Shown here piece by piece: positions 1 to 64,000 of a DNA stretch of 64,000 nucleotides. The notes beneath the pieces are model-generated. The model made no database searches. It was given only the letters and a program-made list of their open reading frames with translations, and was not told the origin of the DNA. Location: contig JAIEQF010000019.1 of assembly GCA_019747895.1 (NCBI GenBank), positions 71,363 through 135,362 of the forward strand, read 5' to 3'. Positions within the stretch are counted from its first letter, which is position 1. Each line of letters opens with the position of its first letter. Source of the stretch: Chthoniobacterales bacterium (GTDB taxonomy: Bacteria > Verrucomicrobiota > Verrucomicrobiia > Chthoniobacterales > UBA6821). The position numbers were made by a program, and so were the translations under genes.

Positions 1-95
1 GTTATTTCTAGATTGGTATTCTGATCTCTAATCGCAGAATTTTTCTTAGATCCAAAAAGTTTATGAAAGATTTTTAAGAGTGAAGGCGTTGCCAT
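1..95 (-). CDS. Partial hypothetical ORF running off the left edge (MATPSLLKIFHKLFGSKKNSAIRDQNTNLEI...)
   Basis: Reverse-strand ATG at 93-95 opens a frame with no stop down to position 1. It is truncated, so it is absent from the ORF track. No recognisable motif. Confidence 0.3.
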   Translation of the reverse strand, partial: MATPSLLKIFHKLFGSKKNSAIRDQNTNLEI

Positions 96-143
96 GAAGT
101 AATGATAGATTACAAGAGAGTTAGGACTTTGCAAGTGGAGGGT

Positions 144-1082
144 CTAATTTTCAGTAGAAGTTGAAGAATAAGTTGTGGGGGCAATACCTCTTGGTAAGAG
201 GGGAGTTTTTTCATTTTCTGAAACGAGAGGAATTGTTTTTAAGGTGTTTTGATTCTGTTCTAAGGCGCGCATTAAGAAAAAATGTGCCAGGGTATCAGGC
301 ATCAACGAGCGAGTTTGCAATAAGATGGAAGCGCAGTAAGAAATAGCAGGTAATGCATTAATAGGATCTTCGAAGGAACTTTTTTCTAGCGCTCCAGTTA
401 TAGGGTTAAGATGATGGAGTGCTTGTTCACCATGATCATCAGTAACAAATTGAAAATTTTTTCTTTCTATTGATTCTCTTGAGGGTGATGGATCCATGGA
501 CTGCAGGAGAGCGCTTTGACGTAATGAACTTGCAGGTTGTTCATCTTGACGATAAACCGGATCCCAGAAGGTTGTTTCTTTTTTTTTCATAAAAAGAATT
601 TGAGGTAGCTGTTTTTTAGAAATATTGGCAGCTGTGTGCCATTTCTTGCAGCCAGGACAATAGCTCAGCGTTTTAAAAAGCAGTGATGATGGTTCGGGTA
701 AAGTTGGCTTGGGTGAGGTGCTATTTCTTTTTTCTGAGATAGTAGCTGGATTAGGACTGCGGCTGATCGCTGCTGAGGAATCTTGTGGCTCAAAATTTCT
801 TCGTTGTTGCTGAGTAAGATCATCAGCTGATAGAGGCTTTTTTTCAGGATTTTCTTTATTTAAAAACACCATCAACGGCGAAGAATTTTTTTGAGAGATG
901 ACGACATAGCGACTCTCTTTTTCCTTTAAAGCAGGATCTGTTTCTTGATCGTTGTTGAGAGTCAATGAGGCTTCATCATCGTTGATGGCCATGGGAGGAT
1001 TTTCTGGAAGCGTTGTGCTGCCTTCTTCAGTAGCATGGAGAGCAAAAGTAAAAGCTAATAAAAATGGAATAAAAAATTTCAT
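144..1082 (-). CDS. Secreted S/P/T/Q-rich protein of unknown function
   Basis: ORF 144..1139 trimmed to the internal ATG at 1082, which begins a signal-peptide-like MKFFIPFLLAFTFALHA. Long low-complexity S/P-rich stretches and one CPGCKKWH motif. No family recognised. Confidence 0.6.
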   Translation of the reverse strand: MKFFIPFLLAFTFALHATEEGSTTLPENPPMAINDDEASLTLNNDQETDPALKEKESRYVVISQKNSSPLMVFLNKENPEKKPLSADDLTQQQRRNFEPQDSSAAISRSPNPATISEKRNSTSPKPTLPEPSSLLFKTLSYCPGCKKWHTAANISKKQLPQILFMKKKETTFWDPVYRQDEQPASSLRQSALLQSMDPSPSRESIERKNFQFVTDDHGEQALHHLNPITGALEKSSFEDPINALPAISYCASILLQTRSLMPDTLAHFFLMRALEQNQNTLKTIPLVSENEKTPLLPRGIAPTTYSSTSTEN

Positions 1083-1283
1083 GATAAAAAAATGTTGAGG
1101 TATGATGGAGGTCGCGGTAAAGCGCGAGGGAGCACCCAAGTGTGAACAAGTGCCTCGAATTATTTCGGGGCATAGTCAAAGTGAAGGATATGGCGGCGCT
1201 AGCTGAATCCCCGATTTCACGGGGATGCCACCACTCTGTGGTGGCAACTATCGCACAGCGGTTCTGAAGCCTAGCGATGCACG

Positions 1284-1688
1284 CTAAGCGATGCGCGGCG
1301 GCTGAAGAAGGGGCCTCATGATAGGGCCACCATAAAAACTTTTCCTGATTCGAGGAAAGTGAAAGGAGGTTGGAAAAATTTTTGAAAAAGAAAAAAGTTG
1401 TTCTAAAACTCCTTCTTTCTTTTTGAAGATTTCATTCACGAAATCATTTTTCTTTTCTTGCTGTTTGGCATATTCGATTTTTTTACAAAGAGAGCAGCGA
1501 TATTTTCCACTAAATGTTTTTTCCACTGCCGAAGAAAAAGAACCTTGTGAGGAATACGACTGAATCATCCGTCCCCAAGCAACACTTTGAAGAACGGCCC
1601 AGTGTCCTCCGCTCAGGGAAAAGAGTGCCATGGCAATGAAGAGAGTGCCAATGAAGCGGAGGGAAGGCTGGAGGTTAATGCTGAGCAT
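1284..1688 (-). CDS. Small membrane protein with CxxC motif, unknown function
   Basis: 134-aa ORF with an N-terminal hydrophobic helix (FIGTLFIAMALFSL), then GGHWAVLQSVAW and CSLCKK. The 3' end runs into a GC-rich repeat. Confidence 0.5.
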   Translation of the reverse strand: MLSINLQPSLRFIGTLFIAMALFSLSGGHWAVLQSVAWGRMIQSYSSQGSFSSAVEKTFSGKYRCSLCKKIEYAKQQEKKNDFVNEIFKKKEGVLEQLFSFSKIFPTSFHFPRIRKSFYGGPIMRPLLQPPRIA

Positions 1689-1696
1689 CAGGAAAT

Positions 1697-1860
1697 TAAT
1701 ACCATCTTTAATAAATAACTGGATTATATGACGCAGGAGTTTTTGTGTTGAGCAAGGCGAAAGAGCGTAGCGCTATGTATCATAACGTAAGCTCTGACAA
1801 CGAAGCTCTGCGCAAAAAGAACAAGTTAGATGGTCCAGTTATTTATTAAAGATGGTATTA
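1697..1860. repeat. 164-bp element bounded by a near-perfect 27-nt inverted repeat; the loop carries a GC-rich family-C module
   Basis: taataccatctttaataaataactgga (1697-1723) against tccagttatttattaaagatggtatta (1834-1860), 27 of 28 complementary when extended by one base. The loop (about 1741-1815) resembles the reverse complement of 23650-23740. Confidence 0.85.
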
Positions 1861-1899
1861 GTTAACAAGAAGAGTTGCTGCCAAGCGAGAAAATTTTTC

Positions 1900-1928
1900 T
1901 TGGTACGTTTCAAACAAAAGTGTATAAT
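1900..1928 (+). promoter_or_regulatory. Candidate sigma-70-type promoter for tRNA-Lys (extended -10)
   Basis: TTGGTA (1900-1905), a 17-nt spacer ending in TG, then TATAAT (1923-1928). About 80 nt upstream of the tRNA on the same strand. Confidence 0.45.
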
Positions 1929-2011
1929 GACATCCTGCAAATTGCTTCGCTCTTAGTTTAAGGAATGAGTTAAAGTTTAAATTTTAAACTTCGACTGCTG
2001 CGAAGCAACAT

Positions 2012-2083
<72 letters not shown>

Positions 2084-2107
2084 CTTCATCGCGAAGCGAT
2101 GAAGTTT
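2084..2107 (+). terminator. 9-bp stem / GAA triloop hairpin directly after the tRNA
   Basis: cttcatcgc-gaa-gcgatgaag followed by ttt. The U tract is short, so function as an intrinsic terminator or processing site is uncertain. Confidence 0.45.
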
Positions 2108-2253
2108 AAGTGAAAAGTATTAATGAAGTTTTTTTTGAGAAGATATGATTTCCTCTCAACAGCCGCATTAGCGGCGCTCAACAGCTGCTTCTTTATTCCC
2201 GCCTTCGCGGGAATATGACGCAGCGGCTCAACATATCAACTTCTGCCAAGCGG

Positions 2254-2805
2254 CTACTCGCTCGGTGTATAAGGAGTGACCTTCGTTCCTTGCAGTGAAA
2301 TACCAGCCATGAGGCCTTTTTGATTAAAGAAGAAAGCATAAATATCTTTTTGCAAGGTTGTCGTTGAAAGGCCGGCAGCCACTCCCATGTCAACAATAGT
2401 GAGGTTCGGAGCACCACCTAATTCAAAACCATCGCTCTTGTTAAGATAGTTGAGCGCTTTGGTATTCATGAAAAAGAGCGCATAGCCAAATTTTTGTAAG
2501 CCTGCTTGCAAACCCCAGGAGACTGCAGTGCTGTTGTAATAACCAGCAACCGTTCCGCCCGTAAATAAAACGCCGTCGCCACGTTGACCTCCAAACATAA
2601 ATCCACCTTTCCAAATCCCAGGAAAAACTAAAATGCCGACAGCTTGATCTCCAACGATACGTGCTTTCGGATTTTTCTTATAGAGTTCTTCGAGTGCTTT
2701 GCGACCTTCCTTTTCTAATTTATGAGCGCTGGCTGCCATGGCAGAAGCTCCAGCAAATAAAGAAAAGGCAAGAATCAAGGCGAGTAGGATGTTTTTTTTG
2801 ATCAT
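2254..2805 (-). CDS. SYLF (YSC84/DUF500) domain protein with signal peptide
   Basis: Signal peptide MIKKNILLALILAFSLFAGASAMA. Glycine-rich core GILVFPGIWKGGFMFGGQRGDGVLF...SWGLQAGLQKFGYALFF is typical of the family. Confidence 0.8.
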   Translation of the reverse strand: MIKKNILLALILAFSLFAGASAMAASAHKLEKEGRKALEELYKKNPKARIVGDQAVGILVFPGIWKGGFMFGGQRGDGVLFTGGTVAGYYNSTAVSWGLQAGLQKFGYALFFMNTKALNYLNKSDGFELGGAPNLTIVDMGVAAGLSTTTLQKDIYAFFFNQKGLMAGISLQGTKVTPYTPSE

Positions 2806-2883
2806 AGTGGCAGGTTGTTTTTTAAATGACTGATTTAGTTCTAAGGAAGGTGATCGACTCTGTCAACGAAGGAAACAATGAAA

Positions 2884-2996
2884 GAAGAAATTAGCGACAA
2901 AGAACACAAAGAAATCAAAGAAAAAAACTGCCTTTAATTTCTAGAATTTTTTTATAAAAAAATTCTTTCTTTGTGTTCTTTGTGGCTATTCTCTTC
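2884..2996. repeat. Word-arm hairpin element, CACAAAGAA class (between catalase stop and SYLF gene)
   Basis: Left arm gaagaaattagcgacaaagaacacaaagaaatcaaagaa, right arm ttctttctttgtgttctttgtggctattctcttc. The loop contains a perfect 11-bp palindrome, agaattttttt/aaaaaaattct. Confidence 0.85.
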
Positions 2997-3031
2997 TTCT
3001 TGCCTTGTAACTCAACCTGTTGCAAAGCAGC

Positions 3032-4471
3032 TTAACTGCTGCGAAGCAGCTTTCTCACTCCCTTGCCATAAGCAGGGTCGGCTTGATCGAAGAGAAGGCA
3101 TTGTCGCTCCTGGATTTCTTTTGGAACTCCGTTCATGGCTGCGGCAATGTTGGCGAAGAGACGCTCTTGTTCATCAGGTGGCATTAAGCGAAAAAGATTT
3201 CCGGCTTGAGTGAAATTATCATTGCCCTCATTTCCATTGTAACGATCGGCGGCGACATGGCCGAGATCCTGAGGCGGTTCAGCAAAACTCGGGTCTTCCT
3301 TTGGTCCGTTAAAACTATTTGGTTCGTAATAGGCGTCTCCCATCGTTGGTTCATCAAAACGCATCGCCCCGTCATGATGATAGGTCGCCATCGGGCATTT
3401 AGGACGATTGACTGGCAGCATTTCATAATGGGTTCCCAGACGATGACGATGAGCGTCGGCGTAGCTAAAGACGCGGGCTTGGAGCATCTTGTCAGGTGAG
3501 AAGCTGATGCCAGGAACGATGTTGGATGGCGAGAAAGCTGCTTGCTCAATTTCCGCAAAATAATTTTCAGGATTGCGATTCAATTCCAACATACCCACAT
3601 CGATGACCGGATAATCTTGGTGAGGCCAAACTTTGGTGAGATCAAACGGATTGAAACTGCAGGTGGCAGCTTGCTCTTCCGTCATGACTTGAACTTGCAT
3701 TTTCCAACGTGGAAAATTTTTTACCTCGATCGATTCAACGAGATCACGCTGGTTGCTTTCACGATCTTGGCCGATCAGTTTTTCTGATTCGGCATTAGTC
3801 ATGAATTTAATGCCTTGTTGCGTTTTAAAATGAAACTTTACCCAATGACGCTTTCCTTCTTTGCTGATGAGGCTGTAGGTATGGCTCCCGTAACCATTCA
3901 TGTGACGAAAGTTGAGAGGGATGCCGCGATCGGAAAACAGAATCGTAACTTGATGGAGGCTCTCAGGGGAGAGAGACCAAAAATCCCACATCGCGGTTGT
4001 GCTGCGAAGATGAGTTTTTGGATGACGTTTTTGAGTGTGGATGAAGTCTGGAAATTTGTAAGGGTCACGTACAAAAAAGACCGGCGTGTTGTTCCCAACA
4101 AGATCCCAGTTTCCTTCTTTGGTATAAAACTTCATTGCAAATCCGCGCACATCGCGCTCGGCATCGGCGGCGCCGAGTTCTCCAGCGACTGTGGAAAAAC
4201 GAACGAGGCATTCGGTCTTCGTGTTCGGTTGTAGCGCTTGAGCTCGGGTATATTTTGAAATATCGCCCGTGATCGTGAGCGTCCCATAAGCGCCGGAACC
4301 TTTGGCATGAACGGTCCGTTCAGGAATGCGCTCGCGATTTTGATGCGCTAGTTTTTCGAGAAGTTGAAAGTCGGTCATCAAAAGTGGCCCGCGTGGACCA
4401 GCAGTGAGACTATGTTGGTTGGTGGCAAAGGGGCAGCCGGCGGTGGTCGTGATGGTTTTGTTGGAGTTCAT
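3032..4471 (-). CDS. katA: Monofunctional heme catalase (about 479 aa, small-subunit type)
   Basis: ORF 3032..4570 trimmed to the ATG at 4471 ([15 protein letters not shown]...); the extension lies in a repeat arm. Family motifs RERIPERVVHAKG-like ([18 protein letters not shown]), FSTVAGE and [14 protein letters not shown]. Confidence 0.93.
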
Positions 4472-4538
4472 AAAAATGGATGGTTTTATAATATAAAAAA
4501 TATTTAACCGCAAAGTAGCGCAAAAAATTTTAGAAAAA

Positions 4539-4604
4539 GAAATAGCCACAAAAGAACACAAAGAACACAAAAAAGTTCCTTTGTGTTCTTTTGTGGCTAT
4601 TCTC
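4539..4604. repeat. Word-arm hairpin, CACAAAGAA class, tight loop
   Basis: gaaatagccacaaaagaacacaaagaacacaaaaaa - gttcc - tttgtgttcttttgtggctattctc. One extra word in the left arm gives a bulge. Confidence 0.85.
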
Positions 4605-4644
4605 TTCTTTGCCTTGCGTTCTTTTTTGTTATCTTCTTTCTCTC

Positions 4645-5817
4645 ATGACTAAAAAACAACTCCAACTTGGGACGCTCCTTTTTGCCGTCTTCATTGATAT
4701 GTTGGGGTTTGGAATTGTGATGCCGATTTTGCCGCGTTATGCTGAAATGCTTGGAGCTCCTGCGTGGCAGATTGGATGGGTGATGGGAATTTTTTCTTTG
4801 GCACAATTAATCATGCTGCCGTTTTGGGGGCATCTTTCCGACCGCATCGGGCGTAAGCCTGTTTTGGTGATTAGCATGTTAGGAACGGCTGTTGGATACT
4901 TGATCATGGGAGTGGCACATTCCATGACGATGGTGCTTTTAGGGCGAGCTCTTGATGGAGCTGCTGGAGGTAACATCAGTGTGATTCAGGCTTCTGTGTC
5001 CGATCTCACAACGCCTGAAGAGCGCGCTGGCATGATGGGAAAAATAGGAGCTGCTTACGGGTTTGGATTTATTTTTGGACCAGCCTTAGGAGGATGGAGT
5101 GCCTATTATTGGGGAGGAGCAGCTCCGATGCTGATAGGAGCTTGTTTAGCAGCTTTGAACGTCTTTCTCATTTTAGCAATTCTTCCGGAGCCACTGAAAG
5201 AAAAGAAAATGAAAGGGGAAGGGCATCCTCCGCTTTGGAAAATTTTAGAACATGTCGACAAGAAAAAATATCTTCCGGCTGTTGCAACTTTTTTTTGTTT
5301 TGTGGTTGGATTTTCAATGATGATGACGTTGTTGGCTCTTTTTTTCTATCATCGTTATGGAGTCAATGAACTCAAGGTAGGATACGTTTACACGATGTTT
5401 GGGATTATTGCGATTGTGCTTGAGGGAGGGCTGTTTGGATTTTTATCACAAAAGTTTAGTAGTCGCAGAATTGCCACTATTGGTGCGCTTCTATTGGTAG
5501 GAGCTTCTTTTGTTATGCCACTAACCTGGAGTACAGCAATGGCCGTTGGCTGTTGTGCGATCTTGGCCATTGGTGATAGCTTGTTGACACCGGTGCTTCC
5601 CACCGTTGTCTCAAAAAGCGCCAAGGAACAATGGCAAGGAGCAGCTTTTGGATTTTACCAATCAGCTGGTTGTTTAGCTCGTTGTGTCGGACCAGTGATG
5701 GCAGGGTCGTTTCTTGCCATTAATCTCCAAGGTCCTCATTATGCCTTAACTTCTTTTTGGATTGCTTCAGGATTTTTGCTGATTTCTTTTTTCTTTTCGC
5801 TCAGACTCCCTAAATGA
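4645..5817 (+). CDS. MFS transporter (12-TM, tetracycline-resistance-like subfamily)
   Basis: ORF 4591.. trimmed to the ATG at 4645 (MTKKQLQLGTLLFAVFIDMLGFGIVMPILP). GHLSDRIGRKPVL is the MFS loop 2-3 motif. Confidence 0.85.
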   Translation: MTKKQLQLGTLLFAVFIDMLGFGIVMPILPRYAEMLGAPAWQIGWVMGIFSLAQLIMLPFWGHLSDRIGRKPVLVISMLGTAVGYLIMGVAHSMTMVLLGRALDGAAGGNISVIQASVSDLTTPEERAGMMGKIGAAYGFGFIFGPALGGWSAYYWGGAAPMLIGACLAALNVFLILAILPEPLKEKKMKGEGHPPLWKILEHVDKKKYLPAVATFFCFVVGFSMMMTLLALFFYHRYGVNELKVGYVYTMFGIIAIVLEGGLFGFLSQKFSSRRIATIGALLLVGASFVMPLTWSTAMAVGCCAILAIGDSLLTPVLPTVVSKSAKEQWQGAAFGFYQSAGCLARCVGPVMAGSFLAINLQGPHYALTSFWIASGFLLISFFFSLRLPK

Positions 5818-6521
5818 TCTTGGATTTTTTAAATTGGCAATCGCTTATCTTGCTGAGTGTTTTAGTCGGCTTAGAATTAGTTTTAGGAATCGACAATATT
5901 CTTGTGATTTCCTTGGTAGTGGAGCCGCTCCCTTTTCACTTGCGGCAACGGGCTCGACGCCTTGGGTTGTTGGTTGCTCTCCTTTTAAGAATTTTATTTA
6001 TTTCAGGAGTTCTTTCTTTGGTGAGACTCACGACTCCATGCATTGGTTATTTTTCTGTGAGGGATTTATTTCTTTTAACTGGAGGAATGTTCTTAATGGC
6101 TAAAGGAGTTTTTGAGCTTTATGACATGTTGTTTCATAAGAAAAAAGAAGAGGTTAAACATCATATTGGGAAAAACGCGTTAACAGCTGCTGTGATACAA
6201 ATCATGATGCTCGACTTGCTTTTTTCTATTGATTCAGTAATCACAGCGGTCGGATTGACTCGTCATCTTACAATTATTATTGTTGCAGTGGTTCTCTCTT
6301 TCCTTGCTGTTTTGTGCTATGTCGGGCCGCTCGGAGAATTTATTTTAAAATATCCGTCGCTCAAAATTTTAGCATTAACGTTTTTAGTGCTGATTGGTGC
6401 CAATTTAATTCTTCAAGGATTGCGGTATCATTTTCCAGAAGAGGGGATCTACATTGCCATTGTTTTTGCTGTTGTTGTCGAATTGTTGCAGATGCTCTAT
6501 CAAAAGAATCATGACTCTTAA
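5814..6521 (+). CDS. TerC/YjbE-family integral membrane protein
   Basis: Start overlaps the MFS stop by 4 nt (ATGA). LELVLGIDNILVISL and LDLLFSIDSVITAVG are the duplicated TerC-type motifs. Confidence 0.8.
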   Translation: MILDFLNWQSLILLSVLVGLELVLGIDNILVISLVVEPLPFHLRQRARRLGLLVALLLRILFISGVLSLVRLTTPCIGYFSVRDLFLLTGGMFLMAKGVFELYDMLFHKKKEEVKHHIGKNALTAAVIQIMMLDLLFSIDSVITAVGLTRHLTIIIVAVVLSFLAVLCYVGPLGEFILKYPSLKILALTFLVLIGANLILQGLRYHFPEEGIYIAIVFAVVVELLQMLYQKNHDS

Positions 6522-6586
6522 TTAGGGCGAATGGACGTGATCTCTAAAAATATTTTTGTTTGATGACTAAGCTTATTGGGAAAAAA

Positions 6587-6755
6587 GGTTGCAGGTGACA
6601 GGTTGCAGGTGACAGGAGAAGTATGTTTGCCTGTAGCAAAACGGATAATTTTTTTCTCAGAATACATCAAAGTTGAAAAAAGTGCTTTTATTGGCGAATC
6701 ATTTTTATCGAAGAGCTAATTTTTACCTGTAACCTGTAACCTGCAACCTGTAGCC
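6587..6755. repeat. Word-arm hairpin, ACAGGTT class
   Basis: Left arm ggttgcaggtgacaggttgcaggtgacagg, right arm acctgtaacctgtaacctgcaacctgtagcc, with an AT-rich loop of about 108 nt. Confidence 0.85.
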
Positions 6756-6804
6756 TTAGAGCTTTCCGGAAAAACGGGAAAATAATTTTTTTGGAAAGCT
6801 CTAA
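6756..6804. repeat. Perfect 12-bp inverted repeat ending 2 nt before the HAD start codon
   Basis: ttagagctttcc (6756-6767) against ggaaagctctaa (6793-6804). Confidence 0.8.
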
Positions 6805-6806
6805 TT

Positions 6807-7619
6807 ATGCCCGCAGTAAAACTCCTCAGTACTGATTTTGATGGCACTTTAATTGATCCTTTACAGAATGATTTAGTTTCATCCTTTCCGCCTAAAGAAC
6901 GATGTGATTCCTTGCTCGCTGTGGAATTACAAGAAGCCGTGCAACAAGGTAGTCTCTGGGTGATTAATACAGGTCGATCACTTGATCTGCTGCTCTTGGG
7001 GCTAGAGCATTTCGATGCTCCGGTAAAACCTCATTATCTCATTACTAGCGAGCGACACATTTATCGTTATCATGAGAATGGTGATGCAGAAGCGCTTGGA
7101 GATTGGAATCGACGATGTGATGAAGAACATGACGTTCTTTTTAAAACATCAGGGGTTTTTTTCGAACGAGTGTGTCAACTCATTGCTGAATATGGAGAGG
7201 AAGCGGTTTTTTTAGAAAATGCTAGTGGGGTTCTTGATGAACTTTTAGTTAGGGATGAGGCGTTGCTTGATGAGCTTTCCATCAGGCTTTTAGAGTTGCC
7301 TGGACGACCTGAGGAATTTTGTTTTCAACGAAGTCATGTCCATCTTCACTTTTGTCATGGATCTTACAACAAAGGATCCTCGCTTAGCGAACTAAGCCGA
7401 CTCTTATCCATCAATCCTGAACACATTCTCGCGATTGGTGATTATCACAATGATATTACGATGCTGACAGGTGAGGTCGCAACAATGGTTGCCTGTCCTT
7501 CGAATGCGCACGATGCTGTCAAACAAACGGTCAAAAAAGCAGGGGGACATGTTTCATTGCATCCAAGTAGCCGAGGAACAGCGGAGGCGATTAGTTTCTA
7601 TAGAAATTACTGTTCTTGA
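6807..7619 (+). CDS. HAD-superfamily hydrolase, Cof-like (subfamily IIB)
   Basis: Motif I LSTDFDGTLI and motif IV IGDYHNDITML, with a cap domain of IIB size. Confidence 0.8.
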   Translation: MPAVKLLSTDFDGTLIDPLQNDLVSSFPPKERCDSLLAVELQEAVQQGSLWVINTGRSLDLLLLGLEHFDAPVKPHYLITSERHIYRYHENGDAEALGDWNRRCDEEHDVLFKTSGVFFERVCQLIAEYGEEAVFLENASGVLDELLVRDEALLDELSIRLLELPGRPEEFCFQRSHVHLHFCHGSYNKGSSLSELSRLLSINPEHILAIGDYHNDITMLTGEVATMVACPSNAHDAVKQTVKKAGGHVSLHPSSRGTAEAISFYRNYCS

Positions 7620-7663
7620 AGTTAATCGACTTCATTGCTTGATAGCATTTATTTAATTGCAAT

Positions 7664-7844
7664 AGTTTGAGTGCTGTAGTTTGAGTTGCAATTCGCTCGC
7701 GCCCGCGAGGCTCACCCCTTCGGTGCTGCCTTCAGTATTTGATCCCGCGGCTGCCATGCCGCACGTATTAAAAGGCGCTTTGCGCTTTATTTTTTAAATA
7801 TGCGAAGCCTAGATAACTCAAACTCAAACTACAGTACTCAAACT
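7664..7844. repeat. Word-arm hairpin, TTTGAGT class, with a B-module in the loop
   Basis: agtttgagtgctgtagtttgagtt (7664-7687) against the reverse complement of 7821-7844, 1 mismatch in 24. Confidence 0.9.
7693..7770 (+). repeat. GC-rich B-module, copy 1 of 5
   Basis: tcgctcgcgcccgcgaggctcaccccttcggtgctgccttcag...gatcccgcggctgccatgccgcacgtatta. It aligns with 17748-17825, 20892-20969, 34056-34134 and 55689-55766. Confidence 0.85.
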
Positions 7845-7873
7845 GCTGCGGCGCATGCGAAGCAGCGATGCAG

Positions 7874-8260
7874 CTATTGCCGAATACGGAAATGTCCTGC
7901 GTCCACTTTTTCAATTTCTTCCATCTTCTTTCCAATATTACTAAACCAGACATGGATGCTGGCACTCGTGGCATTAATTTTTTTTGAGAGTTCAGAAACT
8001 TTTAGTCCAGTAGGGCCTGCTTCAGTTAATGATTGAAGAATGTTTTGCTTCATCATTCCTCTTCCGAGTCTCTTGGTGGGAGTGATTTTTTTAGTGCCTC
8101 GATCTTTTTTAGTCGCGGAGCCACGAAAGGAAGTATGTCCGTGAAGGTGAGAAAGGATTTCGTTCTCAATTTTTTCGAGCTCTTGAACTAAAGCTTCTTT
8201 TCTTTCCGAGAGTTTTAGCAATTGCCGTAAGACATCGGTATTTAATTTGGAAAAGTTCAT
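7874..8260 (-). CDS. Small basic protein, possible winged-helix DNA-binding protein
   Basis: ORF 7874..8401 trimmed to the ATG at 8260 (MNFSKLNTDVLRQLL...) because the extension overlaps the divergent PPTase gene. Coiled-coil N-terminus, basic linker and an HTH-like C-terminus. Function is a guess. Confidence 0.45.
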   Translation of the reverse strand: MNFSKLNTDVLRQLLKLSERKEALVQELEKIENEILSHLHGHTSFRGSATKKDRGTKKITPTKRLGRGMMKQNILQSLTEAGPTGLKVSELSKKINATSASIHVWFSNIGKKMEEIEKVDAGHFRIRQ

Positions 8261-8284
8261 AAGTAAGTATAATTTAATGGCTCG

Positions 8285-9028
8285 ATGAAAAATGCTATTT
8301 GTTTTGAAAATAATAAAAACATTATTTTTCATACTCATCCTGGAGAGTCCTGCAGTTTGCTTCCTGGAGACGTTCATCTGTGGCTTGCCACGGTTAACCA
8401 TGTTCCTGAGCTCTCGCTATCAGTTGATGAACAAATAAAATTGAGTGCCATGAAGCTTCCTTTCGTAGCACGTCGCTTTGAGAGCACGCGAAAATTATTA
8501 AGATACTTGTTGGGCGTCTACTTGAAATGTCCCGATGGGCGCATTGAAAAAACAGATCAAGGAAAACCATTTTTGCCGGAGTTTCCAGAATTTCATTTTA
8601 ATGTTACTCATTCAAAAAAAATGATCATGGTAGCCCTGAGCAGAGGGTCAGTTGGCGTCGATTTGGAGAGGCTGCGAAAAATCGATCTGGTTTCTGTTGC
8701 TAAGCGTTTTTTTTCTCCTCAAGAATTACTTTTTTTACAGGAAGAAGGGCAGGAGCAAAATCAACAAACGTTTTTTAAACTTTGGACTGCCAAAGAAGCT
8801 GCATTAAAGGCTGATGGGGGAGGGATAGCCTTCGGAATGAAAAATAATGTTGCTACCATGGAGGAAGCCCATGTGCGCTCTATTGTTTTGAACAAACGAT
8901 CTTGGGAGATTAGCTCTTGGCGGCTTGAGGCAGGATCAGAATTCTTTTTCGGAGCGATTGCGACCCCCTTTGTTCCAGCTGTTATTCACTGGTATGATCT
9001 GAGAACGTTTGATAAGGTTAACAGCTAA
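8285..9028 (+). CDS. 4'-phosphopantetheinyl transferase (Sfp type)
   Basis: FHFNVTHSKKMIMVALSRGSVGVDLERL and FFKLWTAKEAALKADGGG match the PPTase motifs (G-x-D and W-x-x-KEA-x-x-K). Confidence 0.85.
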   Translation: MKNAICFENNKNIIFHTHPGESCSLLPGDVHLWLATVNHVPELSLSVDEQIKLSAMKLPFVARRFESTRKLLRYLLGVYLKCPDGRIEKTDQGKPFLPEFPEFHFNVTHSKKMIMVALSRGSVGVDLERLRKIDLVSVAKRFFSPQELLFLQEEGQEQNQQTFFKLWTAKEAALKADGGGIAFGMKNNVATMEEAHVRSIVLNKRSWEISSWRLEAGSEFFFGAIATPFVPAVIHWYDLRTFDKVNS

Positions 9029-17910: not shown

Positions 17911-17912
17911 GC

Positions 17913-20651
17913 CTAAAAAGCAGGCTGCTTTGGTAGAGCAAAGAGTCTGAATTTCTTTTTTTTAGGAGTTGGTGTTGGTGTTGGGCGAAGTTCTTTTTCA
18001 AGATTTTGGCTCCGTGTTCCAAGATCAGAGGTGCCTCCTTGTGTGTCGCTGGCTTTCTTCATCGATATATTCGAAGAAATGACACTTGGTTGAATCATGA
18101 CCACAAGTTCTTCTCGTTGTTTTTCGTTGTCGGTATGGCCTCCGAGTAGTGGACCAATGATCGGAATATTACTGATGTATGGAATGCCTGATTTATTTGC
18201 CGTTTTGCTCTCACTGATGAGTCCGCCAAGAACGATCGTAGAACCGCTGGGAATGCGGACACTAGTCGTGAGTTGTTGAGTCCGTATGACGGGCGCTAGA
18301 ATGCCTTGTTTAGCGGCAGCCGCAGTGGCAGTGTCATCAACTGATTGATTTTGTTGAGCAATAATCAGATTGACTTCATTGTCAGAGTTAATAAGTGGGA
18401 TAACTTCTAGTTTTAACAGAACATCTTGGTAGGTGATGTTGGAAGTAAAGGAGTTTGCAGTCTGGTTGGTATTGACTGCAGGAGCTGCTGTGTTAGCAAC
18501 CACACTGCTCAAGCTCGAAGATTGATAAGGGATTTTGCTTCCTGAAAAGATGGTCGCTTTTTTATTATTGCTCGTGTAGACCACGGGGCGTGCAATTGTA
18601 CGGAAGCGGCCACTTGTCTGTAAGAAATCAGCATACATGTCGACCGAGCCAGCAATAGAGCCGAAAAGCGTAAGACCTCCCATCCCTTGTGCCAGGGCAC
18701 CAGCTGCTGTCCCTGGAATGGCCGTAGCGAGGGTAGGCTGAGCCGCTCCTGATGCTAGGGCATTAAATCCTTTGTAGTGGAAAAGGTAAGCGGCGCCATA
18801 ATCCATGCCTTCATTGAGTCGCATGGTGCCGATGACAGCAGCGAGATAGACTTGCTGAGGACGACGATCGAGCAGGTCGATGATTTGACGTGCCTTAATT
18901 TTGCTTTCAGGTGGTCCGTAAACAATAATGCTGTTGGCCGTTGGATCCGCAATCAGGCTGGTTGATCCAATGATGGCTGATTGAGGAGGCTGTTGTTGAA
19001 CACTGTTGCCGAGAAGATCAGGACTGCTGGCACCTCCTGAAGAACTGCCTGTCGAGCCCGTGCTGCCATTGGCGCCACCCATCGGATTCATCGGGTTTTG
19101 AGCTGAGTTATTATTGTTATTACCAAAAGGACTCTGAGGTGATGGCTGTGTTTTTGCAGGATTGTTTTGGGAGTCATCATCTTTATTTTTGAGCAAGTCC
19201 AAAAGAACTGGAAAAACATCAGTCACGGGAACGTAGTTGAGAGGCCTGACGAGTGGCTCTTCGTATTGAACTGCTTGATCAAGCTTCGAGATCAGCTCAC
19301 GAATGTAGCGATAATTTTCTGCTTTTGTAACGAGGAGAATGCGGTTGGTTCGTTTGTCTGGAATGAATTGAACTTTACCACTGAAGATACGAGTCTCTTC
19401 ATCTCCGGAGGAGTTTGCCACGGGCGTTGGAGCTGGTTGCTGATAGGGTGAGGTTGGAGTTTTGGGAGTCTGAGAAGTACTACTTTCTTTTCCACTGAAA
19501 ATTTGATTTAAGGTTTCGACCGTTTTTTCAGCATCAGCTCGTTGCAACGAAATAAACTCGGTGATGATTTGAGAAGGCTCACGATCGATGATTTGTAAAA
19601 GAGCTAACGATTTTTGAATAATCGGAGTTTTATCCGTGATGACGATGGCACTCGTGTTAGGAACAGCAACGAGTGACCCGTAAGGATTGACTTGAATGAC
19701 ACCTTGAAGAATATTGATTGCTTCATTAGGGCTCAAAAAGTGAAGTGGTTGGTAAAAGCTGACGAGGCGCTCTCCGTCACTTGGCAATTCACCTGTATTT
19801 TGATAAAGAGGGAGTCCTTCCATGCGCGGAGGACGGCTTGGCCCAATGATTTTGACGGTCTTTTCATCAACGGGGACTAAGGCATAGCCATTCACCAGCA
19901 TCGTGCTTTCGAGTAATGAAACGGCATCTTTTTTAGAAACGGGATCAGCAATCATCAAAGAAAGATCCGGCCCAGCAAGATTAGAGTCTCTGATGATACG
20001 CTTGCCGGTCAATTTTTCATAAAGTGAGAGAGCTTCTAAAATCGAAGTGTGGGGAAATTGGATGCTGATTTTTTCGTTGGGATTACTGCTAATGGCAGCA
20101 ATCGCTGCAGCATTGCCCGAAGAATTAGTGTCCGTCGACGATGACGGAGCGGCTATTGCTTCGCTCAATTTTGCTGGTAACTTCGAGCGAGTTATGGTCG
20201 AAGAAGTGGAAGCGGGGTCCGTGGAAGGCAATGGTCTGGAGCTAGCAAGATCAGGTTTTGTTTGCTTGGAGGTAGTGCCAGGAATAAGAGGAATCGCGTG
20301 TGAGAGGGCATTGCTATCAATGCCAGAAGTGAGACTAGGTGGCAGAGAGGAAAAAGGAGTATTTGTAGGATGACTCGCAGTGATGTCTTTAGAGTCAGTG
20401 TTAGAATTATTTTTAGAATTAAGATTGGTGGGAAGAAGCCCATGAGAGGAAACATTCAACAAAGAGCTGGCTGGTTCAGCAGCAGGGCTTGAAGAAGGAG
20501 TCTCTGCAGGGATGGGGACTGTTGTTGCTGGTACCTCTTTTTCTTGTTGGGCAAGAAGCATAGAGGAGGAAAAAATGAGAGCACCAAGAGCGAGCAAGAA
20601 ATGATTTCTTGATGGTTGCTTCGCTGTTCGCAGGATTGAGTAAAGTGACAT
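17913..20651 (-). CDS. Secretin (type II/III secretion system protein, GspD-like N0-N3 plus secretin domain) with long low-complexity inserts
   Basis: N0-like FPHTSILEALSLYEKLTGKRIIRD and repeated secretin_N-like segments. C-terminal core GIPYISNIPIIGPLLGGHTDNEKQREELVVMIQP. About 155 aa of S/P/T-rich sequence follows the signal peptide, with a second G/N/S/Q-rich insert mid-protein. Confidence 0.88.
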   Translation of the reverse strand: MSLYSILRTAKQPSRNHFLLALGALIFSSSMLLAQQEKEVPATTVPIPAETPSSSPAAEPASSLLNVSSHGLLPTNLNSKNNSNTDSKDITASHPTNTPFSSLPPSLTSGIDSNALSHAIPLIPGTTSKQTKPDLASSRPLPSTDPASTSSTITRSKLPAKLSEAIAAPSSSTDTNSSGNAAAIAAISSNPNEKISIQFPHTSILEALSLYEKLTGKRIIRDSNLAGPDLSLMIADPVSKKDAVSLLESTMLVNGYALVPVDEKTVKIIGPSRPPRMEGLPLYQNTGELPSDGERLVSFYQPLHFLSPNEAINILQGVIQVNPYGSLVAVPNTSAIVITDKTPIIQKSLALLQIIDREPSQIITEFISLQRADAEKTVETLNQIFSGKESSTSQTPKTPTSPYQQPAPTPVANSSGDEETRIFSGKVQFIPDKRTNRILLVTKAENYRYIRELISKLDQAVQYEEPLVRPLNYVPVTDVFPVLLDLLKNKDDDSQNNPAKTQPSPQSPFGNNNNNSAQNPMNPMGGANGSTGSTGSSSGGASSPDLLGNSVQQQPPQSAIIGSTSLIADPTANSIIVYGPPESKIKARQIIDLLDRRPQQVYLAAVIGTMRLNEGMDYGAAYLFHYKGFNALASGAAQPTLATAIPGTAAGALAQGMGGLTLFGSIAGSVDMYADFLQTSGRFRTIARPVVYTSNNKKATIFSGSKIPYQSSSLSSVVANTAAPAVNTNQTANSFTSNITYQDVLLKLEVIPLINSDNEVNLIIAQQNQSVDDTATAAAAKQGILAPVIRTQQLTTSVRIPSGSTIVLGGLISESKTANKSGIPYISNIPIIGPLLGGHTDNEKQREELVVMIQPSVISSNISMKKASDTQGGTSDLGTRSQNLEKELRPTPTPTPKKKKFRLFALPKQPAF

Positions 20652-20758
20652 GGGATTAAGTAATGCTAAGAAATATACTCAGGAATCGTGGAGTTGCCAG
20701 GGGGAATTCAATTTTTTTTGTTTTTAACAATATGGTTTTTACGAAAAGAAATTCACAC

Positions 20759-20889
20759 GGATAGAAGGGATAGAAGGGATGAAAGAGGGTTTTTAAAAAG
20801 CGACATCATAATTTCTTGGAAGACAATTTAAGAATAAGCTAAAATCTAAACTTGTTTTTGTATTTATCTCTTCTATCGCTTCCATAGAG
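20759..20889. repeat. Word-arm hairpin, GGATAGAAG class (weaker complementarity)
   Basis: ggatagaagggatagaagggatgaaagaggg against tatctcttctatcgcttccatagag. Confidence 0.55.
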
Positions 20890-20891
20890 AC

Positions 20892-20969
20892 TCGCTTGCT
20901 CCTGCTTGGCTCGCCGCTTTTGGGCTGCCTTCCGCAGTCTATCCGGCGGTCTTCCGACCACTCGTATTC
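20892..20969 (+). repeat. GC-rich B-module, copy 3 of 5 (diverged)
   Basis: tcgcttgctcctgcttggctcgccgcttttgggctgccttccgcagtctatccggcggtcttccgaccactcgtattc. Confidence 0.7.
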
Positions 20970-20970
20970 T

Positions 20971-21918
20971 GTGAATAGTTTCTCTTTTTTTCGCTTGCTG
21001 AATCTTCTTTCGCTTGATGTCGTTTTGATCGCTCTAGCATGGCAAGAGGTTTTTGCTCGCACTGCTACCGTTACTTTGCGATGGGAAGAAAGAGCTTTTT
21101 TGGCGCTTTCTATTTGGATTGTATACATTCTTGATCACTGGCTTGATTCCATGGCAGATATTGTTTCCAGTGCAGGCTTCTTTTCCAACAAAGCGCCGCG
21201 TCATCATTATGTCAGGTCTCATCGTTTCGTATTAGGAAGTCTTCTCGTGCTAGCCTCACTTACTAATGTTTGGTTGTTGTGGCATCTCGGATTAAGACTC
21301 TTGATCGCCGGAATGGGATTAGTCGTGATCACGTTGAGTTATCTTGTGATCAATGCTTTTTTTCTGCGACGAGGGCGTTGGTTCAAGGGGAGGGAAATAA
21401 TCATTTCTATTATTTTTTCAGTCGGATGCTCTTTGGTGGCGCTAGTTCAAGGTGATCGACCGTGGTTGCTCTTGCCCTGGATCATGGCTTTTGCACTGGT
21501 TGCTTTGATCAACTGCACGTTGATTGCTCGGATGGAGCGGATAGATTTCTTTCGAAACTCTACTTCTGATGCGAATTGCAGCGTCGCTCCGGTGCTCGCG
21601 TCATCGAGTATTAACTATGCATTCAGCCGCTGTGCGACGGAGGCTCCTGGCGCTTCATCGCCAGAAGCGAGTTTGGAAAGAAATCTAGTTTTACCATTGG
21701 CTCCAAAAATATTTTTTTCTCTGCGATCAGTTTTGTGCTTGCTTTTATTTTTGTTTCTTTTTGCTTTTCCATTTCCTTCGATCATAAAAGCTTTCTCTTG
21801 GAGCCTCATGGGATTAGCTCTTATTCCGATGATAGGGCGTCGCTGGGGTTATGAAGTTGCTTCTCTTGCTGCTGATCAAGTTTTGTTTTTTGGTGCTTTG
21901 TTATCCTTGTTAATATAA
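20971..21918 (+). CDS. Polytopic membrane protein, possibly UbiA-like prenyltransferase superfamily, with a repeat-derived insert
   Basis: The track ORF starts at TTG 20896, inside B-module 3. GTG 20971 directly after the module is the more likely start. Multiple TM helices. YILDHWLDSMAD resembles an Asp-rich DxxxD motif, so the family call is weak. Confidence 0.55.
   Translation: MNSFSFFRLLNLLSLDVVLIALAWQEVFARTATVTLRWEERAFLALSIWIVYILDHWLDSMADIVSSAGFFSNKAPRHHYVRSHRFVLGSLLVLASLTNVWLLWHLGLRLLIAGMGLVVITLSYLVINAFFLRRGRWFKGREIIISIIFSVGCSLVALVQGDRPWLLLPWIMAFALVALINCTLIARMERIDFFRNSTSDANCSVAPVLASSSINYAFSRCATEAPGASSPEASLERNLVLPLAPKIFFSLRSVLCLLLFLFLFAFPFPSIIKAFSWSLMGLALIPMIGRRWGYEVASLAADQVLFFGALLSLLI
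21585..21680 (+). repeat. E-module plus D-module copy lying in frame inside the membrane-protein ORF
   Basis: ccggtgctcgcgtcatcgagtattaac matches 34165-34190 at 25 of 27. tcagccgctgtgcg...cttcatcgccagaagcga aligns with the D-modules at 23787-23852 and 34357-34423. Confidence 0.8.
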
Positions 21919-21919
21919 A

Positions 21920-23101
21920 ATGAGAGCCTCATTGGTTATGAATGTTTTTTTCCCAGATTTTAAAAGGTTGTTGTTAGGAGTGTTGTTGTTGTGTGGGGCG
22001 GTCCTTCAAGCGTCTCCGGAAGCTGCTTTGCCGGCTGCTGCGGAATTTTCTGCTGCTCAAGAAACGGCAGCTTCTGGTAAAATGGAGGAGGCGATTCAAC
22101 AATATCGTCAACTCGTACGAGCCTATCCTTTTTCTAAAAATGCTGCGGAAGCTCAATTTCAAATAGCACAGCTTCTTCAAAAAAGTGGAGACTTTGAAAC
22201 CAGCTTTAGAGAGTACACAAAACTTTTAAACAAATATCCCGACACGTCTCATTTTGAAAATGCTGTTGCTGAGCAGGTCATCATTGCTAATGCTTATTTG
22301 AAGGGGAGGAAGGTTAAGGTTTTTGGTGTTCCTGCATATCCTTCGATGGAAAAAGCAGAGGAAATGTATACGGCAATTCTAGCGGCAGCCCCTTACAGCC
22401 GATATGCGCCACTCGTCCAATTTAATTTAGGGCTCTCTCTCGAACGTCAGGGCAAAGGAAACGAAGCAGTAGCAGCTTATCAAAAATTAATCGACAAATA
22501 TCCCAATAGCTCCATTACTAACACGGCGCTCTATCAAATTGGCTATGTCTACATGATGGTTGGAATGGCGGGAAAATCGCAAGACCTTTCTGCTCTTAAA
22601 GAGTCTCAAAATAATTTTGAAGATTTCTTAGTTCAATATCCCAATGACGAAAAATCATTTCAAGCTAACGACAATATGAAATCGATGGTGCACCGCGAGA
22701 GTGAAGATATCATGCGGATTGCACGGTTTTACGATTTTTCAAAAAATTATCAAGCATCGGCAATCTACTATAACGAAGTGATTCGTAAGTTTGGGCAAAC
22801 ACCAGAAGCCTCCGATGCTAAAACGCGATTGGCAGAGTTGAAAGATTTAGTCGGAGAGGATGCCTTGCGCTCTGGACAGCAAAAAGCATTGAGTGGAGAG
22901 CAAGTCGCTTTTCGACGCAAGCTGCAAGCTCGGGTGGAGACAACAAGCTTGGCGAATTACGATGGTCCTTCCAAAAATCTGATCAAAGGGAAAGACCTGC
23001 AGGTGCCTCCTCCTGAAATGAAGACCGATATTAAAGAAGTCCAAACAGTGCCAACCGTAGAGTCAGTTACTGCGCCGACATCGAAGTCAGTAACGCATTA
23101 A
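21920..23101 (+). CDS. TPR lipoprotein, BamD/YfiO-like outer-membrane assembly factor
   Basis: Signal peptide, then TPR-type repeats (AEAQFQIAQLLQKSGDFETSFREYTKLLNKYPDTS...). Positioned next to an LptE-like gene. Confidence 0.55.
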   Translation: MRASLVMNVFFPDFKRLLLGVLLLCGAVLQASPEAALPAAAEFSAAQETAASGKMEEAIQQYRQLVRAYPFSKNAAEAQFQIAQLLQKSGDFETSFREYTKLLNKYPDTSHFENAVAEQVIIANAYLKGRKVKVFGVPAYPSMEKAEEMYTAILAAAPYSRYAPLVQFNLGLSLERQGKGNEAVAAYQKLIDKYPNSSITNTALYQIGYVYMMVGMAGKSQDLSALKESQNNFEDFLVQYPNDEKSFQANDNMKSMVHRESEDIMRIARFYDFSKNYQASAIYYNEVIRKFGQTPEASDAKTRLAELKDLVGEDALRSGQQKALSGEQVAFRRKLQARVETTSLANYDGPSKNLIKGKDLQVPPPEMKTDIKEVQTVPTVESVTAPTSKSVTH

Positions 23102-23113
23102 AATTAATTTTAT

Positions 23114-23638
23114 ATGAAATATTTTTTTTCAACTCTTTTGTTGCTCTCTGTTCTTTTCCTCTCCGGATGCGGTTACACGCTGGGAGAAATCAAGCCATCC
23201 AGCATGCGACGTGTGAATACGATTGCGGTAACGACATTTCAAAATAGGACGGTGGTTCCTCGGTTGGAAGCGCAGACAGCCGATGCTGTCGTAAAACAAT
23301 TTCAGCAAGATGGGACCTATCGTATTGAAACATCGGATCGTGCTGATGCCATCTTAACCGGAACCATTATCAATCTTCAGCGGCAACCTCAGCGTGTTTA
23401 TGGAAGTAACGTTCTTCAAACTTCCGAATTTGATCTTGTCTTGACTGTTGAGTACATTGTCAAAGATCGAGTCACCGGTGCTATTCTTTGTAAAGGACAG
23501 GCAGAAGGACGAGTGGTGTTCTTTGTCAATTCTGATAATTACAATTCTGATTTAGTGACCGATCAAAATATCAACTATCCGATTGCAGCGCAGAGGATGG
23601 CGGAGAGGCTTGTCGGCAAAGTATCAGAAGGCTGGTAA
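23114..23638 (+). CDS. LptE-like LPS-assembly lipoprotein
   Basis: Canonical lipobox LSGC followed by GYTLG, as in LptE proteins (CGFxLRG). Size about 170 aa. Confidence 0.5.
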   Translation: MKYFFSTLLLLSVLFLSGCGYTLGEIKPSSMRRVNTIAVTTFQNRTVVPRLEAQTADAVVKQFQQDGTYRIETSDRADAILTGTIINLQRQPQRVYGSNVLQTSEFDLVLTVEYIVKDRVTGAILCKGQAEGRVVFFVNSDNYNSDLVTDQNINYPIAAQRMAERLVGKVSEGW

Positions 23639-23786
23639 AGGCTTGTTCTTTTCGCGCTGAGCGTTGTCGTCGTGCGCTCGCGCTATGTTTAAGATGGCGC
23701 TTCGCTTCTCCTCCTTGCTCAGCACGAACACTCTTGCGCCTTGTGCTTTACGAGCTTCAACGAATTTCTAATGCAATTTTCCTGTA

Positions 23787-23852
23787 ACACTCAGCCGCTG
23801 TGCGCCGCCGCTTCTTGCTCCTCATCCACAGCAGCGAATTTCTGAGGCAGTT
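23787..23852 (+). repeat. GC-rich D-module, copy 1
   Basis: acactcagccgctgtgcgccgccgcttcttgctcctcatccacagcagcgaatttctgaggcagtt, with an internal stem gccgctgtg/cacagcagc. Confidence 0.8.
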
Positions 23853-23903
23853 TTCAGAAAATTTTGAACACGCTCTCAGTTTGTAAAAGTGTATAAATTT
23901 TTT

Positions 23904-23933
23904 CCTGTAGCCTGTAGTCTCCTGCCTGTAGCC
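23904..23933. repeat. Single pyrimidine-rich ACAGGTT-class arm ending 7 nt before the rsmI ATG
   Basis: cctgtagcctgtagtctcctgcctgtagcc. No complementary arm found upstream. Confidence 0.8.
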
Positions 23934-23940
23934 TTTTTCC

Positions 23941-24657
23941 ATGTTATCGATTCTTCCAACTCCTATCGGAAATCTTGGCGATCTCTCACATCGAGTGGAG
24001 CTCGTGCTTCGCGAGTGTGATGTGGTTGTTGCCGAAGACACGCGACGGGCGGAGCAGTTGCTCAATCATCTTGGGGTCAAAAAGCAGCTGATCAGTTTTC
24101 ATGAGCACAACGAGCGAGAGCGGCTTCCACGCTTGCTGCAAGAGCTTCGTTCTGGAAAGCATGTGGCATTGGTCACGGATGCAGGGACTCCATCGATTAG
24201 CGATCCTGGCTATCGCTTGATCGCAGCGTGTATTGAAGAACAGATAGAATATACGGTGTTGCCTGGACCATCAGCTGTAGTTACAGCGCTCGTGGGAAGT
24301 GGGTTGCCTCCTGTGCCGTTTTATTTTGGTGGTTTTCTTCCAGCCTCGGGATCGCGACGTCGGGCTGAATTAAAGGAAGCAGCAGGACGACACGTGACCA
24401 GTATCTATTTTGAATCGCCTCATCGTTTGCTTAAGGCGCTAGAAGATTTTGTGAAGCTCCTCCCTGAATCAAGGCTCTGCGTGGCTCGCGAGCTTAGTAA
24501 AAAATTTGAAGAATATCGTCATGGGAAACCGCAAGACGTACTGGATCATTTCAAGAAAGGAAATGTGCGTGGAGAGATTACGTTGGTTTTTCATCCTGAT
24601 CCCACCAAAGACTCGCAGGGTGAGGAAGAGGTTCTTCCAATGGCACGATGGGAGTAA
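23941..24657 (+). CDS. rsmI: 16S rRNA (cytidine1402-2'-O)-methyltransferase
   Basis: N-terminus LSILPTPIGNLGDLSHR..L...D.VVAEDTR and DAGTPSISDPG are characteristic RsmI/tetrapyrrole-methylase-fold motifs. Confidence 0.9.
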   Translation: MLSILPTPIGNLGDLSHRVELVLRECDVVVAEDTRRAEQLLNHLGVKKQLISFHEHNERERLPRLLQELRSGKHVALVTDAGTPSISDPGYRLIAACIEEQIEYTVLPGPSAVVTALVGSGLPPVPFYFGGFLPASGSRRRAELKEAAGRHVTSIYFESPHRLLKALEDFVKLLPESRLCVARELSKKFEEYRHGKPQDVLDHFKKGNVRGEITLVFHPDPTKDSQGEEEVLPMARWE

Positions 24658-24727
24658 CTATATTTTTTGTAATCGTTTAGACGACTGGTTTTGAAAAAGA
24701 AAAATCCGTTTATTAATAAAGGTTTTT

Positions 24728-24829
24728 GTTGAGAGGTTGAGAGGTTGAGGGGTTGAGAGGACGCCTTTCTCTCAACGGCCGCGCCAGCGGCGCTCAACAG
24801 CTGCTTTAGCAGCGGCTCAACATCTCAAC
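24728..24829. repeat. Word-arm hairpin, GTTGAGAG class, with GC-rich palindromes in the right arm
   Basis: gttgagaggttgagaggttgaggggttgagagg against ctctcaac...gcgctcaac...ggctcaacatctcaac. Confidence 0.85.
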
Positions 24830-24886
24830 TTTTACAAAAGCAGGTTGAAGAATCTTACTCTTTGCCAAGCAACTGAACGGATACGA

Positions 24887-25849
24887 TTATTTATTGGAAG
24901 TGGTATACGCCGAGAAGACACCCATTTTCCGGAACTTGGCGTAGCGTTGGTGCAGAAGTTTGTCCATGGGAATTTTTGTGATCTCTTCCAAGGTGGAGAG
25001 AATCGTTTGACTCATGGTTGCCATCACTGCTTTAGGATCACGGTGAGCTCCTCCCATTGGTTCCGGAATAACGCTGTCGATTAACTCGAATTCACTGAGA
25101 TCAGCTGCCGTCAGCTTCAAGGCATCAGCTGCTTCTGCACGGTGATTGCGATGCTTCCAGAGAATGGCGGCGCATCCTTCAGGACTGATGACCGAGTAGT
25201 AAGAATTTTCCATCATGAGGACCCGATCGGCAACCCCGATGCCAAGCGCTCCGCCGCTTCCTCCTTCTCCGATAATGATGGAGAGAATGGGCGTTTTTAA
25301 CAGCATCATTTCTCGCAGATTGACTGCAATGGCCTCCGCGATGTGGCGCTCTTCGGCCCCAATTCCAGGATAAGCGCCAGGAGTGTCAATAAAGGCAATG
25401 ACTGGCAGGGAAAATTTTTCAGCCATGCGCATCAGACGAAGGGCTTTTCGATAACCTTCGGGGTGAGGGCTTCCAAAAGTGCGTTTGATATTTTCTTTTA
25501 CGCTACGCCCTTTTTGCTGCATCAAGACCACACAATGATGATTGCCGATTTTAGCTAGCCCTGCTGGCATTGCTTGATCATCGCCGAAGAGACGGTCTCC
25601 ATGAAGCTCGATAAAATCAGTGAAGCACTCTTCTATGTAGTCGAGAGCATAAGGCCGTGCTGGATGGCGTGCGATTTGAATGCGTTGCCAAGCAGTGAGA
25701 TTCTTGTAGAGATCCGTGCGCATCAACTCTAATTGTTTGCGGATATCTTCGGTTTTTTTGTCATCAGAAGGAGAGTTAGAAGTCAGTTCGCTCAGGCACT
25801 TTTCTAAATCAATCAGTGGCTGTTCAAAGTCGAGTGGTTGAATGGTCAT
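24887..25849 (-). CDS. accA: Acetyl-CoA carboxylase carboxyltransferase alpha subunit
   Basis: ARHPARPY, FIDTPGAYPG and GEGGSGGALG motifs. Confidence 0.95.
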   Translation of the reverse strand: MTIQPLDFEQPLIDLEKCLSELTSNSPSDDKKTEDIRKQLELMRTDLYKNLTAWQRIQIARHPARPYALDYIEECFTDFIELHGDRLFGDDQAMPAGLAKIGNHHCVVLMQQKGRSVKENIKRTFGSPHPEGYRKALRLMRMAEKFSLPVIAFIDTPGAYPGIGAEERHIAEAIAVNLREMMLLKTPILSIIIGEGGSGGALGIGVADRVLMMENSYYSVISPEGCAAILWKHRNHRAEAADALKLTAADLSEFELIDSVIPEPMGGAHRDPKAVMATMSQTILSTLEEITKIPMDKLLHQRYAKFRKMGVFSAYTTSNK

Positions 25850-25860
25850 TGGTGGGGAAA

Positions 25861-25888
25861 GTAATGAATAATGGGTAATGAGTAATAC
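25861..25888. repeat. Single TAATGAGTA-class arm; its pyrimidine sense ends 11 nt upstream of the accA ATG
   Basis: gtaatgaataatgggtaatgagtaatac on the + strand. accA is on the - strand. Confidence 0.75.
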
Positions 25889-25922
25889 GGCGCTGGCGCT
25901 ATAAATGAAAGCAGCTTTTGGG

Positions 25923-26810
25923 CTACTTCACCGTTACGCAAGCTGCCTTGTTAACGAGAGGGAAGATTTCACTCATGTCTGAGGTGGAGATGACAAAACC
26001 AGGGGGCATTGCTGTAGGTGTAGCTGCTGGCGCGTTGGTTGATGCATCGGTAGCCGCAGGAGTTGCTGCTGAAGCTGTTTCAGCAGGTGCTGCAACAATA
26101 TTGCCGCAGGAGCGGAGGATGATGATCCTTTCACTTGCAGGATATTTTTTATCTCCAAAAGCAACGCGCTTGTTGCCATTCATGGCAACTTTTTCAACGA
26201 TGAGTGTTGTTGTTTCCTTGGCGTTGGTAGCAGGAGGATTAGAAAGCAAGGAGTAGCTTTTAAAAAATTGATCTCCGTTCTGGAGCGTCAGCAATTTCTT
26301 AGCCCGATCAAGAACGATGGTCATTTGAAGTTGAGGAATGAAGAGTTCTTGTCCAATTTGAAGATTAATGTTGGGGAGCGAGTTGACTTGCTGGATCAAC
26401 TCAGCATTCGATTTTTTCTTGTTAGCAATGCGGTCTAACGAATCCCCTTTTACTACAATGTAGCTTTCTTTTCCTCCGGCGGTGCTAGGGGAACGTAGCA
26501 GATCGAGGTTGGCTTTTCCAAGATTTGCAAGGCCCTCTGATGCTTTCTTGCTCTCAGGATACGCTTGTAGCCAGGCTTTCCAGGCGGTGATGGCCTCTTC
26601 TGGTTTTCCTGAATTTTGAAGAGCTAGCGCTGCGTTAAAGGCAGTTTCGCCTTGATCTGGGGCGGGAGCTGCCTTGACAGCTGCTTGTTTAGGATGGAAA
26701 AGATGGAACGAGGAGTATGGTTTGACAAACAGGAGGTAGGCGCATAAGGCGGCTGAACCAAAGATAACAAAAGCAACACCGATGAGAATAAAGATTTTTG
26801 AAGAGCGCAT
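25923..26810 (-). CDS. LysM-domain envelope protein with N-terminal membrane anchor
   Basis: TM anchor IFILIGVAFVIFGSAALCAYLLF, a TPR-like segment, and LysM YIVVKGDSLDRIANKKKSNAELIQQVNSLPNINLQIGQELFIP. Confidence 0.8.
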   Translation of the reverse strand: MRSSKIFILIGVAFVIFGSAALCAYLLFVKPYSSFHLFHPKQAAVKAAPAPDQGETAFNAALALQNSGKPEEAITAWKAWLQAYPESKKASEGLANLGKANLDLLRSPSTAGGKESYIVVKGDSLDRIANKKKSNAELIQQVNSLPNINLQIGQELFIPQLQMTIVLDRAKKLLTLQNGDQFFKSYSLLSNPPATNAKETTTLIVEKVAMNGNKRVAFGDKKYPASERIIILRSCGNIVAAPAETASAATPAATDASTNAPAATPTAMPPGFVISTSDMSEIFPLVNKAACVTVK

Positions 26811-27052
26811 GGTGATAGTTTGCGGTGAAACAAGTGATTTTGGAAAGAGATTTTTTAAAAAAAATCAGCTTGCAATTTAGTGCGAAAGCAAGTTTATTAT
26901 ATCGCTCCCGTTTTCAATCTGAAAATAAGATGTCTCAACTTTGAGAGGGGTCACTGATAGCCAATGTGGTTCTTTGAGCAACTGAGATGGAAAATAATTA
27001 ACGTTTCAGGTGATTTTTAGATTTTTAACGGAGAAATTTTTTACGATTTAAA

Positions 27053-27904
27053 ATGTTACTTTCCACTCTAGCTACCACTGTTCCGATTGAAGCAGAGCCG
27101 ATCCTGGCAAAGCTGCACGGTCTTTTTGGGCTGCTCTCTTCGATGACCAATTCGATTTTGGTTTCTATCATTCTTGTGGTGTTGCTCGTGACATGGGCTC
27201 AACGTGCCACGCGTCGTATGGAGTTGATTCCAGGAAAAGCACAGAATTTTTTCGAATTAATCGTGGAAGGATTGTATGAATTTTTTGAAGGAATTGTAGG
27301 GCATCACATGATTGCTAAATCGTTCAGCCTTCTGGCAACGCTTTTTCTCTATATCGTCGCAGCCAATTGGTTTGGATTGCTTCCGGGTGTAGGTTCTATC
27401 GGATGGAAAGAGCATGGGGAATTACTTCCGCTCTTTCGTCCGACAACGGCCGACATGAATACAACAATCGGTTTGGCCATTGTCTTCATGGTTTTTTGGA
27501 TTATTTGGACGTTGCAAGAAATGGGCCTGGTCTCTTTTTTAAAACATCTTTTTGGTGTTAAAGGGGGAGTGAAAGGTTTTATGGCCATTGCGCTGATGCC
27601 AATTTTCTTTTTTGTCGGAATCATTGAAGTTGTTTCCATTTTAATTCGTCCTGTCTCCCTCTCGTTGCGGTTGTTTGGTAACGTTTTTGCCGGAGAAAAT
27701 TTATTGACCACGATGATGTCCCTGGGACAGACCCTTCATTTTCCTGATTGGTTAGCGCATCTCTCGAGCGTTCTTCTTCCTATTCCTTTTTATTTTCTGG
27801 AACTTCTCATTGGAGTTCTGCAAGCTTTTGTCTTTGCGCTCCTCTGCGCTGTTTATCTGAATCTGTCAACCAGTCATGACGAGGCGGAGGCAGAGCTGCA
27901 CTAG
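27053..27904 (+). CDS. atpB: F0F1 ATP synthase subunit a
   Basis: LSLRLFGNVFAGE motif with the essential Arg; multi-TM protein. Confidence 0.95.
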   Translation: MLLSTLATTVPIEAEPILAKLHGLFGLLSSMTNSILVSIILVVLLVTWAQRATRRMELIPGKAQNFFELIVEGLYEFFEGIVGHHMIAKSFSLLATLFLYIVAANWFGLLPGVGSIGWKEHGELLPLFRPTTADMNTTIGLAIVFMVFWIIWTLQEMGLVSFLKHLFGVKGGVKGFMAIALMPIFFFVGIIEVVSILIRPVSLSLRLFGNVFAGENLLTTMMSLGQTLHFPDWLAHLSSVLLPIPFYFLELLIGVLQAFVFALLCAVYLNLSTSHDEAEAELH

Positions 27905-27992
27905 ACTACCATTTTTGTTCTTGGGATTGTGCCAAGCGTGCAAGCAAGAACGAACCAACATCACATAAACATCCATCCTAAATTCTAAAATT

Positions 27993-28235
27993 ATGATTAT
28001 TCCTACAATGATTGCTCAAGCAGTTGCCGCCTCTGGTATCACCGGTAGCTTTACTCTCGCTATTGCTGGAGCAGGTGCTGCTCTCGGTATCGGCATGATT
28101 GGCGCAAAAGCAGTTGAGTCCGTTGGTCGCAATCCAGGCGCTTTCGGTCGTGTTCTTACACTTGCTATTATTGGTATGGCGCTCGCAGAGTCCATCGCGA
28201 TTTATGCCCTAATTCGTGCCTTTAGCAATCAATAA
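27993..28235 (+). CDS. atpE: F0F1 ATP synthase subunit c
   Basis: 80-aa hairpin proteolipid with GRNPGA loop and the carboxylate in IIGMALAESIAIYALI. Confidence 0.95.
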   Translation: MIIPTMIAQAVAASGITGSFTLAIAGAGAALGIGMIGAKAVESVGRNPGAFGRVLTLAIIGMALAESIAIYALIRAFSNQ

Positions 28236-28240
28236 AAAAA

Positions 28241-28435
28241 GTTGAAGGGTTGAAACGTTGAGGGGTTGAAAAGACTTTTTCCCCTCAACTTTCTCTTTTC
28301 AATGCGAGCAGCTTTGTTTTTAAAGTAAATCAGTTCATAAAATAAAAAATGCACGAATGATTATTGGTCTGGATTTTTATTTTCTTCAACCCCTCAACCT
28401 TTCAACAGCTGCGAAGCAGCGCTCAACCTCTCAAC
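28241..28435. repeat. Word-arm hairpin, GTTGAGAG class, inserted between atpE and atpF
   Basis: gttgaagggttgaaacgttgaggggttgaaaag against cttcaacccctcaacctttcaac...gctcaacctctcaac. Also a local 9-bp stem gttgagggg/cccctcaac. Ends 9 nt before the atpF ATG. Confidence 0.9.
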
Positions 28436-28444
28436 TTTCTTCTC

Positions 28445-28954
28445 ATGCATATCCTTACTGAACTCTTTGAAAACTTTGGTGTCGACTGGCCAAAGTTTTT
28501 GGCTCAGACCATCCTTTTTCTGATCGTCTATTTGGTGTTGCGCCGTTTTGCTTTTGCTTCCGTAATTAATATGCTGGAAGAGCGTCGTCGTCGTATTGAA
28601 GAAGGACAACTGAATGCTGAGAAAATCAAGAAACAGCTTGCAGAAGCAGAGCTTCGCTACGAAGAGATCCTACGTAAGGCTCATGCTGACAGTAAAGCCC
28701 TCATTGAAGAGGCTCGCGTAGCCGCAGAGGCTTCCACAAACAAGGAACTTCAGCGTGCGATCAAAGATGCTGAACTCATTATCATTCATGCTAAAGAAGC
28801 TATTGCTATCGATCGTCAACGAATGATTGAAGAAGTAAAAGGCGATATGATCAGCTTGGTGGTGGCCACCACTGAAAAAGTTGCCGGCAAAGTTCTTAAT
28901 GCTGACGATCAACAGCGACTCAATAAAGAAGCAGCTGCAGCGCTTGCTTCTTAA
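28445..28954 (+). CDS. atpF: F0F1 ATP synthase subunit b
   Basis: ORF 28364.. trimmed to the ATG at 28445; the extension is translated repeat arm. One N-terminal TM helix followed by a long charged helix. Confidence 0.9.
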   Translation: MHILTELFENFGVDWPKFLAQTILFLIVYLVLRRFAFASVINMLEERRRRIEEGQLNAEKIKKQLAEAELRYEEILRKAHADSKALIEEARVAAEASTNKELQRAIKDAELIIIHAKEAIAIDRQRMIEEVKGDMISLVVATTEKVAGKVLNADDQQRLNKEAAAALAS

Positions 28955-28986
28955 TCCTAAATTTTTTTCCACTTTTAATTCTCCAC

Positions 28987-29370
28987 ATGAAAATTCCTCG
29001 CGAAGCCCAACGTCATGCACGTCGTCTCTTTGATGCGTCGTTTGTCGAAGGACGTCTTGATGCTAAGCGCAGCCTTGATGTGGCTGATGCTCTGGTTGCA
29101 ACAAGACCACGTCATGGATTTCAGATTTTGAAGGAATTTGTTCGCCTTGTTCGTTTAGAAATTCAAAAACACACCGCTCTTATTGAAAGTGCTGTTGCTT
29201 TAAGCGAAGCTTCTCAAACAGTCATTGCTGCTGCTTTAAAAGCACGTGATCCTCAAATGGAAGTAACAGCTGCAATTAACGCTTCTCTCATTGGTGGCAC
29301 TCGGATCCGCTTGGGGAGTGATGTTTGGGATGGAACGATCCTCAAACGCCTCGAACAATTAAAAAGCTAA
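28987..29370 (+). CDS. atpH: F0F1 ATP synthase subunit delta (short, 127 aa)
   Basis: Operon position and the OSCP-like C-terminus LIGGTRIRLGSDVWDGTILKRLEQLK. Confidence 0.8.
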   Translation: MKIPREAQRHARRLFDASFVEGRLDAKRSLDVADALVATRPRHGFQILKEFVRLVRLEIQKHTALIESAVALSEASQTVIAAALKARDPQMEVTAAINASLIGGTRIRLGSDVWDGTILKRLEQLKS

Positions 29371-29473
29371 CTACTAAAAACGAGCAACCATTTTTTTAAA
29401 CTTTTTTACTTCAACTTCAACCTTGTCCCCGCGTAGGTGGGGATCCACAATCTCAAACTCCTAAACTTTTAAA

Positions 29474-31009
29474 ATGAGCACTCTTCTACAAGACCTAGAA
29501 CAAAAAATCGGCGCCCTTCGCGATGCGACCGTTACTAAAAGCAATGTCGGCACCGTTCGCGAAATTGGCGATGGTGTTGCCCGCATCGAAGGCTTGAGCG
29601 GTGTCATGCTCAACGAAATGTTAAAATTTCCTGGTGATGTTTACGGTATCGCTTTGAATTTGGAAGAGACTGAAGTGGGTGCGATTATCCTTGGTGACTA
29701 CACTAAGATCAGTGAAGGGGATGAAGTCACAACGACTGGCCGCCTCCTCCAGGTTCCTGTTGGCAAGCAGCTTCTCGGTCGTGTTGTCGATGCACTCGGT
29801 CGTCCAATTGATGGAAAAGGAGAGATTGGCGCTACTGAATTTTACCCTGTTGAAAAAATTGCTCCTGGTATCATCAAACGTCAAGGTGTTACTCAACCAG
29901 TACAGACTGGTATCATGGCAATTGATGCGATGGTTCCCGTCGGACGTGGTCAACGCGAATTGATCATTGGAGATCGTGCAACAGGAAAGACAACGATTGC
30001 GATTGATACGATTATTAATCAAGCCCGCATCAATCGTGCTGGCGAAGAGAGTGGTGATCCTTCCTTCCGCCCGCTCTATTCTATCTACGTTGGTATCGGA
30101 CAACGTGTGGCCAACATCGCTCGTGTTGTCAGTGTGCTTGAAAAAAATGATGCTCTCAAATATACAATCATCATTGCTTCGACTGCTTCCAATGCTGCTG
30201 CAGATCAATACTTGTCTCCGTTTTCCGGAGCTGCGATGGGCGAATGGTTCATGGATCATGGAATGGATGCCTTGATCGTTTTTGATGATCTTTCTAAACA
30301 CGCCGTTGCTTATCGTCAAATTTCTCTCTTGCTCAAACGTCCATCTGGTCGTGAAGCTTATCCCGGAGATGTCTTCTACCTTCACAGCCGCTTGCTAGAG
30401 CGCTCTGCGCGTCTCAGTGAAAAAGCTGGTAACGGTTCGCTCACAGCGCTTCCGATTATTGAAACACAAGCTGGTGACGTCTCTGCTTATATTCCGACGA
30501 ATGTGATTTCGATTACCGACGGTCAGATTTATCTCGAGACCGATCTTTTCTATCAAGGAATTCGTCCTGCGATTTCGGTAGGTCTCTCTGTTTCTCGTGT
30601 CGGTTCCGCCGCACAGATCAAAGCGATGAAGCAAGTTGCTGGAAAACTCAAAGGTGATCTTGCTCAATTCCGTGAGCTCGCGGCGTTTGCTCAATTTGGA
30701 AGCGATCTTGATGCCCGCACCAAAGCTCAATTAGACCGTGGGCAACGTATTGTTGAGCTCTTTAAGCAGACACAATACCGTCCGCTTGCTGTAGAGCTTC
30801 AGTCAGCCATCCTCTGGGCGATGCAGAAAGGTTATTTTGATGCGACTCCAGCAGATAAAGTAAAAGTTTATCAAAACGAAATGGAAGAATTCCTCGCGAC
30901 ACGTAAAGCCCCTATCTTGGCTTCGATTCTTGCTAAAAAAGCTATTGATGCAGAAGTTGAGAAAGAGTTGGGTGCCGCACTCGATGAATTTAAAGCTTCT
31001 GTACGATAA
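29474..31009 (+). CDS. atpA: F0F1 ATP synthase subunit alpha
   Basis: GDRATGKT Walker A and overall alpha-subunit sequence. Confidence 0.97.
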
Positions 31010-31041
31010 TTCGTAGTAACTTCTTTTTTTAATTTCCTAGC

Positions 31042-31956
31042 ATGCCCAACACTCGCGACATTCGCCGACGCATTAAGTCGGTTAAGAACACCGCTCAAAT
31101 CACGAAAGCGATGGAGATGGTGGCTGCCTCGAAGATGCGACGCGCACAGCAGGCTGCTGTTGCGGGGCGTCCTTATTCGGAAGTACTCAATCACGTTCTT
31201 GTTTCGTTGCGAGATCGCGTTGATGCTACAGAACATCCTCTTTTAGAAGTCCGTGAGGTGAAGAAAACATTGGTGCTCCTCATCACTTCCGATAAAGGAC
31301 TTTGCGGTGCTCTCAACACCAACGTGCTGCGTGATGCTTCTCAGCTAGATGTGGATGCGACTGAGTTTGTCGTTATCGGTAAGAAAGGTGCTTCTTTCCT
31401 AGCCCGGACAGGACGCAAGATGATTGCTGACTTCATCCTTCCAGATCACCCTACTTTTTTACAAACGAAACCTATTTCCAAACTTTGTATGGAAAAGTTT
31501 CTTTCGGGGGAAGTCGATAAAGTCACCGTGCTCTATCCTCAGTTTGTGAACACACTGGTGCAAAAACCAGTTCATCTCGGATTGCTTCCTATCACTGCTG
31601 AAAAAGTTCAGGGAACGACCGCTATTCCACTCCCTCATCATTCAGAATCAGCGGCTGTACCTGCTGGACCAGCTTCTGCTGAAGCAGAACAAGCCATTAG
31701 CGAATATCTTTTTGAGCCTTCTTCCCAAGAAGTGCTTCATGCCATCTTGCCTTATTATTTTCATTTTGAAATTTTCCAAAAGATCCTTGATTCACGCGCC
31801 TCGGAACAGAGTGCTCGCATGGTTGCAATGAAAGCAGCTACCGACAACGCAAAGGGACTCGTGAAAGATCTGACCTTGGAATACAACAAAGCTCGTCAAG
31901 CTGGTATTACAACCGAGCTCCTCGAAATTTCAACAGCGCAGATGGCTTTAGGCTAA
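31042..31956 (+). CDS. atpG: F0F1 ATP synthase subunit gamma
   Basis: N-terminus RRIKSVKNTAQITKAMEMVAASKMRRAQ and C-terminus ARQAGITTELLEI. Confidence 0.95.
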   Translation: MPNTRDIRRRIKSVKNTAQITKAMEMVAASKMRRAQQAAVAGRPYSEVLNHVLVSLRDRVDATEHPLLEVREVKKTLVLLITSDKGLCGALNTNVLRDASQLDVDATEFVVIGKKGASFLARTGRKMIADFILPDHPTFLQTKPISKLCMEKFLSGEVDKVTVLYPQFVNTLVQKPVHLGLLPITAEKVQGTTAIPLPHHSESAAVPAGPASAEAEQAISEYLFEPSSQEVLHAILPYYFHFEIFQKILDSRASEQSARMVAMKAATDNAKGLVKDLTLEYNKARQAGITTELLEISTAQMALG

Positions 31957-33597
<1,641 letters not shown>

Positions 33598-33625
33598 GTT
33601 GTTTCTAAATTTCTAAACTTTTCTT

Positions 33626-34036
33626 ATGGCTACGTTACACTTAGAAATCGTCACTCCTGACGCGCGTATCTACGAAGCAGATGTCGATCAAGTTGTCGTG
33701 CCTGGTGTCGAAGGTGAGCTCGGTATTCTTCCGCAGCACGTTCCGCTCATGACCCAACTTCAACCAGGAGAACTCCGCATTTATCAAAATGGCAAAGAGA
33801 GTCGTCTTGCGGTTGGAGAAGGGTTTATTGAGGTGCGTCCTGACAAAGTCTCCGTCTTGACCGACATGGCCATTCATGAGGCTGACATCGATGAGAAGGC
33901 TGTCGAAGAAGCAATAGCACGTGCAGAAAAAGAGATCAGGGATCAAGCGCTGGGTCATGAAGAGTTGGCTACGGTGCAGGCTTCGTTGCAGAAGTCGCTG
34001 GCTAAGCTACGCGTCAAGCGGCGCCACCACCATTAA
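33626..34036 (+). CDS. atpC: F0F1 ATP synthase subunit epsilon
   Basis: Operon position and the N-terminal beta-sandwich sequence LEIVTPD...VVPGVEGELGILPQHVPL. Confidence 0.93.
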   Translation: MATLHLEIVTPDARIYEADVDQVVVPGVEGELGILPQHVPLMTQLQPGELRIYQNGKESRLAVGEGFIEVRPDKVSVLTDMAIHEADIDEKAVEEAIARAEKEIRDQALGHEELATVQASLQKSLAKLRVKRRHHH

Positions 34037-34055
34037 CTGCCTCATTAATTGCAAC

Positions 34056-34134
34056 TTGCTCGCTCCCGCGAGGCTCGCCCCTGTGGGGCTGCCTTTGGCA
34101 TTTGATCCGGCGGCTCTGCCACGCCGCACGTATG
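34056..34134 (+). repeat. GC-rich B-module, copy 4 of 5
   Basis: ttgctcgctcccgcgaggctcgcccctgtggggctgcctttggcatttgatccggcggctctgccacgccgcacgtatg. Confidence 0.85.
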
Positions 34135-34192
34135 TACTGCTGCAGCGAAGAGCTGTGTCGCGCCAGTGCTCGCGTCATCGAGTATTAGCATA

Positions 34193-34358
34193 TATAGTCA
34201 AATTACTTAGAACTTACAAGCAACTGATTTGTCCTTTTTGGGAAAAGACTGCGTTCTCATCCCGTCATGTTATCGTTTAGATAGCGCTCGGTCTTCGGCC
34301 TGGCCTTTTCTAAAAATTCCTGCGTTCTTCCCTGTAATTTCTAAGTAATTTGATTATA
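34193..34358. mobile_element. MITE-like element, copy 1 (about 28-nt terminal inverted repeats, TA on both flanks)
   Basis: tatagtcaaattacttagaacttacaag against the reverse complement of cctgtaatttctaagtaatttgattata (25 of 28). 8 differences in 166 nt compared with 55801-55966. It sits between an E-module (34165-34190) and a D-module (34357-34423). Confidence 0.85.
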
Positions 34359-34503
34359 CACTCAGCCGCTGTGCGCTGTCGCTCCTTGTTCTTCATCCGC
34401 ATCAGCGAATTCCTAAGGCAGTTTAACCCTAGTTTTGCTGTTCCTGTTTTTTTAATGATGATTTCCTTGAAAAAATAAGCATTGTGATTTAGGTTTTGGG
34501 CCT

Positions 34504-35394
34504 ATGAAAAAATTTCTTCTAGCTTGCTGCGTGCTTCTTAGTGCAATGACTTTTTCTTCGATGCTCCTCGCATCTGTTATGAAATATGAAGAACCTGGTC
34601 TTGTGCTTCCGATGCCACAAGCAAGTGATTTAAAGGATGATCAACTTCTTGAGATTGGAATTAAAGTTTGGCAAAATCAGTGCGGCGTTTGGGATCATCC
34701 AGGAAAAGTGACCCATGACATGAAGAAGGGCATTACTTCTTGGGAAGCTGATTATGCCTTGATTGGAATCGGTCAATACATTTGGTATCCTGCTGATGAA
34801 GATAAAAATTTTCAAGAAGATTGGCCTCGTGTTGCTCAAGCACTGAAAGATAAAGGTTATCCTATTGAAGACTGGATGTTGGAAGCTTGTCCTTGGAACA
34901 ATAGTGAAGAATTTTTTGCCGACTTTAATGGTGATCGTTTGAAGTCCTTGAGAAAAATGCTCGCTAAGAAAGCCCTTATCATTGAGCAAGCACGTTGTAT
35001 TGCAACACGACTAGATGAGTCACTGGATAAAATGAAAGCAGCCATTGATGCAGAGAGTGGCATTACTAACGAAGAGAAGACTGTGTTGAAGCAAATGCTG
35101 AGTGATCATTTTTATCAAGTAGCCACGGATGATTATCCTCGAGGTCTCTATGCCTTGATGGACTATGTGCATTTCAAAGGGGAGGGAGTACTTCCTACGG
35201 AAACGATCAATGGTGTTGGTTGGGGATTGCGTCAAGCCCTAGAGCAGATGGATGACAAGATTATAGCTAAAACAGGATCAGTTGCTGCTTTTGTCGATAC
35301 TACCATTGCAATGTTTCCTTCTCGAGAAACGAATGAATATTTTAAAGATCGGATGGAGACTTATCTGACTTTTAATCCTGACAAAGTAAAATAA
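34504..35394 (+). CDS. Secreted protein of unknown function
   Basis: Signal peptide MKKFLLACCVLLSAMTFSSMLLAS. A 296-aa globular-looking sequence with no family recognised. Confidence 0.65.
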   Translation: MKKFLLACCVLLSAMTFSSMLLASVMKYEEPGLVLPMPQASDLKDDQLLEIGIKVWQNQCGVWDHPGKVTHDMKKGITSWEADYALIGIGQYIWYPADEDKNFQEDWPRVAQALKDKGYPIEDWMLEACPWNNSEEFFADFNGDRLKSLRKMLAKKALIIEQARCIATRLDESLDKMKAAIDAESGITNEEKTVLKQMLSDHFYQVATDDYPRGLYALMDYVHFKGEGVLPTETINGVGWGLRQALEQMDDKIIAKTGSVAAFVDTTIAMFPSRETNEYFKDRMETYLTFNPDKVK

Positions 35395-35405
35395 ATTCAT
35401 TTGCT

Positions 35406-36005
35406 TTGTTTTACGTTCTTTCATCTTCAGATTTCTTAACTCAGCTTCTTGCTGAAGGGAAAAATTTCATTGGACAAATTGCATTAGGCAATAATTTTTC
35501 TTTGAGGCATCGTGAAGATGCCAACGTTGATGCGAGCGAGCTCAAGCTCTATGAGTATCCCGAGGCTGCGCGTGAGATTGCTCGTTATGATGAAAAAGGA
35601 AACTATCGACCGTTAAAGACAGCTCCTAGCTTATGCCGAGGTTGGTTGCTGCAACTGCAAAATATAGAAGAGATGGCGCTGGCCCTGGAATTTTTTTATC
35701 CAGCAGCGCTGACTCTTTATGGAGCTTGGTTCCAAAAAAAGTTAGAAATAACTTCGTTGCGAGAGACGCTTGATCGTCAGACTGGGATGTATCGTGTGAC
35801 GCAGAAGCTGAGTGATGAGCAGGCGACCGCACTCATTCAAAAAAACTGTCAGGAAGGGTGTCTCAGAAAAATTCTTTGGCCTGTGACTGCTGATCAAGAA
35901 GCGGGGCCGTTGATCGTTAGAGAAAATGAAATTCCACTTCTTTGCAGAGAGGCTTGTAATCTACTTGTAGCGGCTGCACGCAAAGTGGTGAAGCAGGAAA
36001 AATGA
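35406..36005 (+). CDS. Conserved-looking hypothetical protein (199 aa), non-ATG start
   Basis: TTG start 11 nt after the upstream stop; no in-frame ATG for about 90 codons. Contains YRPLKTAPSLCRGWLLQL and a Cys-rich C-terminal region (CQEGCLRK...CREACN). Confidence 0.55.
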   Translation: MFYVLSSSDFLTQLLAEGKNFIGQIALGNNFSLRHREDANVDASELKLYEYPEAAREIARYDEKGNYRPLKTAPSLCRGWLLQLQNIEEMALALEFFYPAALTLYGAWFQKKLEITSLRETLDRQTGMYRVTQKLSDEQATALIQKNCQEGCLRKILWPVTADQEAGPLIVRENEIPLLCREACNLLVAAARKVVKQEK

Positions 36006-36033
36006 TAGGTGGTGGAGATTCAAATAAAATAGC

Positions 36034-37293
36034 ATGTTGAAGTTCTCTCAGCCTCCAGCCTCCAGCCTCCAGTCAATATTCTATCGTGCTCGCTATGTGA
36101 TGCCGATGGGTGCTCCTCCTATTGAGGATGGAGGTGTCGTGGTGCAAGATGGAATGATTGTTGCTGTTGGAAAGTACACCGATTTACACTCCCAATTTTC
36201 TTCTGCAATTTATCATGATCTTGGTGAAATTATTTTAATGCCAGGTCTCATCAATGCTCATTGCCATCTCGATTATACGATGATGAGAAATCAGCTGCAG
36301 TCTGGAAGTGGCTTTACATCTTGGATTCAAGGCCTCAACAAAATAAAATTTTCACTCGAAGAAGAAGATGTTGTAACGGCAATGGTGCAAGGTTGGGAAG
36401 AGCTTTATTCATGGGGATGTACCTCTGTTGCCAACATCATTTCTTTTCCACGACTGTTAGAAAAACTTCCTGCGTCTCCACTGCGTCTCTGGCAGCTGAT
36501 TGAAGTCATGGACATTCGTGGGTCGGAACAGGGGAAGGAGGGACTGCAGGTTGTGGAAGATTTTTTAAAACAGAATCATAAAGGTGATCGTGATAGAAAA
36601 ATAAAATTTGGTATTTCGCCTCATGCTCCGCAAACCACGTCCCAAGGGCTTTACCGATGTTCTGCCGGCCTTGCGCAACAATATCACATTCCTTTTTGCA
36701 CGCATCTTGCAGAATCAGAAGAAGAATTTGAAATGTTCACTCAAGGAAGTGGTATGCTCTTTGATTTTTTGAAAAGTTTTGGACGCAATATGAGTGATTG
36801 TGGTTTTCAAACGCCTGTACAAGCGCTTTTGAATAATGATCTGCTGCCGCACGGAGCGCTGCTCGTGCATATGAATTGTCTCACTGCCAAAGATCGTGAG
36901 CTCCTCACACAGCGCGGCAATGATTTCTTTATTGTGCATTGTCCCAAGACGCATCGCTTTTTTGAACGAGCTCCGTTTGATTGGAATTTTTTTAAAAAAA
37001 ATCAATATCGCCTTTTGCTAGGAACCGACAGTCTTGCAAGTAATGACGAACTCAATCTTTTTTCAGAAATGCAACTCATGGCTGCAACCGCACCAGAACT
37101 AGCTGCGAAGGAAATTTTAAAAATGGTCACGCTGCACCCTGCGGAAGCGCTTGGAATGCAGGGAAAGATCGGAGAGCTCCGTGCTGGTGCTTTTGCAGAT
37201 ATGATTACGATTCCTTTTGAGGGAAGGTTGAGCGATGTTTCTCAAGCTGTGATTGAAAACAAAACGTCGCCAATGATATTCTATTCGGTCTGA
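36034..37293 (+). CDS. Amidohydrolase-family protein (nucleoside/aminofutalosine-deaminase or chlorohydrolase-like)
   Basis: Metal-binding HxH in MPGLINAHCHLDYT, HLAESEEE, and a C-terminal GTDSLASN. Confidence 0.8.
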   Translation: MLKFSQPPASSLQSIFYRARYVMPMGAPPIEDGGVVVQDGMIVAVGKYTDLHSQFSSAIYHDLGEIILMPGLINAHCHLDYTMMRNQLQSGSGFTSWIQGLNKIKFSLEEEDVVTAMVQGWEELYSWGCTSVANIISFPRLLEKLPASPLRLWQLIEVMDIRGSEQGKEGLQVVEDFLKQNHKGDRDRKIKFGISPHAPQTTSQGLYRCSAGLAQQYHIPFCTHLAESEEEFEMFTQGSGMLFDFLKSFGRNMSDCGFQTPVQALLNNDLLPHGALLVHMNCLTAKDRELLTQRGNDFFIVHCPKTHRFFERAPFDWNFFKKNQYRLLLGTDSLASNDELNLFSEMQLMAATAPELAAKEILKMVTLHPAEALGMQGKIGELRAGAFADMITIPFEGRLSDVSQAVIENKTSPMIFYSV

Positions 37294-37373
37294 GAAAAAT
37301 GAATCGCTATTTTTCCAGTGACTATTTTTATGATCTGCTATAGAGGTCAAGGAAACCTTTAACTAAAAAACTG

Positions 37374-37781
37374 ATGGATAGAATTCCACCGCGCTCTCTC
37401 TTCGCTGATTTTAATGCAGAAATAACTACTCCGTCTCTTGGCGCTCAAGAACACCCTCCTGAGGCACTCGGTGTTACTAGTGCAGGTATAACAGTAAGAC
37501 AGGAAATGACGTCGCGAGGAGTGCTGCCAGGTTATACGACCCCTCCAAGGAGCCCTAGGCCTCAACCTACAGTTTGTACTCCCGTACAGGAAGAAAGAAG
37601 AGGAAGGGCGGAAGAAACGACGCCAATCAGAGGTGTGAAAAAAAATTTGGATTCAATATTCGCTGGAGGAAAAAAAAGATCGTTGACAGGAGATGAAGAA
37701 CCAGATTTTCATAAAAAAAATCGCCGGGATGATGATTTTCCACCACCACCGCCCCCAACTGCGATTTCAATTGGGGCTTAA
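37374..37781 (+). CDS. Proline-rich, basic, predicted disordered 135-aa protein
   Basis: ATG ORF in an otherwise empty 700-nt gap. TPPRSPRPQP, basic patches GGKKRSL and HKKNRR, and a terminal FPPPPPPT run. Coding status not proven. Confidence 0.5.
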   Translation: MDRIPPRSLFADFNAEITTPSLGAQEHPPEALGVTSAGITVRQEMTSRGVLPGYTTPPRSPRPQPTVCTPVQEERRGRAEETTPIRGVKKNLDSIFAGGKKRSLTGDEEPDFHKKNRRDDDFPPPPPPTAISIGA

Positions 37782-37866
37782 ACTTCTTTAACTCTCATCA
37801 CTCTTGCCCAAAATAGAAATCAATAACAGAAATAAGAGGACTCGGTTTGCTTTGTAGGCCTACTTT

Positions 37867-37925
37867 GGTTGAAGCGTTGAGGGGGCGCAATACGAGATCT
37901 TTTCAACGTTTCAACATTTCAACTC
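37867..37925. repeat. Word-arm hairpin, GTTGAGAG class (short)
   Basis: ggttgaagcgttgaggggg against cttttcaacgtttcaacatttcaactc. Confidence 0.7.
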
Positions 37926-37996
37926 TGTTCGCAGCAATAAAAAGTATTCTTATTTCAAATTAAATAATCGTCTTGGACAGCAATAAACTCTCATTT

Positions 37997-38722
37997 ATGA
38001 CCCGATTTCAAAACCGCCTTCCCGACGCCTTGCGCGACATCACCATTCAAATAGGCATTGCCCCTCAAGCAATGGGTTCTGTTTTAATTTCTTTTGGTAA
38101 AACGCAAGTTATTTGCACAGCTTCTGCGGAAGCCGGAGTTCCTCGTTGGATGAAGGAACAAAATGTTTCAGGAGGTTGGATTACGGCCGAGTATTCGATG
38201 TTGCCTTATTCGACCTCTCCGCGAAAACAGCGCGACAGCACACGCGGAAAAGTGGACGGGCGTTCCACTGAGATTCAGCGATTGATCGGACGTTCGTTGC
38301 GTGCTGCTATCAATTTAGAAGCTCTCGGTTCTCGCACGATGTGGGTCGATTGTGATGTGCTTCAAGCAGATGGTGGTACGCGCACAGCCTCTATTACTGG
38401 TGCTAGTCTGGCTATGGCGCTTGCTTGCCAACATTTAGTCGCTACAAAACAAGTAGCAACTAACCCGATGAAACAATTAGTCGCTGCTGTTAGCGTTGGT
38501 ATTCATCAGTCTAAGGTGTTACTTGATCTTGATTATAGTGAAGATAAAGATGCCGAGGTTGATCTCAACTTAGTGATGAATGAATCACTCGAGTTTATTG
38601 AAATCCAAGCTTCTGGTGAAGAGAGTGTCTTTAATAACAGTCAACTCACAACGATGTTGGACTATGGACGTACTGGGATTACTCAGCTGCTGGAAAAACA
38701 AAGAATGATTCTTCAAAAGTAA
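37997..38722 (+). CDS. rph: Ribonuclease PH
   Basis: ORF 37973.. (TTG) trimmed to the ATG at 37997. GSVLISFGKTQVICTAS, TAEYSMLPYST and DCDVLQADGGTRTASITGA motifs. Confidence 0.93.
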   Translation: MTRFQNRLPDALRDITIQIGIAPQAMGSVLISFGKTQVICTASAEAGVPRWMKEQNVSGGWITAEYSMLPYSTSPRKQRDSTRGKVDGRSTEIQRLIGRSLRAAINLEALGSRTMWVDCDVLQADGGTRTASITGASLAMALACQHLVATKQVATNPMKQLVAAVSVGIHQSKVLLDLDYSEDKDAEVDLNLVMNESLEFIEIQASGEESVFNNSQLTTMLDYGRTGITQLLEKQRMILQK

Positions 38723-38782
38723 ATTTTTTTGGAAAGTGCTTGACCAGTATTCGGCAATCAGGCACTATCTGCGTCATATCTT

Positions 38783-39046
38783 ATGTCACGTCAATGTTCT
38801 ATCACAGGTTCCGTTTCCGTTCGCGGATCAAAAATTCATCGTAGAGGTCTTGCAAAGAAAAAAGGAGGTATCGGTATGCATATTACCGCTGTTACTCCTC
38901 GTTACTTCAGTCCTAACTTGAAAACTAAAAGAATTTGGGTTCCTGAACTTAAAAAATTTATTACCGTTAAGCTTAGTGTGCGTGCTTTGAAGACCATTTC
39001 AAAACGCGGTGCTTATGTGACCCTTTCAAAAGCCGGTTTAATTTAG
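38783..39046 (+). CDS. rpmB: 50S ribosomal protein L28
   Basis: MSRQCSITG....G.K..H and overall L28 sequence. Confidence 0.9.
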   Translation: MSRQCSITGSVSVRGSKIHRRGLAKKKGGIGMHITAVTPRYFSPNLKTKRIWVPELKKFITVKLSVRALKTISKRGAYVTLSKAGLI

Positions 39047-39092
39047 TTTAATTTTACAGAACATTAACTTCAACCAAGAAAGAAAAAAACCT

Positions 39093-39296
39093 ATGGCATT
39101 CAGCGCTGTTAGCAAAAAAAGTGGTAAGTCCTATTTTCTCCATGCTCGTCTTCAAGAGCTGAGAGGTGGTCAAAAAGTAACTCTTTATTATTTCGCAGGT
39201 GCAGCAGGGAAAGATGCTATCGATAGCCTTCCTGAAGGATACGAAATTTCTGAAAATGCTCGGACAGGACTTCCTCTCCTAAAGAAAAAGAGATAA
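39093..39296 (+). CDS. Small basic protein (67 aa), unknown function
   Basis: Clean ATG ORF, followed 30 nt later by a strong terminator. Confidence 0.5.
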   Translation: MAFSAVSKKSGKSYFLHARLQELRGGQKVTLYYFAGAAGKDAIDSLPEGYEISENARTGLPLLKKKR

Positions 39297-39325
39297 AAAA
39301 TTTCAAAAAATTTTTTTACAAAAAC

Positions 39326-39362
39326 AAAAGACCCAGTATTAACTGGGTCTTTTCTTTTTTTT
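39326..39362 (+). terminator. Rho-independent terminator
   Basis: aaaagacccagt-atta-actgggtctttt followed by ctttttttt. Confidence 0.85.
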
Positions 39363-39401
39363 AGGATTGGTTTTTTAGAAGATCAACTTTATGTTAGGTA
39401 G

Positions 39402-40262
39402 ATGATTCCTGATTCTAACTATGTTCACCCAGAGGTTGTTGTTTCCACAGAATGGGTAGCTTCCCATGTCAATGATCCATCGATTCGGATTATTGAGAGC
39501 AACGAAGATATTTTGCTTTATGATACAGGGCATGTGCCAGGAGCCGTTCACATCGATTGGCGGCGTGACTTGCAAGATCAACTCGTAAGAGATTACATCC
39601 AACCTACTGACTTTGCTTCGCTCTGTTCTCGCTATGGAATTACTCCTGAGACGACGTGTGTTTTTTATGGAGATAAGTCCAATTGGTGGTCTTGCTATGC
39701 GCTTTGGGTGTTTCGACTTTTTGGGCATACTAATGTTAAAATTATGAATGGTGGCCGCGATCTCTGGATTGCTGAAGCACGTCCTTTGACACGCGAAGTG
39801 ATCAAGTTTTCACCAAGCAATTATCCTGTTCCTGCAAAACGTCTCGATAAAGAGGTTCGAGCATTTTTTGAGGATGCGTTGAAACAGAGTCAACAACATC
39901 TTCCTTTGGTCGATGTCCGTTCTCCTGGTGAATTTTCTGGAGAGGTGACTCATATGCCTGACTATCCACAAGAGGGTGTGTTGCGTGGTGGTCACATTCC
40001 AGGCGCTCACGGTGTTCCTTGGAAACGGGCCGTCAATGAGGATGGCACTTTTAAATCAGCAGCAGAGCTTCGTGCAATTTATCAAGAAGAGCTCGTTCTG
40101 AAGCCAAGCGACGATGTCATTGCCTATTGCCGCATTGGAGAACGCTCGAGCCACACCTGGTTTGTCTTGACCTACCTCCTTGGATTTGACAACGTCCGCA
40201 ACTACGATGGATCATGGACGGAGTGGGGAAATCGTGTTGGAGCGCCGATTGAGCGGGCTTAA
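39402..40262 (+). CDS. Thiosulfate/3-mercaptopyruvate sulfurtransferase (tandem rhodanese domains)
   Basis: Two rhodanese domains with the active-site loop [12 protein letters not shown]. Confidence 0.88.
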
Positions 40263-40272
40263 AAACAAAGAA

Positions 40273-40521
40273 GAAATTAACCACAAAGAACACAAAGATT
40301 ACACAAAGAACACAAAAGAATTTTTTGATAAAAAAATTCTAAGTATTAAGAAAAGAAGTCTCAATGGAAGTCTTCTTTTAATTGTTTGTAATCACAATTT
40401 TTAAAGCTTTCAATTTTATCTGCGATTGTCATTTTCAAAGCCTTAAAATTTTTTTATAAAAAATTTTATTTTGTGTTCTTTGTGTGCCGCTTTAGTAGCT
40501 TTGTGATCTTTGTGGTGAATT
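40273..40521. repeat. Word-arm hairpin, CACAAAGAA class, with about 50-nt arms
   Basis: gaaattaaccacaaagaacacaaagattacacaaagaacacaaaagaa against ttttgtgttctttgtgtgccgctttagtagctttgtgatctttgtggtgaatt. The loop holds an 8-bp stem aaaagaag/cttctttt. Ends 9 nt before the next ATG. Confidence 0.88.
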
Positions 40522-40530
40522 GTTTTTCTT

Positions 40531-40980
40531 ATGAGTTATCCCAAAAAATTAGCTGACATCATCGCACTCATGGAAGGGCTTCCTGAAATAGAGCGGCGTG
40601 AGATGCTGGTGGCTTATGCCGACCAAGCAAAAAATCAGGAGCCACGCGAGGGCGAGGTTTTCGATTTTGAAGATTTTCGCAAAGATGAAGAATGCACAGA
40701 TTCTGTAGGCATCTATTTAAAAACTGATCAAGAGGGGAGATGTCACTTCCGTGTTAAATTAGGACCTCAAGTCCAAACCCTCACACGTGCCATGAGTTCG
40801 ATTCTCTGCAAGGGGCTTGATGGGCTTGTGCTCGAAGAATTGCAAGCTGTGCCTCAAGATTTTGTTCCAAAAATCGTTGGAGCCGAACTTGTGAGAATCC
40901 GAAGCCACACCGTTTACTATTTGCTAACACGAATGAAGACAGCAGCTGCTGTCTGGAAAAAAAGACAAGCTCGAGGATAG
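40531..40980 (+). CDS. SufE-like sulfur-acceptor protein
   Basis: Size and an ECTDSVGIYL motif in the position of the SufE GCxSxVW persulfide-accepting Cys loop. Adjacent to the rhodanese gene. Confidence 0.65.
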   Translation: MSYPKKLADIIALMEGLPEIERREMLVAYADQAKNQEPREGEVFDFEDFRKDEECTDSVGIYLKTDQEGRCHFRVKLGPQVQTLTRAMSSILCKGLDGLVLEELQAVPQDFVPKIVGAELVRIRSHTVYYLLTRMKTAAAVWKKRQARG

Positions 40981-40983
40981 GAT

Positions 40984-42144
40984 TCAATTTTTATTCAAAT
41001 AACTAATCGCCACCTGAGCTAGCATTTCAGCGGCTATGGGAATGATCGCATCGTTGAATTCATAACGCGGGCGATGAGGGTGATATTCTTTTGGGCCGAT
41101 GCCCATCCAGAAATAGGAACCTGGAATTTTTTCAAGATAGTAAGAAAAATCTTCTGATGCCATGCCTGGGTCAGTCAGAAGAGTTACATGATCTTCTCCT
41201 AAAACTTTTTTTGCGACATCGTAAGTCAATTGAGTTTCTTGAGGATGATTGAATGTGGGAGGAAAGGAATAGGAAAAATTAATAGTGACTGTTGCTCCAA
41301 AAGAAGTAGCGATGTTCGTTGTAATCTTAGTTAACTTTTCTTTTAGCATGGCTCGATTAGCTGGGGTAATGGCTCGCAGAGTCCCTTGAAATGTGGCTTG
41401 GCTAGGAATCACATTATGAGTGTTGCCCGCATGAAATTGGGTGACAGAAAGAACAACAGGTTCTACTGGAGCGCTGCAGCGGCTGACGATTCCTTGCAGT
41501 GCCTGAATGATCATGGTGCCAATGTAGATTGGATCAACCGTCAAGTGAGGGTAGGCGGCATGACCGCCTTTGCCATGAATTACCACCGTAAAAACATCTT
41601 GTGAGGCGAAGAGGCAATCCATTTTTGTTTTGAAAACACCAAAGTCAGACTTTGTAGAATTGTGATATCCAAAAATAGCATCGACTTTCGGATTTTCTAA
41701 AACTCCATCTTCAATCATCGCTGCTGCGCCAGTTCCAGTTTCTTCAGCAGGTTGAAAAATGAATTTTATTTTTCCTTGGAACTGATCCTTGCATTGCATC
41801 AAGGCTCCTGCAGCGGCTAACAGCGTCGCTGTGTGGCCATCGTGACCACAGGCATGCATTTTTCCATCACGTGTCGAGCGATAAGGTAAGTCTGTCTCTT
41901 CATGAATCGGAAGAGCATCCATGTCGGCACGCAGCGCCACCGTTTTTCCTGGCTTGCCAGAATCTAAAACAGCCGAGACGCCAGTACCACCGATTCCTTC
42001 AGTCACTTCATAACCAAATTTTTTGAGCGTCTTGCTGACTAACGCTGCTGTCTCATATTCTTGATGAGCCAACTCGGGATGAGCATGAAGGTGATGGCGG
42101 AGTTCAACGATCTCTGAAACGAGTTGTTGTAAAATTAATTTCAT
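40984..42144 (-). CDS. M20D-family amidohydrolase (hippurate hydrolase / N-acyl-amino-acid amidohydrolase-like)
   Basis: LRADMDALPI, HACGHDGH and FQPAEE motifs. Confidence 0.88.
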   Translation of the reverse strand: MKLILQQLVSEIVELRHHLHAHPELAHQEYETAALVSKTLKKFGYEVTEGIGGTGVSAVLDSGKPGKTVALRADMDALPIHEETDLPYRSTRDGKMHACGHDGHTATLLAAAGALMQCKDQFQGKIKFIFQPAEETGTGAAAMIEDGVLENPKVDAIFGYHNSTKSDFGVFKTKMDCLFASQDVFTVVIHGKGGHAAYPHLTVDPIYIGTMIIQALQGIVSRCSAPVEPVVLSVTQFHAGNTHNVIPSQATFQGTLRAITPANRAMLKEKLTKITTNIATSFGATVTINFSYSFPPTFNHPQETQLTYDVAKKVLGEDHVTLLTDPGMASEDFSYYLEKIPGSYFWMGIGPKEYHPHRPRYEFNDAIIPIAAEMLAQVAISYLNKN

Positions 42145-42809
42145 GGGTAAATTATTTTTTTGATTCCTTTAAATAGAGCCACGCAGCCAATAATTTTAAT
42201 GTCCACATCAGTGAGATTTTTTTCGAGAATTTCTTTCAGCAATAGGCAACGATCTTCTTGATTTGAAAAAATTTGTTTTTTATTAAAATAATGCATCATG
42301 CGAATACTCAGAAAATTTTGCAACTCAGGATCAGGAAGAATAGTACTCCCAAATAAAATTCCTCCTGGTCGTAGCATGGAAGTAGCATTAGCAATGACAC
42401 TGTTTTTGGATCTCATGTCGCCAGGTAGGCAATGCAAAAGATAATTCATGGAAATAGAGTCAAATTTTTGAGCAAGATTTGCCTGTGGTTTAAAAATGTC
42501 TGATAAATAAATCGCAGGTGATAACCAGCTCACTGATTGAGCAGCAGCTTGTAAGCATGCTGGGTTTAGGTCCATTAAGGAAAGTTGAGTGTTATGAGGC
42601 CATGCTGTTTTTTTTAAAAAGAAACCTGTTCCAACTCCAATGTCCAAGTGAGCAGGCGTAACATAACGATGATATTGTTCTAGTTGATAACGAGTCGGGC
42701 ATCTCCAAACGCAATGGTTGTTGAAGATAGGGACGATGAAATTATACAATTTAAGTGTGAAGGAAGTATAACATGCTTGTCCTGCTTTAATTTCTGATTC
42801 GGTAGGCAT
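42141..42809 (-). CDS. Class I SAM-dependent methyltransferase
   Basis: Motif I LDIGVGTGFF and post-I LMDLNP. Overlaps the downstream gene by 4 nt. Confidence 0.8.
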   Translation of the reverse strand: MPTESEIKAGQACYTSFTLKLYNFIVPIFNNHCVWRCPTRYQLEQYHRYVTPAHLDIGVGTGFFLKKTAWPHNTQLSLMDLNPACLQAAAQSVSWLSPAIYLSDIFKPQANLAQKFDSISMNYLLHCLPGDMRSKNSVIANATSMLRPGGILFGSTILPDPELQNFLSIRMMHYFNKKQIFSNQEDRCLLLKEILEKNLTDVDIKIIGCVALFKGIKKIIYP

Positions 42810-42814
42810 AGGAA

Positions 42815-43663
42815 TTATCGATTTAATGCAGGATAGGTGAACAACAACAACTGCGTGAAGTTCAATAAAAAGTGAGTGATCATGCTGGCTTCAATTCGCT
42901 TGGTGACATGATAAATCCATCCGTAAAAAATTCCGGCGATGGCTGCTAAGAGAATGTAGTAGATTCCACCTTGGTAGTGAGCTAATCCAAAGAAAAATGC
43001 TGAAGCGAGGATCGCAATGAGGGGAGCAGAGCGATGGTTGTACTTACTCAATGATTGCTGGAGGAAGCCTCGAAAAAATCCTTCCTCAGCAACGCAGGTG
43101 AAAAAAAGATTGCTCATCATCCAGAGAGGGAGATGTGGCGGCAATTTTGGTTCCCATCGAATATAACCAAGTGCCATCGAGAGGAGAGTCAGGCTCACTA
43201 GTGTGAGTGGTAATCGTGAGAATGTTTGTTGCAAGAGTTGCTTCCAGTCGCTTCCATTGGACGCAAGTGGTAAGAGCGTTCCAAGAAGAATCAGTCCCGC
43301 AGAAATTTTTCCTAAATTAAAACCCAAGCTGAATGGAATCGCATCGGATGTGAATTGAATCTGGTTGATGACCCACAGCGGTTGAAAGCCTGGAACCTTG
43401 TCTATTTCAAATGCAAAGCCCAGAACAAAGATGGCTCCCCAATAAAAATATTTTCTTCGCAGAGAAGAATGATATTGCTGAAGAAAATCATAGAATAAAA
43501 CGATGGCGATGATTCCAATGAGATGAGCAGCGCCACTGAAAAAACTGAGCAGCAGTGCCAGCAATAAAAAGAATTTCCAATACCCTGTTTTTTTACCAGG
43601 AAGCCATAATGTGATGATGCTGATCAGTAGTGCAATATAGAGGCTGTAAGTTAGTAGCATCAT
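42815..43663 (-). CDS. CPBP-family intramembrane glutamic endopeptidase
   Basis: EEGFFRGF, FGLAH and ITHFLLN motifs in a polytopic protein. Confidence 0.85.
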   Translation of the reverse strand: MMLLTYSLYIALLISIITLWLPGKKTGYWKFFLLLALLLSFFSGAAHLIGIIAIVLFYDFLQQYHSSLRRKYFYWGAIFVLGFAFEIDKVPGFQPLWVINQIQFTSDAIPFSLGFNLGKISAGLILLGTLLPLASNGSDWKQLLQQTFSRLPLTLVSLTLLSMALGYIRWEPKLPPHLPLWMMSNLFFTCVAEEGFFRGFLQQSLSKYNHRSAPLIAILASAFFFGLAHYQGGIYYILLAAIAGIFYGWIYHVTKRIEASMITHFLLNFTQLLLFTYPALNR

Positions 43664-43676
43664 GAAATCTTATTTT

Positions 43677-43712
43677 TTCTTTGATTTCTTTGTGCTCTTT
43701 GTGGCCATTCTC
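43677..43712. repeat. Single CACAAAGAA-class arm between the carB stop and the CPBP start
   Basis: ttctttgatttctttgtgctctttgtggccattctc. No partner arm nearby. Confidence 0.75.
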
Positions 43713-43721
43713 TTTTTGCAG

Positions 43722-46700
43722 TTAATCCCCTTTTTCCTTTAACGAAGCATGAAACTCCTGAATGCTGCAGACTTCAAGCGGTCCAGCCTGCATGCTGCGG
43801 ATGGCAGCAATGCTCGCAATGGCAGCGCGGAGAACGGTGATCGTCGGGACTCCATGGGCAACAGCGGCGCTACGAATAATGATTTCATCACGCCGTGGCT
43901 GCTTGCCAGTTGGCGTGTTAATAGAGAGGTGCATCGAGCCTCCTTTGATCATGTCGAGAACATTGGGGTGTCCTTCGCTCAGTTTGTTGAGCTGAGTCAC
44001 CTTGATGCCAGCTTCTTGTAGGACAGCAGCGGTGCCGCGAGTCGCAAAGAGATCGAAGCCAAGTTCTATAAATTCTTTTACAATCGGGATGATCGCTTTT
44101 TTATCAGAGTCTTTGACGCTAACAAAAAGATTTCCTCCGAGTGGGAGAGAAGGGTGTGCCGCCATCTGCGCTTTGGCATAAGCATGTCCTAAGTCGTGAT
44201 CGAGGCCCATGACCTCACCAGTGGAGCGCATCTCAGGACCGAGCACGGTATCGGTGCCAGGGAATTTGATGAAAGGCATCACCGGTGCTTTGACACAAAA
44301 ATGAGATAGCACTACTTCCTCGGTAAAACCAAGCGCTGCCAATGTTTGGCCGGCCATGATCTTAGCGGCAAGCTTGGCAAGTGGCACTCCGATCGCCTTG
44401 CTCACAAAAGGAGAGGTGCGGGAAGCGCGAGGGTTGACTTCTAAAACATAAACCTCGTCACCTTTCACGGCAAACTGGACGTTCATAAGGCCGCGGACAT
44501 TGAGTTCCAGGGCCATCGCTTTTGTTGCTGAACGAATTTTTTCCAACACTGGAGTTGAGAGAGAGAATGTTGGAATGACACAGGCGCTGTCTCCACTGTG
44601 AATGCCAGCTTCTTCAATGTGCTCCATGATCCCTCCAATGACGCACTGGTGGCCATCTGCGAGGCAGTCGACATCAACTTCAGTAGCATCTTCTAAAAAG
44701 CGATCGATGAGCACTGGGCGCTCAGGGCTTATGGCAACAGCTACTTTGATGTAACGTCGGAGGTCGTGCTCTGCGTAGACAATTTCCATGGCGCGTCCAC
44801 CCAGCACAAAGGAAGGTCGCACTAAGACAGGATAGCCAATTCTTTCCGCGATAGCGACAGCCTCTGTTTCATTGATTGCAGTCTCTCCGAGTGTTTGACG
44901 AAGACCAAGTTTGTTAATCATCGCAGAGAAGCACTTGCGATCTTCTGCTTTCTCGATGTCTTGAGGTTGCGTTCCGATAATAGTCACGCCGCGGGCTTGC
45001 AAGGCTGCAGCAAGGTTCAAGGGAGTCTGTCCACCAAATTGCACAACGGCTGCATCGCATTGTTCGCGCTCATAGATGTTGAGAACATCTTCGAGGGTGA
45101 GGGGTTCGAAATAAAGTTTATCACTGCTATCGTAGTCGGTGGAAACTGTTTCCGGGTTGGAGTTGACCATGATTGTTTCATAGCCGGCCTCTTGAAGCGC
45201 AAAGCTAGCGTGGACGCAGCAGTAATCAAATTCAATTCCTTGGCCGATGCGGTTGGGACCACCACCGAGGATAAGAACTTTCTTTTTATCGCTGCTGCGG
45301 GTTTCATCTTCTTCGCCGTAGGTTGAATAATAGTAAGGTGTCGAAGCCTCAAACTCCGCAGCGCACGTGTCAACGAGGCGATACGTTGGGACGATTCCTT
45401 TGAGTTTTCGCTCGGCCCTGATCTCATCTTCTGGACGGCCTGAGAGGAAGGCGAGCTGATGATCCGAGAATCCTAATTTTTTAGCGCGGTGTAGCGGAAT
45501 TTGATTCGGTTGGGCGCGATACTCTTGTTCTTCTTGGACCAATTCCAAAATGTGATGGAGAAACCAAGGATCAATGCCGCTCCACTCATGGATTTCTTCA
45601 ACAGAAAGGTTGGCGAGGAACGCATAGCGAACCATAAAAATTCGCTCTGCGCAAGGGACACGCAAATTTTGTTCGATCGTTTTGAGATCCCAACTTCCAT
45701 CAGGAAGGCGAGGTTCCTTGTCTCGGCCGTCGGCACCAAGCCCAAAGCGGCCTGTTTCCAAGGAGCGAAGTGCTTTTTGAAGTGACTGTTTGAAGGTGCG
45801 GCCTAAAGCAATCACTTCACCAACGCTTTTCATCTGCGTGGTGAGGGTGGCATCAGCGAGTGGGAACTTTTCAAAAGTGAAGCGAGGAATTTTAACGACG
45901 CAATAATCGATCGCTGGTTCAAAGCACGCTGTGGTGTTTTGAGTGATATCGTTTTTAAGTTCATCCAGGCGATAACCTACAGCCAGCTTCGCAGCGATTT
46001 TTGCAATCGGATAACCAGTCGCCTTGGAAGCGAGTGCTGAAGAGCGTGAGACGCGCGGGTTCATTTCAATGACGATCATGCGTCCTGTCTTAGGATGAAC
46101 TGCAAATTGGATGTTCGATCCTCCTGTTTCTACTCCAACGGCACGAATTACAGCAAAAGAGGCATCGCGCATTCGTTGATATTCTTTGTCGGTGAGTGTT
46201 TGAATGGGAGCCACGGTGATCGAGTCGCCTGTGTGAACACCCATCGGATCAATATTCTCAATCGAGCAAATCACGATGCAGTTGTCAGCGCAGTCGCGGA
46301 TGACTTCGACTTCAAATTCTTTCCAACCGAGTAGCGATTCTTCAATGAGGATTTCGCTTGTTGGAGAGAGGTCAAGCCCATGACGTGAGATCGTCTCGAG
46401 TTCTTCGCGATTGCGAGCGATGCCGCCACCAGCTCCGCCGAGTGTAAAAGCAGGTCGAATAATCAAGGGATAGATTCCAATGCGATCGGCTTCAGCAAGG
46501 GCTTCTTCGATGGTGTGAGCTATTGCTGAGCTGGCCACTTCTAATCCAATCTCCAGCATCAACTTTTTGAAAAGGGAACGGTCTTCTCCTCGTTGGATAG
46601 CTTCTGCATTGGCTCCGATAAGGCGAACACCATGCTTTTTGAGGATGCCACGTCGCACCAGTTCCATGGAGACGTTGAGTGCCGTCTGGCCTCCCAGCGT

Positions 46701-46964
46701 AGGAAGTAACGAATCAGGTTTTTCTCGCTCAATAATTTTTTCGATGATCTCTGGAGTGATTGGCTCGATGTAAGTTCGCTGAGCAAACTCTGGATCCGTC
46801 ATGATCGTCGCTGGATTCGAATTAACCAGGACGACCTCATAGCCCTCTTCTGCTAAGGCTTTGCAGGCTTGCACTCCCGAATAATCAAACTCACATCCTT
46901 GTCCAATGACAATGGGACCGGCACCGATGAGGAGAATTTTTTTGAGAGTAGGATCTTTGGGCAT
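43722..46964 (-). CDS. carB: Carbamoyl-phosphate synthase large subunit
   Basis: 1080 aa with duplicated ATP-grasp halves, [11 protein letters not shown] / [11 protein letters not shown], and a C-terminal MGS-like domain. Confidence 0.97.
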
Positions 46965-46965
46965 T

Positions 46966-47426
46966 CTGACAGGTTATAGGTTGCAGGTTACAGGTTACAG
47001 GTAATTTTCTATAGGAAAAATTATTTTGATAGATGCACTGATTTTATTAGGGAATAAAGAACTTTTTTAGCTTCTTCTATTATTGAATGATGTTCCAAAC
47101 TGCTTTCATTCAGATATCCTAAGCGGCTTGCTAAACTCCATTGATAATCTAGTTCTTTAAGAGAGCCATAAGCAATTTCGAGATAACGAAGATACTCAGC
47201 TTGGCTTTCACGCGTGCATCCTTCAACAATATTAGAAGCTACAGAAACTGCTGCTCGACGAATTTGTGAAGTTAATCCGTAGATTTCTTCCTTGGGGAAA
47301 TTTTGTGTGCTTTTGTAAATAAGTATGGCTACTTCATCAGCTAATTGAAAAGCACGCAATTTTGTGTGATCTCTCATAAAATGTTTCTTACCTGTCACCT
47401 GCAACCTGTTACCTGTTTACCTGTTA
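46966..47426. mobile_element. Inverted-repeat-bounded insert (ACAGGTT-class arms) carrying four-helix-bundle gene 1, filling the icd-carB spacer
   Basis: Arms ctgacaggttataggttgcaggttacaggttacaggtaa (46966-47004) and ttacctgtcacctgcaacctgttacctgtttacctgtta (47388-47426). The proximal 19 nt have 2 mismatches. The right arm contains the icd stop; the left arm ends 1 nt from the carB ATG. Mobility is an inference. Confidence 0.7.
47021..47377 (-). CDS. Four-helix-bundle protein (23S rRNA intervening-sequence protein / Avd family)
   Basis: ORF trimmed to the ATG at 47377. FQLADEVAILIYKSTQNFPKEEIYGLTSQIRRAAVSVASNIVEG...YLRYLEIAYGSLKELDYQ matches the family pattern (FPkeE..L.sQlrRAa.Si..NIaEG...f...l.iA.GS..E). 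Confidence 0.9.
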   Translation of the reverse strand: MRDHTKLRAFQLADEVAILIYKSTQNFPKEEIYGLTSQIRRAAVSVASNIVEGCTRESQAEYLRYLEIAYGSLKELDYQWSLASRLGYLNESSLEHHSIIEEAKKVLYSLIKSVHLSK

Positions 47427-48872
47427 TTGGCCTTGTCCGCGGGTGAATCCTGGCTTGCCATCAAAGTTGTAAAGCAATTCTGTTTTGAGAAATTCGATAC
47501 CATCGGCGGTGATGCGTTCGAGGAGCTGGATCACGGAACGATGATCGACGGTGCCACTTGTGCCATCAGGAAGTTTGAAGCGAGCTCGAAAAGAATCAGA
47601 GCAGAAGATTCCTGGCATTCCTTTTGGCCAGACGGCCATGCCACGATTATCGATCATTTCGAGTTTCATTCCATAGCCTTCACATTGGGAAAGAATCGCG
47701 CCGAGGTCCTCTGCGGAACCTTTGGTGAATTCAACAAAGACATCAACACCGATCAGTTCTCGTTTTTCGGTTGGACGAACATAGGCAAGGACCTTGCCAA
47801 GGTTGCTCTCTCCTTTTTTATAGGTGACTGCCTTGAGTTGTTGTGGCTTTTTACCAAGACGATCAACAACAGCTTGTGCAAATTCTTTGGTGCCGACTTT
47901 TTGTTTGCTGACACCTTCTTTGAAAATGTCATAGGTGTGAATTCCATCTTCCAGCGCGCAGAGCCAGGCATTATGGGCTTTCTCGGCGACTTCGGTTTGA
48001 CCGATGTGAAGGAGCATTAAGATGCTTCCAAGAAAAAGTCCAGATGGATTGGCGAGATTTTGTCCAGCACGACGAGGAGCAGAACCGTGAATCGCTTCAA
48101 ACATCGCAGCATTAACACCAATGTTGGAGGAGCCCGCGAGGCCGACAGAACCTGCGATCTGAGCTGCTACATCAGAGAGGATATCGCCATAAAGATTCGG
48201 AAGCACAACGACATCGAAAGCCTCTGGCGTGTCTGCGAGCTTGGCTGCGCCGATGTCCACAATCCAATGTTCGTTTTCAATGTCAGGATATTGTGCTGCA
48301 ATTTCATCAAAAATTTTATGAAAAAGACCATCGGTCATCTTCATGATATTGTCTTTGGTGAAGCAAGTGACTTTTTTGCGATTATTCGCCCGTGCATATT
48401 CAAAAGCATAACGAATGATTTTTTCGCTGCCTGGACGCGAGATCAGTTTGGTGCAGCTGATGACATCTTGTGATTGGCGATGCTCGATGCCTGCGTAGAG
48501 ATCTTCTTCGTTTTCACGAACAATGACGACATCCATGACGGGATGCTTGGTAGCAACAAACGGTGCGTAGCTTACGCAAGGACGTACGTTGGCATAGAGT
48601 CCGAGGGCTTTGCGGGCAGTCACGTTCAAGCTTTTGAAGCCACCACCTTGAGGTGTGGTGATTGGAGCTTTGAGAAAAACTTTCGTGCGACGTAGTGACT
48701 CCCAAGCTGAAGGCTCGATGCCAGCAGGATTCCCAGCCAGGTAAACTTTTTCTCCAATTTCAATGCGCTCGATGTCGAGCTGTGCACCTGCTGATTGAAT
48801 AATGTGGAGAGTGGCCTCCATGATTTCGGGGCCAATGCCATCGCCGTATGCTACTGTGATCGGAGTTTTCAT
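47424..48872 (-). CDS. icd: Isocitrate dehydrogenase (about 480-aa form of the isocitrate/isopropylmalate dehydrogenase family)
   Basis: GDGIGPEI, SLNVTARK-type substrate loop and NLYGDILSD motifs. Confidence 0.88.
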   Translation of the reverse strand: MKTPITVAYGDGIGPEIMEATLHIIQSAGAQLDIERIEIGEKVYLAGNPAGIEPSAWESLRRTKVFLKAPITTPQGGGFKSLNVTARKALGLYANVRPCVSYAPFVATKHPVMDVVIVRENEEDLYAGIEHRQSQDVISCTKLISRPGSEKIIRYAFEYARANNRKKVTCFTKDNIMKMTDGLFHKIFDEIAAQYPDIENEHWIVDIGAAKLADTPEAFDVVVLPNLYGDILSDVAAQIAGSVGLAGSSNIGVNAAMFEAIHGSAPRRAGQNLANPSGLFLGSILMLLHIGQTEVAEKAHNAWLCALEDGIHTYDIFKEGVSKQKVGTKEFAQAVVDRLGKKPQQLKAVTYKKGESNLGKVLAYVRPTEKRELIGVDVFVEFTKGSAEDLGAILSQCEGYGMKLEMIDNRGMAVWPKGMPGIFCSDSFRARFKLPDGTSGTVDHRSVIQLLERITADGIEFLKTELLYNFDGKPGFTRGQGQ

Positions 48873-48920
48873 AAAAAAGTTGAGAGGTTGAGCGCTGCCT
48901 TTGGCAGCTGTTGATCGGCG

Positions 48921-49340
48921 CTAATGCGCCTGTTGAGAAGTTGAGGAGGGAGCTGTTTTTGTTTTTGCTCGCTGTTCTTGTGAAGAATGCAAAGCGCTTA
49001 ATTGAGTAGCGATTGATTTTATTGTTTTACGTTGAAAAGACAACTCTGATTCCAAAAGATAACCTTGATCAAATGCAATAATCAATAAATTCAATGATTC
49101 TAACAAAGATGAATAAGCAATATTAGAAAAGTGAGCTTGGTCTTTGTGAGACTTGCGTGCGGAACCTTCGGCTATATTTGTTGGAACAGAAACAGCAGCT
49201 CGATTCAATTGAGCTATCAATCCAAAACTTTCTTTATTTGGAAAAGAGCTGGTAATATTATAAACGGCTTTTACCCAAATCCGTGCCTCTTGCCATACTC
49301 GTAATTTTTCAAAAGTAAATAGGCTGGTATTCGTAATCAT
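48921..49340 (-). CDS. Four-helix-bundle protein (23S rRNA intervening-sequence protein / Avd family)
   Basis: FEKLRVWQEARIWVKAVYNITSSFPNKESFGLIAQLNRAAVSVPTNIAEGSAR.S.KD...F..IAYSSLLE. The C-terminal tail is translated repeat arm. Confidence 0.9.
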   Translation of the reverse strand: MITNTSLFTFEKLRVWQEARIWVKAVYNITSSFPNKESFGLIAQLNRAAVSVPTNIAEGSARKSHKDQAHFSNIAYSSLLESLNLLIIAFDQGYLLESELSFQRKTIKSIATQLSALHSSQEQRAKTKTAPSSTSQQAH

Positions 49341-49506
49341 GAAGGTTGAAAAAAGCAGTTAATCTTAAAAAGATACTTCAAATTTTGCGATCTAATTTTA
49401 GATTTTTTTTGTTAGCATTTTTGTAATCCTTCAGATTTCTGGTCAAGAATGAGCTTTATAAAACTATTTTTGTAAAAAGTTGAAAAGTTGAGTCGCTGAA
49501 AAGCAT

Positions 49507-49630
49507 CTGTTGAGCGCCGCTAGTGGGGCTGTTGAAAAGAAACCATCCTTTCAACCTCTCAACTCTTCAACAAAACCTTTGATGTAAGATTTTATTTGCT
49601 TTTGTATAATCTGGTCTTCTAAACGAATGC
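49507..49630. repeat. 124-nt element, uninterrupted copy (interrupted copy at 17699-17742 plus 17836-17910)
   Basis: The first 44 nt differ at 4 positions from 17699-17742. The last 74-75 nt differ at 7 positions from 17836-17910. Confidence 0.85.
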
Positions 49631-49717
49631 TTGCCCTCATCCCTTCAACAGGCGCGTTAGCGGCGCCTCAACAGCTGCCAAAGGCAGCGCTCAACTCTAA
49701 ACAGCCGCCGGAGGCGT

Positions 49718-50308
49718 TTAGGCGGCCAAGTGGCTCGTATCATTCCAAAGCCTGATTACCGGTTCCGAGAGATTGTGCTCGTAGCCAAGAATGCTGAGGC
49801 TGGCCGTGCTAAGAAAATAGAGTCGTCCTTCTTCCGCGGGGAGGTCTAGCCAGCGTGTGGTGAGCATTCTTAAAATATGAGCATGAGCAAAAATGAGAAT
49901 GTCACCATTGATCGCTTTCATTTTTTCAATCATTTGATCGCAGCGCTGAGCGACTTGCTTAGGAAGTTCTCCGCCAGGACAACCATCGCGAAAAATAAAC
50001 CAGTCGGGTTGAGTCTGGTGAATTTCGGTTGTCGTGCGGCCTTCATAATCACCATAGTTCCATTCTTCGAGTAGAGGATCGGGCATGACCATCGAACCGA
50101 ATCCAGCCAGTTCGCAGGTTTTAAGCGCCCGCTGGAGGGGGCTTGAAAAAACTTTAGCAAAGGTCAGTCCTTGAAGTCGCTTGCCGAGTTGCTTGGCATT
50201 TTTCTCTCCTTGCTCGGTGAGGGGAATATCAGTCATTCCCGTGTGTTGTCCTGAAAGGCTCCAAATGGTTTCGCCGTGACGAGCTAGATAAATTTTAGGA
50301 AGAGGCAT
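49718..50308 (-). CDS. Histidine phosphatase family protein (phosphoglycerate-mutase-like)
   Basis: RHGETIWS catalytic motif near the N-terminus and a later H in FAHAHILR. Confidence 0.85.
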   Translation of the reverse strand: MPLPKIYLARHGETIWSLSGQHTGMTDIPLTEQGEKNAKQLGKRLQGLTFAKVFSSPLQRALKTCELAGFGSMVMPDPLLEEWNYGDYEGRTTTEIHQTQPDWFIFRDGCPGGELPKQVAQRCDQMIEKMKAINGDILIFAHAHILRMLTTRWLDLPAEEGRLYFLSTASLSILGYEHNLSEPVIRLWNDTSHLAA

Positions 50309-50312
50309 AAGA

Positions 50313-50432
50313 ACAGGTTACAGTTTACAGGAAAAAGGTATAGTTAACCCGGATGTTTTAAATAAGGCGATTGGAATTTACTAAAAAAATTTCTGGAATA
50401 TTTTGCTGTAACCTGCAACCTGTAACCTGTAA
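50313..50432. repeat. Word-arm hairpin, ACAGGTT class, filling a divergent spacer
   Basis: acaggttacagtttacagg against ctgtaacctgcaacctgtaacctgtaa. The arms end 4 nt and 9 nt from the two divergent start codons. Confidence 0.85.
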
Positions 50433-50441
50433 ACTTCAAAT

Positions 50442-51980
50442 ATGGACGTTGAAATACTCGCAAGAATTCAATTTGCTTTCACTGTAGCCTTTCACTACAT
50501 CTACCCGCCAATGACCATGGGGCTTGGTTTGGCGCTGGTTCTCATGGAGGGAACTTATTTGGCTACGGGCAATCGCCTTTACCATCGTTTAGCTCATTTT
50601 TGGACGCGCATCTTTGCCGTTATTTTTTCTATTGGGACAGCAACAGGGATTGTGATGGAGTTTGAGTTTGGAACAAATTGGGCGACTTACTCTCGATTTG
50701 TCGGGGATATTTTTGGAAGTGCTTTGGCTGCGGAGGGGATTTTTGCTTTCATGCTAGAGGCAGGATTTCTTTCCCTTCTTTTATTTGGTTGGGATAAAGT
50801 TGGAAAGAAGATGCACTTTTTTGCAACTTGCATGGTTTGTCTTGGCTCTCACTTCAGTGCCATCTGGATTGTGGTTGCTAATTCTTGGATGCAGACACCA
50901 GCAGGCTATCATCTTGAATTAATCAAAAATGGGATTCACACATCTCTTCCTGCCAATTATATTTTGCAGCCAGAAGATATTGGTCATGTTCGTGCCGTGA
51001 TCGATAGTTTTTGGGGAATGGTTTTCAATCCCTCGTCCATGCAACGACTCGCTCATGTCGTATTTGGGACTTGGTTAACGGGGGCTTTTCTCATCATCAG
51101 TATTAGTGCCTACTACTTGATCCGAGGACGGCATCGCGCTTTTGCTCAAGCTTCCATGACGGTTGCTGTCATTTTTGCAGCGGCAGCTTCGCTTTGCCAA
51201 TCGGTGAGCGCTGATTTTACAGCACGTGGCGTGGTCAAAAATCAACCGATCAAATTGGCTGCGATGGAGGGGGTTTATCACACTGTTCCCTACACGCCAA
51301 TGAATCTGTTTGGATTTGTCGATACCAAGCAACAAAAAGTCTACTCGCTTCAAATTCCAGGCCTTCTCAGCTTGCTCGCATTTCACAATTTTGAAAAACC
51401 AGTTCTAGGACTTGACCAACTTCCTTCCGATGAGTTTTTGGCAGCGAGAAATCCAGGAAAAACAACGCAAGAACTTGCCTCGCTCCGTCCTCGGTATTGG
51501 CCGCAGATTGGAGCAACGTTTCAAACATATCATCTCATGATCATTGTGGGATCCATGGTTTTTGCAGGAGCTTTTCTCTCGCTCTTCTTGTTGCTTAAAG
51601 GACGACTCTTTCGCACTGATTCTTTTTTCATTCGCTGTTGGCTCTTCTTACTGATTTTTTCTGTGCTCGGTCCGCAGATTTGTAATCAAGCAGGATGGTT
51701 TACAGCGGAGATCGGGCGGCAGCCATGGATTGTTTACAATCTTTTAAAAACCTCAGAAGCTCTTTCTAAAAAAGTCTCTTCGGATCAAGTCTTAGGATCG
51801 CTTTTTCTCTTTTTTGCTATTTATGCGCTCCTCTTTTTTGCTTTTATCTACTTGCTCAATTTAAAAATTCAACATGGTCCAGATGATCCTGAAGAAGATC
51901 CAGAGGCGCCGGCACCTGGTGAAAAATCATTCCTCTCTCAACTTGTCGTAGGAACAGATGAGTCTCGGGCTTCTTCGTGA
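50442..51980 (+). CDS. cydA: Cytochrome bd ubiquinol oxidase subunit I
   Basis: [24 protein letters not shown]-terminus, Q-loop and [12 protein letters not shown] motif. Confidence 0.95.
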
Positions 51981-52000
51981 GCCACTGTGCGACTGAAAAG

Positions 52001-52189
52001 AATTAACCGCAAAGAACGCAAAGAGCACAAAGAAAAAAATCTGACGATGATTGGCTTTTTCAAAATTATAGGGTTTGGTTATTATGTGAATGAGCACAAA
52101 ATACAAAATATCAACTAGCGAACCTGAAGCTTCGCTTTCAACTTTTTTTACTTTTTTCTTTGTGCTCTTTGCGTTTTTTGCGGTTAATT
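52001..52189. repeat. Word-arm hairpin, CACAAAGAA class, inserted between cydA and cydB
   Basis: aattaaccgcaaagaacgcaaagagcacaaagaaaaaa against the reverse complement of 52152-52189: 1 mismatch in 38 nt, with a 112-nt loop. Confidence 0.92.
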
Positions 52190-52226
52190 TCTTAGTTTTT
52201 TAATTTGGGTAAACTATTTTACAAAA

Positions 52227-53279
52227 ATGCATTTCTTCAACAGCTGCGTAGCAACGATCGCTCCCTACTACACGACGATTTGGTTTATTCTCGTTGGCAT
52301 TCTTTTTACGGGATATGCGGTGCTCGATGGTTTTGATTTGGGGGTGGGAGCGCTGCATCTTTTTGTGAAGAATGATCACGATCGGCGGATTTTTCTTAAT
52401 GCCATTGGGCCTGTCTGGGATGGAAATGAAGTTTGGTTGGTAGTGGGAGGAGGCGCCCTTTTTGCAGCCTTTCCTGGAGCTTATGCGACGGTCTTCTCGG
52501 GATTTTATATGCCTTTCATGTTGCTCTTGGTCTCGCTGATTTTTCGTGCGGTGGCCATTGAATTTCGCAGTAAAGAACCTGGAACAATGTGGCGTCAGAC
52601 GTGGGATGTTTTATTTTCGGTAGGGAGTATTTTTTCTTCCTTTGTCATCGGGGTTGCCCTTGGCAATATCACACGCGGCATTCCTCTGGATGCCAGCGGA
52701 GAATTTGCAGGAACTTTTTGGGGTCTGTTCAATCCTTACAGTATTTTTCTTGGGGTTACGGTGGTGGTTCTCTTTGCTATGCATGGTGCCATTTATCTAA
52801 CAATGAAAACGGAGGGAGTATTGCAAGAACAAGTCAAAGGGTGGGTGCTCAAGCTGATCCTGCTTTTTGTTGGGTGTTACTTAATTTTTAATCTCTCAAC
52901 ACTTTTTGTCTCTCCTTACTTGGCTAAAGTTATTTTTTCACGGCCACTTATTTTTGTAGTTCTCGCTCTCGATATGCTTGCCTTGCTCAACGTCTGGCTT
53001 TTGATCAAGGCTGGTAAAGAGTTTGCAGCCTTTCTTTCTTCCTGCCTCATGATGGCCCTGCTCATGATGACGTTTGGAATTTCTTATTATCCCAACATGG
53101 TGCTTTCATCACCAAATCCTGAGAATAGCTTAACAATTTTTAATTGCTCTTCGACCAATTACACGCTGGGATTACTTTCCGTCATCGTTGTCATTGGTGT
53201 TCCAATGGTGCTGACTTATACAACGAGTGTTTATTGGATTTTTAGAGGGAAGACGAAGTTGACGGATACGAGTTACTGA
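52227..53279 (+). CDS. cydB: Cytochrome bd ubiquinol oxidase subunit II
   Basis: YAVLDGFDLGVG and PVWDGNEVWL motifs. Confidence 0.93.
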   Translation: MHFFNSCVATIAPYYTTIWFILVGILFTGYAVLDGFDLGVGALHLFVKNDHDRRIFLNAIGPVWDGNEVWLVVGGGALFAAFPGAYATVFSGFYMPFMLLLVSLIFRAVAIEFRSKEPGTMWRQTWDVLFSVGSIFSSFVIGVALGNITRGIPLDASGEFAGTFWGLFNPYSIFLGVTVVVLFAMHGAIYLTMKTEGVLQEQVKGWVLKLILLFVGCYLIFNLSTLFVSPYLAKVIFSRPLIFVVLALDMLALLNVWLLIKAGKEFAAFLSSCLMMALLMMTFGISYYPNMVLSSPNPENSLTIFNCSSTNYTLGLLSVIVVIGVPMVLTYTTSVYWIFRGKTKLTDTSY

Positions 53280-53280
53280 G

Positions 53281-53411
53281 GCGTTGTTAAACAACGCGGT
53301 AACGAGTAACGAGTATGTTTAAGATCGAAACAAAATCAGATATTTTAACTGCATCTCAGAACGCTTCATATTTTACTCTTTACTTGATCAACTTATTATT
53401 TATTACTCTTC
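53281..53411. repeat. 8-bp perfect palindrome at the cydB stop, followed by a weak TAACGAGTA-class word-arm hairpin
   Basis: gcgttgtt-a-aacaacgc (53281-53297). ggtaacgagtaacgagta against tactctttacttgatcaacttattatttattactcttc, with low complementarity. Confidence 0.55.
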
Positions 53412-53443
53412 ATCCTTTCCATCCCTGTTAATTTTTTTTTCTT

Positions 53444-55417
53444 ATGAATAACCAAATTCTTCAACAATCTGCTCGTGATGCTCGTGGTCTTGCCATGGAC
53501 GCTGTCACCACCTGTAAATCAGGTCATCTGGGTCTTCCACTTGGTTCCGCGGAATTAGGAGCGGTTCTTTTTGGAGAGTTGTTGAAGCTCAATCCTGCTG
53601 AACCACGTTGGCTTAATCGCGATCGTTTTGTTCTCTCGGCAGGTCATGGAAGTATGTTTCTTTATTCCTGGCTGCATCTTGCTGGCTTTGCGATTTCATT
53701 GGAGGATCTCAAAAAATTTCGCGTGCTTCATAGTTTGACTCCTGGTCATCCTGAGTTTCATCACACACCTGGTGTTGAGGCAACGACTGGACCGCTCGGG
53801 CAAGGCGTTGCCAATGCTGTTGGATTGGCTATTTCAGGTCGTATGGCGGCGGCTCGTTTTAATACTTCGGAACATACCATCATCGATCACCACATCGTCT
53901 GTTTGGCTGGTGATGGTTGTTTGCAAGAGGGGGTTTCAGCTGAGGCTTCCTCGCTCGCTGGACATCTTGGGCTCGACAACCTTATTCTTTTTCATGATGC
54001 GAATCGCGTGACTCTTGATGCGATGCTTGACGTCAGCGAGAGTGATGATACTGCAGCTCGCTATCGTGCGTATGGTTGGGATGTTCAAGAAATTGATGGT
54101 GGAAATCTTGAAGAAATTGAGGCTGCCTTCCTCAAAGCAAAAGCCGCTGTGGGTAAGCCCCAGTTCATTGTTTCTCGCACCTTGATTGGGAATGGTATTC
54201 CTGAAGTTGCTGGAACCAACAAAGCTCACGGCGAAGCAGGTGTGAAGTACACGGAAGCTGCACGCAAAGCACTAGGCCTGCCCGATGAGAAGTTTTTTGT
54301 CTCACCAGAAGTGCGTGCTTATTTCAAGCAGCACCAAGAGGAGCAAGTCAACGCTTACGAAGCTTGGAAAAAAACTTATGAGGCATGGCGTGCTGCCAAC
54401 GCTGATATGGCAAAGGACCTCGACAATTCCTTGGACAAAAAAGTTCCTGACTTGCTCGCTGCGATTCCTGAATTTGCACCAGCTGAAGCCATCGCTACGC
54501 GGAAAGCCGGCGGCGTTGTTTTAAATGCCATTGCTAAAAAAATGCCGCTGCTTGTGACCGGAAGTGCTGATCTTTTTGGGTCGACGATGAATTATTTGGA
54601 AGGCCTTGGGGATCTCACTCGTGAAAATCCAGCAGGTCGCAATATTCACTTTGGTATTCGCGAGCATGCCATGGCAGCCATCATGAATGGTATTGCTTAC
54701 GATGGAATCTTTCAACCAAGTGGTGCGACGTTCTTGGTCTTTAGTGATTATGCGCGTCCTTCGATTCGCTTGGCAGCGCTTTCGAATTTGCCAACGATTT
54801 ACATTTTTACACATGATTCTGTTGCGGTGGGTGAAGATGGTCCAACTCATGAGCCGGTGGAAACAGTCGCTGCATTGCGTGCGATTCCTGGGCTTGATGT
54901 CATACGTCCTGGTGATTCAGAAGAGACGGCAGGAGCTTTTGCTGCTGCCTATTCAAGAACCGATGGTCCGACGCTTCTTGCGCTCTGTCGTCAAAATCTT
55001 CCGAATCTCAGCGAGATTCCGGTCGCGACACGTCGTCAAGGCATTGCTCGTGGAGCCTACATTGCGCGGAAGGAAACAAAAAATCTTGAGACAATTGTAA
55101 TGGCAACCGGAAGTGAACTTCAATTGGCTCTGGAAGCTGCTAAACAACTGGGTGAGGGAACACGTGTTGTTTCGATGCCTTGCATGGAACGTTTCTTGCG
55201 CCAAGATGCAGCTTATCAAGAAGAGGTCTTGCCGAGGTCTTGTCGCAAGCGTGTTTCGATTGAGGCAGGCATCTCTCAACCGTGGTTCCAATTTGTTGGT
55301 CTCGACGGAAAGAGTGTTGGTATCAATCGTTTTGGCTTGAGTGCTCCAGGTGCTATCGCATTAAGTGAGCTAGGAATGACCGCAGAGGCTGTTGTCGCTG
55401 CGGCTCGCTCTTTGTAA
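53444..55417 (+). CDS. tkt: Transketolase
   Basis: GHLGLPLG, GDGCLQEG (TPP binding) and THDSVAVGEDGPTHEPVE motifs. Confidence 0.96.
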   Translation: MNNQILQQSARDARGLAMDAVTTCKSGHLGLPLGSAELGAVLFGELLKLNPAEPRWLNRDRFVLSAGHGSMFLYSWLHLAGFAISLEDLKKFRVLHSLTPGHPEFHHTPGVEATTGPLGQGVANAVGLAISGRMAAARFNTSEHTIIDHHIVCLAGDGCLQEGVSAEASSLAGHLGLDNLILFHDANRVTLDAMLDVSESDDTAARYRAYGWDVQEIDGGNLEEIEAAFLKAKAAVGKPQFIVSRTLIGNGIPEVAGTNKAHGEAGVKYTEAARKALGLPDEKFFVSPEVRAYFKQHQEEQVNAYEAWKKTYEAWRAANADMAKDLDNSLDKKVPDLLAAIPEFAPAEAIATRKAGGVVLNAIAKKMPLLVTGSADLFGSTMNYLEGLGDLTRENPAGRNIHFGIREHAMAAIMNGIAYDGIFQPSGATFLVFSDYARPSIRLAALSNLPTIYIFTHDSVAVGEDGPTHEPVETVAALRAIPGLDVIRPGDSEETAGAFAAAYSRTDGPTLLALCRQNLPNLSEIPVATRRQGIARGAYIARKETKNLETIVMATGSELQLALEAAKQLGEGTRVVSMPCMERFLRQDAAYQEEVLPRSCRKRVSIEAGISQPWFQFVGLDGKSVGINRFGLSAPGAIALSELGMTAEAVVAAARSL

Positions 55418-55688
55418 GATTGCACTTCGTTTCATAGCTCCTGCATTGAATGATGCAGGGGAAGTTATATTTTCAAATGACTTGGCCGCGATTAAAGCTT
55501 TGATTGACGCTCAAGTCATAAATCAGAACGCTCTTTTTCGTAATGGTCCATTTTTTGAATTGATCTGGATCAACTTGATGTGAGCTATGACTAGAGCATT
55601 TTCACTAAAGTTGTAGCCGCGCATTGCGGCGTCACTCCGGTGCTCGCGTCCTCGAGTATCAGAATACACTGCGGATCTGCGGTTGAAC

Positions 55689-55766
55689 TCGCTCGCTCCC
55701 GCTCGGCTCGCCCTTACGGGCTGCTTAACAGCAGTCCATCCAGCGGCCGCCCGGCCGGCTGTATTC
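55689..55766 (+). repeat. GC-rich B-module, copy 5 of 5 (diverged)
   Basis: tcgctcgctcccgctcggctcgcccttacgggctgcttaacagcagtccatccagcggccgcccggccggctgtattc. Confidence 0.7.
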
Positions 55767-55800
55767 TCGTTTCTGGCACTGCATCGGCTACAACTTCATT

Positions 55801-55966
55801 TATAGTCAAATTACTTAGAACTTACAAGCAATTGACTTGTCCTTTTTAGGAAAAGACTGTGTTCTCATCCCGTCACGTTATCGTTTAGATAGCGCTCGGT
55901 CTTCGGTCTGGCCTTTTCTAAAAATTCCTGCGTTCTTCCCTGTAATTTTTAAGTAATTTGACTATA
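55801..55966. mobile_element. MITE-like element, copy 2
   Basis: About 95% identical to 34193-34358. TA at 55801-55802 and 55965-55966 flanks the core tagtcaaatt...aatttgacta. Confidence 0.85.
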
Positions 55967-56129
55967 ACATGCTCTAGTAACTGTGAGAAAAAAGCTAGGT
56001 TCGTTTTCTGGAGAAGGATTTTCTTGTAAGTGATGATCTGTTTTTTGATCCGATGCTTCTGGTAAAAAAGCGCATGGAAAATCTAAAAGAATAGGTTCGG
56101 AAGAAACATCTTCTCTCTGTTGAAAAAAA

Positions 56130-56785
56130 TTAGAAAAAAATTTCTTTTTCTTGATGCCAAAATTCTAGGCTTATCAATTTGCTGATAGCAAAAGCGATGG
56201 TGGCGTCAAAAGTGAAGCCGGTTTTTGCTTCTTCTTTTTGCAGCTCTGCGAGCAGATATCCTTGAGTTCTTGTTGTGAACTCTTGTTGGAGTTCCGGTCC
56301 TGCCTTCAAAGAGCCTTGCATTGGGAATGTGCAGAGGACAGAAGAATCCCTTTTTAAAATCTGGAGAAGAAGCGAGATTTTTTCCGTGGAGAAGGTTATT
56401 TCATTTTTTGATAACAATGAATCTACCTCTTCTTTTTTTTGGCGATAGCTTCTTCTGAATTTTTTCTTCGCGCGTTCCCTCTGCGCTTTGTGCGAAGGGA
56501 TCTTGTGATGCGTCTGGATATTTTAAAAAATGCTCTGAAGGTGAACCATAAGGAGTAAAAAACTGGTCAGGTGTAACGCTTCCTCTTCTAGAGATGGTGC
56601 TGCCCGTGCTGAATCTGTTTTTGCTCGCCCCAATAGTCGGATCAATTGCTGTGCTCAGAACAAACCGATCGCCTCGTTCTGTTCGGCCAGAGGCATCCTC
56701 TTCCTCTCCTCGTTGGATTTCCCTTGTCTTAGCAGTGGTTGGATTTTTTAAACTATCTTCAAAGGAAGATGGTTTTTTTATCCAT
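56130..56785 (-). pseudogene. Gene split into three frames by two A/T homopolymers; would encode about 217 aa if each run were 1 nt shorter
   Basis: ATG at 56785 gives MDKK, then the T7 run (56773-56779) shifts frame. The middle frame is open from 56793 to the stop at 56401. The T6 run (56404-56409) separates it from track ORF 56130..56417. The middle part is S/T/P/R-rich with KKLSPKKRRGR. Confidence 0.6.
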
Positions 56786-56847
56786 CGGATTAGCTAGCAG
56801 TAAAGCAGAAAGCCATAAACTTCCCGTGACAATGGGAAAGATTTTGA

Positions 56848-57387
56848 TCAAGGTTTAAGAACACGAATTTCTGGAAGGTTCCTATAATATTCCTGATAGT
56901 CGAGGCCATATCCGACAACAAATTCATCAGGAATTTCAAATCCAACATAGTGAGCCGTGATGTTTTCAGTGGTCTTTGCTGTTTTGTGGAGGAGCACGCA
57001 AGACTGAAGGCTTGCGGGGCCTTTGGTTTGAAGGTATTCGCTGAGAACTTTCAATGTTTTTCCGCTATCGAGAATATCATCAATGAGCAGAAGGTGGCGG
57101 TCCGTGATATCAGGAAGCGGGACGGATTGAAGAGTGACCATGCCGGAAGAGACAGTGCCTCCGTGGTAGCTTGATACAGGAATGATTTCCAATCTGAGAG
57201 GAAGAGGAATGAGGCGGAGGAGATCTGCCAAAAAGACAATGCTTCCCTTCATGAGGGCAATAATGGTCAATTCTTTGTCTGCATAATCTCGTGTGATAGC
57301 CGTTGCAAGTTCAGTAACTCTTTTTTGAATGGCCTGTTGATCAACAAGAATTCGATCGATGTTGGGTGTTTTCGTTTTGTTGGTCAT
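56848..57387 (-). CDS. hpt: Hypoxanthine-guanine phosphoribosyltransferase
   Basis: ORF trimmed to the ATG at 57387. PRPP-binding motif LLLIDDILDSGKTL. Confidence 0.92.
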   Translation of the reverse strand: MTNKTKTPNIDRILVDQQAIQKRVTELATAITRDYADKELTIIALMKGSIVFLADLLRLIPLPLRLEIIPVSSYHGGTVSSGMVTLQSVPLPDITDRHLLLIDDILDSGKTLKVLSEYLQTKGPASLQSCVLLHKTAKTTENITAHYVGFEIPDEFVVGYGLDYQEYYRNLPEIRVLKP

Positions 57388-57483
57388 AAGAAAATAAGTT
57401 AAAATTATCAGGAAATATTTGTTAGCGAAGCCTATTGAACTCAAGCTCAAACTTCAAGCACTCAAGCTCTAGATGCGAAGCAG

Positions 57484-58086
57484 CTAGTCAAATGATCCTA
57501 AGGCTCGTAATTGTCCGTGAGAGAGCTCAAAAAACTCAGTGCTAATGGGAGTAACAGAAAGTTTATAGTCATCACGGATCTCCGGAGCAATGCTATTCAT
57601 GGGAGGAAGTAATTTTGAAAAAATATAAACACGATTGGAAGAGGGGATAGCAATCAGGAGATCGGGGCCAAATATCCTTGTAAAGTGAGCGGCAAAATCA
57701 GGAGCAAGAATCGTTGAGGCAGTTACAGGTTGAGGCGATTCTAATAAGGCAACTTGAATAACGCCATGTTCATCGCGCAAAAATTTAGGAGCAAGTTTGG
57801 CGAGCTCGGCAGAAAGATTAGAGCGAGCTTGTTCCACGAAGTGATGCATCTTTTTTTCGGAGAGTGTTTGGTATCCTGGTTCCAAAAGAGCGACAGTTGC
57901 CTCGCCGTTATTTTTTTTGATGAGCCAGGCTGGCACGATGACGGTGCGCTCAGCTCCTGCAATCTTTTGTTGCAGGGAAGCATGAAGAAAACTTGGCTCC
58001 ACAAGCAGGATTGGAATTTTTTCTTCACGGGCAGTAAGAGCTGGCAAAGAAATAATTAAAAAAAATGTAAAAAATTTTAATATCAT
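57484..58086 (-). CDS. Secreted protein of unknown function
   Basis: ORF trimmed to the ATG at 58086, which begins the signal peptide MILKFFTFFLIISLPALTA. The track extension is translated repeat arm. Confidence 0.55.
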   Translation of the reverse strand: MILKFFTFFLIISLPALTAREEKIPILLVEPSFLHASLQQKIAGAERTVIVPAWLIKKNNGEATVALLEPGYQTLSEKKMHHFVEQARSNLSAELAKLAPKFLRDEHGVIQVALLESPQPVTASTILAPDFAAHFTRIFGPDLLIAIPSSNRVYIFSKLLPPMNSIAPEIRDDYKLSVTPISTEFFELSHGQLRALGSFD

Positions 58087-58095
58087 AAAAAATTT

Positions 58096-64000: not shown

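What the first reader, a model, noticed from the sequence alone, without database searches (positions are those of the whole stretch)
21560..21680. GC-rich repeat modules sit in frame inside a membrane-protein gene (RPE-like behaviour)
**Observed**
- The ORF 20971-21918 contains, between predicted TM helices, a copy of the E-module. It matches the intergenic copy at 34165-34190 at 25 of 27 positions.
- A D-module follows directly. Its 5' 14 nt are identical to the intergenic copies at 23787 and 34357, with about 70% identity overall.
- The insert reads through without a stop as SDANCSVAPVLASSSINYAFSRCATEAPGASSPEASLERN, a hydrophilic loop.
- B-module copy 3 (20892-20969) abuts the probable start codon.

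**Context and inference**
- In-frame colonisation of coding genes by palindromic repeats is established for Rickettsia palindromic elements.
- The inference here is that the same happens in this unrelated low-GC genome.
- Alternatively, the gene is dead.
Basis: partly seen in the sequence, partly recalled or inferred. Interest (0 to 1): 0.62.

Follow-up and report, generated by a model that had tools for sequence, protein, structure and literature searches.

The report
In-frame palindromic mobile element in gene
A 144-base palindromic mobile DNA element sits in frame inside a live membrane-protein gene of a freshwater Verrucomicrobia genome. The same element family has entered about 29 other gene families in related genomes, including SecA, Ffh and MetRS, which mirrors the Rickettsia palindromic elements in an unrelated, free-living lineage.

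Summary

- **One element, not two modules.** The "E" and "D" modules are the two arms of a single 144-bp palindromic, MITE-like element (window 21544-21687). It adds about 48-49 codons right after the invariant ARMER motif of a UbiA-like membrane protein.
- **It is an insertion.** Orthologues at 72% identity or less, in the same synteny, lack it.
- **The gene is alive.** The host part has dN/dS of about 0.21 since the insertion. The insert itself drifts (1 synonymous, 5 nonsynonymous changes) and AlphaFold2 models it as a low-confidence loop.
- **It behaves like a transposon.** Twenty-four copies fold as one long hairpin with many compensatory changes. Four filled/empty site pairs each give a net insertion of 147 bp, read as 144 bp plus a 3-bp target duplication, so the frame is always kept.
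- **Many genes are hit.** About 30 gene sites carry it, all stop-free. All 13 aligned genic copies are exactly 144 nt, and only two of the six reading phases are used.
- **The "B" module is a separate element.** It is 81 nt and is inserted 2-4 nt upstream of the GTG start.
- **Not found described.** I found no description of this family. I rate it a new member of a known kind.

The parts
20971..21918 (+). Host gene: a 315-aa polytopic membrane protein, UbiA-superfamily-like (prenyltransferase-like), identical to MBX9577682.1.
   Evidence: ORF. Weak NCBIfam hit to prenyl_LA_0991. 38 homologues. AlphaFold2 gives an all-helical model with mean pLDDT 80.5. The top Foldseek hits are UbiA homologues 4od4 and 7bpu, both weak. 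100% identity to P0040.
21544..21687 (+). It is read in frame as residues D192-L239.
   Evidence: Absent from the orthologous loci L001/L002 and present in L003/L004. It matches the family HMM at E=3.6e-45. It is exactly 144 nt between its tips. Only the frame in use is both stop-free and used by genic copies.
21544..21569 (+). Left terminal inverted repeat (GATTTCTTTCGAAACTCTACTTCTGA).
   Evidence: It pairs with 21662-21687 (self-hit of 27 nt at 89%; alignment to its reverse complement). This is helix 1 of the consensus hairpin.
21662..21687 (+). Right terminal inverted repeat (CAGAAGCGAGTTTGGAAAGAAATCTA).
21541..21543 (+). Left flank triplet ATA: a putative, degenerate remnant of a 3-bp target-site duplication. 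Its partner is GTT at 21688-21690.
   Evidence: This is an inference by geometry from four other filled/empty pairs, where a 3-bp duplication flanks a 144-bp unit. In the window copy the two triplets no longer match.
21688..21690 (+). Right flank triplet GTT (putative partner of the target-site duplication).
   Evidence: inference.
20886..20968 (+). B-module: an independent GC-rich repeat, net 81 nt, inserted 2-4 nt upstream of the GTG start codon.
   Evidence: There is an 81-nt gap in L001 at exactly this place, and L003 has the insertion. The family has 5 window copies and about 13 copies in the held DNA.
34033..34426 (+). Intergenic copy of the same element. It carries a B-module nested in its left arm (34049-34138) and a 170-nt TA-flanked MITE nested in its loop (34189-34358).
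55591..55977 (+). Intergenic copy of the same element, with a B-module (55683-55773) and the second copy of the 170-nt MITE (55797-55966) nested inside it.
23787..23860 (+). Right-arm-only remnant of the element in the LptE-RsmI spacer. The same remnant is present at the orthologous position in L001/L002.
   Evidence: window 23787-23860; L001 6828-6901.
8738..8740 (+). Empty target site (CAG) in the window's 4'-phosphopantetheinyl transferase gene (8285-9028). The Lac Pavin MAG carries a copy of the element at this site.
   Evidence: The window protein is 247 aa against an ORF of about 296 aa with the 49-aa insert in L023.

Best explanation
Window 21544-21687 is one copy of a family of 144-bp non-autonomous palindromic transposable elements (MITE-like). 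The family is present in a small clade of freshwater Chthoniobacterales-type Verrucomicrobiota.

The element has terminal inverted repeats of about 26 bp, and the whole sequence folds as one long hairpin. Where young insertions can be compared with empty sites, the unit is flanked by a 3-bp target duplication. Each insertion therefore adds 147 bp, or 49 codons, and never shifts the downstream frame.

One forward phase is stop-free in all 13 aligned genic copies and encodes a hydrophilic, Ser/Ala/Pro-rich peptide (..NSTSDANCGVAPVLASSSINYTLSRCAPEAPGTSSP..). One reverse phase is stop-free in 5 of those 13 copies. Insertions that land in one of these two phases, in a loop that tolerates extra residues, survive selection and are translated as part of the host protein.

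In this gene the element landed just after the invariant NCTLIARMER motif, between two transmembrane helices. The host protein stayed under purifying selection, while the insert drifts as a low-confidence, probably disordered loop.

Shown: that it is an insertion, the palindrome, the copy family, the target duplication in sister copies, frame and length preservation, and selection on the host. Inferred: translation of the insert, its near-neutrality, and mobilisation in trans by a DDE-type transposase.
For: Insertion status
- Orthologues in identical synteny lack a 138-nt block that is present in the window and in L003/L004.
- The protein alignment shows the block only in the closest relatives.

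Palindrome and family
- The window copy has terminal inverted repeats and aligns to its own reverse complement.
- Twenty-four aligned copies give one hairpin of 44 pairs. 95.5% of cells are paired, against 81% in shuffles and 35-50% when the partners are slid. 21 pairs show compensatory double changes, and 146 cells have a change on both sides against 40 in shuffles. One-sided changes such as G-C to G-U are rare.
- Exact-core copies: 28 loci in 4 MAGs and 36 JGI metagenome contigs. HMM searches find further, more diverged copies.

Transposition signature
- An unbiased scan of net insert sizes from 132 to 155 picks 147 in four independent filled/empty pairs: RsmE, the PPTase (empty in this very window), and two sites in a class-V aminotransferase.
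- The duplicated triplets are CAG/CAG and TTG/TTG (perfect), GAG/GAA and TTA/TTT.

Frame filter
- All 13 aligned genic copies are exactly 144 nt. Of the 11 intergenic copies, 6 are 143, 4 are 144 and 1 is 145.
- Of the roughly 30 genic sites, all are stop-free. The great majority use the same forward phase and three use one reverse phase (DnaX, NuoG, a beta-lactamase-family gene). None uses the other forward phase, which is open in 8 of the 13 genic copies.

Host genes
- Hosts include genes that are essential in model bacteria (own knowledge): SecA, Ffh, MetRS, DnaX and HolA. Others are NuoG, FeoB, AcrB, PolX and RsmE.
- The Ffh and SecA inserts fall where solved homologues have short loops.

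Live host gene
- Host-part omega is 0.21 between the window and L003, both of which carry the insert, and 0.26 against L001. The insert has 1 synonymous and 5 nonsynonymous changes.
- AlphaFold2 gives mostly pLDDT above 90 for the host helices and below 50 for residues 204-224.
Against: - No expression or proteomic data exist, so translation of the insert is inferred only from 3n length, stop-freeness and selection on the host.
- No autonomous element or transposase with matching terminal repeats was found in the roughly 515 kb of held DNA.
- The window copy's own flanking triplets (ATA and GTT) do not match, and its net size against L001 is 138 rather than 147. The comparator is 72% identical and the loop is variable.
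- The 3-bp duplication could also be read as a 146-bp symmetric unit plus a 1-bp duplication in two of the pairs.
- The omega for the insert rests on only 6 substitutions.
- All sequences are MAG or metagenome assemblies, and the repeat demonstrably causes chimeric assemblies (P0002, P0024).
Confidence: 0.85

Rival explanations
1. The gene is a pseudogene, inactivated by the repeat insertion, and the open frame is a coincidence.
For: - The host family is uncharacterised (no Pfam hit).
- The insert sits next to the most conserved motif, ARMER.
- A second repeat (B) disrupts the sequence immediately upstream of the start codon.
Against: - Host-part dN/dS is 0.21 between two genomes that both carry the insert, with 21 synonymous and 15 nonsynonymous changes.
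- The ORF is intact in at least three independent assemblies: the window, L003/L004 and P0007.
- All invariant family residues are retained.
- The same element sits in SecA, Ffh, MetRS, DnaX and HolA, which are essential in model bacteria.
Confidence: 0.04
2. The insert has been co-opted as a functional loop or domain, for example an interaction or regulatory segment, and is kept for its peptide.
For: - The peptide core VAPVLASSSINYTLSRCAP is well conserved among genic copies in different hosts.
- Only two of the several open phases are ever used.
- The AlphaFold2 model extends the flanking helices into the ends of the insert.
Against: - The same core is equally conserved in intergenic copies, so the constraint is at the DNA or hairpin level.
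- The insert shows 5 nonsynonymous changes against 1 synonymous.
- The central 20 residues have pLDDT below 50.
- The peptide matches no Pfam or NCBIfam family.
- Orthologues without the insert are the rule.
Confidence: 0.07
3. The element is removed or bypassed and never appears in the protein. This could be intron- or intein-like removal, RNase III processing of the hairpin, or translational hopping as with the mitochondrial 'byp' elements.
For: As RNA the segment would form a very stable hairpin (-55 kcal/mol). From my own knowledge, GC-rich palindromic inserts in coding genes are bypassed in Magnusiomyces mitochondria.
Against: - If the segment were removed, there would be no need for all 13 aligned genic copies to be exactly 144 nt, or for all of the roughly 30 genic sites to be stop-free in the host frame.
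- There is no Rfam hit, including introns, at E up to 1.
- At 48 aa with no recognised intein motifs, it is too small for an intein, and no family hit was found.
Confidence: 0.02
4. The genic position is an assembly artefact: a repeat collapsed or mis-joined into a gene in a MAG.
For: Chimeric proteins joined exactly inside the element exist in public data. P0002 is the membrane protein joined to HolA, and P0024 is RsmE joined to the membrane protein.
Against: - The same insertion, at the same site and with collinear flanks on both sides, is found in independent assemblies from different samples and pipelines: the NCBI K2W97 MAG, two ENA GROS21 samples and the WCO92 MAG.
- The copies have diverged in step with the rest of the gene.
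Confidence: 0.02

Closest known systems
Rickettsia palindromic elements (RPE-1 and related; Ogata et al. 2000, as summarised in PMC10969869 and PMC2229807)
   Same: - The size is similar (105-150 bp), with a long stem-loop and terminal inverted repeats.
- Each carries its own open frame.
- A large share of copies sit in frame within conserved housekeeping genes: 19 ORFs in R. conorii, about 30 gene sites here.
- Copies also occur between genes.
- The inserts lie in places compatible with the host fold, and the effect appears neutral.
   Different: - No sequence relationship was detected: the peptide hits nothing in NCBIfam or Pfam.
- The host is a free-living freshwater verrucomicrobial lineage with about 44% GC, not an obligate intracellular alphaproteobacterium.
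- A 3-bp target duplication can be demonstrated here. The target duplication of RPE is listed as unknown in PMC2229807.
- Both orientations are used here.
- A second repeat (B) nests inside it and stays in frame.
Bacterial MITEs with intragenic in-frame copies: the Correia/NEMIS 107-bp form, ERIC/IRU, YPAL (Delihas, PMC2229807) and Coxiella QMITE1/2 (PMC5896051)
   Same: - They are non-autonomous, with terminal inverted repeats plus a target duplication and a hairpin-forming transcript.
- Their open reading frames become fused to host ORFs.
- Length variants partition between genic and intergenic sites: Correia 107 bp against 155 bp, and 144 nt against 143 nt here.
   Different: - Those elements mostly duplicate a TA target, are A+T-rich and are mainly intergenic.
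- Here the duplication is 3 bp with no evident consensus, the element is richer in GC than its genome, and about 40% of copies are genic, many of them in core genes.
REP/REPIN elements mobilised by RAYT transposases (PMC3733652)
   Same: Both are palindromic, hairpin-forming, high-copy and GC-rich relative to their surroundings, and subfamilies show compensatory changes in the stem.
   Different: From my own knowledge, REP/REPINs are extragenic, are built from 20-40-bp GTAG- or CGTC-tagged units, and make no target duplication. This element is a single 144-bp hairpin with a 3-bp duplication and is often genic. The presence of a RAYT gene was not tested.

Membership tests
Rickettsia palindromic elements (RPE) | Sequence homology to an RPE family (DNA consensus or RPE peptide domain). 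| tested here: not met
   Four insert peptides (both orientations, three subfamilies) gave no hit in NCBIfam or Pfam at E up to 10. The whole protein hit only prenyl_LA_0991. Caveat: that NCBIfam contains the TIGRFAM RPE domain models is from my memory, and no RPE DNA consensus was available for a direct comparison.
Rickettsia palindromic elements (RPE) | A palindromic repeat of about 100-150 bp that folds as one long stem-loop. | tested here: met
   The unit is 144 bp with 44 consensus pairs and 95.5% of cells paired.
Rickettsia palindromic elements (RPE) | Recurrent in-frame insertion in conserved protein-coding genes that stay intact. | tested here: met
   About 30 gene sites. Host omega is 0.21.
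Rickettsia palindromic elements (RPE) | Restricted to Rickettsia/Rickettsiales. | tested here: not met
   All copies come from Verrucomicrobiota/Chthoniobacterales MAGs and lake metagenomes.
MITE (non-autonomous DNA transposon) | Terminal inverted repeats. | tested here: met
   Repeats of about 19-26 bp. They are subfamily-specific but always complementary.
MITE (non-autonomous DNA transposon) | Target-site duplication, shown by comparing filled and empty sites. | tested here: met
   The net insert is 147 bp (144 + 3) in four independent events. The flanking triplets are CAG/CAG, TTG/TTG, GAG/GAA and TTA/TTT. The duplication is degenerate in the window copy (ATA/GTT).
MITE (non-autonomous DNA transposon) | Small, multi-copy and without a transposase gene. 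| tested here: met
   The element is 144 bp. More than 60 contigs carry the exact core, and the window holds 3 full copies and 1 half copy.
MITE (non-autonomous DNA transposon) | A cognate autonomous IS with the same terminal repeats. | tested here: inconclusive
   No orphan terminal repeats lie outside the short copies in the 515 kb of held DNA. Whole genomes were not available to search.
REP/REPIN (RAYT-mobilised) | Extragenic 20-40-bp GTAG/CGTC-tagged palindromes, with no target duplication and a RAYT gene in the genome. | tested here: not met
   About 40% of copies are genic, and a 3-bp duplication is present. The presence of a RAYT gene was not tested.
Intein, or group I/II intron | Self-splicing protein or RNA motifs. 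| tested here: not met
   There is no Rfam hit at E up to 1 and no protein family hit. A 48-aa insert is too small for an intein (own knowledge).

The most novel reading that the evidence does not exclude
This may be an undescribed, still active family of 'protein-coding palindromes' that arose independently of the Rickettsia RPEs in free-living freshwater Verrucomicrobiota. On this reading its architecture is adapted to life inside genes.

- The 144-bp unit plus a 3-bp duplication adds exactly 49 codons.
- Benign, probably disordered peptides are encoded in both orientations.
- Genic (144-nt) and intergenic (143-nt) subfamilies coexist.
- A second 81-nt (3n) repeat can nest inside the element and still stay in frame (FeoB).

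If this is right, RPE-like colonisation of core genes is not a peculiarity of reduced intracellular genomes. Lake metagenome series would also offer natural filled/empty polymorphisms with which to measure the fitness cost of such insertions.
Probability: 0.6. Interest if true: 0.65.

Novelty: new member of a known kind. Interest (0 to 1): 0.55.

Why it matters
In-frame colonisation of housekeeping genes by selfish palindromes is usually presented as a Rickettsia speciality. It is often linked to relaxed selection in intracellular genomes.

Here the same behaviour appears at a comparable rate (about 40% of copies genic) in uncultured, free-living lake Verrucomicrobiota, with hits in SecA, Ffh, MetRS, DnaX, HolA, NuoG and AcrB. 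It also comes with a demonstrable transposition signature (144 + 3 bp).

- It gives a second, independent system for asking how proteins tolerate 49-residue random insertions.
- It allows a test of whether some MITEs evolve to be compatible with coding sequence.

There are practical consequences too. The repeat causes chimeric gene models in MAGs (P0002, P0024). It also inflates or splits annotations, so annotators of these lineages should know about it.

Tried and rejected
- **Word-indexed protein search.** A search with the 49-aa consensus peptide returned only 2 short ORFs, a limit of the word index. The exhaustive representative search found 13 cluster representatives. This shows the module is rare and restricted to one clade, but it undercounts hosts, because hosts with inserts are seldom the cluster representatives.
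- **DNA for the same MAG's Ffh and Nnr genes.** The look-up of encoding contigs had no record for P0029 or P0032. I therefore could not examine that DNA, nor explain why the Ffh gene model starts at the equivalent of residue 135.
- **Known RNA families.** Rfam gave nothing for the region, at gathering thresholds or at E up to 1, so a known structured RNA or intron is rejected.
- **TA target duplication.** I first read the TA flanks (TAGAC...GTCTA) as an IS630/mariner-like TA duplication. I dropped this after the empty-site comparisons gave a net of 147 bp with 3-bp duplications that have no TA.
- **Autonomous partner.** A search for orphan terminal repeats found none.
- **Literature.** Searches for a description of such elements in Verrucomicrobia found none in the held library.
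- **RNA or DNA constraint on the hairpin.** One-sided changes such as G-C to G-U are rare, which favours DNA-level symmetry. One invariant T-G pair lies inside the search core, so it is uninformative.
Full report
**1. The observation**

The ORF at 20971-21918 (GTG start, 315 aa) is present. It is 100% identical to MBX9577682.1 (K2W97_04285) of a Chthoniobacterales MAG, where it is annotated as an intact gene. The quoted peptide is its true in-frame translation.

- The "E" match to 34165-34190 is 23 of 26 positions, with a 22-nt exact run. It is 44 of 53 over the whole arm.
- The 20-mer core occurs three times in the window, against 0.00 expected from shuffles.
- The "D" 14-mer is exact at 21623, 23791 and 34362, against 0.03 expected.
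- The copies near 34100-34430, 55600-55980 and 23787 are intergenic.

**2. It is an insertion, and E plus D form one element**

The host protein belongs to a small family of UbiA-like membrane proteins. The supporting hits are a weak NCBIfam match to prenyl_LA_0991 and weak Foldseek top hits to UbiA homologues.

Twenty orthologues were aligned. Those at 72% identity or less are 253-297 aa long, apart from P0010 (344 aa; see section 3), and run straight from the invariant NCTLIARMER motif into the next helix. Only the closest relatives carry the extra block: P0001 (95%), and also P0002 and P0007.

Orthologous loci with identical gene order (secretin, X, BamD, LptE, RsmI) were fetched. At the DNA level L001/L002 lack exactly 138 nt that are present in the window and in L003/L004.

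The inserted DNA has 26-bp terminal inverted repeats (GATTTCTTTCGAAACTC... and ...GAGTTTGGAAAGAAATC) and aligns to its own reverse complement along its whole length.

**3. The family**

The conserved core 20-mer was found in 28 loci of four MAGs. These are Lac Pavin Verrucomicrobiia MAG_45_28 with 22 copies, a K_DeepCast lake MAG, and two "Chthoniobacter sp." MAGs. It was also found in 36 JGI metagenome contigs. An HMM search found further, more diverged copies.

Twenty-four complete copies were aligned. They fold as one hairpin of 44 pairs:

| Measure | Observed | Control |
|---|---|---|
| Cells paired | 95.5% | 81% in shuffles; 35-50% with partners slid |
| Pairs with compensatory double changes | 21 | 14.6 in shuffles |
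| Cells changed on both sides | 146 | 40 in shuffles |

Subfamilies differ in the outer 17 bp or so of both arms but stay complementary. One-sided changes such as G-C to G-U are rare. This fits symmetry at the DNA level (terminal repeats or a hairpin) better than a constraint acting only on RNA.

The same peptide also appears in unrelated proteins retrieved by the first protein search: Ffh, RsmE, an NAD(P)H-hydrate dehydratase, glycogen phosphorylase and a hypothetical protein. One orthologue, P0010, carries a diverged copy at a different site in the same protein family.

**4. Transposition signature**

Joined flanks of full copies were blasted against all held DNA, which recovered empty sites for four independent insertions:

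- RsmE (filled in L005, empty in L008).
- A 4'-phosphopantetheinyl transferase. It is filled in L023 and empty in this very window at 8738-8740, inside the gene at 8285-9028.
- Two sites in one class-V aminotransferase (L049 against L053 and L055).

A scan over net sizes from 132 to 155 nt chose 147 in every one of these cases. Read at the junctions, a 144-bp unit is flanked by duplicated triplets: CAG/CAG and TTG/TTG (perfect), GAG/GAA and TTA/TTT. Each event therefore adds 49 codons.

For the window gene the best net size against L001 is 138, and the flanking triplets (ATA, GTT) no longer match. I attribute this to the age of the insertion and to the 72%-identity comparator in a variable loop. 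That step is inference.

No autonomous partner was found in the held DNA.

**5. Behaviour in genes**

Spanning-ORF tests and Pfam scans place copies inside about 30 gene sites.

- Core genes: HolA, DnaX, SecA, MetRS, Ffh, NuoG.
- Transport and membrane proteins: FeoB, an AcrB-type pump, a family-5 solute-binding protein, and several membrane or hypothetical proteins.
- Enzymes: RsmE, PolX, Nnr, GlgP, a PPTase, two glycosyltransferases, a squalene/phytoene synthase, a class-V aminotransferase (hit twice in one gene), prephenate dehydrogenase, dehydroquinase and AddB-like nucleases.

In the Lac Pavin MAG, 10 of the 22 core-matching copies are genic.

All 13 aligned genic copies are exactly 144 nt. 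Of the 11 intergenic copies, 6 are 143, 4 are 144 and 1 is 145. Every genic copy is stop-free. The great majority use one forward phase (..NST.DA.C.VAPVLASSSINYTLSRCAP..). Three (DnaX, NuoG and a beta-lactamase-family gene) use one reverse phase (NRPLSKFAAGDE..LILDDASTG..). None uses the other forward phase, although it is open in 8 of the 13 genic copies and would encode an Arg/Leu-rich peptide.

This pattern is what selection on a translated product predicts. It argues against removal of the segment from the RNA or the protein.

Against solved structures, the Ffh insert replaces a 6-residue loop (B. subtilis residues 164-171). The SecA insert lies between T. thermophilus residues 775 and 788, which I take to be the junction of the scaffold helix and the wing domain.

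**6. State of this gene**

Between the window and L003, which both carry the insert, the host part has 21 synonymous and 15 nonsynonymous changes (omega 0.21). Against L001, omega is 0.26. The insert has 1 synonymous and 5 nonsynonymous changes.

AlphaFold2 models the host helices mostly at pLDDT above 90, while residues 204-224 fall below 50. The ends of the insert prolong the flanking helices. The gene is therefore alive, and the insert behaves as unconstrained, probably disordered cargo.

**7. The B-module**

Relative to L001, the window (and L003) has a clean 81-nt insertion at 20886-20968, ending 2-4 nt before the GTG start.

B is a separate repeat family with 5 window copies and about 13 in the held DNA. 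Five of these copies are nested inside copies of the 144-bp element. In FeoB of L005 the nested pair is read through in frame.

The frame is open through the window's B copy from a TTG at 20896. However, the orthologues and the GenBank model both start at MNSF.

**8. Comparison with what is known**

The closest analogue is the Rickettsia palindromic element. It is 105-146 bp, forms a long stem-loop, has its own ORF, sits in 19 ORFs in R. conorii, and the gmk product carrying it is translated and active (PMC2229807, PMC10969869).

Other bacterial MITEs also fuse in frame: the 107-bp Correia form, ERIC and Coxiella QMITE (PMC2229807, PMC5896051).

Membership of the RPE family is not supported. 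There is no detectable sequence relationship and the phylum is different. Membership of the broad MITE class is supported by terminal repeats, a target duplication, small size and many copies; no autonomous partner has been found.

I found no description of such elements in Verrucomicrobia in the searchable literature.

**9. Verdict**

It is a new member of a known kind. What makes it notable is how far it has colonised core genes in a free-living lineage, together with its clean 144 + 3 bp architecture.

Noticed in passing
window 34033-34426: An intergenic copy of the 144-bp element carries two nested insertions. A B-module (34049-34138) sits in its left arm, and a 170-nt MITE (34189-34358; terminal repeat TATAGTCAAATTACTTAG, TA/TATA flanks) sits in its loop.
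   Followed up: partly
window 55591-55977: A second intergenic copy has a B-module (55683-55773) and the other copy of the 170-nt MITE (55797-55966, 95% identical to the first) nested inside it. The loop TATA and the arms of this element appear to be preferred landing sites for other small repeats.
   Followed up: partly
L005 20547-20778 (minus strand), FeoB gene: A B-module (81 nt) is nested in the loop of the 144-bp element, and the whole composite of about 230 nt is read through in frame inside FeoB (..VLASSS-SNSLAPARLALTGCLTAVDPAAAMPHVC-NDTLSRCAP..). B is therefore also a 3n, frame-compatible repeat.
   Followed up: partly
B-module junctions: window 20885/20886; L021 ~6014; L024 ~1701: B copies follow ..TCCAT, ..CGCAT and ..TTCAT, and show no obvious target duplication. 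This would fit insertion 3' of a short motif, as with IS200/IS605-type elements. It was not tested further.
   Followed up: no
proteins P0002 and P0024 (public metagenome/MAG gene models): These are chimeric proteins whose two halves come from different genes and join exactly inside the element. P0002 is the membrane protein N-terminus with a HolA C-terminus, and P0024 is an RsmE N-terminus with the membrane protein C-terminus. They are most likely assembly mis-joins across the repeat.
   Followed up: partly
protein P0029 (K2W97_02900, same MAG as the window): The Ffh gene model that carries the element starts at the equivalent of B. subtilis residue 135, so the N domain and P-loop are missing from the call. 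The gene may be split upstream, or the start may be miscalled. The DNA could not be fetched.
   Followed up: no
L049 2028-2175 and 2325-2472: Two copies of different subfamilies lie 150 nt apart in one class-V aminotransferase gene, both in frame. Relatives have one copy (L053) or neither (L055).
   Followed up: yes
L026 1335-1492 and L027 5733-5895: A variant of the element has an extra mini-hairpin of about 16-20 nt in the loop (..GACACTCGTCGAAAAA..TCTTCGTGCTGTGCG..). In L027 (MetRS) it is still read in frame.
   Followed up: no
window 17913-20651 (minus strand): The secretin gene next to the host gene is 912 aa here and in L003/L004, but 763 aa in L001. The extra length lies in a Ser/Thr/Pro/Asn-rich low-complexity N-terminal region. 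It is not caused by the E/D or B repeats.
   Followed up: no
window-wide, e.g. 6704-6749, 2888-2998, 52001-52189, 17694-17742, 24770-24838, 49500-49695: Several other short repeat families are present. They include CCTGTAACCTGTAACC runs, CAAAGAACACAAAGAA units in inverted pairs, and CTCAACAGCCGC...GCGGCGCTCAACAGCTGC palindromes. This genome is unusually rich in small interspersed repeats.
   Followed up: no
L003 7408-7761 / L004 8722-9075: In the closest relatives, a 117-aa gene with a 23S-rRNA-IVP/bAvd-like domain occupies the LptE-RsmI spacer. The window has only the half-element remnant there (23787-23860).
   Followed up: no

Follow-up and report, generated by a model that had tools for sequence, protein, structure and literature searches.

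Two PF05635 genes on either side of icd

The window analysed here, a 64,000-nucleotide stretch of a Chthoniobacterales contig, contains two small genes for four-helix-bundle (4HB) proteins, gene 1 in the spacer between carB and icd and gene 2 in the spacer between icd and a phosphatase gene (Table 1). An earlier note, made from the letters of the sequence, had placed both proteins in the family of 23S rRNA intervening sequences (IVSs), and profile searches bore this out. PF05635 matched gene 1 with 112 bits (E 2e-32) and gene 2 with 106 bits (E 1.1e-30; cut-off 33.8), TIGR02436 matched them with 111.8 and 97 bits, respectively (cut-off 24), and PDB entry 2GSC (XCC0516) was matched at E 4.7e-23 by gene 1 and at E 3.8e-19 by gene 2. 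The two proteins were found to be divergent, being 43% identical over 89 aa, and their arms belong to different classes (AGGTTAC for element 1, GTTGAGR for element 2), as the note had also stated. No third copy of a 4HB gene was found within the window.

The conserved residues of the 4HB family are present in gene 1, and the invariant polar residues of the family (E31, Q38, R41, S45, N49, E52, R56, S72 and E75) suggest a precise site. 4HB homologues form pentameric rings. Searches of the 4HB protein revealed no motif of a nuclease, recombinase or transposase. The start of gene 1 is an ATG, as in 95% of homologues; a 127-aa ORF starting with TTG and the deposited 125-aa version were rejected, both starts falling within the arm. 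Gene 2 encodes 139 aa, compared with approximately 125-127 aa in its homologues; its last ~20 codons extend into the arm of element 2, which thus encodes the C-terminal tail.

Element 1 is 461 nt long and has arms of 27-39 nt with five heptamers. Period-7 arrays were identified by TRF in its 3' arm (46969-47002, 4.9 copies) and its 5' arm (47388-47426, 5.4 copies); both arms contain inverted repeats I4 and I6, and 46969-46995 is complementary to 47390-47416 (27 nt, 89%). The arms fill the carB-icd spacer, as had been described: the icd stop codon (47424-47426) lies within the 5' arm, which ends 10 nt upstream of the gene 1 ATG, and the 3' arm stops 1-4 nt short of the carB start codon (46962-46964). 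When element 1 was folded as RNA, the outer arms (46966-47004/47388-47426) formed the closing stem (z = -6.4; no shuffle was as good).

Element 2 nearly fills its spacer too, leaving 6 nt to the icd start codon (48870-48872) on the side of the 3' arm and 15 nt to the phosphatase stop codon (49718-49720) on the side of the 5' arm. The 28-nt reverse-complement identity reported earlier for its arms was confirmed (48887-48914 with 49668-49695, 100%; inverted repeat I1), and 48916-48946 pairs with 49635-49665 (inverted repeat I3, 31 nt, 81%). The 3' arm, which overlaps the final codons of gene 2, contains the direct repeat families D1 and D2. In the RNA fold of element 2 the outer arms again formed the closing stem (z = -10.0; no shuffle was as good). 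Promoter-like sites in the gene 2 leader region did not exceed shuffled expectation, so that the site at 49446-49417 is a candidate only.

Table 1. Features of the two elements and gene-less hairpins in the window (arms named in gene orientation)
Feature	Positions	Strand	Description
Element 1, 3' arm	46966-47004		Pyrimidine-rich on gene strand, TTACCTG/TAACCTG x5
Spacer, gene 1 stop to 3' arm	47005-47020		Small palindrome TTTTC-TATAG-GAAAA; conserved in relatives L081 and L093
Gene 1	47021-47377	-	118-aa PF05635/TIGR02436 4HB protein
Element 1, 5' arm	47388-47426		Purine-rich on gene strand, AGGTAAAC AGGTAAC AGGTTGC AGGTGAC AGGTAAG
Element 2, 3' arm	48879-48946		CTCAAC-type units broken by two small GC palindromes
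Gene 2	48921-49340	-	139-aa PF05635/TIGR02436 4HB protein
Gene 2 leader	49341-49473	-	A/T-rich; one promoter-like site, TTGACC-18-AAAAAT, at 49446-49417
Inner gene-less hairpin, GTTGAG class	49474-49583		Nested in element 2; left arm 49474-49536, right arm 49551-49583
Element 2, 5' arm	49635-49702		GTTGAG-type units and two small GC palindromes
Gene-less hairpin, ACAGGTT class	50313-50432		Period-7 arrays 50313-50331 and 50406-50432; score 14
Gene-less hairpin, element 1 class	6584-6765		AGGTTGC/AGGTGAC arrays facing ACCTGTA arrays; inverted repeats I9 and I17
Gene-less hairpin, ACAGGTT class	12306-12468		Inverted repeat I11 and array; convergent spacer
Gene-less hairpin, element 2 class	17681-17908		GTTGAR units and GC mini-palindromes
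Gene-less hairpin, GTTGAG class	24724-24829		Array 24728-24760; homology to 49426-49571
Gene-less hairpin, GTTGAA/GTTGAG class	28237-28406		Inverted repeat I20 and arrays

The two proteins are not Avd, a name that the earlier note had used alongside the 23S-IVS type. It is extremely improbable that the genes are remnants of diversity-generating retroelements (DGRs), that is, Avd accessory genes that have outlasted the reverse transcriptase, the template repeat and the variable repeat. Gene 1 is weakly similar to Avd models (NF033474, 28.6 bits; PF22296, 24.3 bits; phrog_3206, E 1e-8), and the prototype avd of phage BPP-1 is, like the genes here, a short ORF with a repeat close by on each side; the Avd protein of this phage (bAvd) and the protein here are distantly related in their four-helix-bundle fold, which is one that forms pentamers. 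However, these models stayed far below their cut-offs, and gene 2 matched none of them. The BPP-1 avd lacks heptamer arrays and inverted arms and lies between direct VR/TR repeats of 134 nt, unlike the inverted tandem arrays described here. A DGR has a reverse transcriptase; in agreement with the earlier note, none was found within ~8 kb on either side of the locus, nor was an integrase or transposase, and there is no long direct repeat at the locus. At other loci, moreover, the neighbours of such genes are unrelated housekeeping genes.

Gene-less hairpins in the window

Nearly half of the larger spacers in the window, including the interior of the cydAB operon, contain gene-less hairpins of this kind. 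The arms of the hairpin at 6584-6765 are separated by ~110 nt, and the one at 17681-17908 has a GC-rich insert of ~85 nt in its loop. The inner hairpin of element 2 contains the direct families D1, D2 and D5 and the inverted repeats I2 and I7, and has homologous copies at 17625-17742 and 17831-17908, at 24736-24882 and at 2145-2190.

Gene-less hairpins of these classes also bracket divergent spacers. The one at 50313-50432 encloses the spacer between the phosphatase gene (start 50308, minus strand) and cydA (start 50442, plus strand); should transcription begin within the loop, no RNA stem could form there.

The abundance of gene-less hairpins favours the explanation that inverted arrays are ordinary intergenic structures of the host (processing sites, terminators, insulators or slippage-prone repeats), in whose loops an ORF lands and survives without a functional tie. 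This explanation also fits the finding that, in rRNA, IVSs take the place of loops in helices that already existed (PMC4990558). Taken with the evidence from relatives and from other genomes given below, such a passenger gene is considered improbable.

The locus in relatives

The association of genes and arms at icd, to which the earlier note had drawn attention, also held in relatives, in which orthologous genes kept their arms. Gene 1 and its arms are present in L081 and L082, whose icd genes are 94.8% and 88.7% identical to that of the window, and the gene is absent from L095, L096 and L097. Comparison with the orthologues in L081 and L082 gave a dN/dS of 0.15-0.18, and unit number varied among relatives by both gain and loss. 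Gene 1 therefore persists vertically under purifying selection. In L093 (icd 94.2% identical) gene 1 has decayed to a pseudogene that lacks ~200 nt internally; the 3' arm is intact. This arm is nearly identical in L081 and L093 despite the decayed gene, as if it served carB, which is again in favour of host hairpins.

Gene 2 was found at the same site in L083 with 96% protein identity. The window and L083 are ~97% identical here, and the differences lie mostly in the arms, among them an indel of one 7-nt unit and a mini-hairpin loop in flipped orientation. Gene 2 is absent from L081 and L093, and these relatives have gene-less hairpins at the phosphatase-icd site instead; the one in L093 belongs to the same class, the one in L081 to another. 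This too would be expected of structures belonging to the host. The description of the gene as optional cargo, given in the earlier note, is too weak for a tie in which the repeat class goes with the protein subfamily, as presented below. A 4HB gene can still be lost with a gene-less hairpin left behind, as happened to gene 1 in L093.

Arms across genomes

A sample of 80 gene-1-like loci from Planctomycetota, Verrucomicrobiota, Bacteroidota, Desulfobacterota, Acidobacteriota, Hydrogenedentota and other phyla was analysed, inverted arms being scored with +1/-2 and compared with 371 shifted control positions in related loci. Arms with a score of 12 or more flanked 77% of 79 gene-1-like loci and 1.9% of the shifted controls; approximately one quarter of the loci had no detectable arms. 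The arm pairs of genes 1 and 2 score 18 and 28, respectively, and among the controls a score of 18 was reached by 0.5% and a score of 20 by none. A period-7/8 array was present in 79 of 110 gene-adjacent spacers (72%) versus 15 of 132 other spacers of the same loci (11%; Fisher p = 7e-23), a difference that host hairpins with a passenger gene would not predict. The period was 7 in 88 of the 131 arrays close to the gene. Of 76 loci, 43 had three or more copies of the core AGRCY upstream of the gene and 47 had them downstream, in each case on the expected strand; the same held for 3 of 252 control windows.

The median array length was 31 nt on both sides, corresponding to 4-5 units. The 5' arm is always purine-rich and ends ~10-17 nt upstream of the ATG, and the 3' arm begins at or just past the stop codon; these close fits, with no separate element ends, likewise speak against a passenger ORF. 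Unit variants follow one another in matching order in the two arms (23.2 matches out of 28 in the best register versus 18.0 when shifted).

Gene-1-like proteins were accompanied by AGRCT or AGGTT 7-mers and gene-2-like proteins (60-70% identity) by GTTGAR or GTTTAG 8-mers; elements of the latter type sit in gyrA-secA, atpD-atpC and sugar-operon spacers. Viral gene-1-like copies had arms in 13 of 13 cases, and more divergent family members on viral contigs in 47 of 58, with many different units; phage tail-tube genes adjoin L108 and L111, the two viral loci scanned for neighbouring ORFs. Inverted heptamer arms with the units GGGTGTA, GGCAGAA or GGGAAAA were found in five of six cyanobacterial plasmid copies, and one cyanobacterial copy had direct instead of inverted arrays. 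Heptameric intergenic repeats are known in cyanobacteria as STRR heptamers.

These data indicate that the PF05635 ORF and its inverted arrays of ~4-5 tandem 7-8-nt units are one heritable unit, because the repeat class goes with the protein subfamily from phylum to phylum. The correspondence extends over unrelated hosts and phage contigs, which is difficult to reconcile with host hairpins. The module of gene and arms is found in many bacterial phyla and in phage contigs, each protein subfamily has its own unit sequence, and the elements occupy spacers between housekeeping genes, often within operons.

Element orientation was roughly random with respect to the neighbouring genes; consequently, many copies could not be translated from read-through transcripts. 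Arm mismatches showed no G:U bias on the gene sense strand (94 sense-type, 82 antisense-type and 226 transversions), and relative to the orientation of the flanking genes, for which ORF calls were crude, the bias was reversed (33 versus 58).

An IVS-type element as the probable explanation

The explanation that we favour, with a probability of roughly 60%, is that genes 1 and 2 each form the centre of a compact element of IVS type, composed of the ORF and inverted arrays of 7-8-nt units, whose stem would be cut by RNase III. Upon read-through transcription by the host, the arms would pair as a ~30-bp stem. By analogy with the IVSs of Coxiella and Leptospira, RNase III would cut this stem, and the cut would free the RNA of the small ORF and separate the flanking cistrons, leaving the host unharmed. 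The 4HB protein probably recognises its own repeat class. Evidence against this explanation comes from the lack of a G:U bias in the arm mismatches, the roughly random orientation of the elements, the gene-less hairpins around divergent spacers, the loci without detectable arms, the direct arrays of one cyanobacterial copy and the Coxiella authors' failure to find evidence for the IVS protein in vivo.

It is unlikely, although several observations fit it, that the system acts at the DNA level in the manner of REP/RAYT, the 4HB protein binding, maintaining or spreading DNA hairpins or terminal repeats of its cognate unit, with gene-less hairpins as non-autonomous copies and the RNA stem incidental. 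Around the gene lie inverted copies of a repeat class that is scattered, without the gene, through the same genome as well, a pattern also shown by Xanthomonas, and the class follows the protein subfamily. Random insertion orientation, mismatches without an RNA-specific signature, arms sharing unit-variant order like true inverted copies, DNA-type changes between relatives (unit indels and the flipped loop) and the set of invariant polar residues are all compatible with it. On the other hand, the 4HB protein has no known catalytic fold in addition to lacking the motifs searched for, the gene-less hairpins differ widely and no near-identical recent copies were seen, the elements stay at orthologous sites over long divergence, and no target-site duplication was seen.

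The proposal of the earlier note that the hairpins may be IVSs living in mRNA spacers is largely supported, and the build shared with the Coxiella IVS supports it directly; cleavage by RNase III in these spacers would follow by analogy. No paper linking the 4HB gene-plus-arms module to IVSs in mRNA spacers was found.

Comparison with known systems

RAYTs are HUH tyrosine transposases of the IS200/IS605 kind. Like REP/REPIN-RAYT systems, the elements here comprise a single-copy gene flanked by inverted copies of a short repeat, which is also dispersed between genes in many gene-less copies, each repeat class being paired with its own gene variant. They differ in that the protein is a four-helix bundle without known catalytic activity and in that the repeats are tandem 7-8-nt unit arrays, whereas REPs are single palindromes.

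In Xanthomonas, ~186 GGGAATC arrays were listed, including 70 convergent inverted pairs inside operons, and a 4-unit array abuts XCC0516, the crystallised family member (PMC4692102, Table S2A); Nostoc has heptameric intergenic arrays of GGGGA(C/T)T (Rehm et al. 2015, PMC4692102). These arrays share with those here 7-nt tandem units with a preference for ~4 units (28 nt), positions adjoining stop and start codons in intra-operon spacers, many convergent inverted pairs, spaced by 21-67 nt and with the G-rich strand reading inward, and a repeat length that varies between relatives. They were read as G-quadruplex candidates in PMC4692102, where the 4HB family is not mentioned although its own table has the array at XCC0516; the units here (AGGTTAC, GTTGAGA, CACAAAGAA) lack the G3 tracts of the Xanthomonas and Nostoc arrays.

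ORF-bearing IVSs in the 23S rRNA of Coxiella burnetii and Leptospira were reportedly described by Ralph and McClelland in 1993. Their ORFs belong to the same family, PF05635, as genes 1 and 2. The Coxiella IVS measures 428-444 nt, similar to the size of element 1, and has a 28-bp terminal stem; two or three tandem GACAGAT heptamers, in a copy number that varies among strains, lie just 5' of the ATG of its ORF, and RNase III cuts at the first repeat (Warrier et al. 2016, PMC4990558). The heptamer content of its 3' arm was deduced from the text of that paper. Both kinds of element thus have terminal inverted repeats of ~28 bp enclosing the ORF and purine-rich tandem heptamers immediately upstream of the ATG, with unit numbers differing between strains. 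Some lineages of both have lost an internal part of the ORF, 176 bp in one Coxiella strain (PMC4990558), and both are sporadically distributed, which suggests horizontal transfer.

Unlike the IVSs, which reside in rRNA helices 9, 25 or 45, the elements here lie between protein-coding genes, in either orientation relative to them, and their protein is under purifying selection, whereas the Coxiella ORF was reported to be decaying and not expressed, its authors having no evidence for the IVS protein in vivo (PMC4990558). RNase III cleavage has been shown for the rRNA IVSs and would apply to the spacer copies by analogy only. The ORF-bearing 23S rRNA IVSs appear to represent this element after insertion into a helix of the rRNA.

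Family assignment of the two genes

Both small ORFs beside icd are strong members of the PF05635/TIGR02436 family (23S rRNA-intervening-sequence protein; four helix bundle protein), as the earlier note had proposed. Gene 1, a 118-aa four-helix-bundle (4HB) ORF in the icd-carB spacer, scored 112 bits against PF05635 and gene 2, a 139-aa ORF in the phosphatase-icd spacer, scored 106.4 bits (cut-off 33.8); the TIGR02436 scores were 111.8 and 97 bits, respectively (cut-off 24). The two proteins were 43% identical. All residues of the polar motif Q-x2-R-x3-S-x3-N-x2-E-G were found in gene 1 (Q38, R41, S45, N49, E52 and G53), and these positions were at least 99% conserved among 242 sequences and invariant or nearly so in a 26-sequence alignment that included gene 2. 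The invariant set of the family comprises E31, Q38, R41, S45, N49, E52, R56, S72 and E75. The polar motif of the family has been given as GxxRxxxSxxxNxxE (PMC3936711). In sequence searches, 2GSC (XCC0516, a crystallised pentameric PF05635 member, five chains) was matched by gene 1 with E 4.7e-23 and by gene 2 with E 3.8e-19, and 2RLD was also matched by gene 1. No third 4HB copy was found within the window. No database record agreed exactly with the 118-aa product of gene 1, because the deposited version begins 7 codons upstream, inside the arm. With gene 1 as the query, 17,242 representatives of 50%-identity clusters were retrieved (E <=0.001), and a metagenome scan with gene 2 returned one locus.

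The label Avd (the accessory protein of diversity-generating retroelements, DGRs), which had been attached to both proteins, should be corrected. The scores of gene 1 were far below the cut-offs of both Avd models (28.6 bits for NF033474, the Avd equivalog, cut-off 80; 24.3 bits for PF22296, bAvd, cut-off 40), and gene 2 matched neither model. It had been stated correctly that no reverse transcriptase or DGR repeats were visible: no reverse transcriptase was found among ten ORFs scanned at ~39.4-43.7 kb and 50.4-58.2 kb, and no long direct repeat of the template/variable type was found in 46800-49900. The prototype DGR avd of phage BPP-1, used as a control, had neither arrays nor inverted arms and sits between direct 134-nt VR and TR repeats, in contrast to the inverted tandem arrays around gene 1 and gene 2. 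A degenerate DGR as the origin of both genes is excluded for practical purposes.

Arms and predicted hairpins

Features of the window referred to in the text
Feature	Position	Strand	Basis
carB	43722-46964	-	sequence reading
Gene 1 (4HB)	47021-47377	-	sequence reading
icd	47424-48872	-	sequence reading
Gene 2 (4HB)	48921-49340	-	sequence reading
Phosphatase	49718-50308	-	sequence reading
Gene 1 arm pair	46969-46995 with 47390-47416		inverted-repeat search
Gene 2 arm pair	48887-48914 with 49668-49695		inverted-repeat search
Gene 2 second arm pair	48916-48946 with 49635-49665		
Inner hairpin of element 2	49474-49583		
78-nt block, copy in element 2	49551-49628		
78-nt block, copy in a gene-less hairpin	17831-17908		
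Gene-less hairpin, cydA-cydB spacer	52001-52189		
CACAAAGAA class, further sites	2882-2998, 4541-4601, 31970-32132, 40275-40521		
AGTTTGAGT class	7652-7849		
GC-rich block	7688-7790, 17738-17826		
~166-nt element	34193-34358, 55800-55967		
tRNA-Lys (CTT)	2012-2084		
GTTGAG-class arm fragments	2145-2240		

Both arm pairs were recovered where the earlier note had placed them. The arms of element 1 (gene 1 with its arms) paired over 27 nt (89%). In element 2, which comprises gene 2, its arms and an inner gene-less hairpin, the arms paired over 28 nt (100%), and a second pair extended over 31 nt (81%). The arms measured 27-39 nt in element 1 and ~60 nt in element 2, and they filled the spacers around icd, as had been described: one arm lay 1-4 nt from the carB ATG, and the other contained the icd stop codon. 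Scored in the same way as the related loci, the arm pairs reached 18 (gene 1) and 28 (gene 2), while among 371 control positions 0.5% reached a score of 18 and none reached 20. In the predicted RNA folds, the outer arms formed the closing stem (z = -6.4 for element 1 and -10 for element 2).

In the orientation of gene 1, the upstream arm consisted of five units (AGGTAAAC AGGTAAC AGGTTGC AGGTGAC AGGTAAG) ending 10 nt before the ATG, and the downstream arm (TTACCTG TAACCTG TAACCTG CAACCTA TAACCTG) began 16 nt past the stop codon. The gene 2 arm was composed of GTTGAG-type units broken by two small GC palindromes, with the complement on the opposite side. The inner hairpin of element 2, located upstream of gene 2, was complete, smaller and of the GTTGAG class.

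Known signals were also considered. An Rfam search over 46-51 kb gave no match at E <=1, and promoter/terminator scan counts were not above shuffled expectation. A Shine-Dalgarno-like reading of the 5' arm (AGG, GGAGG) suited some unit classes but not GTTGAAAC or CACAAAGAA. Some units resembled the integron attC core GTTRRRY/RYYYAAC, but most missed the consensus; moreover, the polarity of the gene-less hairpins was opposite to that of attC, and no integrase was found nearby.

Association of genes and arms in other genomes

A scan with one genome per species yielded 80 loci with gene-1-like proteins (46-69% identical) in Planctomycetota, Verrucomicrobiota, Bacteroidota, Desulfobacterota, Acidobacteriota, Hydrogenedentota, Spirochaetota and other phyla. 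A flanking inverted repeat scoring at least 12 was found at 77% of 79 loci versus 1.9% of shifted positions; about a quarter of the loci had no detectable arms. Arrays of period 7/8 occurred in 72% of the spacers beside the 4HB gene (79/110) versus 11% of other spacers of the same loci (15/132; Fisher p = 7e-23). Three or more occurrences of the core AGRCY on the expected strand were counted upstream in 43/76 cases and downstream in 47/76, as compared with 3/252 control windows. The period of the near-gene arrays was 7 in 88 of 131 and 14 in 20 more. At gene-1-like loci, the upstream unit was AGRCT followed by two variable bases and the downstream unit was its complement, the first downstream unit often including the stop codon. 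The median array length was 31 nt on either side, that is, 4-5 units, with median gaps of 17 nt from array to ATG and 10 nt from stop codon to array.

The order of unit variants agreed between the two arms (23.2 of 28 matches in the best register versus 18.0 when shifted by whole units), a soft result since the best register was chosen for the comparison. Telomerase-like or reverse-transcriptase repeat addition at both sides of a break would explain this shared order as well as the inward-reading purine-rich polarity; it was set aside because there was no linked reverse transcriptase.

Genes for gene-2-like proteins were found in gyrA-secA, atpD-atpC and sugar-operon spacers with the 8-mers GTTGAARY, GTTGAKRR or AGTTTAGG, and at one such locus an outer GC mini-palindrome of the gene 2 kind was present. 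Among cyanobacterial plasmid copies, 5/6 had inverted heptamer arms (GGGTGTA, GGCAGAA, GGGAAAA). On plasmid pPg_01 of Pseudanabaena galeata (L099, 45668-47137), the 4HB gene is flanked by cas6 and cas4, and its arrays are long and direct, not inverted, with (AAAAGCT)x16 upstream and (AAAAGCC)x9 downstream. This arrangement may explain earlier reports of the 4HB family inside cas loci (PMC3936711). In viral contigs, arms were found in 13/13 gene-1-like copies and in 47/58 more divergent members, which had many different units, the upstream one always purine-rich. At the only two viral loci scanned for neighbours (IMG/VR contigs L108, 2004-2435, and L111, 2894-3316), arm-bearing 4HB elements adjoined phage tail-tube genes, with a head-tail joining gene also nearby in L111; both elements were antisense to the phage genes, within structural modules of phage or prophage contigs.

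The comparison of the gene-1-like, gene-2-like, cyanobacterial and viral subfamilies indicated that the unit class tracks the protein subfamily across unrelated hosts. Therefore, it may be concluded that gene and arms are one unit and not a chance gene in a host hairpin. Accordingly, the word "cargo", by which the earlier note had described the genes, should be corrected. A purely passive passenger gene in a hairpin is unlikely.

Rfam matches in 20 related loci were limited to tRNAs and one group II intron, without rRNA context. Own and foreign flanks could not be told apart by the duplex energies of 150-nt stretches because units are common to different loci. No match was obtained with PADLOC or by tblastn against GenBank phages. 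Separately, five loci of Pirellulaceae (L026, L031, L043, L049 and L068; Rubripirellula, Stieleria, Novipirellula and strain SH139) were found to share one conserved upstream flank, which suggests retention at one site over long times. At L068, the only one of the five scanned with Rfam, tRNA genes were present on both sides.

History of the elements at the icd locus

Relatives were ordered by icd identity to the window.

State of the two element sites in relatives at icd
Relative	icd identity	Gene 1 site	Gene 2 site
L083	99%	outside coverage	element 2 present, ~97% nt identity
L081	94.8%	gene 1 present, 89% aa; same arms, three upstream units vs five	gene-less GAGTTTAG hairpin
L093	94.2%	gene 1 a pseudogene	gene-less GTTGAG-class hairpin
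L082	88.7%	gene 1 present, 75% aa; downstream arm grown to six 17-nt units	upstream context differs
L095, L096, L097	91%, 88%, 81%	icd-carB spacer without gene	context not the same

The association of genes with arms around icd, as initially proposed, was borne out in L081 and L082, where gene 1 was accompanied by arms. Gene-less hairpins occupied the gene 2 site in L081 and L093; gene 1 was absent from L095-L097. Most differences between L083 and the window were located in the arms and included an indel of one 7-nt unit and a flipped mini-hairpin loop. The pseudogene of L093 had a ~200-nt internal deletion and a stop codon; its upstream arm was decayed, and the downstream arm, before carB, was intact. 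It follows from this pattern of presence, decay and absence that the element at icd is an old resident, vertically inherited and repeatedly lost, which is able to leave a gene-less hairpin.

The dN/dS of gene 1 was 0.15-0.18, which indicates purifying selection. Between the window and L081, the dS of gene 1 (0.42) was less than half of that of the adjacent icd (1.06), and the 40-nt arm before carB was almost unchanged. This reflects either nucleotide-level constraint or an exchange more recent than the divergence of the flanks. Family identity was 65-72% between phyla versus 75% within the order (Chthoniobacterales, from a MAG of which the window was taken); these values and the phage copies suggest horizontal spread as well.

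It was also observed that the icd-carB spacers of L095 (3935-4375) and L096 (3935-4490) contained copies of another palindromic repeat (GTCATTCCCGCGGAGGCGGGAATCCAGG-like) and different C/T-rich unit arrays just before the carB ATG.

Gene-less hairpins in the window

Many gene-less hairpins were found in the window. They belonged to four unit classes (ACAGGTT, GTTGAGR, CACAAAGAA and AGTTTGAGT) and were located in co-directional, convergent and divergent spacers and also between cydA and cydB. In every one of them, the purine-rich version formed the left arm. Because the inverted repeat is identical on both strands, transcripts crossing it either way meet the purine-rich arm first. A profile built from 122 family members detected no gene remnants in the loops of the gene-less hairpins of the window, and the proposal that all empty hairpins are decayed genes is thus not demonstrated, although the pseudogene-bearing relative L093 is one clear case of such decay.

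The hairpin in the cydA-cydB spacer, within the operon, was strong, with 38-nt arms that were 97% complementary and composed of CGCAAAGAA-type 9-mers. The listed sites of the CACAAAGAA class and the AGTTTGAGT class were without a 4HB gene in the window. A 78-nt block of element 2 recurred with 92% identity in a gene-less hairpin located at a distance of 31 kb. Read on the minus strand, this block looks like a short conserved peptide end, IRLEDQ[IM]IQK[QK]IKSYI[KE]GFVEELR[GA]*, running into the repeat array, and it was not recognised as a 4HB remnant by the family profile. A GC-rich block of ~80-85 nt, CGCTCGC.CCCGCGAGGCTC.CC.CTTCGG.GCTGCCTTCAG...GGCGGCTGCCA.GCCG..CGTATTAA, was nested in the loops of two hairpins that differ in unit class, with ~79% column identity between the copies. 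It had no Rfam match and may represent another, smaller element, either mobile or structured. The two copies of the ~166-nt element, ~93-95% identical with ~31-nt terminal inverted repeats (TATAGTCAAATTACTTAGAACTTACAAGCAA), also had no Rfam match; the element resembles a miniature inverted-repeat element and has no relation to the heptamer hairpins. The tRNA-Lys gene shared its spacer with GTTGAG-class arm fragments. Over the whole window, Rfam returned one tRNA only and no rRNA.

Possible mechanism

The best-supported reading is that of an IVS-type element (IVS, intervening sequence of 23S rRNA) living in mRNA spacers. In this respect, the main idea of the earlier note was largely right, given the family, the arms and the Coxiella-like anatomy. 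Upon read-through transcription, the two arms would pair into a ~30-bp stem, which, by analogy with the homologous rRNA elements, would be cut by RNase III. The RNA of the small ORF would thus be released and the flanking cistrons separated. The protein, a pentameric ring in solved homologues, may recognise its own repeats, as is suggested by units that are specific to each subfamily, a constant period and array lengths of 4-5 units.

However, several results call for caution about these last steps. On the gene strand, the arm mismatches showed no G:U tolerance (94 vs 82, with 226 transversions). In the sense of the flanking genes (L001-L080, the gene-1-like loci), 33 G:U-type versus 58 antisense-type mismatches were counted, with crude ORF orientation calls and small numbers; this is the opposite of the expectation for an RNA stem selected in host transcripts. 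In addition, the orientation of the elements relative to their neighbours was approximately random, gene-less hairpins also bracketed divergent spacers, and arms were not detectable at the aforementioned quarter of loci.

A serious rival is a DNA-level partnership of protein and repeats similar to that of REP/RAYT (REPIN) systems, in which a gene likewise lies between inverted copies of a repeat that is also dispersed gene-less, as the ACAGGTT and GTTGAG classes are in the window. However, the product of the REP/RAYT gene is an HUH tyrosine transposase like those of IS200/IS605, whereas the only significant Pfam matches here were 4HB families (PF05635 for both proteins, with sub-threshold PF22296 for gene 1).

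Implications

No function has been assigned to the large PF05635 family. Should gene and arms form a single element, the IVS ORFs, the excess heptamer tandem repeats of bacterial intergenic DNA and the operon-embedded genes annotated as "four helix bundle protein" (in cas, atp and acc operons, among others) would be one and the same. The repeat units predict a ligand for each protein, with (GGGAAUC)4, (AGGUUAC)5 and (GUUGAGAG)4 as candidate examples. For XCC0516, both a crystal structure and a defined unit beside its gene, GGGAATC, are available. The rule that PF05635 genes are wrapped in subfamily-specific arrays is directly testable. The presence of the module in phage structural operons offers a possible route between phyla.

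A broader and rather doubtful proposal is that PF05635 proteins are the long-missing partner of intergenic tandem heptamer arrays (Xanthomonas GGGAATC, cyanobacterial STRR-type and Planctomycetota/Verrucomicrobiota arrays). The unit recognised would be particular to each subfamily, perhaps with one unit for every subunit of the pentamer, and each gene would be enclosed by two sites for its own product. Hundreds of gene-less hairpins punctuating operons would be generated, maintained or regulated by this system, and rRNA IVSs would be copies that landed in rRNA. If true, the partnership would resemble that of REP/RAYT but rest on an altogether different protein.

Comparison with known systems

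Rehm et al. 2015 described ~186 GGGAATC heptamer arrays per Xanthomonas genome, with four units preferred and placement against stop codons, including 70 convergent inverted pairs, 21-67 nt apart, in operons such as groES-groEL, atpA-atpG, atpD-atpC and gltD-gltB (PMC4692102). Row 15 of their Table S2A is a four-unit array between bccP (XCC0517) and XCC0516 that overlaps the annotated XCC0516 start; the PF05635 family goes unmentioned in that paper (PMC4692102). The period, copy number and convergent pairing match those of the arrays studied here. However, G-quadruplex-forming arrays of that kind have four or more tandem heptamers with a G3+ tract in each, whereas the G runs of the AGGTTAC-like and GTTGAGR-like units are of 1-2, and a G-quadruplex role of the arms was rejected because these units are without G3 tracts. 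In a full-text search of incomplete coverage, no paper linking non-rRNA PF05635 genes to flanking inverted repeat arrays was found, which is absence of evidence only. The wrapping of PF05635 genes in subfamily-specific inverted tandem arrays of 7-8-nt units, with rRNA IVSs as a special case, appears undescribed.

The elements also resemble ORF-bearing rRNA IVSs, which RNase III cuts out of the transcript and whose flanks are not religated. The Coxiella IVS, of 428-444 nt, lies within helix 45 of the 23S rRNA; its terminal stem measures 28 bp, and its loop contains an ORF of the PF05635 family (PMC4990558). Its 5' part contains 2-3 tandem heptamers GACAGAT and a degenerate one directly upstream of the ATG; the copy number differs between strains, the RNase III cut is at the start of the first repeat, and one strain has a 176-bp ORF deletion (PMC4990558). 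In the elements studied here, a long predicted stem (arms of 27-39 and ~60 nt) likewise encloses a PF05635 ORF, and the number of tandem units upstream of the ATG is variable (five in element 1, three in the relative L081). These elements differ in location, since ORF-bearing rRNA IVSs occupy rRNA helix 9, 25 or 45, whereas the elements here occupy the carB-icd and icd-phosphatase spacers. The elements here reproduce the anatomy of the Coxiella IVS, and even the kinds of variation that separate relatives are the same.

What the first reader, a model, noticed from the sequence alone, without database searches (positions are those of the whole stretch)
51981..52226. 246-nt spacer with a 38-nt near-perfect inverted repeat splits cydA from cydB
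- cydA and cydB are normally adjacent or overlapping.
- Here they are separated by 246 nt containing the best-preserved hairpin in the window.
- Its arms at 52001-52038 and 52152-52189 have 1 mismatch in 38 nt, with a 112-nt loop.
- The near-perfect arms suggest a recent insertion or duplication event, or strong structural selection.
- The arm words (AACCGCAAAGAACGCAAAGAGCACAAAGAA) are a variant of the CACAAAGAA class, which shows that words drift between loci.
Basis: seen in the sequence. Interest (0 to 1): 0.55.

Follow-up and report, generated by a model that had tools for sequence, protein, structure and literature searches.

The report
Mobile palindromic repeat splitting cydA and cydB
The hairpin between the two cytochrome bd oxidase genes is real, but it is one copy of a family of small palindromic repeats that fill the gaps between genes in this soil or freshwater bacterium, arrived here recently, and shows no sign of being a dedicated regulator.

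Summary
Observation confirmed. This is the strongest inverted repeat in the window. cydA and cydB are confirmed by Pfam.

It is not a one-off. The window, from a Chthoniobacterales MAG, has 16 strong inverted repeats versus 0 in shuffles, nearly all intergenic. Two of them split the ATP synthase operon. The arm terminus AATTARCCRCAAAGAA occurs 10 times versus 0.33 expected.

Relatives give the history. cydA and cydB overlap or lie 33-66 nt apart in lineages with 83-90% CydB identity. Lineages at 96% and 98% carry this same element at 97.4-98.4% identity, although four-fold sites of the flanking genes differ by 10-31%. Two lineages only 2% apart at four-fold sites carry two other, unrelated spacers. 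Stem changes are one-sided, with no compensatory pairs.

Best reading: a young, MITE-like or REP-like palindromic cassette, possibly inserted at a TTAA, that has spread among heavily recombining lineages and is co-transcribed within cydAB.

Unexplained class features: arms built from tandem 7-9-nt words, unrelated cores of a fixed length near 114 nt, and purine-rich 5' arms.

The parts
50442..51980 (+). cydA (cytochrome bd oxidase subunit I), upstream gene
   Evidence: ORF; PF01654, E = 6e-149
51981..52000 (+). 20-nt linker after the cydA stop codon. Its 3' end is the junction of a 31-nt (98% lineage) or 22-nt (96% lineage) deletion that removed an older solo arm (ATTCACCACAAAGAA[TACAAAGAA]GAAGAGG) which those relatives still carry.
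   Evidence: Alignment A3. The remnant corresponds to L001's left edge AATTCACCGTAAAAAAGA.
52001..52038 (+). Arm 1 of the inverted repeat. It is made of 9-nt words (CGCAAAGAA / CGCAAAGAG / CACAAAGAA) behind the family terminus AATTAACCGCAAAGAA.
   Evidence: period 9; terminus: 10 hits versus 0.33 expected. Apart from its first base (52001, which lies at the deletion junction), it is identical in the 96% and 98% lineages.
52003..52006 (.). Left TTAA, a candidate target-site duplication together with 52184-52187.
   Evidence: Boundaries read A-TTAA-CCGC...GCGG-TTAA-T. L102 has a single GGA-TTAA-CTTTTCT at the corresponding place. Ambiguous, because TTAA is itself palindromic.
52039..52151 (+). 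113-nt AT-rich core (the loop). It is unique in all sequence held, and 99.1% identical in the 96% and 98% lineages.
   Evidence: No Rfam family. No motif shared with other cores.
52047..52118 (+). 23-codon ORF inside the core (MIGFFKIIGFGYYVNEHKIQNIN). Judged not to be a gene.
   Evidence: No Pfam match. No comparable ORF in the other cores of the class. It is absent from L001, L089 and L102, which lack this core.
52117..52136 (.). Small internal hairpin AGCGAA-CCTGAAGC-TTCGCT within the core.
   Evidence: The terminator-like call is on the minus strand only, and the number of such calls is not above chance.
52152..52189 (+). Arm 2. T52176 makes the only mismatch (G.T). The 96% lineage has C there, which gives a perfect 38-bp stem.
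52184..52187 (.). Right TTAA (see 52003-52006).
52190..52226 (+). 37-nt U-rich leader before the cydB start codon. It has one substitution versus the 96% and 98% lineages.
52227..53279 (+). cydB (cytochrome bd oxidase subunit II), downstream gene
   Evidence: ORF; PF02322; 100% identical to MBX9577715.1 from a Chthoniobacterales MAG.

Best explanation
The 189-nt unit at 52001-52189 is a small, non-coding palindromic repeat element. It behaves like a MITE or REP/BIME-type element and belongs to a dispersed family whose members share the terminus AATTA(A/G)CC(A/G)CAAAGAA.

Shown: the ancestral cydA-cydB junction in this Chthoniobacterales clade was short, either overlapping or 33-66 nt.

Inferred: the element entered the junction beside an older solo arm of the same family, quite possibly at a TTAA that now flanks it on both sides. 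It was born with a perfect 38-bp stem and is now decaying by one-sided substitutions.

Inferred: it is shared almost unchanged by lineages whose genes are 10-31% apart at synonymous sites because it is younger than those lineages. It moved between them by recombination or repeated insertion in a population that recombines heavily.

Inferred, not tested: cydA and cydB remain one operon, and the element is simply transcribed through. The mRNA then carries a roughly -80 kcal/mol hairpin 20 nt after the cydA stop codon and 37 nt before the cydB start codon. Any effect on mRNA processing, stability or partial termination is a by-product, as with REP and Correia elements.
For: 1. It belongs to a genome-wide class. 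The window has 16 strong inverted repeats versus 0 in five locally shuffled controls, almost all in intergenic gaps. Two lie inside the atp operon, at atpE|atpF and atpG|atpD.
2. It belongs to a dispersed family. The terminus occurs 10 times versus 0.33 expected.
3. Related elements are demonstrably mobile. L001's spacer element is 82% identical over 89 nt to a window element at another locus, 15545-15633. A CACAAAGAA-class half-element and a 166-nt MITE sit in L099 at a site where the window has overlapping genes.
4. Presence and absence at this junction. The genes overlap in L092. The spacer is 39 nt in L091, 33 nt in L101 and 66 nt in L102, all without the hairpin. The element is present in the window and in the 98% and 96% lineages. 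Two other, unrelated spacers occupy the junction in L001 and L089, which are only 2% apart at four-fold sites.
5. The element is young. Spacer divergence is 1.6-2.6%, against four-fold divergence of 10-31% in the flanking genes and 25.8% in the neighbouring intergenic gap of the same genome pair (Fisher P = 2.6e-13).
6. The population recombines heavily. Four-fold divergence between the window and L099 ranges from 0.017 to 0.33 per gene.
7. There is no structural constraint signal. Zero compensatory pairs, and two broken pairs in the 98% lineage. Across the class there is no G.U strand bias: 13 sense, 12 antisense, 24 transversions.
8. TTAA lies at both ends, and L102 has a single TTAA at the matching place.
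Against: 1. No second full-length copy (same core) was found. However, only 64 kb of this genome plus about 0.6 Mb of relatives' loci could be searched.
2. No transposase or cognate IS was seen.
3. The TTAA duplication is ambiguous, because TTAA is palindromic. MAFFT prefers to align L102's solo arm with arm 1, which would favour an in-situ inverted duplication.
4. The whole spacer, including the 37-nt leader outside the repeat, is conserved about as strongly as codon positions 1+2 (4/246 versus 52/1728; P = 0.30). Purifying selection would also explain this.
5. Other orthologous intergenic regions are likewise 1.7-7.4% diverged, against 0.09-0.33 at four-fold sites.
6. Hairpins recur in cydA-cydB spacers of unrelated genomes.
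7. Family members have unrelated interiors, unlike classical MITE families.
Confidence: 0.58

Rival explanations
1. It is a functional intercistronic RNA element. In this reading the hairpin, and perhaps the core, is kept by selection because it processes, stabilises or partly terminates the cydAB transcript, for example as an RNase III site or as a 3' stabiliser of the cydA segment. Alternatively the core is released as a small RNA.
For: The fold is extremely stable (z = -9.3). The whole spacer is about 16 times less diverged than four-fold sites and than the neighbouring gap in the same genome pair. The 37-nt leader is conserved as well. Six cydA-cydB spacers in other genomes fold far better than shuffles (z of -3.4 or lower). 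Hairpins also sit inside the atp operon. The 5' arms are purine-rich and the 3' arms U-rich in 16 of 19 inverted repeats, which is a terminator-like polarity. A U-rich tail follows arm 2.
Against: No compensatory changes, and the 98% lineage breaks two pairs. There is no sense-strand G.U excess across the class. Two lineages 2% apart at four-fold sites carry unrelated spacers, one of which (L001) folds no better than shuffles (z = -1.0). Relatives with short spacers do without a hairpin. Elements of the class also lie between divergent gene starts (50313-50423). No Rfam family matches. Substitutions are not distributed in proportion to gene-tree branch lengths: 3 of 9 fall on the long branch, where about 6.3 are expected. 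That count is my own reading of alignment A3 and P is roughly 0.03.
Confidence: 0.2
2. It grew in situ rather than by insertion. A pre-existing solo arm, as in L102, acquired its partner by inverted duplication or template switching. Word slippage plus quasi-palindrome correction then lengthened and perfected the stem. Nothing transposed.
For: The arms are tandem 9-nt words. They are more similar to each other (97-100%) than to any paralogue (90% or less). Word-sized indels occur between lineages: a 9-nt word in the outer arm and a 9-nt indel in the cydB|tkt gap. Nested arm layers are seen at 40275-40521 and 15507-15655. MAFFT aligns L102's solo arm to arm 1. Interiors differ between family members.
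Against: This does not explain where a unique 113-nt core comes from. It does not explain why unrelated cores have the same length. It does not explain why the same allele is found in lineages 27-31% apart at four-fold sites while a lineage pair 2% apart differs. Other elements of the class clearly have copies at unrelated loci.
Confidence: 0.15
3. It is a DNA-level protein-binding or topological site. Two inverted word arrays about 150 bp apart would bind a dimeric or wrapping protein, much as BIME elements bind gyrase or IHF.
For: Loop lengths cluster tightly at 108-115 nt in 9 of 16 inverted repeats (P of about 9e-11) even though the sequences are unrelated. Arm mismatches are strand-symmetric. 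Elements occur in every type of gap.
Against: At least six unrelated word classes would need as many binding proteins. Word periods of 7-9 nt do not match the helical repeat. Elements are replaced freely between close relatives. No candidate binding protein was identified.
Confidence: 0.05

Closest known systems
Correia elements (CREE) of Neisseria and ERIC/IRU of enterobacteria, which are bacterial MITE-like palindromic repeats (comparison from my own knowledge)
   Same: About 100-190 nt and non-coding. Long terminal inverted repeats. Palindromic TA-type target sites. Scattered through intergenic DNA, including inside operons. Transcribed as long mRNA hairpins. Present or absent between close strains.
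   Different: No sequence similarity. Here the arms are tandem 7-9-nt words. Family members share termini but have unrelated interiors. No cognate transposase is known.
REP/BIME elements and REPINs (RAYT-mobilised).
   Same: Abundant extragenic palindromes. Inverted doublets that form large hairpins. Mosaic or nested arrangement. They can sit between cistrons, for example malE-malF (from my own knowledge).
   Different: Each arm here is not itself a palindrome. There is no GTAG or CGTC head. Whether a RAYT is present is unknown.
Short tandemly repeated heptamers of cyanobacteria (STRR) and the TAACTGA repeats of Beggiatoaceae (PMC4679880)
   Same: Tandem 7-nt words confined to intergenic DNA, with different words coexisting in one genome and a patchy phylogenetic distribution.
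   Different: Those are direct arrays; PMC4679880 reports only one inverted set among 170. Here the arrays come as inverted pairs around a core.
Quasi-palindrome correction by intramolecular template switching (mechanism, from my own knowledge)
   Same: It would perfect imperfect inverted repeats and copy a word duplication from one arm to the other.
   Different: It is a mutational mechanism, not an element family, and it does not supply the core.

Membership tests
[quoted passage not shown] | Small, with no coding capacity | tested here: met
   189 nt. The only ORF has 23 codons, no Pfam match and no counterpart in other elements.
[quoted passage not shown] | Terminal inverted repeats | tested here: met
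   38-nt arms with 1 mismatch, and a perfect stem in the 96% lineage.
[quoted passage not shown] | Target-site duplication | tested here: inconclusive
   TTAA lies at both ends, and L102 has a single TTAA at the matching place. But TTAA is palindromic and the alignment to L102 is ambiguous.
[quoted passage not shown] | Multiple homologous copies in the genome | tested here: inconclusive
   The terminus family gives 10 hits versus 0.33 expected. No second copy with the same core was found in the 64 kb plus loci available. The whole genome was not available.
[quoted passage not shown] | Filled and empty sites among relatives | tested here: met
   Absent from L092, L091, L101 and L102. Present in L082-L088 and the window. 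Other, unrelated spacers in L001 and L089.
[quoted passage not shown] | A cognate autonomous IS with matching terminal repeats | not testable with these tools
   No transposase was seen in the window genes scanned or in the Pfam lists of the fetched contigs. The full genome could not be reached.
REP / REPIN | Each unit is a 20-40-nt imperfect palindrome with a conserved GTAG or CGTC head | tested here: not met
   Arm 1 is a tandem-word array, not self-complementary, and it starts AATTAACC. Criteria taken from PMC3733652.
REP / REPIN | An associated RAYT transposase in the genome | not testable with these tools
   Only 64 kb of the genome is available.
Intrinsic (Rho-independent) terminator | Short G+C-rich stem, a 3-8-nt loop, and an adjacent U-tract at a transcript end | tested here: not met
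   The stem is 38 bp, A/U-rich, with a 113-nt loop. It is not called by the consensus scan. It lies inside an operon. Only the U-rich tail is present.
Known structured RNA family (Rfam) | A covariance-model match at the gathering score | tested here: not met
   No hit at the gathering threshold. The best relaxed hits are miRNA-precursor models at 33 bits against a 211-bit cut-off.
Cytochrome bd small subunit (CydX/CydS-like) gene in the spacer | A conserved small transmembrane ORF | tested here: not met
   The 23-aa and 43-aa ORFs have no Pfam match. Mean hydropathy is 0.2. The longer ORF is frame-shifted by the 22- or 31-nt indel in relatives (my reading of alignment A3).

The most novel reading that the evidence does not exclude
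The element would be one instance of an undescribed class of bacterial intergenic cassettes. The class is seen in this Chthoniobacterales clade, with short-loop relatives in other Verrucomicrobiota. Each cassette has two inverted arrays of tandem 7-9-nt words, purine-rich arm first, around a core held to about 113-117 nt whatever its sequence. A dedicated length-measuring machinery would create, exchange and replace these cassettes. Their strong within-allele conservation would reflect a real function, for example release of the core from operon transcripts by cleavage of the long stem, rather than mere youth.
Probability: 0.15. Interest if true: 0.75.

Novelty: new variant of a known kind. 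Interest (0 to 1): 0.45.

Why it matters
For cydAB itself the finding matters little. The operon tolerates a roughly 190-nt hairpin cassette, and close relatives carry different cassettes or none, so no cyd-specific regulation needs to be invoked.

The wider pattern is more interesting. In this Chthoniobacterales clade most intergenic DNA appears to be built from fast-turning-over palindromic cassettes that even sit inside the atp and cyd operons. One of them supplies the start codon and first residues of CydB in one lineage.

The cassettes have three features I could not find described in the literature searched: stems made of tandem words, a sharply fixed core length with unrelated sequence, and a consistent purine/pyrimidine arm polarity.

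If a dedicated mechanism lies behind them, it would be a new kind of mobile or self-organising DNA. If not, the clade is still a clean natural system for watching how palindromic repeats are born perfect, spread through a recombining population, and decay.

Tried and rejected
1. Rfam at gathering and relaxed thresholds gave only generic long-hairpin artefacts.
2. A plasmid database search with the spacer found no match.
3. Small-protein gene in the loop, either CydX-like or a type I toxin: no Pfam match, and no class-wide hydrophobic ORFs.
4. Promoter and terminator consensus scan: counts are not above the shuffled expectation. One 9/12 promoter-like site lies in the core and carries no weight.
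5. Test for an RNA-level wobble signature (sense-strand G.U excess) was negative: 13 versus 12.
6. Search for a motif shared among the 113-115-nt cores found nothing above shuffles.
7. The 'AACC...GGTT' head as a special signature: not enriched over control tetramers (6 versus 0-11), so I dropped it.
8. A single homologous-recombination tract covering the spacer: flanking four-fold divergence is still 10% (cydA, last 300 nt) and 22% (cydB, first 399 nt), against 1.6% in the spacer. One simple tract therefore does not explain it.
9. Lower mutation rate of AT-rich DNA as the cause of the conservation: rejected, because the equally AT-rich neighbouring gap is 25.8% diverged in the same genome pair.
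10. Assembly artefact: rejected, because the identical element is present in seven independent metagenome contigs with lineage-specific substitutions.
11. Integron attC site: considered from memory and rejected. The stem is long and nearly perfect with no extrahelical-base architecture, and the flanking genes are core metabolism, not cassettes.
12. Exact-protein look-up of the window's own CydB found no contig. The single metagenome pattern scan returned only one L001-like strain.

Full report
**1. The observation**

The 246-nt spacer (51981-52226) lies between an ORF with a full-length Cyt_bd_oxida_I match (cydA) and one with a full-length Cyt_bd_oxida_II match (cydB). It contains an inverted repeat with arms at 52001-52038 and 52152-52189.

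The 30-nt arm word occurs nowhere else in the window, with 0 matches expected in shuffles. As RNA the spacer folds at -79.6 kcal/mol, against -44.7 +/- 3.8 for dinucleotide shuffles (z = -9.3). It is the best inverted repeat in the window.

**2. It is one of many**

A scan of the whole window finds 16 inverted repeats with a score of at least 14, against none in five locally shuffled controls. A gap-by-gap scan shows that almost every intergenic gap longer than about 200 nt carries one.

Most arms are tandem arrays of 7-9-nt words. The word classes are CACAAAGAA, ACAGGTT, GTTGAGAG, GAGTAAT, ATAGAAGGG and AGTTTGAGT.

The hairpin at cydAB belongs to the CACAAAGAA class. Its terminus AATTARCCRCAAAGAA occurs 10 times in the window, against 0.33 expected; 0 of 100 shuffles reach 10. 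Members of this family share their ends, but their interiors range from 15 to about 200 nt and are unrelated or nested.

Two further elements interrupt the ATP synthase operon: 28249-28406 between atpE and atpF, and 31960-32142 between atpG and atpD. So cydA|cydB is not a special case.

**3. The organism and the normal state of the junction**

CydB is 100% identical to MBX9577715.1 from a Chthoniobacterales MAG. Among 69 related cydAB loci, 50 have a spacer of 30 nt or less and 14 have more than 60 nt. Six of those 14 fold far better than shuffles. Several of the long spacers carry word-array hairpins with other words, for example L021, L031, L032 and L041. Such hairpins therefore recur at this junction in Verrucomicrobiota, and in a few Bacteroidota.

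**4. History at this junction**

I assembled a graded series of relatives.

| Lineage | CydB identity to window | cydA-cydB spacer | What is there |
|---|---|---|---|
| L092 | 88.6% | overlap | no spacer |
| L101 | 83% | 33 nt | no hairpin |
| L091 | 90% | 39 nt | no hairpin |
| L102 | 85% | 66 nt | a solo CACAAAGAA-class arm, no partner |
| L001 / L081 | 94.3% | 139 nt | degenerate short hairpin |
| L089 / L090 | 93.6% | 175 nt | different word-array hairpin |
| L085-L088 | 96% | 268 nt | the window's element |
| L082-L084 | 98% | 277 nt | the window's element |
| window | 100% | 246 nt | this element |

- L001's hairpin is 82% identical over 89 nt to a window element at a different locus, 15545-15633.
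- L089's hairpin has AGTTCGT/AGTTGGT words and an unrelated 117-nt core. Its 3' arm contains the cydB start codon.
- L085 and L082 carry the window's element with the same 113-nt core. They also have 22 or 31 nt of an older solo arm, which the window has since deleted between two ATT.ACC repeats.
- In the 96% lineage the stem is perfect (38/38). The window's mismatch is a C-to-T change at 52176. The 98% lineage adds two uncompensated transversions in arm 2.
- A formal count over the three carrier lineages gives 35 invariant pairs, one one-sided change, two broken pairs and no compensatory change.

**5. Age**

Uncorrected four-fold divergence in cydA plus cydB:

| Pair | Four-fold divergence |
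|---|---|
| window - L082 | 0.10 |
| window - L085 | 0.27 |
| L082 - L085 | 0.31 |
| window - L001 | 0.28 |
| window - L089 | 0.28 |
| L001 - L089 | 0.02 |

Yet the spacer differs by only 1.6% (window-L085), 2.0% (window-L082) and 2.6% (L082-L085). In the window-L085 pair, the neighbouring intergenic gap between the histidine phosphatase gene and cydA is orthologous and 25.8% diverged (Fisher P = 2.6e-13). Directly flanking coding DNA is still 10% (cydA, last 300 nt) and 22% (cydB, first 399 nt) diverged at four-fold sites.

So lineages 27-31% apart share one allele almost unchanged, while L001 and L089, only 2% apart, carry unrelated spacers. That is the signature of cassettes with their own recent, horizontal history.

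A 20-kb comparison with the 98% lineage (L099) supports this.
- Four-fold divergence per gene ranges from 0.017 to 0.33, which indicates heavy recombination.
- Orthologous gaps are either 1.7-7.4% diverged or replaced outright.
- A 166-nt MITE (the window copies are at 34193 and 55800) and a CACAAAGAA-class half-element occupy a site in L099 where the window's two convergent genes overlap, which is a clean empty site.
- The atpE|atpF junction behaves the same way. One relative has the window's element about 6% diverged (my count from the printed spacers), and others have different spacers.

**6. Mode of origin**

The element is bounded as GGA-TTAA-[CCGC...GCGG]-TTAA-TTTCTT. L102 reads GGA-TTAA-CTTTTCT just before the same cydB start codon. 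This fits insertion with duplication of TTAA (or TA).

The evidence is not decisive. TTAA is palindromic, and MAFFT instead aligns L102's solo arm with arm 1. That alternative would allow arm 2 to have arisen by inverted duplication in situ. I therefore keep in-situ growth (word slippage plus quasi-palindrome correction) as a rival for the origin step.

**7. Function**

Several tests gave nothing that points to a dedicated function.
- No Rfam family matches.
- The loop ORFs have no Pfam family, and there is no class-wide small ORF.
- Promoter and terminator matches are not above chance.
- Across the class, arm mismatches are strand-symmetric: 13 would be G.U in the sense strand, 12 in the antisense strand, and 24 are transversions.
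- Elements also lie between divergent gene starts.

Together with the free replacement between near-identical relatives, this argues that the hairpin is a tolerated passenger transcribed within cydAB.

Two observations keep a functional reading alive at about 0.2. The whole spacer, leader included, evolves no faster than codon positions 1+2 (P = 0.30). And the class shows a terminator-like polarity, with the 5' arm purine-rich in 16 of 19 inverted repeats (P = 0.004).

**8. What remains unexplained**

- Cores of unrelated sequence have nearly the same length. Nine of the 16 inverted repeats have loops of 108-115 nt, and seven of those are 113-115 nt (binomial P of about 9e-11). L089's loop is 117 nt.
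- Why stems are built from tandem words.
- Why similar words (AACCGC..., GGTTGCA...) appear in distant Verrucomicrobiota such as L012, L022 and L027.

Three literature searches found no description of this architecture, and neither did reading the closest papers: on GTAG/CGTC REPs, on heptamer direct repeats, and a survey of perfect short-spacer inverted repeats.

**9. Caveats**

- Gene models are ORF-based.
- Divergences are uncorrected, and the counts in the spacer are small.
- All relatives are metagenome contigs.
- The rest of the window's genome could not be searched, so the copy number of this exact element is unknown.

Noticed in passing
window 1694-1863, 2882-2998, 4541-4601, 6584-6765, 7659-7849, 10309-10447, 12306-12468, 15507-15655, 17681-17844, 20761-20885, 24728-24829, 28249-28406, 31960-32142, 40275-40521, 49479-49571, 50313-50423, 53299-53383: A genome-wide class of intergenic inverted repeats whose arms are tandem 7-9-nt words, in at least six word classes. 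The window has 16 strong inverted repeats versus 0 in shuffled controls.
   Followed up: partly
window elements at 6586, 15511, 28249, 31970, 34193, 40301, 52001 and 55800; L089:2341-2507: The loops (cores) have unrelated sequences but nearly identical length, 113-115 nt (117 in L089). Nine of 16 inverted repeats fall within 108-115 nt, P of about 9e-11. No shared motif was found. I have no explanation.
   Followed up: partly
window-wide (the inverted repeats): Arm polarity: the 5' arm is purine-rich and the 3' arm pyrimidine-rich in 16 of 19 non-tied inverted repeats (P = 0.004). Because of the symmetry of an inverted repeat, this holds on both strands.
   Followed up: partly
window 27993-34036: The ATP synthase operon (atpE, F, H, A, G, D, C) is interrupted by two such hairpins: atpE|atpF (28249-28406) and atpG|atpD (31960-32142). 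The ORF-based atpF start at 28364 lies inside the hairpin, so the real start is probably the ATG near 28444.
   Followed up: partly
window 34193-34358 and 55800-55967; L099:18024-18192; empty site at window 62767-62775: A classical 166-nt MITE (ends TATAGTCAAATTACTTAG...). The two window copies are 95% identical. A third copy, 97% identical, sits in the 98% relative at a site where the window's two convergent genes overlap by 4 nt.
   Followed up: yes
window 7693-7771, 17748-17826, 34051-34133, 55686-55765, 20892-20949: A G+C-rich dispersed repeat of about 80 nt (TCGCTCGC.CCCGCGAGGCTC.CC..TTCGG.GCTGCCTTCAG...), sometimes lying inside hairpin cores. Its nature was not determined.
   Followed up: no
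window 48921-49340 (minus strand): A gene of the 23S rRNA intervening-sequence protein family (PF05635). It is absent at this position in L001 and the 96% lineage, present in the 98% lineage, and only 1.7% diverged there at four-fold sites, while its neighbour icd is 33% diverged. It looks recently transferred.
   Followed up: partly
window 42815-63916 versus L099: Four-fold divergence per gene varies from 0.017 to 0.33 along 20 kb of conserved synteny. This mosaic indicates frequent homologous recombination among these Chthoniobacterales lineages.
   Followed up: partly
L089:2483-2507 and L090 (same coordinates): In the 93.6% lineage the 3' arm of a different hairpin element contains the cydB start codon and encodes the first residues (MNYQ...). 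An inserted repeat has therefore rewritten the protein's N-terminus.
   Followed up: partly
window 55418-56851; window 46966-47423; window 60407-61451: These three segments are present in the window but absent at the orthologous place in the 98% relative (L099). The first is a 1.4-kb repeat-rich stretch with a 95-codon ORF. The second holds a 127-codon ORF and the third a 307-codon ORF. Conversely, L001 and the 96% lineage have a roughly 1.2-kb insertion with two small ORFs between cydB and tkt.
   Followed up: no
L012:3710-3860, L022:253-328, L027:9088-9162, L021:5375-5488, L031:2737-2826, L038:3734-3832, L048, L050: Word-array hairpins with short loops (12-68 nt) occur in distant Verrucomicrobiota (Cerasicoccus and others) and in some Bacteroidota. 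Some use words resembling those of the window (AACCGCAGAGAGCGC..., GGTTGCAAGTTGCAGG...).
   Followed up: partly
window 50309-50441 versus L082:963-1184 and L001:3757-4000: The divergent gap upstream of cydA carries a hairpin in every lineage, but of three different word classes: ACAGGTT in the window and the 96% lineage, GGCTGAAG in the 98% lineage, and GAGTAAT in the 94% lineage.
   Followed up: yes

What the first reader, a model, noticed from the sequence alone, without database searches (positions are those of the whole stretch)
56130..56785. Gene broken twice at A/T homopolymers: phase variation, decay or sequencing error
**Observed on the reverse strand**
- An ATG at 56785 gives MDKK, then runs into an A7 tract (56773-56779) and stops after 8 codons.
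- The next frame is open for 130 codons (…SSFEDSLKNPTTAKTREIQRGEEEDASGRTERGDRF…TPDQFFTPYGSPSEHFLKYPDASQDPFAQSAEGTREEKIQKKLSPKKRRGRFIVIKK).
- That frame ends at a TGA right after an A6 tract (56404-56409).
- The track ORF 56130-56417 continues in the third frame.
- Removing one A from each tract gives a single ORF of about 217 aa, with a disordered, NLS-like N-terminal half and a folded-looking C-terminal half.

**Interpretations**
- Slipped-strand phase variation of a surface or effector gene.
- A recent pseudogene.
- Homopolymer over-calls in the assembly. The acyltransferase frameshift at about 60463 may favour real decay or a general indel problem.
- The second site, AAA-AAA-TGA, also resembles a stop-codon-stimulated +1 recoding context. 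That is speculation.
Basis: partly seen in the sequence, partly recalled or inferred. Interest (0 to 1): 0.55.

Follow-up and report, generated by a model that had tools for sequence, protein, structure and literature searches.

The report
Decaying orphan gene beside repeat elements
This is most likely the dead remnant of a small gene with no known relatives, found in only two sister lineages of a freshwater Verrucomicrobia group, broken three times here and truncated differently in the sister, so it is an ordinary pseudogene rather than a switch or recoding signal.

Summary
On the minus strand, ATG 56785 plus three single-base frame changes gives a stop-free path of about 278 codons (56785 to 55949), not 217. 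The third break is at 56130-56143. Break 2 can lie anywhere in 56401-56523, where there are three A-tracts.

The window is an NCBI Chthoniobacterales MAG, and its annotation calls only a 63-aa ORF here. No family or homologue was found except one partial copy, P0002, in the sister lineage at the same hpt-tkt locus. That copy:
- reads straight through break 3;
- carries its own 1-nt frameshift elsewhere;
- has lost the 5' 500 nt to a degraded IS256-type transposase and repeats.

The next-closest lineages have hpt and tkt only 48 nt apart.

pN/pS is 0.58, against 0.03-0.23 for neighbouring genes. None of 173 A/T tracts of 6 or more bases breaks any of the 52 uninterrupted ORFs I took as genes, so assembly error is unlikely.

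Best reading: an accessory orphan gene acquired in a repeat-rich insertion hotspot and now decaying independently in both lineages. Phase variation and recoding are not supported. Interest is low.

The parts
56783..56785 (-). Only available start codon (ATG) of the composite reading frame
   Evidence: The following 130-codon frame has no start codon of its own.
56773..56779 (-). Break 1: A7 tract. One A fewer joins MDKK to the 130-codon frame.
   Evidence: No orthologous sequence exists for this part, so the lesion is inferred. The tract is also the T7 tail of a strong hairpin on the + strand (56750-56775).
56404..56772 (-). Piece 2: stop-free frame encoding PSSFEDSLKNPTTAKTREIQ...; predicted low-complexity N-terminal half
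   Evidence: Codon-usage score is about 0.0, between real genes (0.19 +/- 0.07) and spurious open stretches (-0.22 +/- 0.14). No homologue.
56401..56523 (-). Zone in which break 2 must lie. Both frames are open here. Candidate tracts: A6 56460-56465, A8 56433-56440, A6 56404-56409.
   Evidence: The coding score switches frame at about 56450-56480.
56133..56438 (-). Piece 3: helical C-terminal region. The NCBI annotation calls only its last 63 codons (56130-56321, MBX9577717.1).
   Evidence: AlphaFold2 single-sequence model is all-helical with mean pLDDT 66.5. From 56288 downstream it is homologous to the sister-lineage copy.
56130..56143 (-). The window has one extra base relative to the sister lineage, which reads through in frame.
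55949..56131 (-). Piece 4: the last 60 codons plus the TAA stop. The final six codons and the stop come from the terminal inverted repeat of the adjoining MITE-like element.
   Evidence: Codon-usage score 0.21. The sister copy carries its own 1-nt deletion at window position 56063 (the C after the A6 tract 56064-56069).
55801..55966 (.). MITE-like 166-bp element with 32-nt terminal inverted repeats, abutting or overlapping the 3' end of the remnant
   Evidence: A second copy lies at 34193-34358 (95% identity). Two copies occur in L007.
55590..55800 (.). REP-like G+C-rich repeats between the MITE-like element and tkt
   Evidence: Copies lie at 17746-17824, 21571-21611 and 34053-34192. A 90-nt piece is 98.9% identical in L081 but sits on the other side of the gene remnant.
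56848..57387 (-). hpt (hypoxanthine phosphoribosyltransferase), upstream flanking gene
53444..55417 (+). tkt (transketolase), convergent flanking gene

Best explanation
The 0.84-kb stretch 55949-56785 (minus strand) is the non-functional remnant of a lineage-restricted orphan protein gene of about 278 codons.

**Proposed history**
1. The gene entered, or arose in, the normally 48-nt spacer between the convergent hpt and tkt genes. This happened in the common ancestor of this MAG and one sister lineage. The spot also collects IS, MITE-like and REP-like elements.
2. Selection on the gene was then relaxed.
3. In this lineage it took three single-base insertions in A/T-rich runs.
4. In the sister lineage it lost its 5' 500 nt to an IS256-type insertion or rearrangement, and took a different single-base deletion.

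No full-length product is made.

**Shown**
- The breaks and their coordinates.
- Homology and synteny of the sister copy.
- The in-frame state of break 3 in the sister.
- The empty site in the next relatives.
- The relaxed pN/pS.

**Inferred**
- That breaks 1 and 2 are insertions in a once-continuous frame.
- That the ancestor was a working gene.
- The order of events.
For: 1. A stop-free path of 844 nt with two frame switches is reached by 8 of 1000 shuffles.
2. A full HMMER scan of 1.84 billion representative proteins with the C-terminal piece found only the window's own 63-aa ORF and P0002 (121 aa, 73% identity).
3. P0002 sits at the same locus: acyltransferase, S8 peptidase, ruvA, hypothetical, hpt, then P0002, then tkt.
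4. Its DNA matches window 56288-55974 at 83% identity with two 1-nt gaps. One gap is at break 3, where the sister is in frame. The other is at the sister's A7 tract, where the sister is out of frame.
5. The sister lacks window positions from about 56790 to 56288. In their place it has a fragmentary, frameshifted Transposase_mut gene plus REP-like repeats.
6. The sister's hpt product (2 amino-acid differences) is the closest recovered with usable flanking DNA. The next-closest informative lineages (5-6 differences) have the hpt and tkt stop codons 48 nt apart with nothing between them. More distant relatives have 140-290 nt.
7. pN/pS over the shared 3' third is 0.58 (18 synonymous and 40 non-synonymous changes). 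This is below 1 at Fisher p = 0.026, so a coding history is likely. It is far above the neighbours (0.03-0.23).
8. 173 A/T tracts of 6 or more bases in 52 uninterrupted ORFs are all in frame. The upper 95% bound on the per-tract error rate is about 1.7% (my calculation from the 173 tracts counted).
9. The nearby acyltransferase gene has a non-homopolymer 1-nt deletion relative to the sister, so accessory genes here do decay.
10. hpt itself carries a real in-frame 6-nt slippage duplication.
Against: - No intact copy of the gene exists anywhere searched. That it ever encoded a working protein therefore rests on the stop-free path, a marginal pN/pS test on 58 substitutions, and one confident-looking piece.
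- Codon usage of pieces 2 and 3 is below nearly all real genes of the window.
- No promoter-like site or Shine-Dalgarno sequence lies before ATG 56785.
- A probable hpt terminator hairpin lies just upstream.
- Breaks 1 and 2 have no orthologous sequence to compare with.
- Reads were not available, so tract lengths in the source population are unknown.
Confidence: 0.66

Rival explanations
1. The region was never a gene. It is non-genic filler or mobile-element debris between hpt and tkt, A-rich on the minus strand, in which long stop-free stretches chain up by chance.
For: - The single 390-nt open frame is reached by 116 of 1000 shuffles.
- Pieces 2 and 3 have intermediate codon usage, equal to that of an antisense ORF.
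- There is no start signal, no family and no homologue for the 5' 500 nt.
- A/T-tract density is 15 per kb, against 3.3 per kb in the uninterrupted ORFs.
- The locus is full of repeats.
- The A7 tract is the tail of a strong hairpin on the other strand.
Against: - The chained path is reached by only 8 of 1000 shuffles.
- The 3' third shows fewer non-synonymous than synonymous changes per site in exactly the proposed frames (p = 0.026).
- In block C the window's frame gives a ratio of 0.40, against 1.17 and 1.78 for the other two frames.
- Piece 4 has typical gene codon usage.
- The sister copy keeps 88 codons in one frame across the window's break 3.
Confidence: 0.18
2. The gene is intact and ordinary. 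The two or three extra bases are homopolymer over-calls or consensus errors in the MAG assembly.
For: - All three breaks need removal of exactly one base, and all lie in or beside A/T runs.
- The record is a metagenome-assembled genome, and reads could not be inspected.
Against: - None of 173 A/T tracts of 6 or more bases (53 of 7 or more) in 52 uninterrupted ORFs of the window is out of frame.
- With a per-tract error rate of at most 1.7%, three errors among the 13 tracts of this stretch have probability of about 1e-3 or less (my calculation from the counts).
- All the other orthologous genes compared with the sister lineage have matching or near-matching lengths.
- The sister copy, assembled independently in five samples, is also disabled.
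- The acyltransferase frameshift is not at a homopolymer.
Confidence: 0.08
3. The region is a phase-variable contingency gene switched by slipped-strand mispairing at poly-A/T tracts.
For: - The breaks sit at A7, A6-A8 and T7 runs.
- The first is four codons after the start, the classic position.
- The sister lineage differs by one base beside an A6/A7 tract.
Against: - Three independent tracts are OFF at once, so no single slip restores the frame.
- The tracts are short for efficient slippage.
- At break 3 the sister has no tract at all (GAATTCTTAGC).
- No ON allele was found in the 5.8-billion-cluster protein collection and its 1.84-billion representative set, two JGI metagenome scans or the viral contigs.
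- The sister copy is irreversibly truncated.
Confidence: 0.04
4. The region uses programmed +1 ribosomal frameshifting at the three stop codons (CUU-UGA-A, AAA-UGA-A, UUC-UAA-U) to make one protein.
For: - All three shifts are +1, and each can be drawn at the in-frame stop.
- The first is literally CUU UGA, the prfB slippery site (my knowledge of prfB).
Against: - Any +1 break whose next frame is open across the stop can be drawn this way.
- The chance that all three shifts share a direction is about 1 in 4.
- No Shine-Dalgarno-like stimulator lies upstream of CUU UGA.
- At break 3 the sister lineage encodes the same peptide in one frame, with neither stop nor slippery site. The site is therefore a recent mutation, not a conserved signal.
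- Three recoding events in one orphan gene are unprecedented in bacteria.
Confidence: 0.02

Closest known systems
Bacterial pseudogenes made by single-base indels in homopolymeric runs (accessory or orphan genes under relaxed selection)
   Same: - Multiple 1-nt frameshifts in or beside A/T runs.
- Elevated dN/dS relative to neighbouring genes.
- Independent disabling lesions in sister lineages.
- Location in a variable, repeat-rich spot, with absence from the next relatives.
   Different: The parent gene is unknown. No intact copy or family exists in any database searched, so pseudogene status cannot be shown by the usual comparison with a functional orthologue.
Phase-variable contingency loci with poly-A/T or poly-G/C tracts (as in Neisseria, Haemophilus, Campylobacter, Helicobacter)
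   Same: A homopolymer lies a few codons after the start codon. The frame depends on tract length.
   Different: - Three simultaneous breaks.
- Short tracts.
- One break site has no tract in the sister lineage.
- No ON allele.
- Free-living freshwater Chthoniobacterales rather than a host-adapted pathogen.
- The sister copy is truncated.
prfB-type programmed +1 frameshift (CUU UGA with an upstream Shine-Dalgarno-like stimulator)
   Same: The first frame ends in CUU UGA, and the continuation is in the +1 frame.
   Different: - No stimulator.
- No conservation.
- Unrelated protein.
- Two further shifts would be needed.
Intergenic insertion hotspots between convergent genes that collect MITE, REP and IS elements
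   Same: - The empty site is a 48-nt shared-terminator spacer.
- The occupied sites carry a MITE-like element, REP-like repeats and (in the sister) an IS256-family transposase remnant.
- Contigs of another relative break right after hpt.
   Different: Here the hotspot also holds an orphan ORF remnant of unknown origin.

Membership tests
Frameshifted pseudogene | Homologous coding sequence elsewhere that is continuous where this one is broken | tested here: met
   Met for break 3 only. P0002/L081 reads FWDQEKEFLANLSKNEETLSSEAVLLSFPYAFLPEASDQK in one frame across the window's break at 56130-56143. Breaks 1 and 2 have no orthologous sequence.
Frameshifted pseudogene | Relaxed selective constraint compared with functional genes of the same genome pair | tested here: met
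   pN/pS is 0.58 over 315 nt, against 0.03-0.23 for hpt, tkt, ruvA, the S8 peptidase and the hypothetical gene. The sample is small (58 substitutions).
Frameshifted pseudogene | An intact functional parent or orthologue exists | tested here: not met
   None was found in the 5.8-billion-cluster word search, the 1.84-billion-protein HMMER scan of the C-terminal piece, two JGI metagenome scans, the viral contigs, or the 108 loci fetched. This leaves 'remnant of an orphan gene' as an inference.
Frameshifted pseudogene | The lesions are real, not sequencing errors | not testable with these tools
   No reads were available. Indirect evidence: 0 of 173 A/T tracts of 6 or more bases in 52 uninterrupted ORFs is out of frame.
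Phase-variable contingency locus | One hypermutable repeat tract whose length change alone switches the gene ON and OFF | tested here: not met
   Three separate frame breaks are needed to restore one ORF.
Phase-variable contingency locus | The tract is conserved, and its length is polymorphic among close relatives or reads, including ON alleles | tested here: not met
   The sister lineage has no tract at break 3 and lacks the DNA of breaks 1 and 2. No ON allele was found anywhere. Read-level polymorphism could not be tested.
prfB-type programmed +1 frameshift | Slippery codon plus stop, with a Shine-Dalgarno-like stimulator a few bases upstream | tested here: not met
   CUU UGA is present at 56764-56759, but the upstream sequence AAAAAAACCAUCUUC has no purine-rich Shine-Dalgarno-like element.
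prfB-type programmed +1 frameshift | The recoding site is conserved in orthologues | tested here: not met
   At the only comparable site (break 3) the sister encodes the region in one frame with no stop.
MITE (for the adjoining 166-bp element) | Small non-coding element with terminal inverted repeats, present in several copies | tested here: met
   The 32-nt arms are 88% complementary. There are two copies in the window at 95% identity and two in L007 at 81%. A target-site duplication (possibly TA) and a cognate transposase were not established.

The most novel reading that the evidence does not exclude
The three pieces are still expressed as one lineage-specific protein. This would happen either through three stop-adjacent +1 ribosomal frameshifts (CUU-UGA, AAA-UGA, UUC-UAA) or through a multi-tract slippage switch in the population. 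The sister-lineage copy would then be the only truly dead one.
Probability: 0.03. Interest if true: 0.7.

Novelty: new member of a known kind. Interest (0 to 1): 0.14.

Why it matters
It matters little beyond annotation.
- It shows that the 63-aa 'hypothetical protein' in the deposited MAG is the tail of a larger, broken orphan reading frame.
- It shows that the hpt-tkt spacer in this Chthoniobacterales clade is a small insertion and decay hotspot: empty in some lineages, filled with MITE-like, REP-like and IS debris and a dying accessory gene in others.
- It is a tidy example of independent inactivation of the same accessory gene in two sister lineages.
- It does not bear on any open question.

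If the unlikely recoding reading were true, it would be a striking case of serial +1 frameshifting in a bacterium.

Tried and rejected
**Family searches**
- Pfam, PHROGs and NCBIfam scans of the repaired 278-aa protein and of P0002 found nothing.

**Homologue searches**
- The word-indexed search of 5.8 billion clusters found nothing, with the repaired protein or with piece 2 alone. It even missed P0002, so its negatives are weak.
- Two JGI metagenome scans (protein, then the two-sequence alignment) and one viral-contig scan found nothing.
Only the C-terminal window piece was searched. Its hits P0003 and P0004 are eukaryote-like tandem-repeat proteins with many weak stretches, and I discarded them.

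**Look-ups of the window's own products**
- Exact look-ups of the window's hpt product found no contigs on record.
- Exact look-ups of other small ORFs of the region found none in the collection.

**RNA and structure**
- Rfam at gathering and at E up to 5, and ARAGORN, show no RNA gene in 55350-56900.
- The apparent conservation with L003 turned out to be REP-like repeats.
- The AlphaFold2 single-sequence model of the C-terminal piece (pLDDT 66.5) gave no PDB match better than E = 1.9.

**Mobile-element and signal checks**
- There is no transposase remnant in the window itself.
- The promoter scan found nothing upstream of ATG 56785.

Full report
**1. The observation**

- ATG 56785 gives MDKK.
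- The A7 tract lies at 56773-56779, and that frame stops after 8 codons.
- The next frame is open to the TGA at 56403-56401, directly after the A6 tract at 56404-56409.
- ORF 56130-56417 is in the third frame.

Three things were missed.
- The 130-codon frame has no ATG, GTG or TTG of its own that would give an ORF of 30 aa or more.
- The second and third frames are both open between 56401 and 56523. Break 2 could equally be at the A8 tract (56433-56440) or at the A6 tract at 56460-56465. The codon-score switch falls near 56450-56480.
- After the TAA at 56130 a fourth frame stays open for 60 more codons, to a TAA at 55951-55949.

The composite is about 278 codons with three breaks, each needing one base fewer.

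In 1000 dinucleotide-preserving shuffles:

| Frame switches allowed | Observed stop-free path | Shuffles reaching it |
|---|---|---|
| 0 | 390 nt | 116/1000 |
| 1 | 661 nt | 19/1000 |
| 2 | 844 nt | 8/1000 |

The chain is unlikely to be chance. The single frame alone is not.

**2. Where the window comes from and what surrounds the stretch**

The exact hpt product and a 63-aa ORF (56130-56321) are NCBI proteins MBX9577719.1 and MBX9577717.1, from a 'Chthoniobacterales bacterium' MAG on a 146,957-bp contig. The stretch lies between two convergent genes, tkt (53444-55417, +) and hpt (56848-57387, -).

The 1.43 kb between them also holds:
- a 166-bp MITE-like element with 32-nt terminal inverted repeats (55801-55966), with a second copy at 34193-34358 and two copies in L007;
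- REP-like G+C-rich repeats (55590-55800), with copies elsewhere in the window.

The last six codons and the stop of the fourth piece are supplied by the inverted repeat of the MITE-like element. Rfam and ARAGORN find no RNA gene here.

**3. Relatives**

The repaired protein has no Pfam, PHROGs or NCBIfam match. The word-indexed search found no homologue.

An exhaustive HMMER scan of 1.84 billion representatives with the C-terminal piece found only the window's own 63-aa ORF and P0002 (121 aa, 73% identity). Two repeat proteins also scored, and I discard them.

P0002 occurs on contigs from five samples (four GROS21 ENA assemblies and one Logan run). Three of them extend upstream of it. Two show the same gene order as the window (acyltransferase, S8 peptidase, ruvA, hypothetical, hpt, P0002, tkt), and the third (L082) joins a different upstream context at the REP-like repeat. 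Between hpt and P0002 in the two syntenic contigs lie a fragmentary, frameshifted Transposase_mut (IS256-type) gene and REP-like repeats.

At the DNA level:
- only window 56288-55974 is shared, at 83% identity;
- homology on the hpt side stops at about 56790-56809;
- the sister therefore lacks the 5' 500 nt of the frame;
- within the shared part there are two 1-nt gaps.

The first gap is at the window's break 3. The window has GAAATTTTTTTC and the sister has G-AATTCTTAGC, and the sister reads through in one frame. This proves that pieces 3 and 4 belong together and that the window carries an insertion.

The second gap is at window CAAAAAAC against the sister's CAAAAAAA. After it the sister, not the window, is in the frame with the worse substitution pattern: ratio 1.17 for the sister's frame against 0.40 for the window's.

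Each lineage therefore carries its own disabling lesions.

**4. Distribution**

| Lineage | hpt protein differences from the window | State of the hpt-tkt site |
|---|---|---|
| Sister (P0011) | 2 | Insertion present, gene remnant truncated |
| P0009, P0012, P0014 | 5-6 | Stop codons 48 nt apart, one shared hairpin |
| L001, L002 (more distant) | more | 140-290 nt, nothing related |

One cluster member (P0017, 4 differences) has only an 806-nt contig and says nothing about the site.

Contigs of the L002 lineage mostly end 18-40 nt after hpt, which suggests a repeat there too. The simplest history is a single gain in the ancestor of the two sister lineages, at a spot that repeatedly accepts mobile DNA.

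**5. Was it a gene, and is it one now?**

Over the shared 3' third, in the proposed frames, there are 18 synonymous and 40 non-synonymous changes. pS is 0.28, pN is 0.16 and the ratio is 0.58. This is below 1 at Fisher p = 0.026. It is far above hpt, tkt, ruvA, the S8 peptidase and the hypothetical neighbour, which give 0.03-0.23.

Codon usage was scored against real genes (0.19 +/- 0.07) and spurious stop-free stretches (-0.22 +/- 0.14). Pieces 2 and 3 score about 0.0 and piece 4 scores 0.21. That is atypical for this genome but above 90% of spurious stretches.

A single-sequence AlphaFold2 model of the C-terminal piece is all-helical with mean pLDDT 66.5. It has no PDB match better than E = 1.9.

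No promoter-like site or Shine-Dalgarno sequence precedes ATG 56785, and a probable hpt terminator hairpin lies just upstream.

Together this fits a former, probably foreign, protein gene that now evolves nearly neutrally.

**6. Assembly error?**

The window holds 173 A/T tracts of 6 or more bases (53 of 7 or more) inside 52 uninterrupted ORFs, and none breaks a frame. That bounds the per-tract error at about 1.7%. Three errors among the 13 tracts of this stretch then have probability of about 1e-3 (my calculation from those counts).

All the other genes shared with the sister have matching or near-matching lengths. The acyltransferase gene is the exception. It has a 1-nt deletion at about 60435/6 in a non-homopolymer context (GTTGTTATTTATC to GTTGTC-TTTATC), while L083 encodes an intact 344-aa protein. 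hpt itself carries an in-frame AAAACG|AAAACA duplication absent from all 13 cluster relatives.

Real mutation is the better explanation. Only reads can close the question.

**7. Phase variation and recoding**

A contingency switch needs one tract that toggles the frame. Here three must be reset at once, the tracts are short, break 3 has no tract in the sister, and no ON allele exists anywhere searched.

The +1-at-stop reading (CUU-UGA, AAA-UGA, UUC-UAA) is available for any +1 break whose next frame is open. It lacks a stimulator. It is also contradicted at break 3 by the sister's single-frame coding.

**8. Verdict**

This is an ordinary, if neatly documented, decaying accessory orphan gene in a small mobile-element hotspot. 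Confidence in that reading is about two-thirds. The main rival is that the 5' two-thirds were never coding. Interest is low.

Noticed in passing
window 55801-55966 and 34193-34358; L007 11746-11906 and 15933-16098: A 166-bp MITE-like element with 32-nt terminal inverted repeats (TATAGTCAAATTACTTAGAA...). The two window copies are 95% identical. Two copies at about 81% identity occur in a more distant Chthoniobacterales-like MAG. No cognate transposase was identified.
   Followed up: partly
window 55590-55800; also 17746-17824, 21571-21611, 34053-34192; L081 5709-5838; L003; L006: A family of REP-like G+C-rich palindromic intergenic repeats. One 90-nt piece is 98.9% identical between the window and the sister lineage, much more than the flanking genes, yet sits on the opposite side of the gene remnant. 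That suggests recent mobility or gene conversion.
   Followed up: partly
window about 60401-61430 (break at about 60435/60436): The Acyl_transf_3 gene has a 1-nt deletion relative to L081 and L083, in a non-homopolymer context. This cuts off the first 35 or so codons. L083 encodes an intact 344-aa protein. The gene is absent in some related lineages (L086, L089).
   Followed up: yes
window 57364-57375 (hpt codons 4-7): An in-frame 6-nt tandem duplication (AAAACG AAAACA, extra Lys-Thr) in hpt. It is absent from all 13 members of its 90% cluster.
   Followed up: yes
window 56750-56775 (+ strand), tail to 56782: A strong 11-bp hairpin (dG -18.4 kcal/mol, z -4.1) flanked by T6 and T7 on the + strand. 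It looks like an intrinsic terminator for a + strand transcript, and its T7 tail is the A7 tract of 'break 1'. No + strand gene that it would terminate is evident.
   Followed up: partly
L086/L089/L093 4034-4083 versus window 55418-56847: The empty site. In the next-closest informative lineages the hpt and tkt stop codons are 48 nt apart and share one hairpin (TCTCTGCCAA...TTGGCAGAGA). The window and L081 have a different hairpin after hpt.
   Followed up: yes
L101, L103-L108 (lineage of L002): Seven independent contigs end 18-132 nt after the hpt stop. This suggests a repeat or mobile element at the same spot in that lineage too.
   Followed up: no
L082 versus L081, breakpoint at about L081 5698: One GROS21 sample joins the P0002-tkt side to a different upstream context (MFS transporter, PBP, TsaD/TsaE). 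The junction is at the REP-like repeat. This is either a rearrangement or an assembly chimera at the repeat.
   Followed up: no
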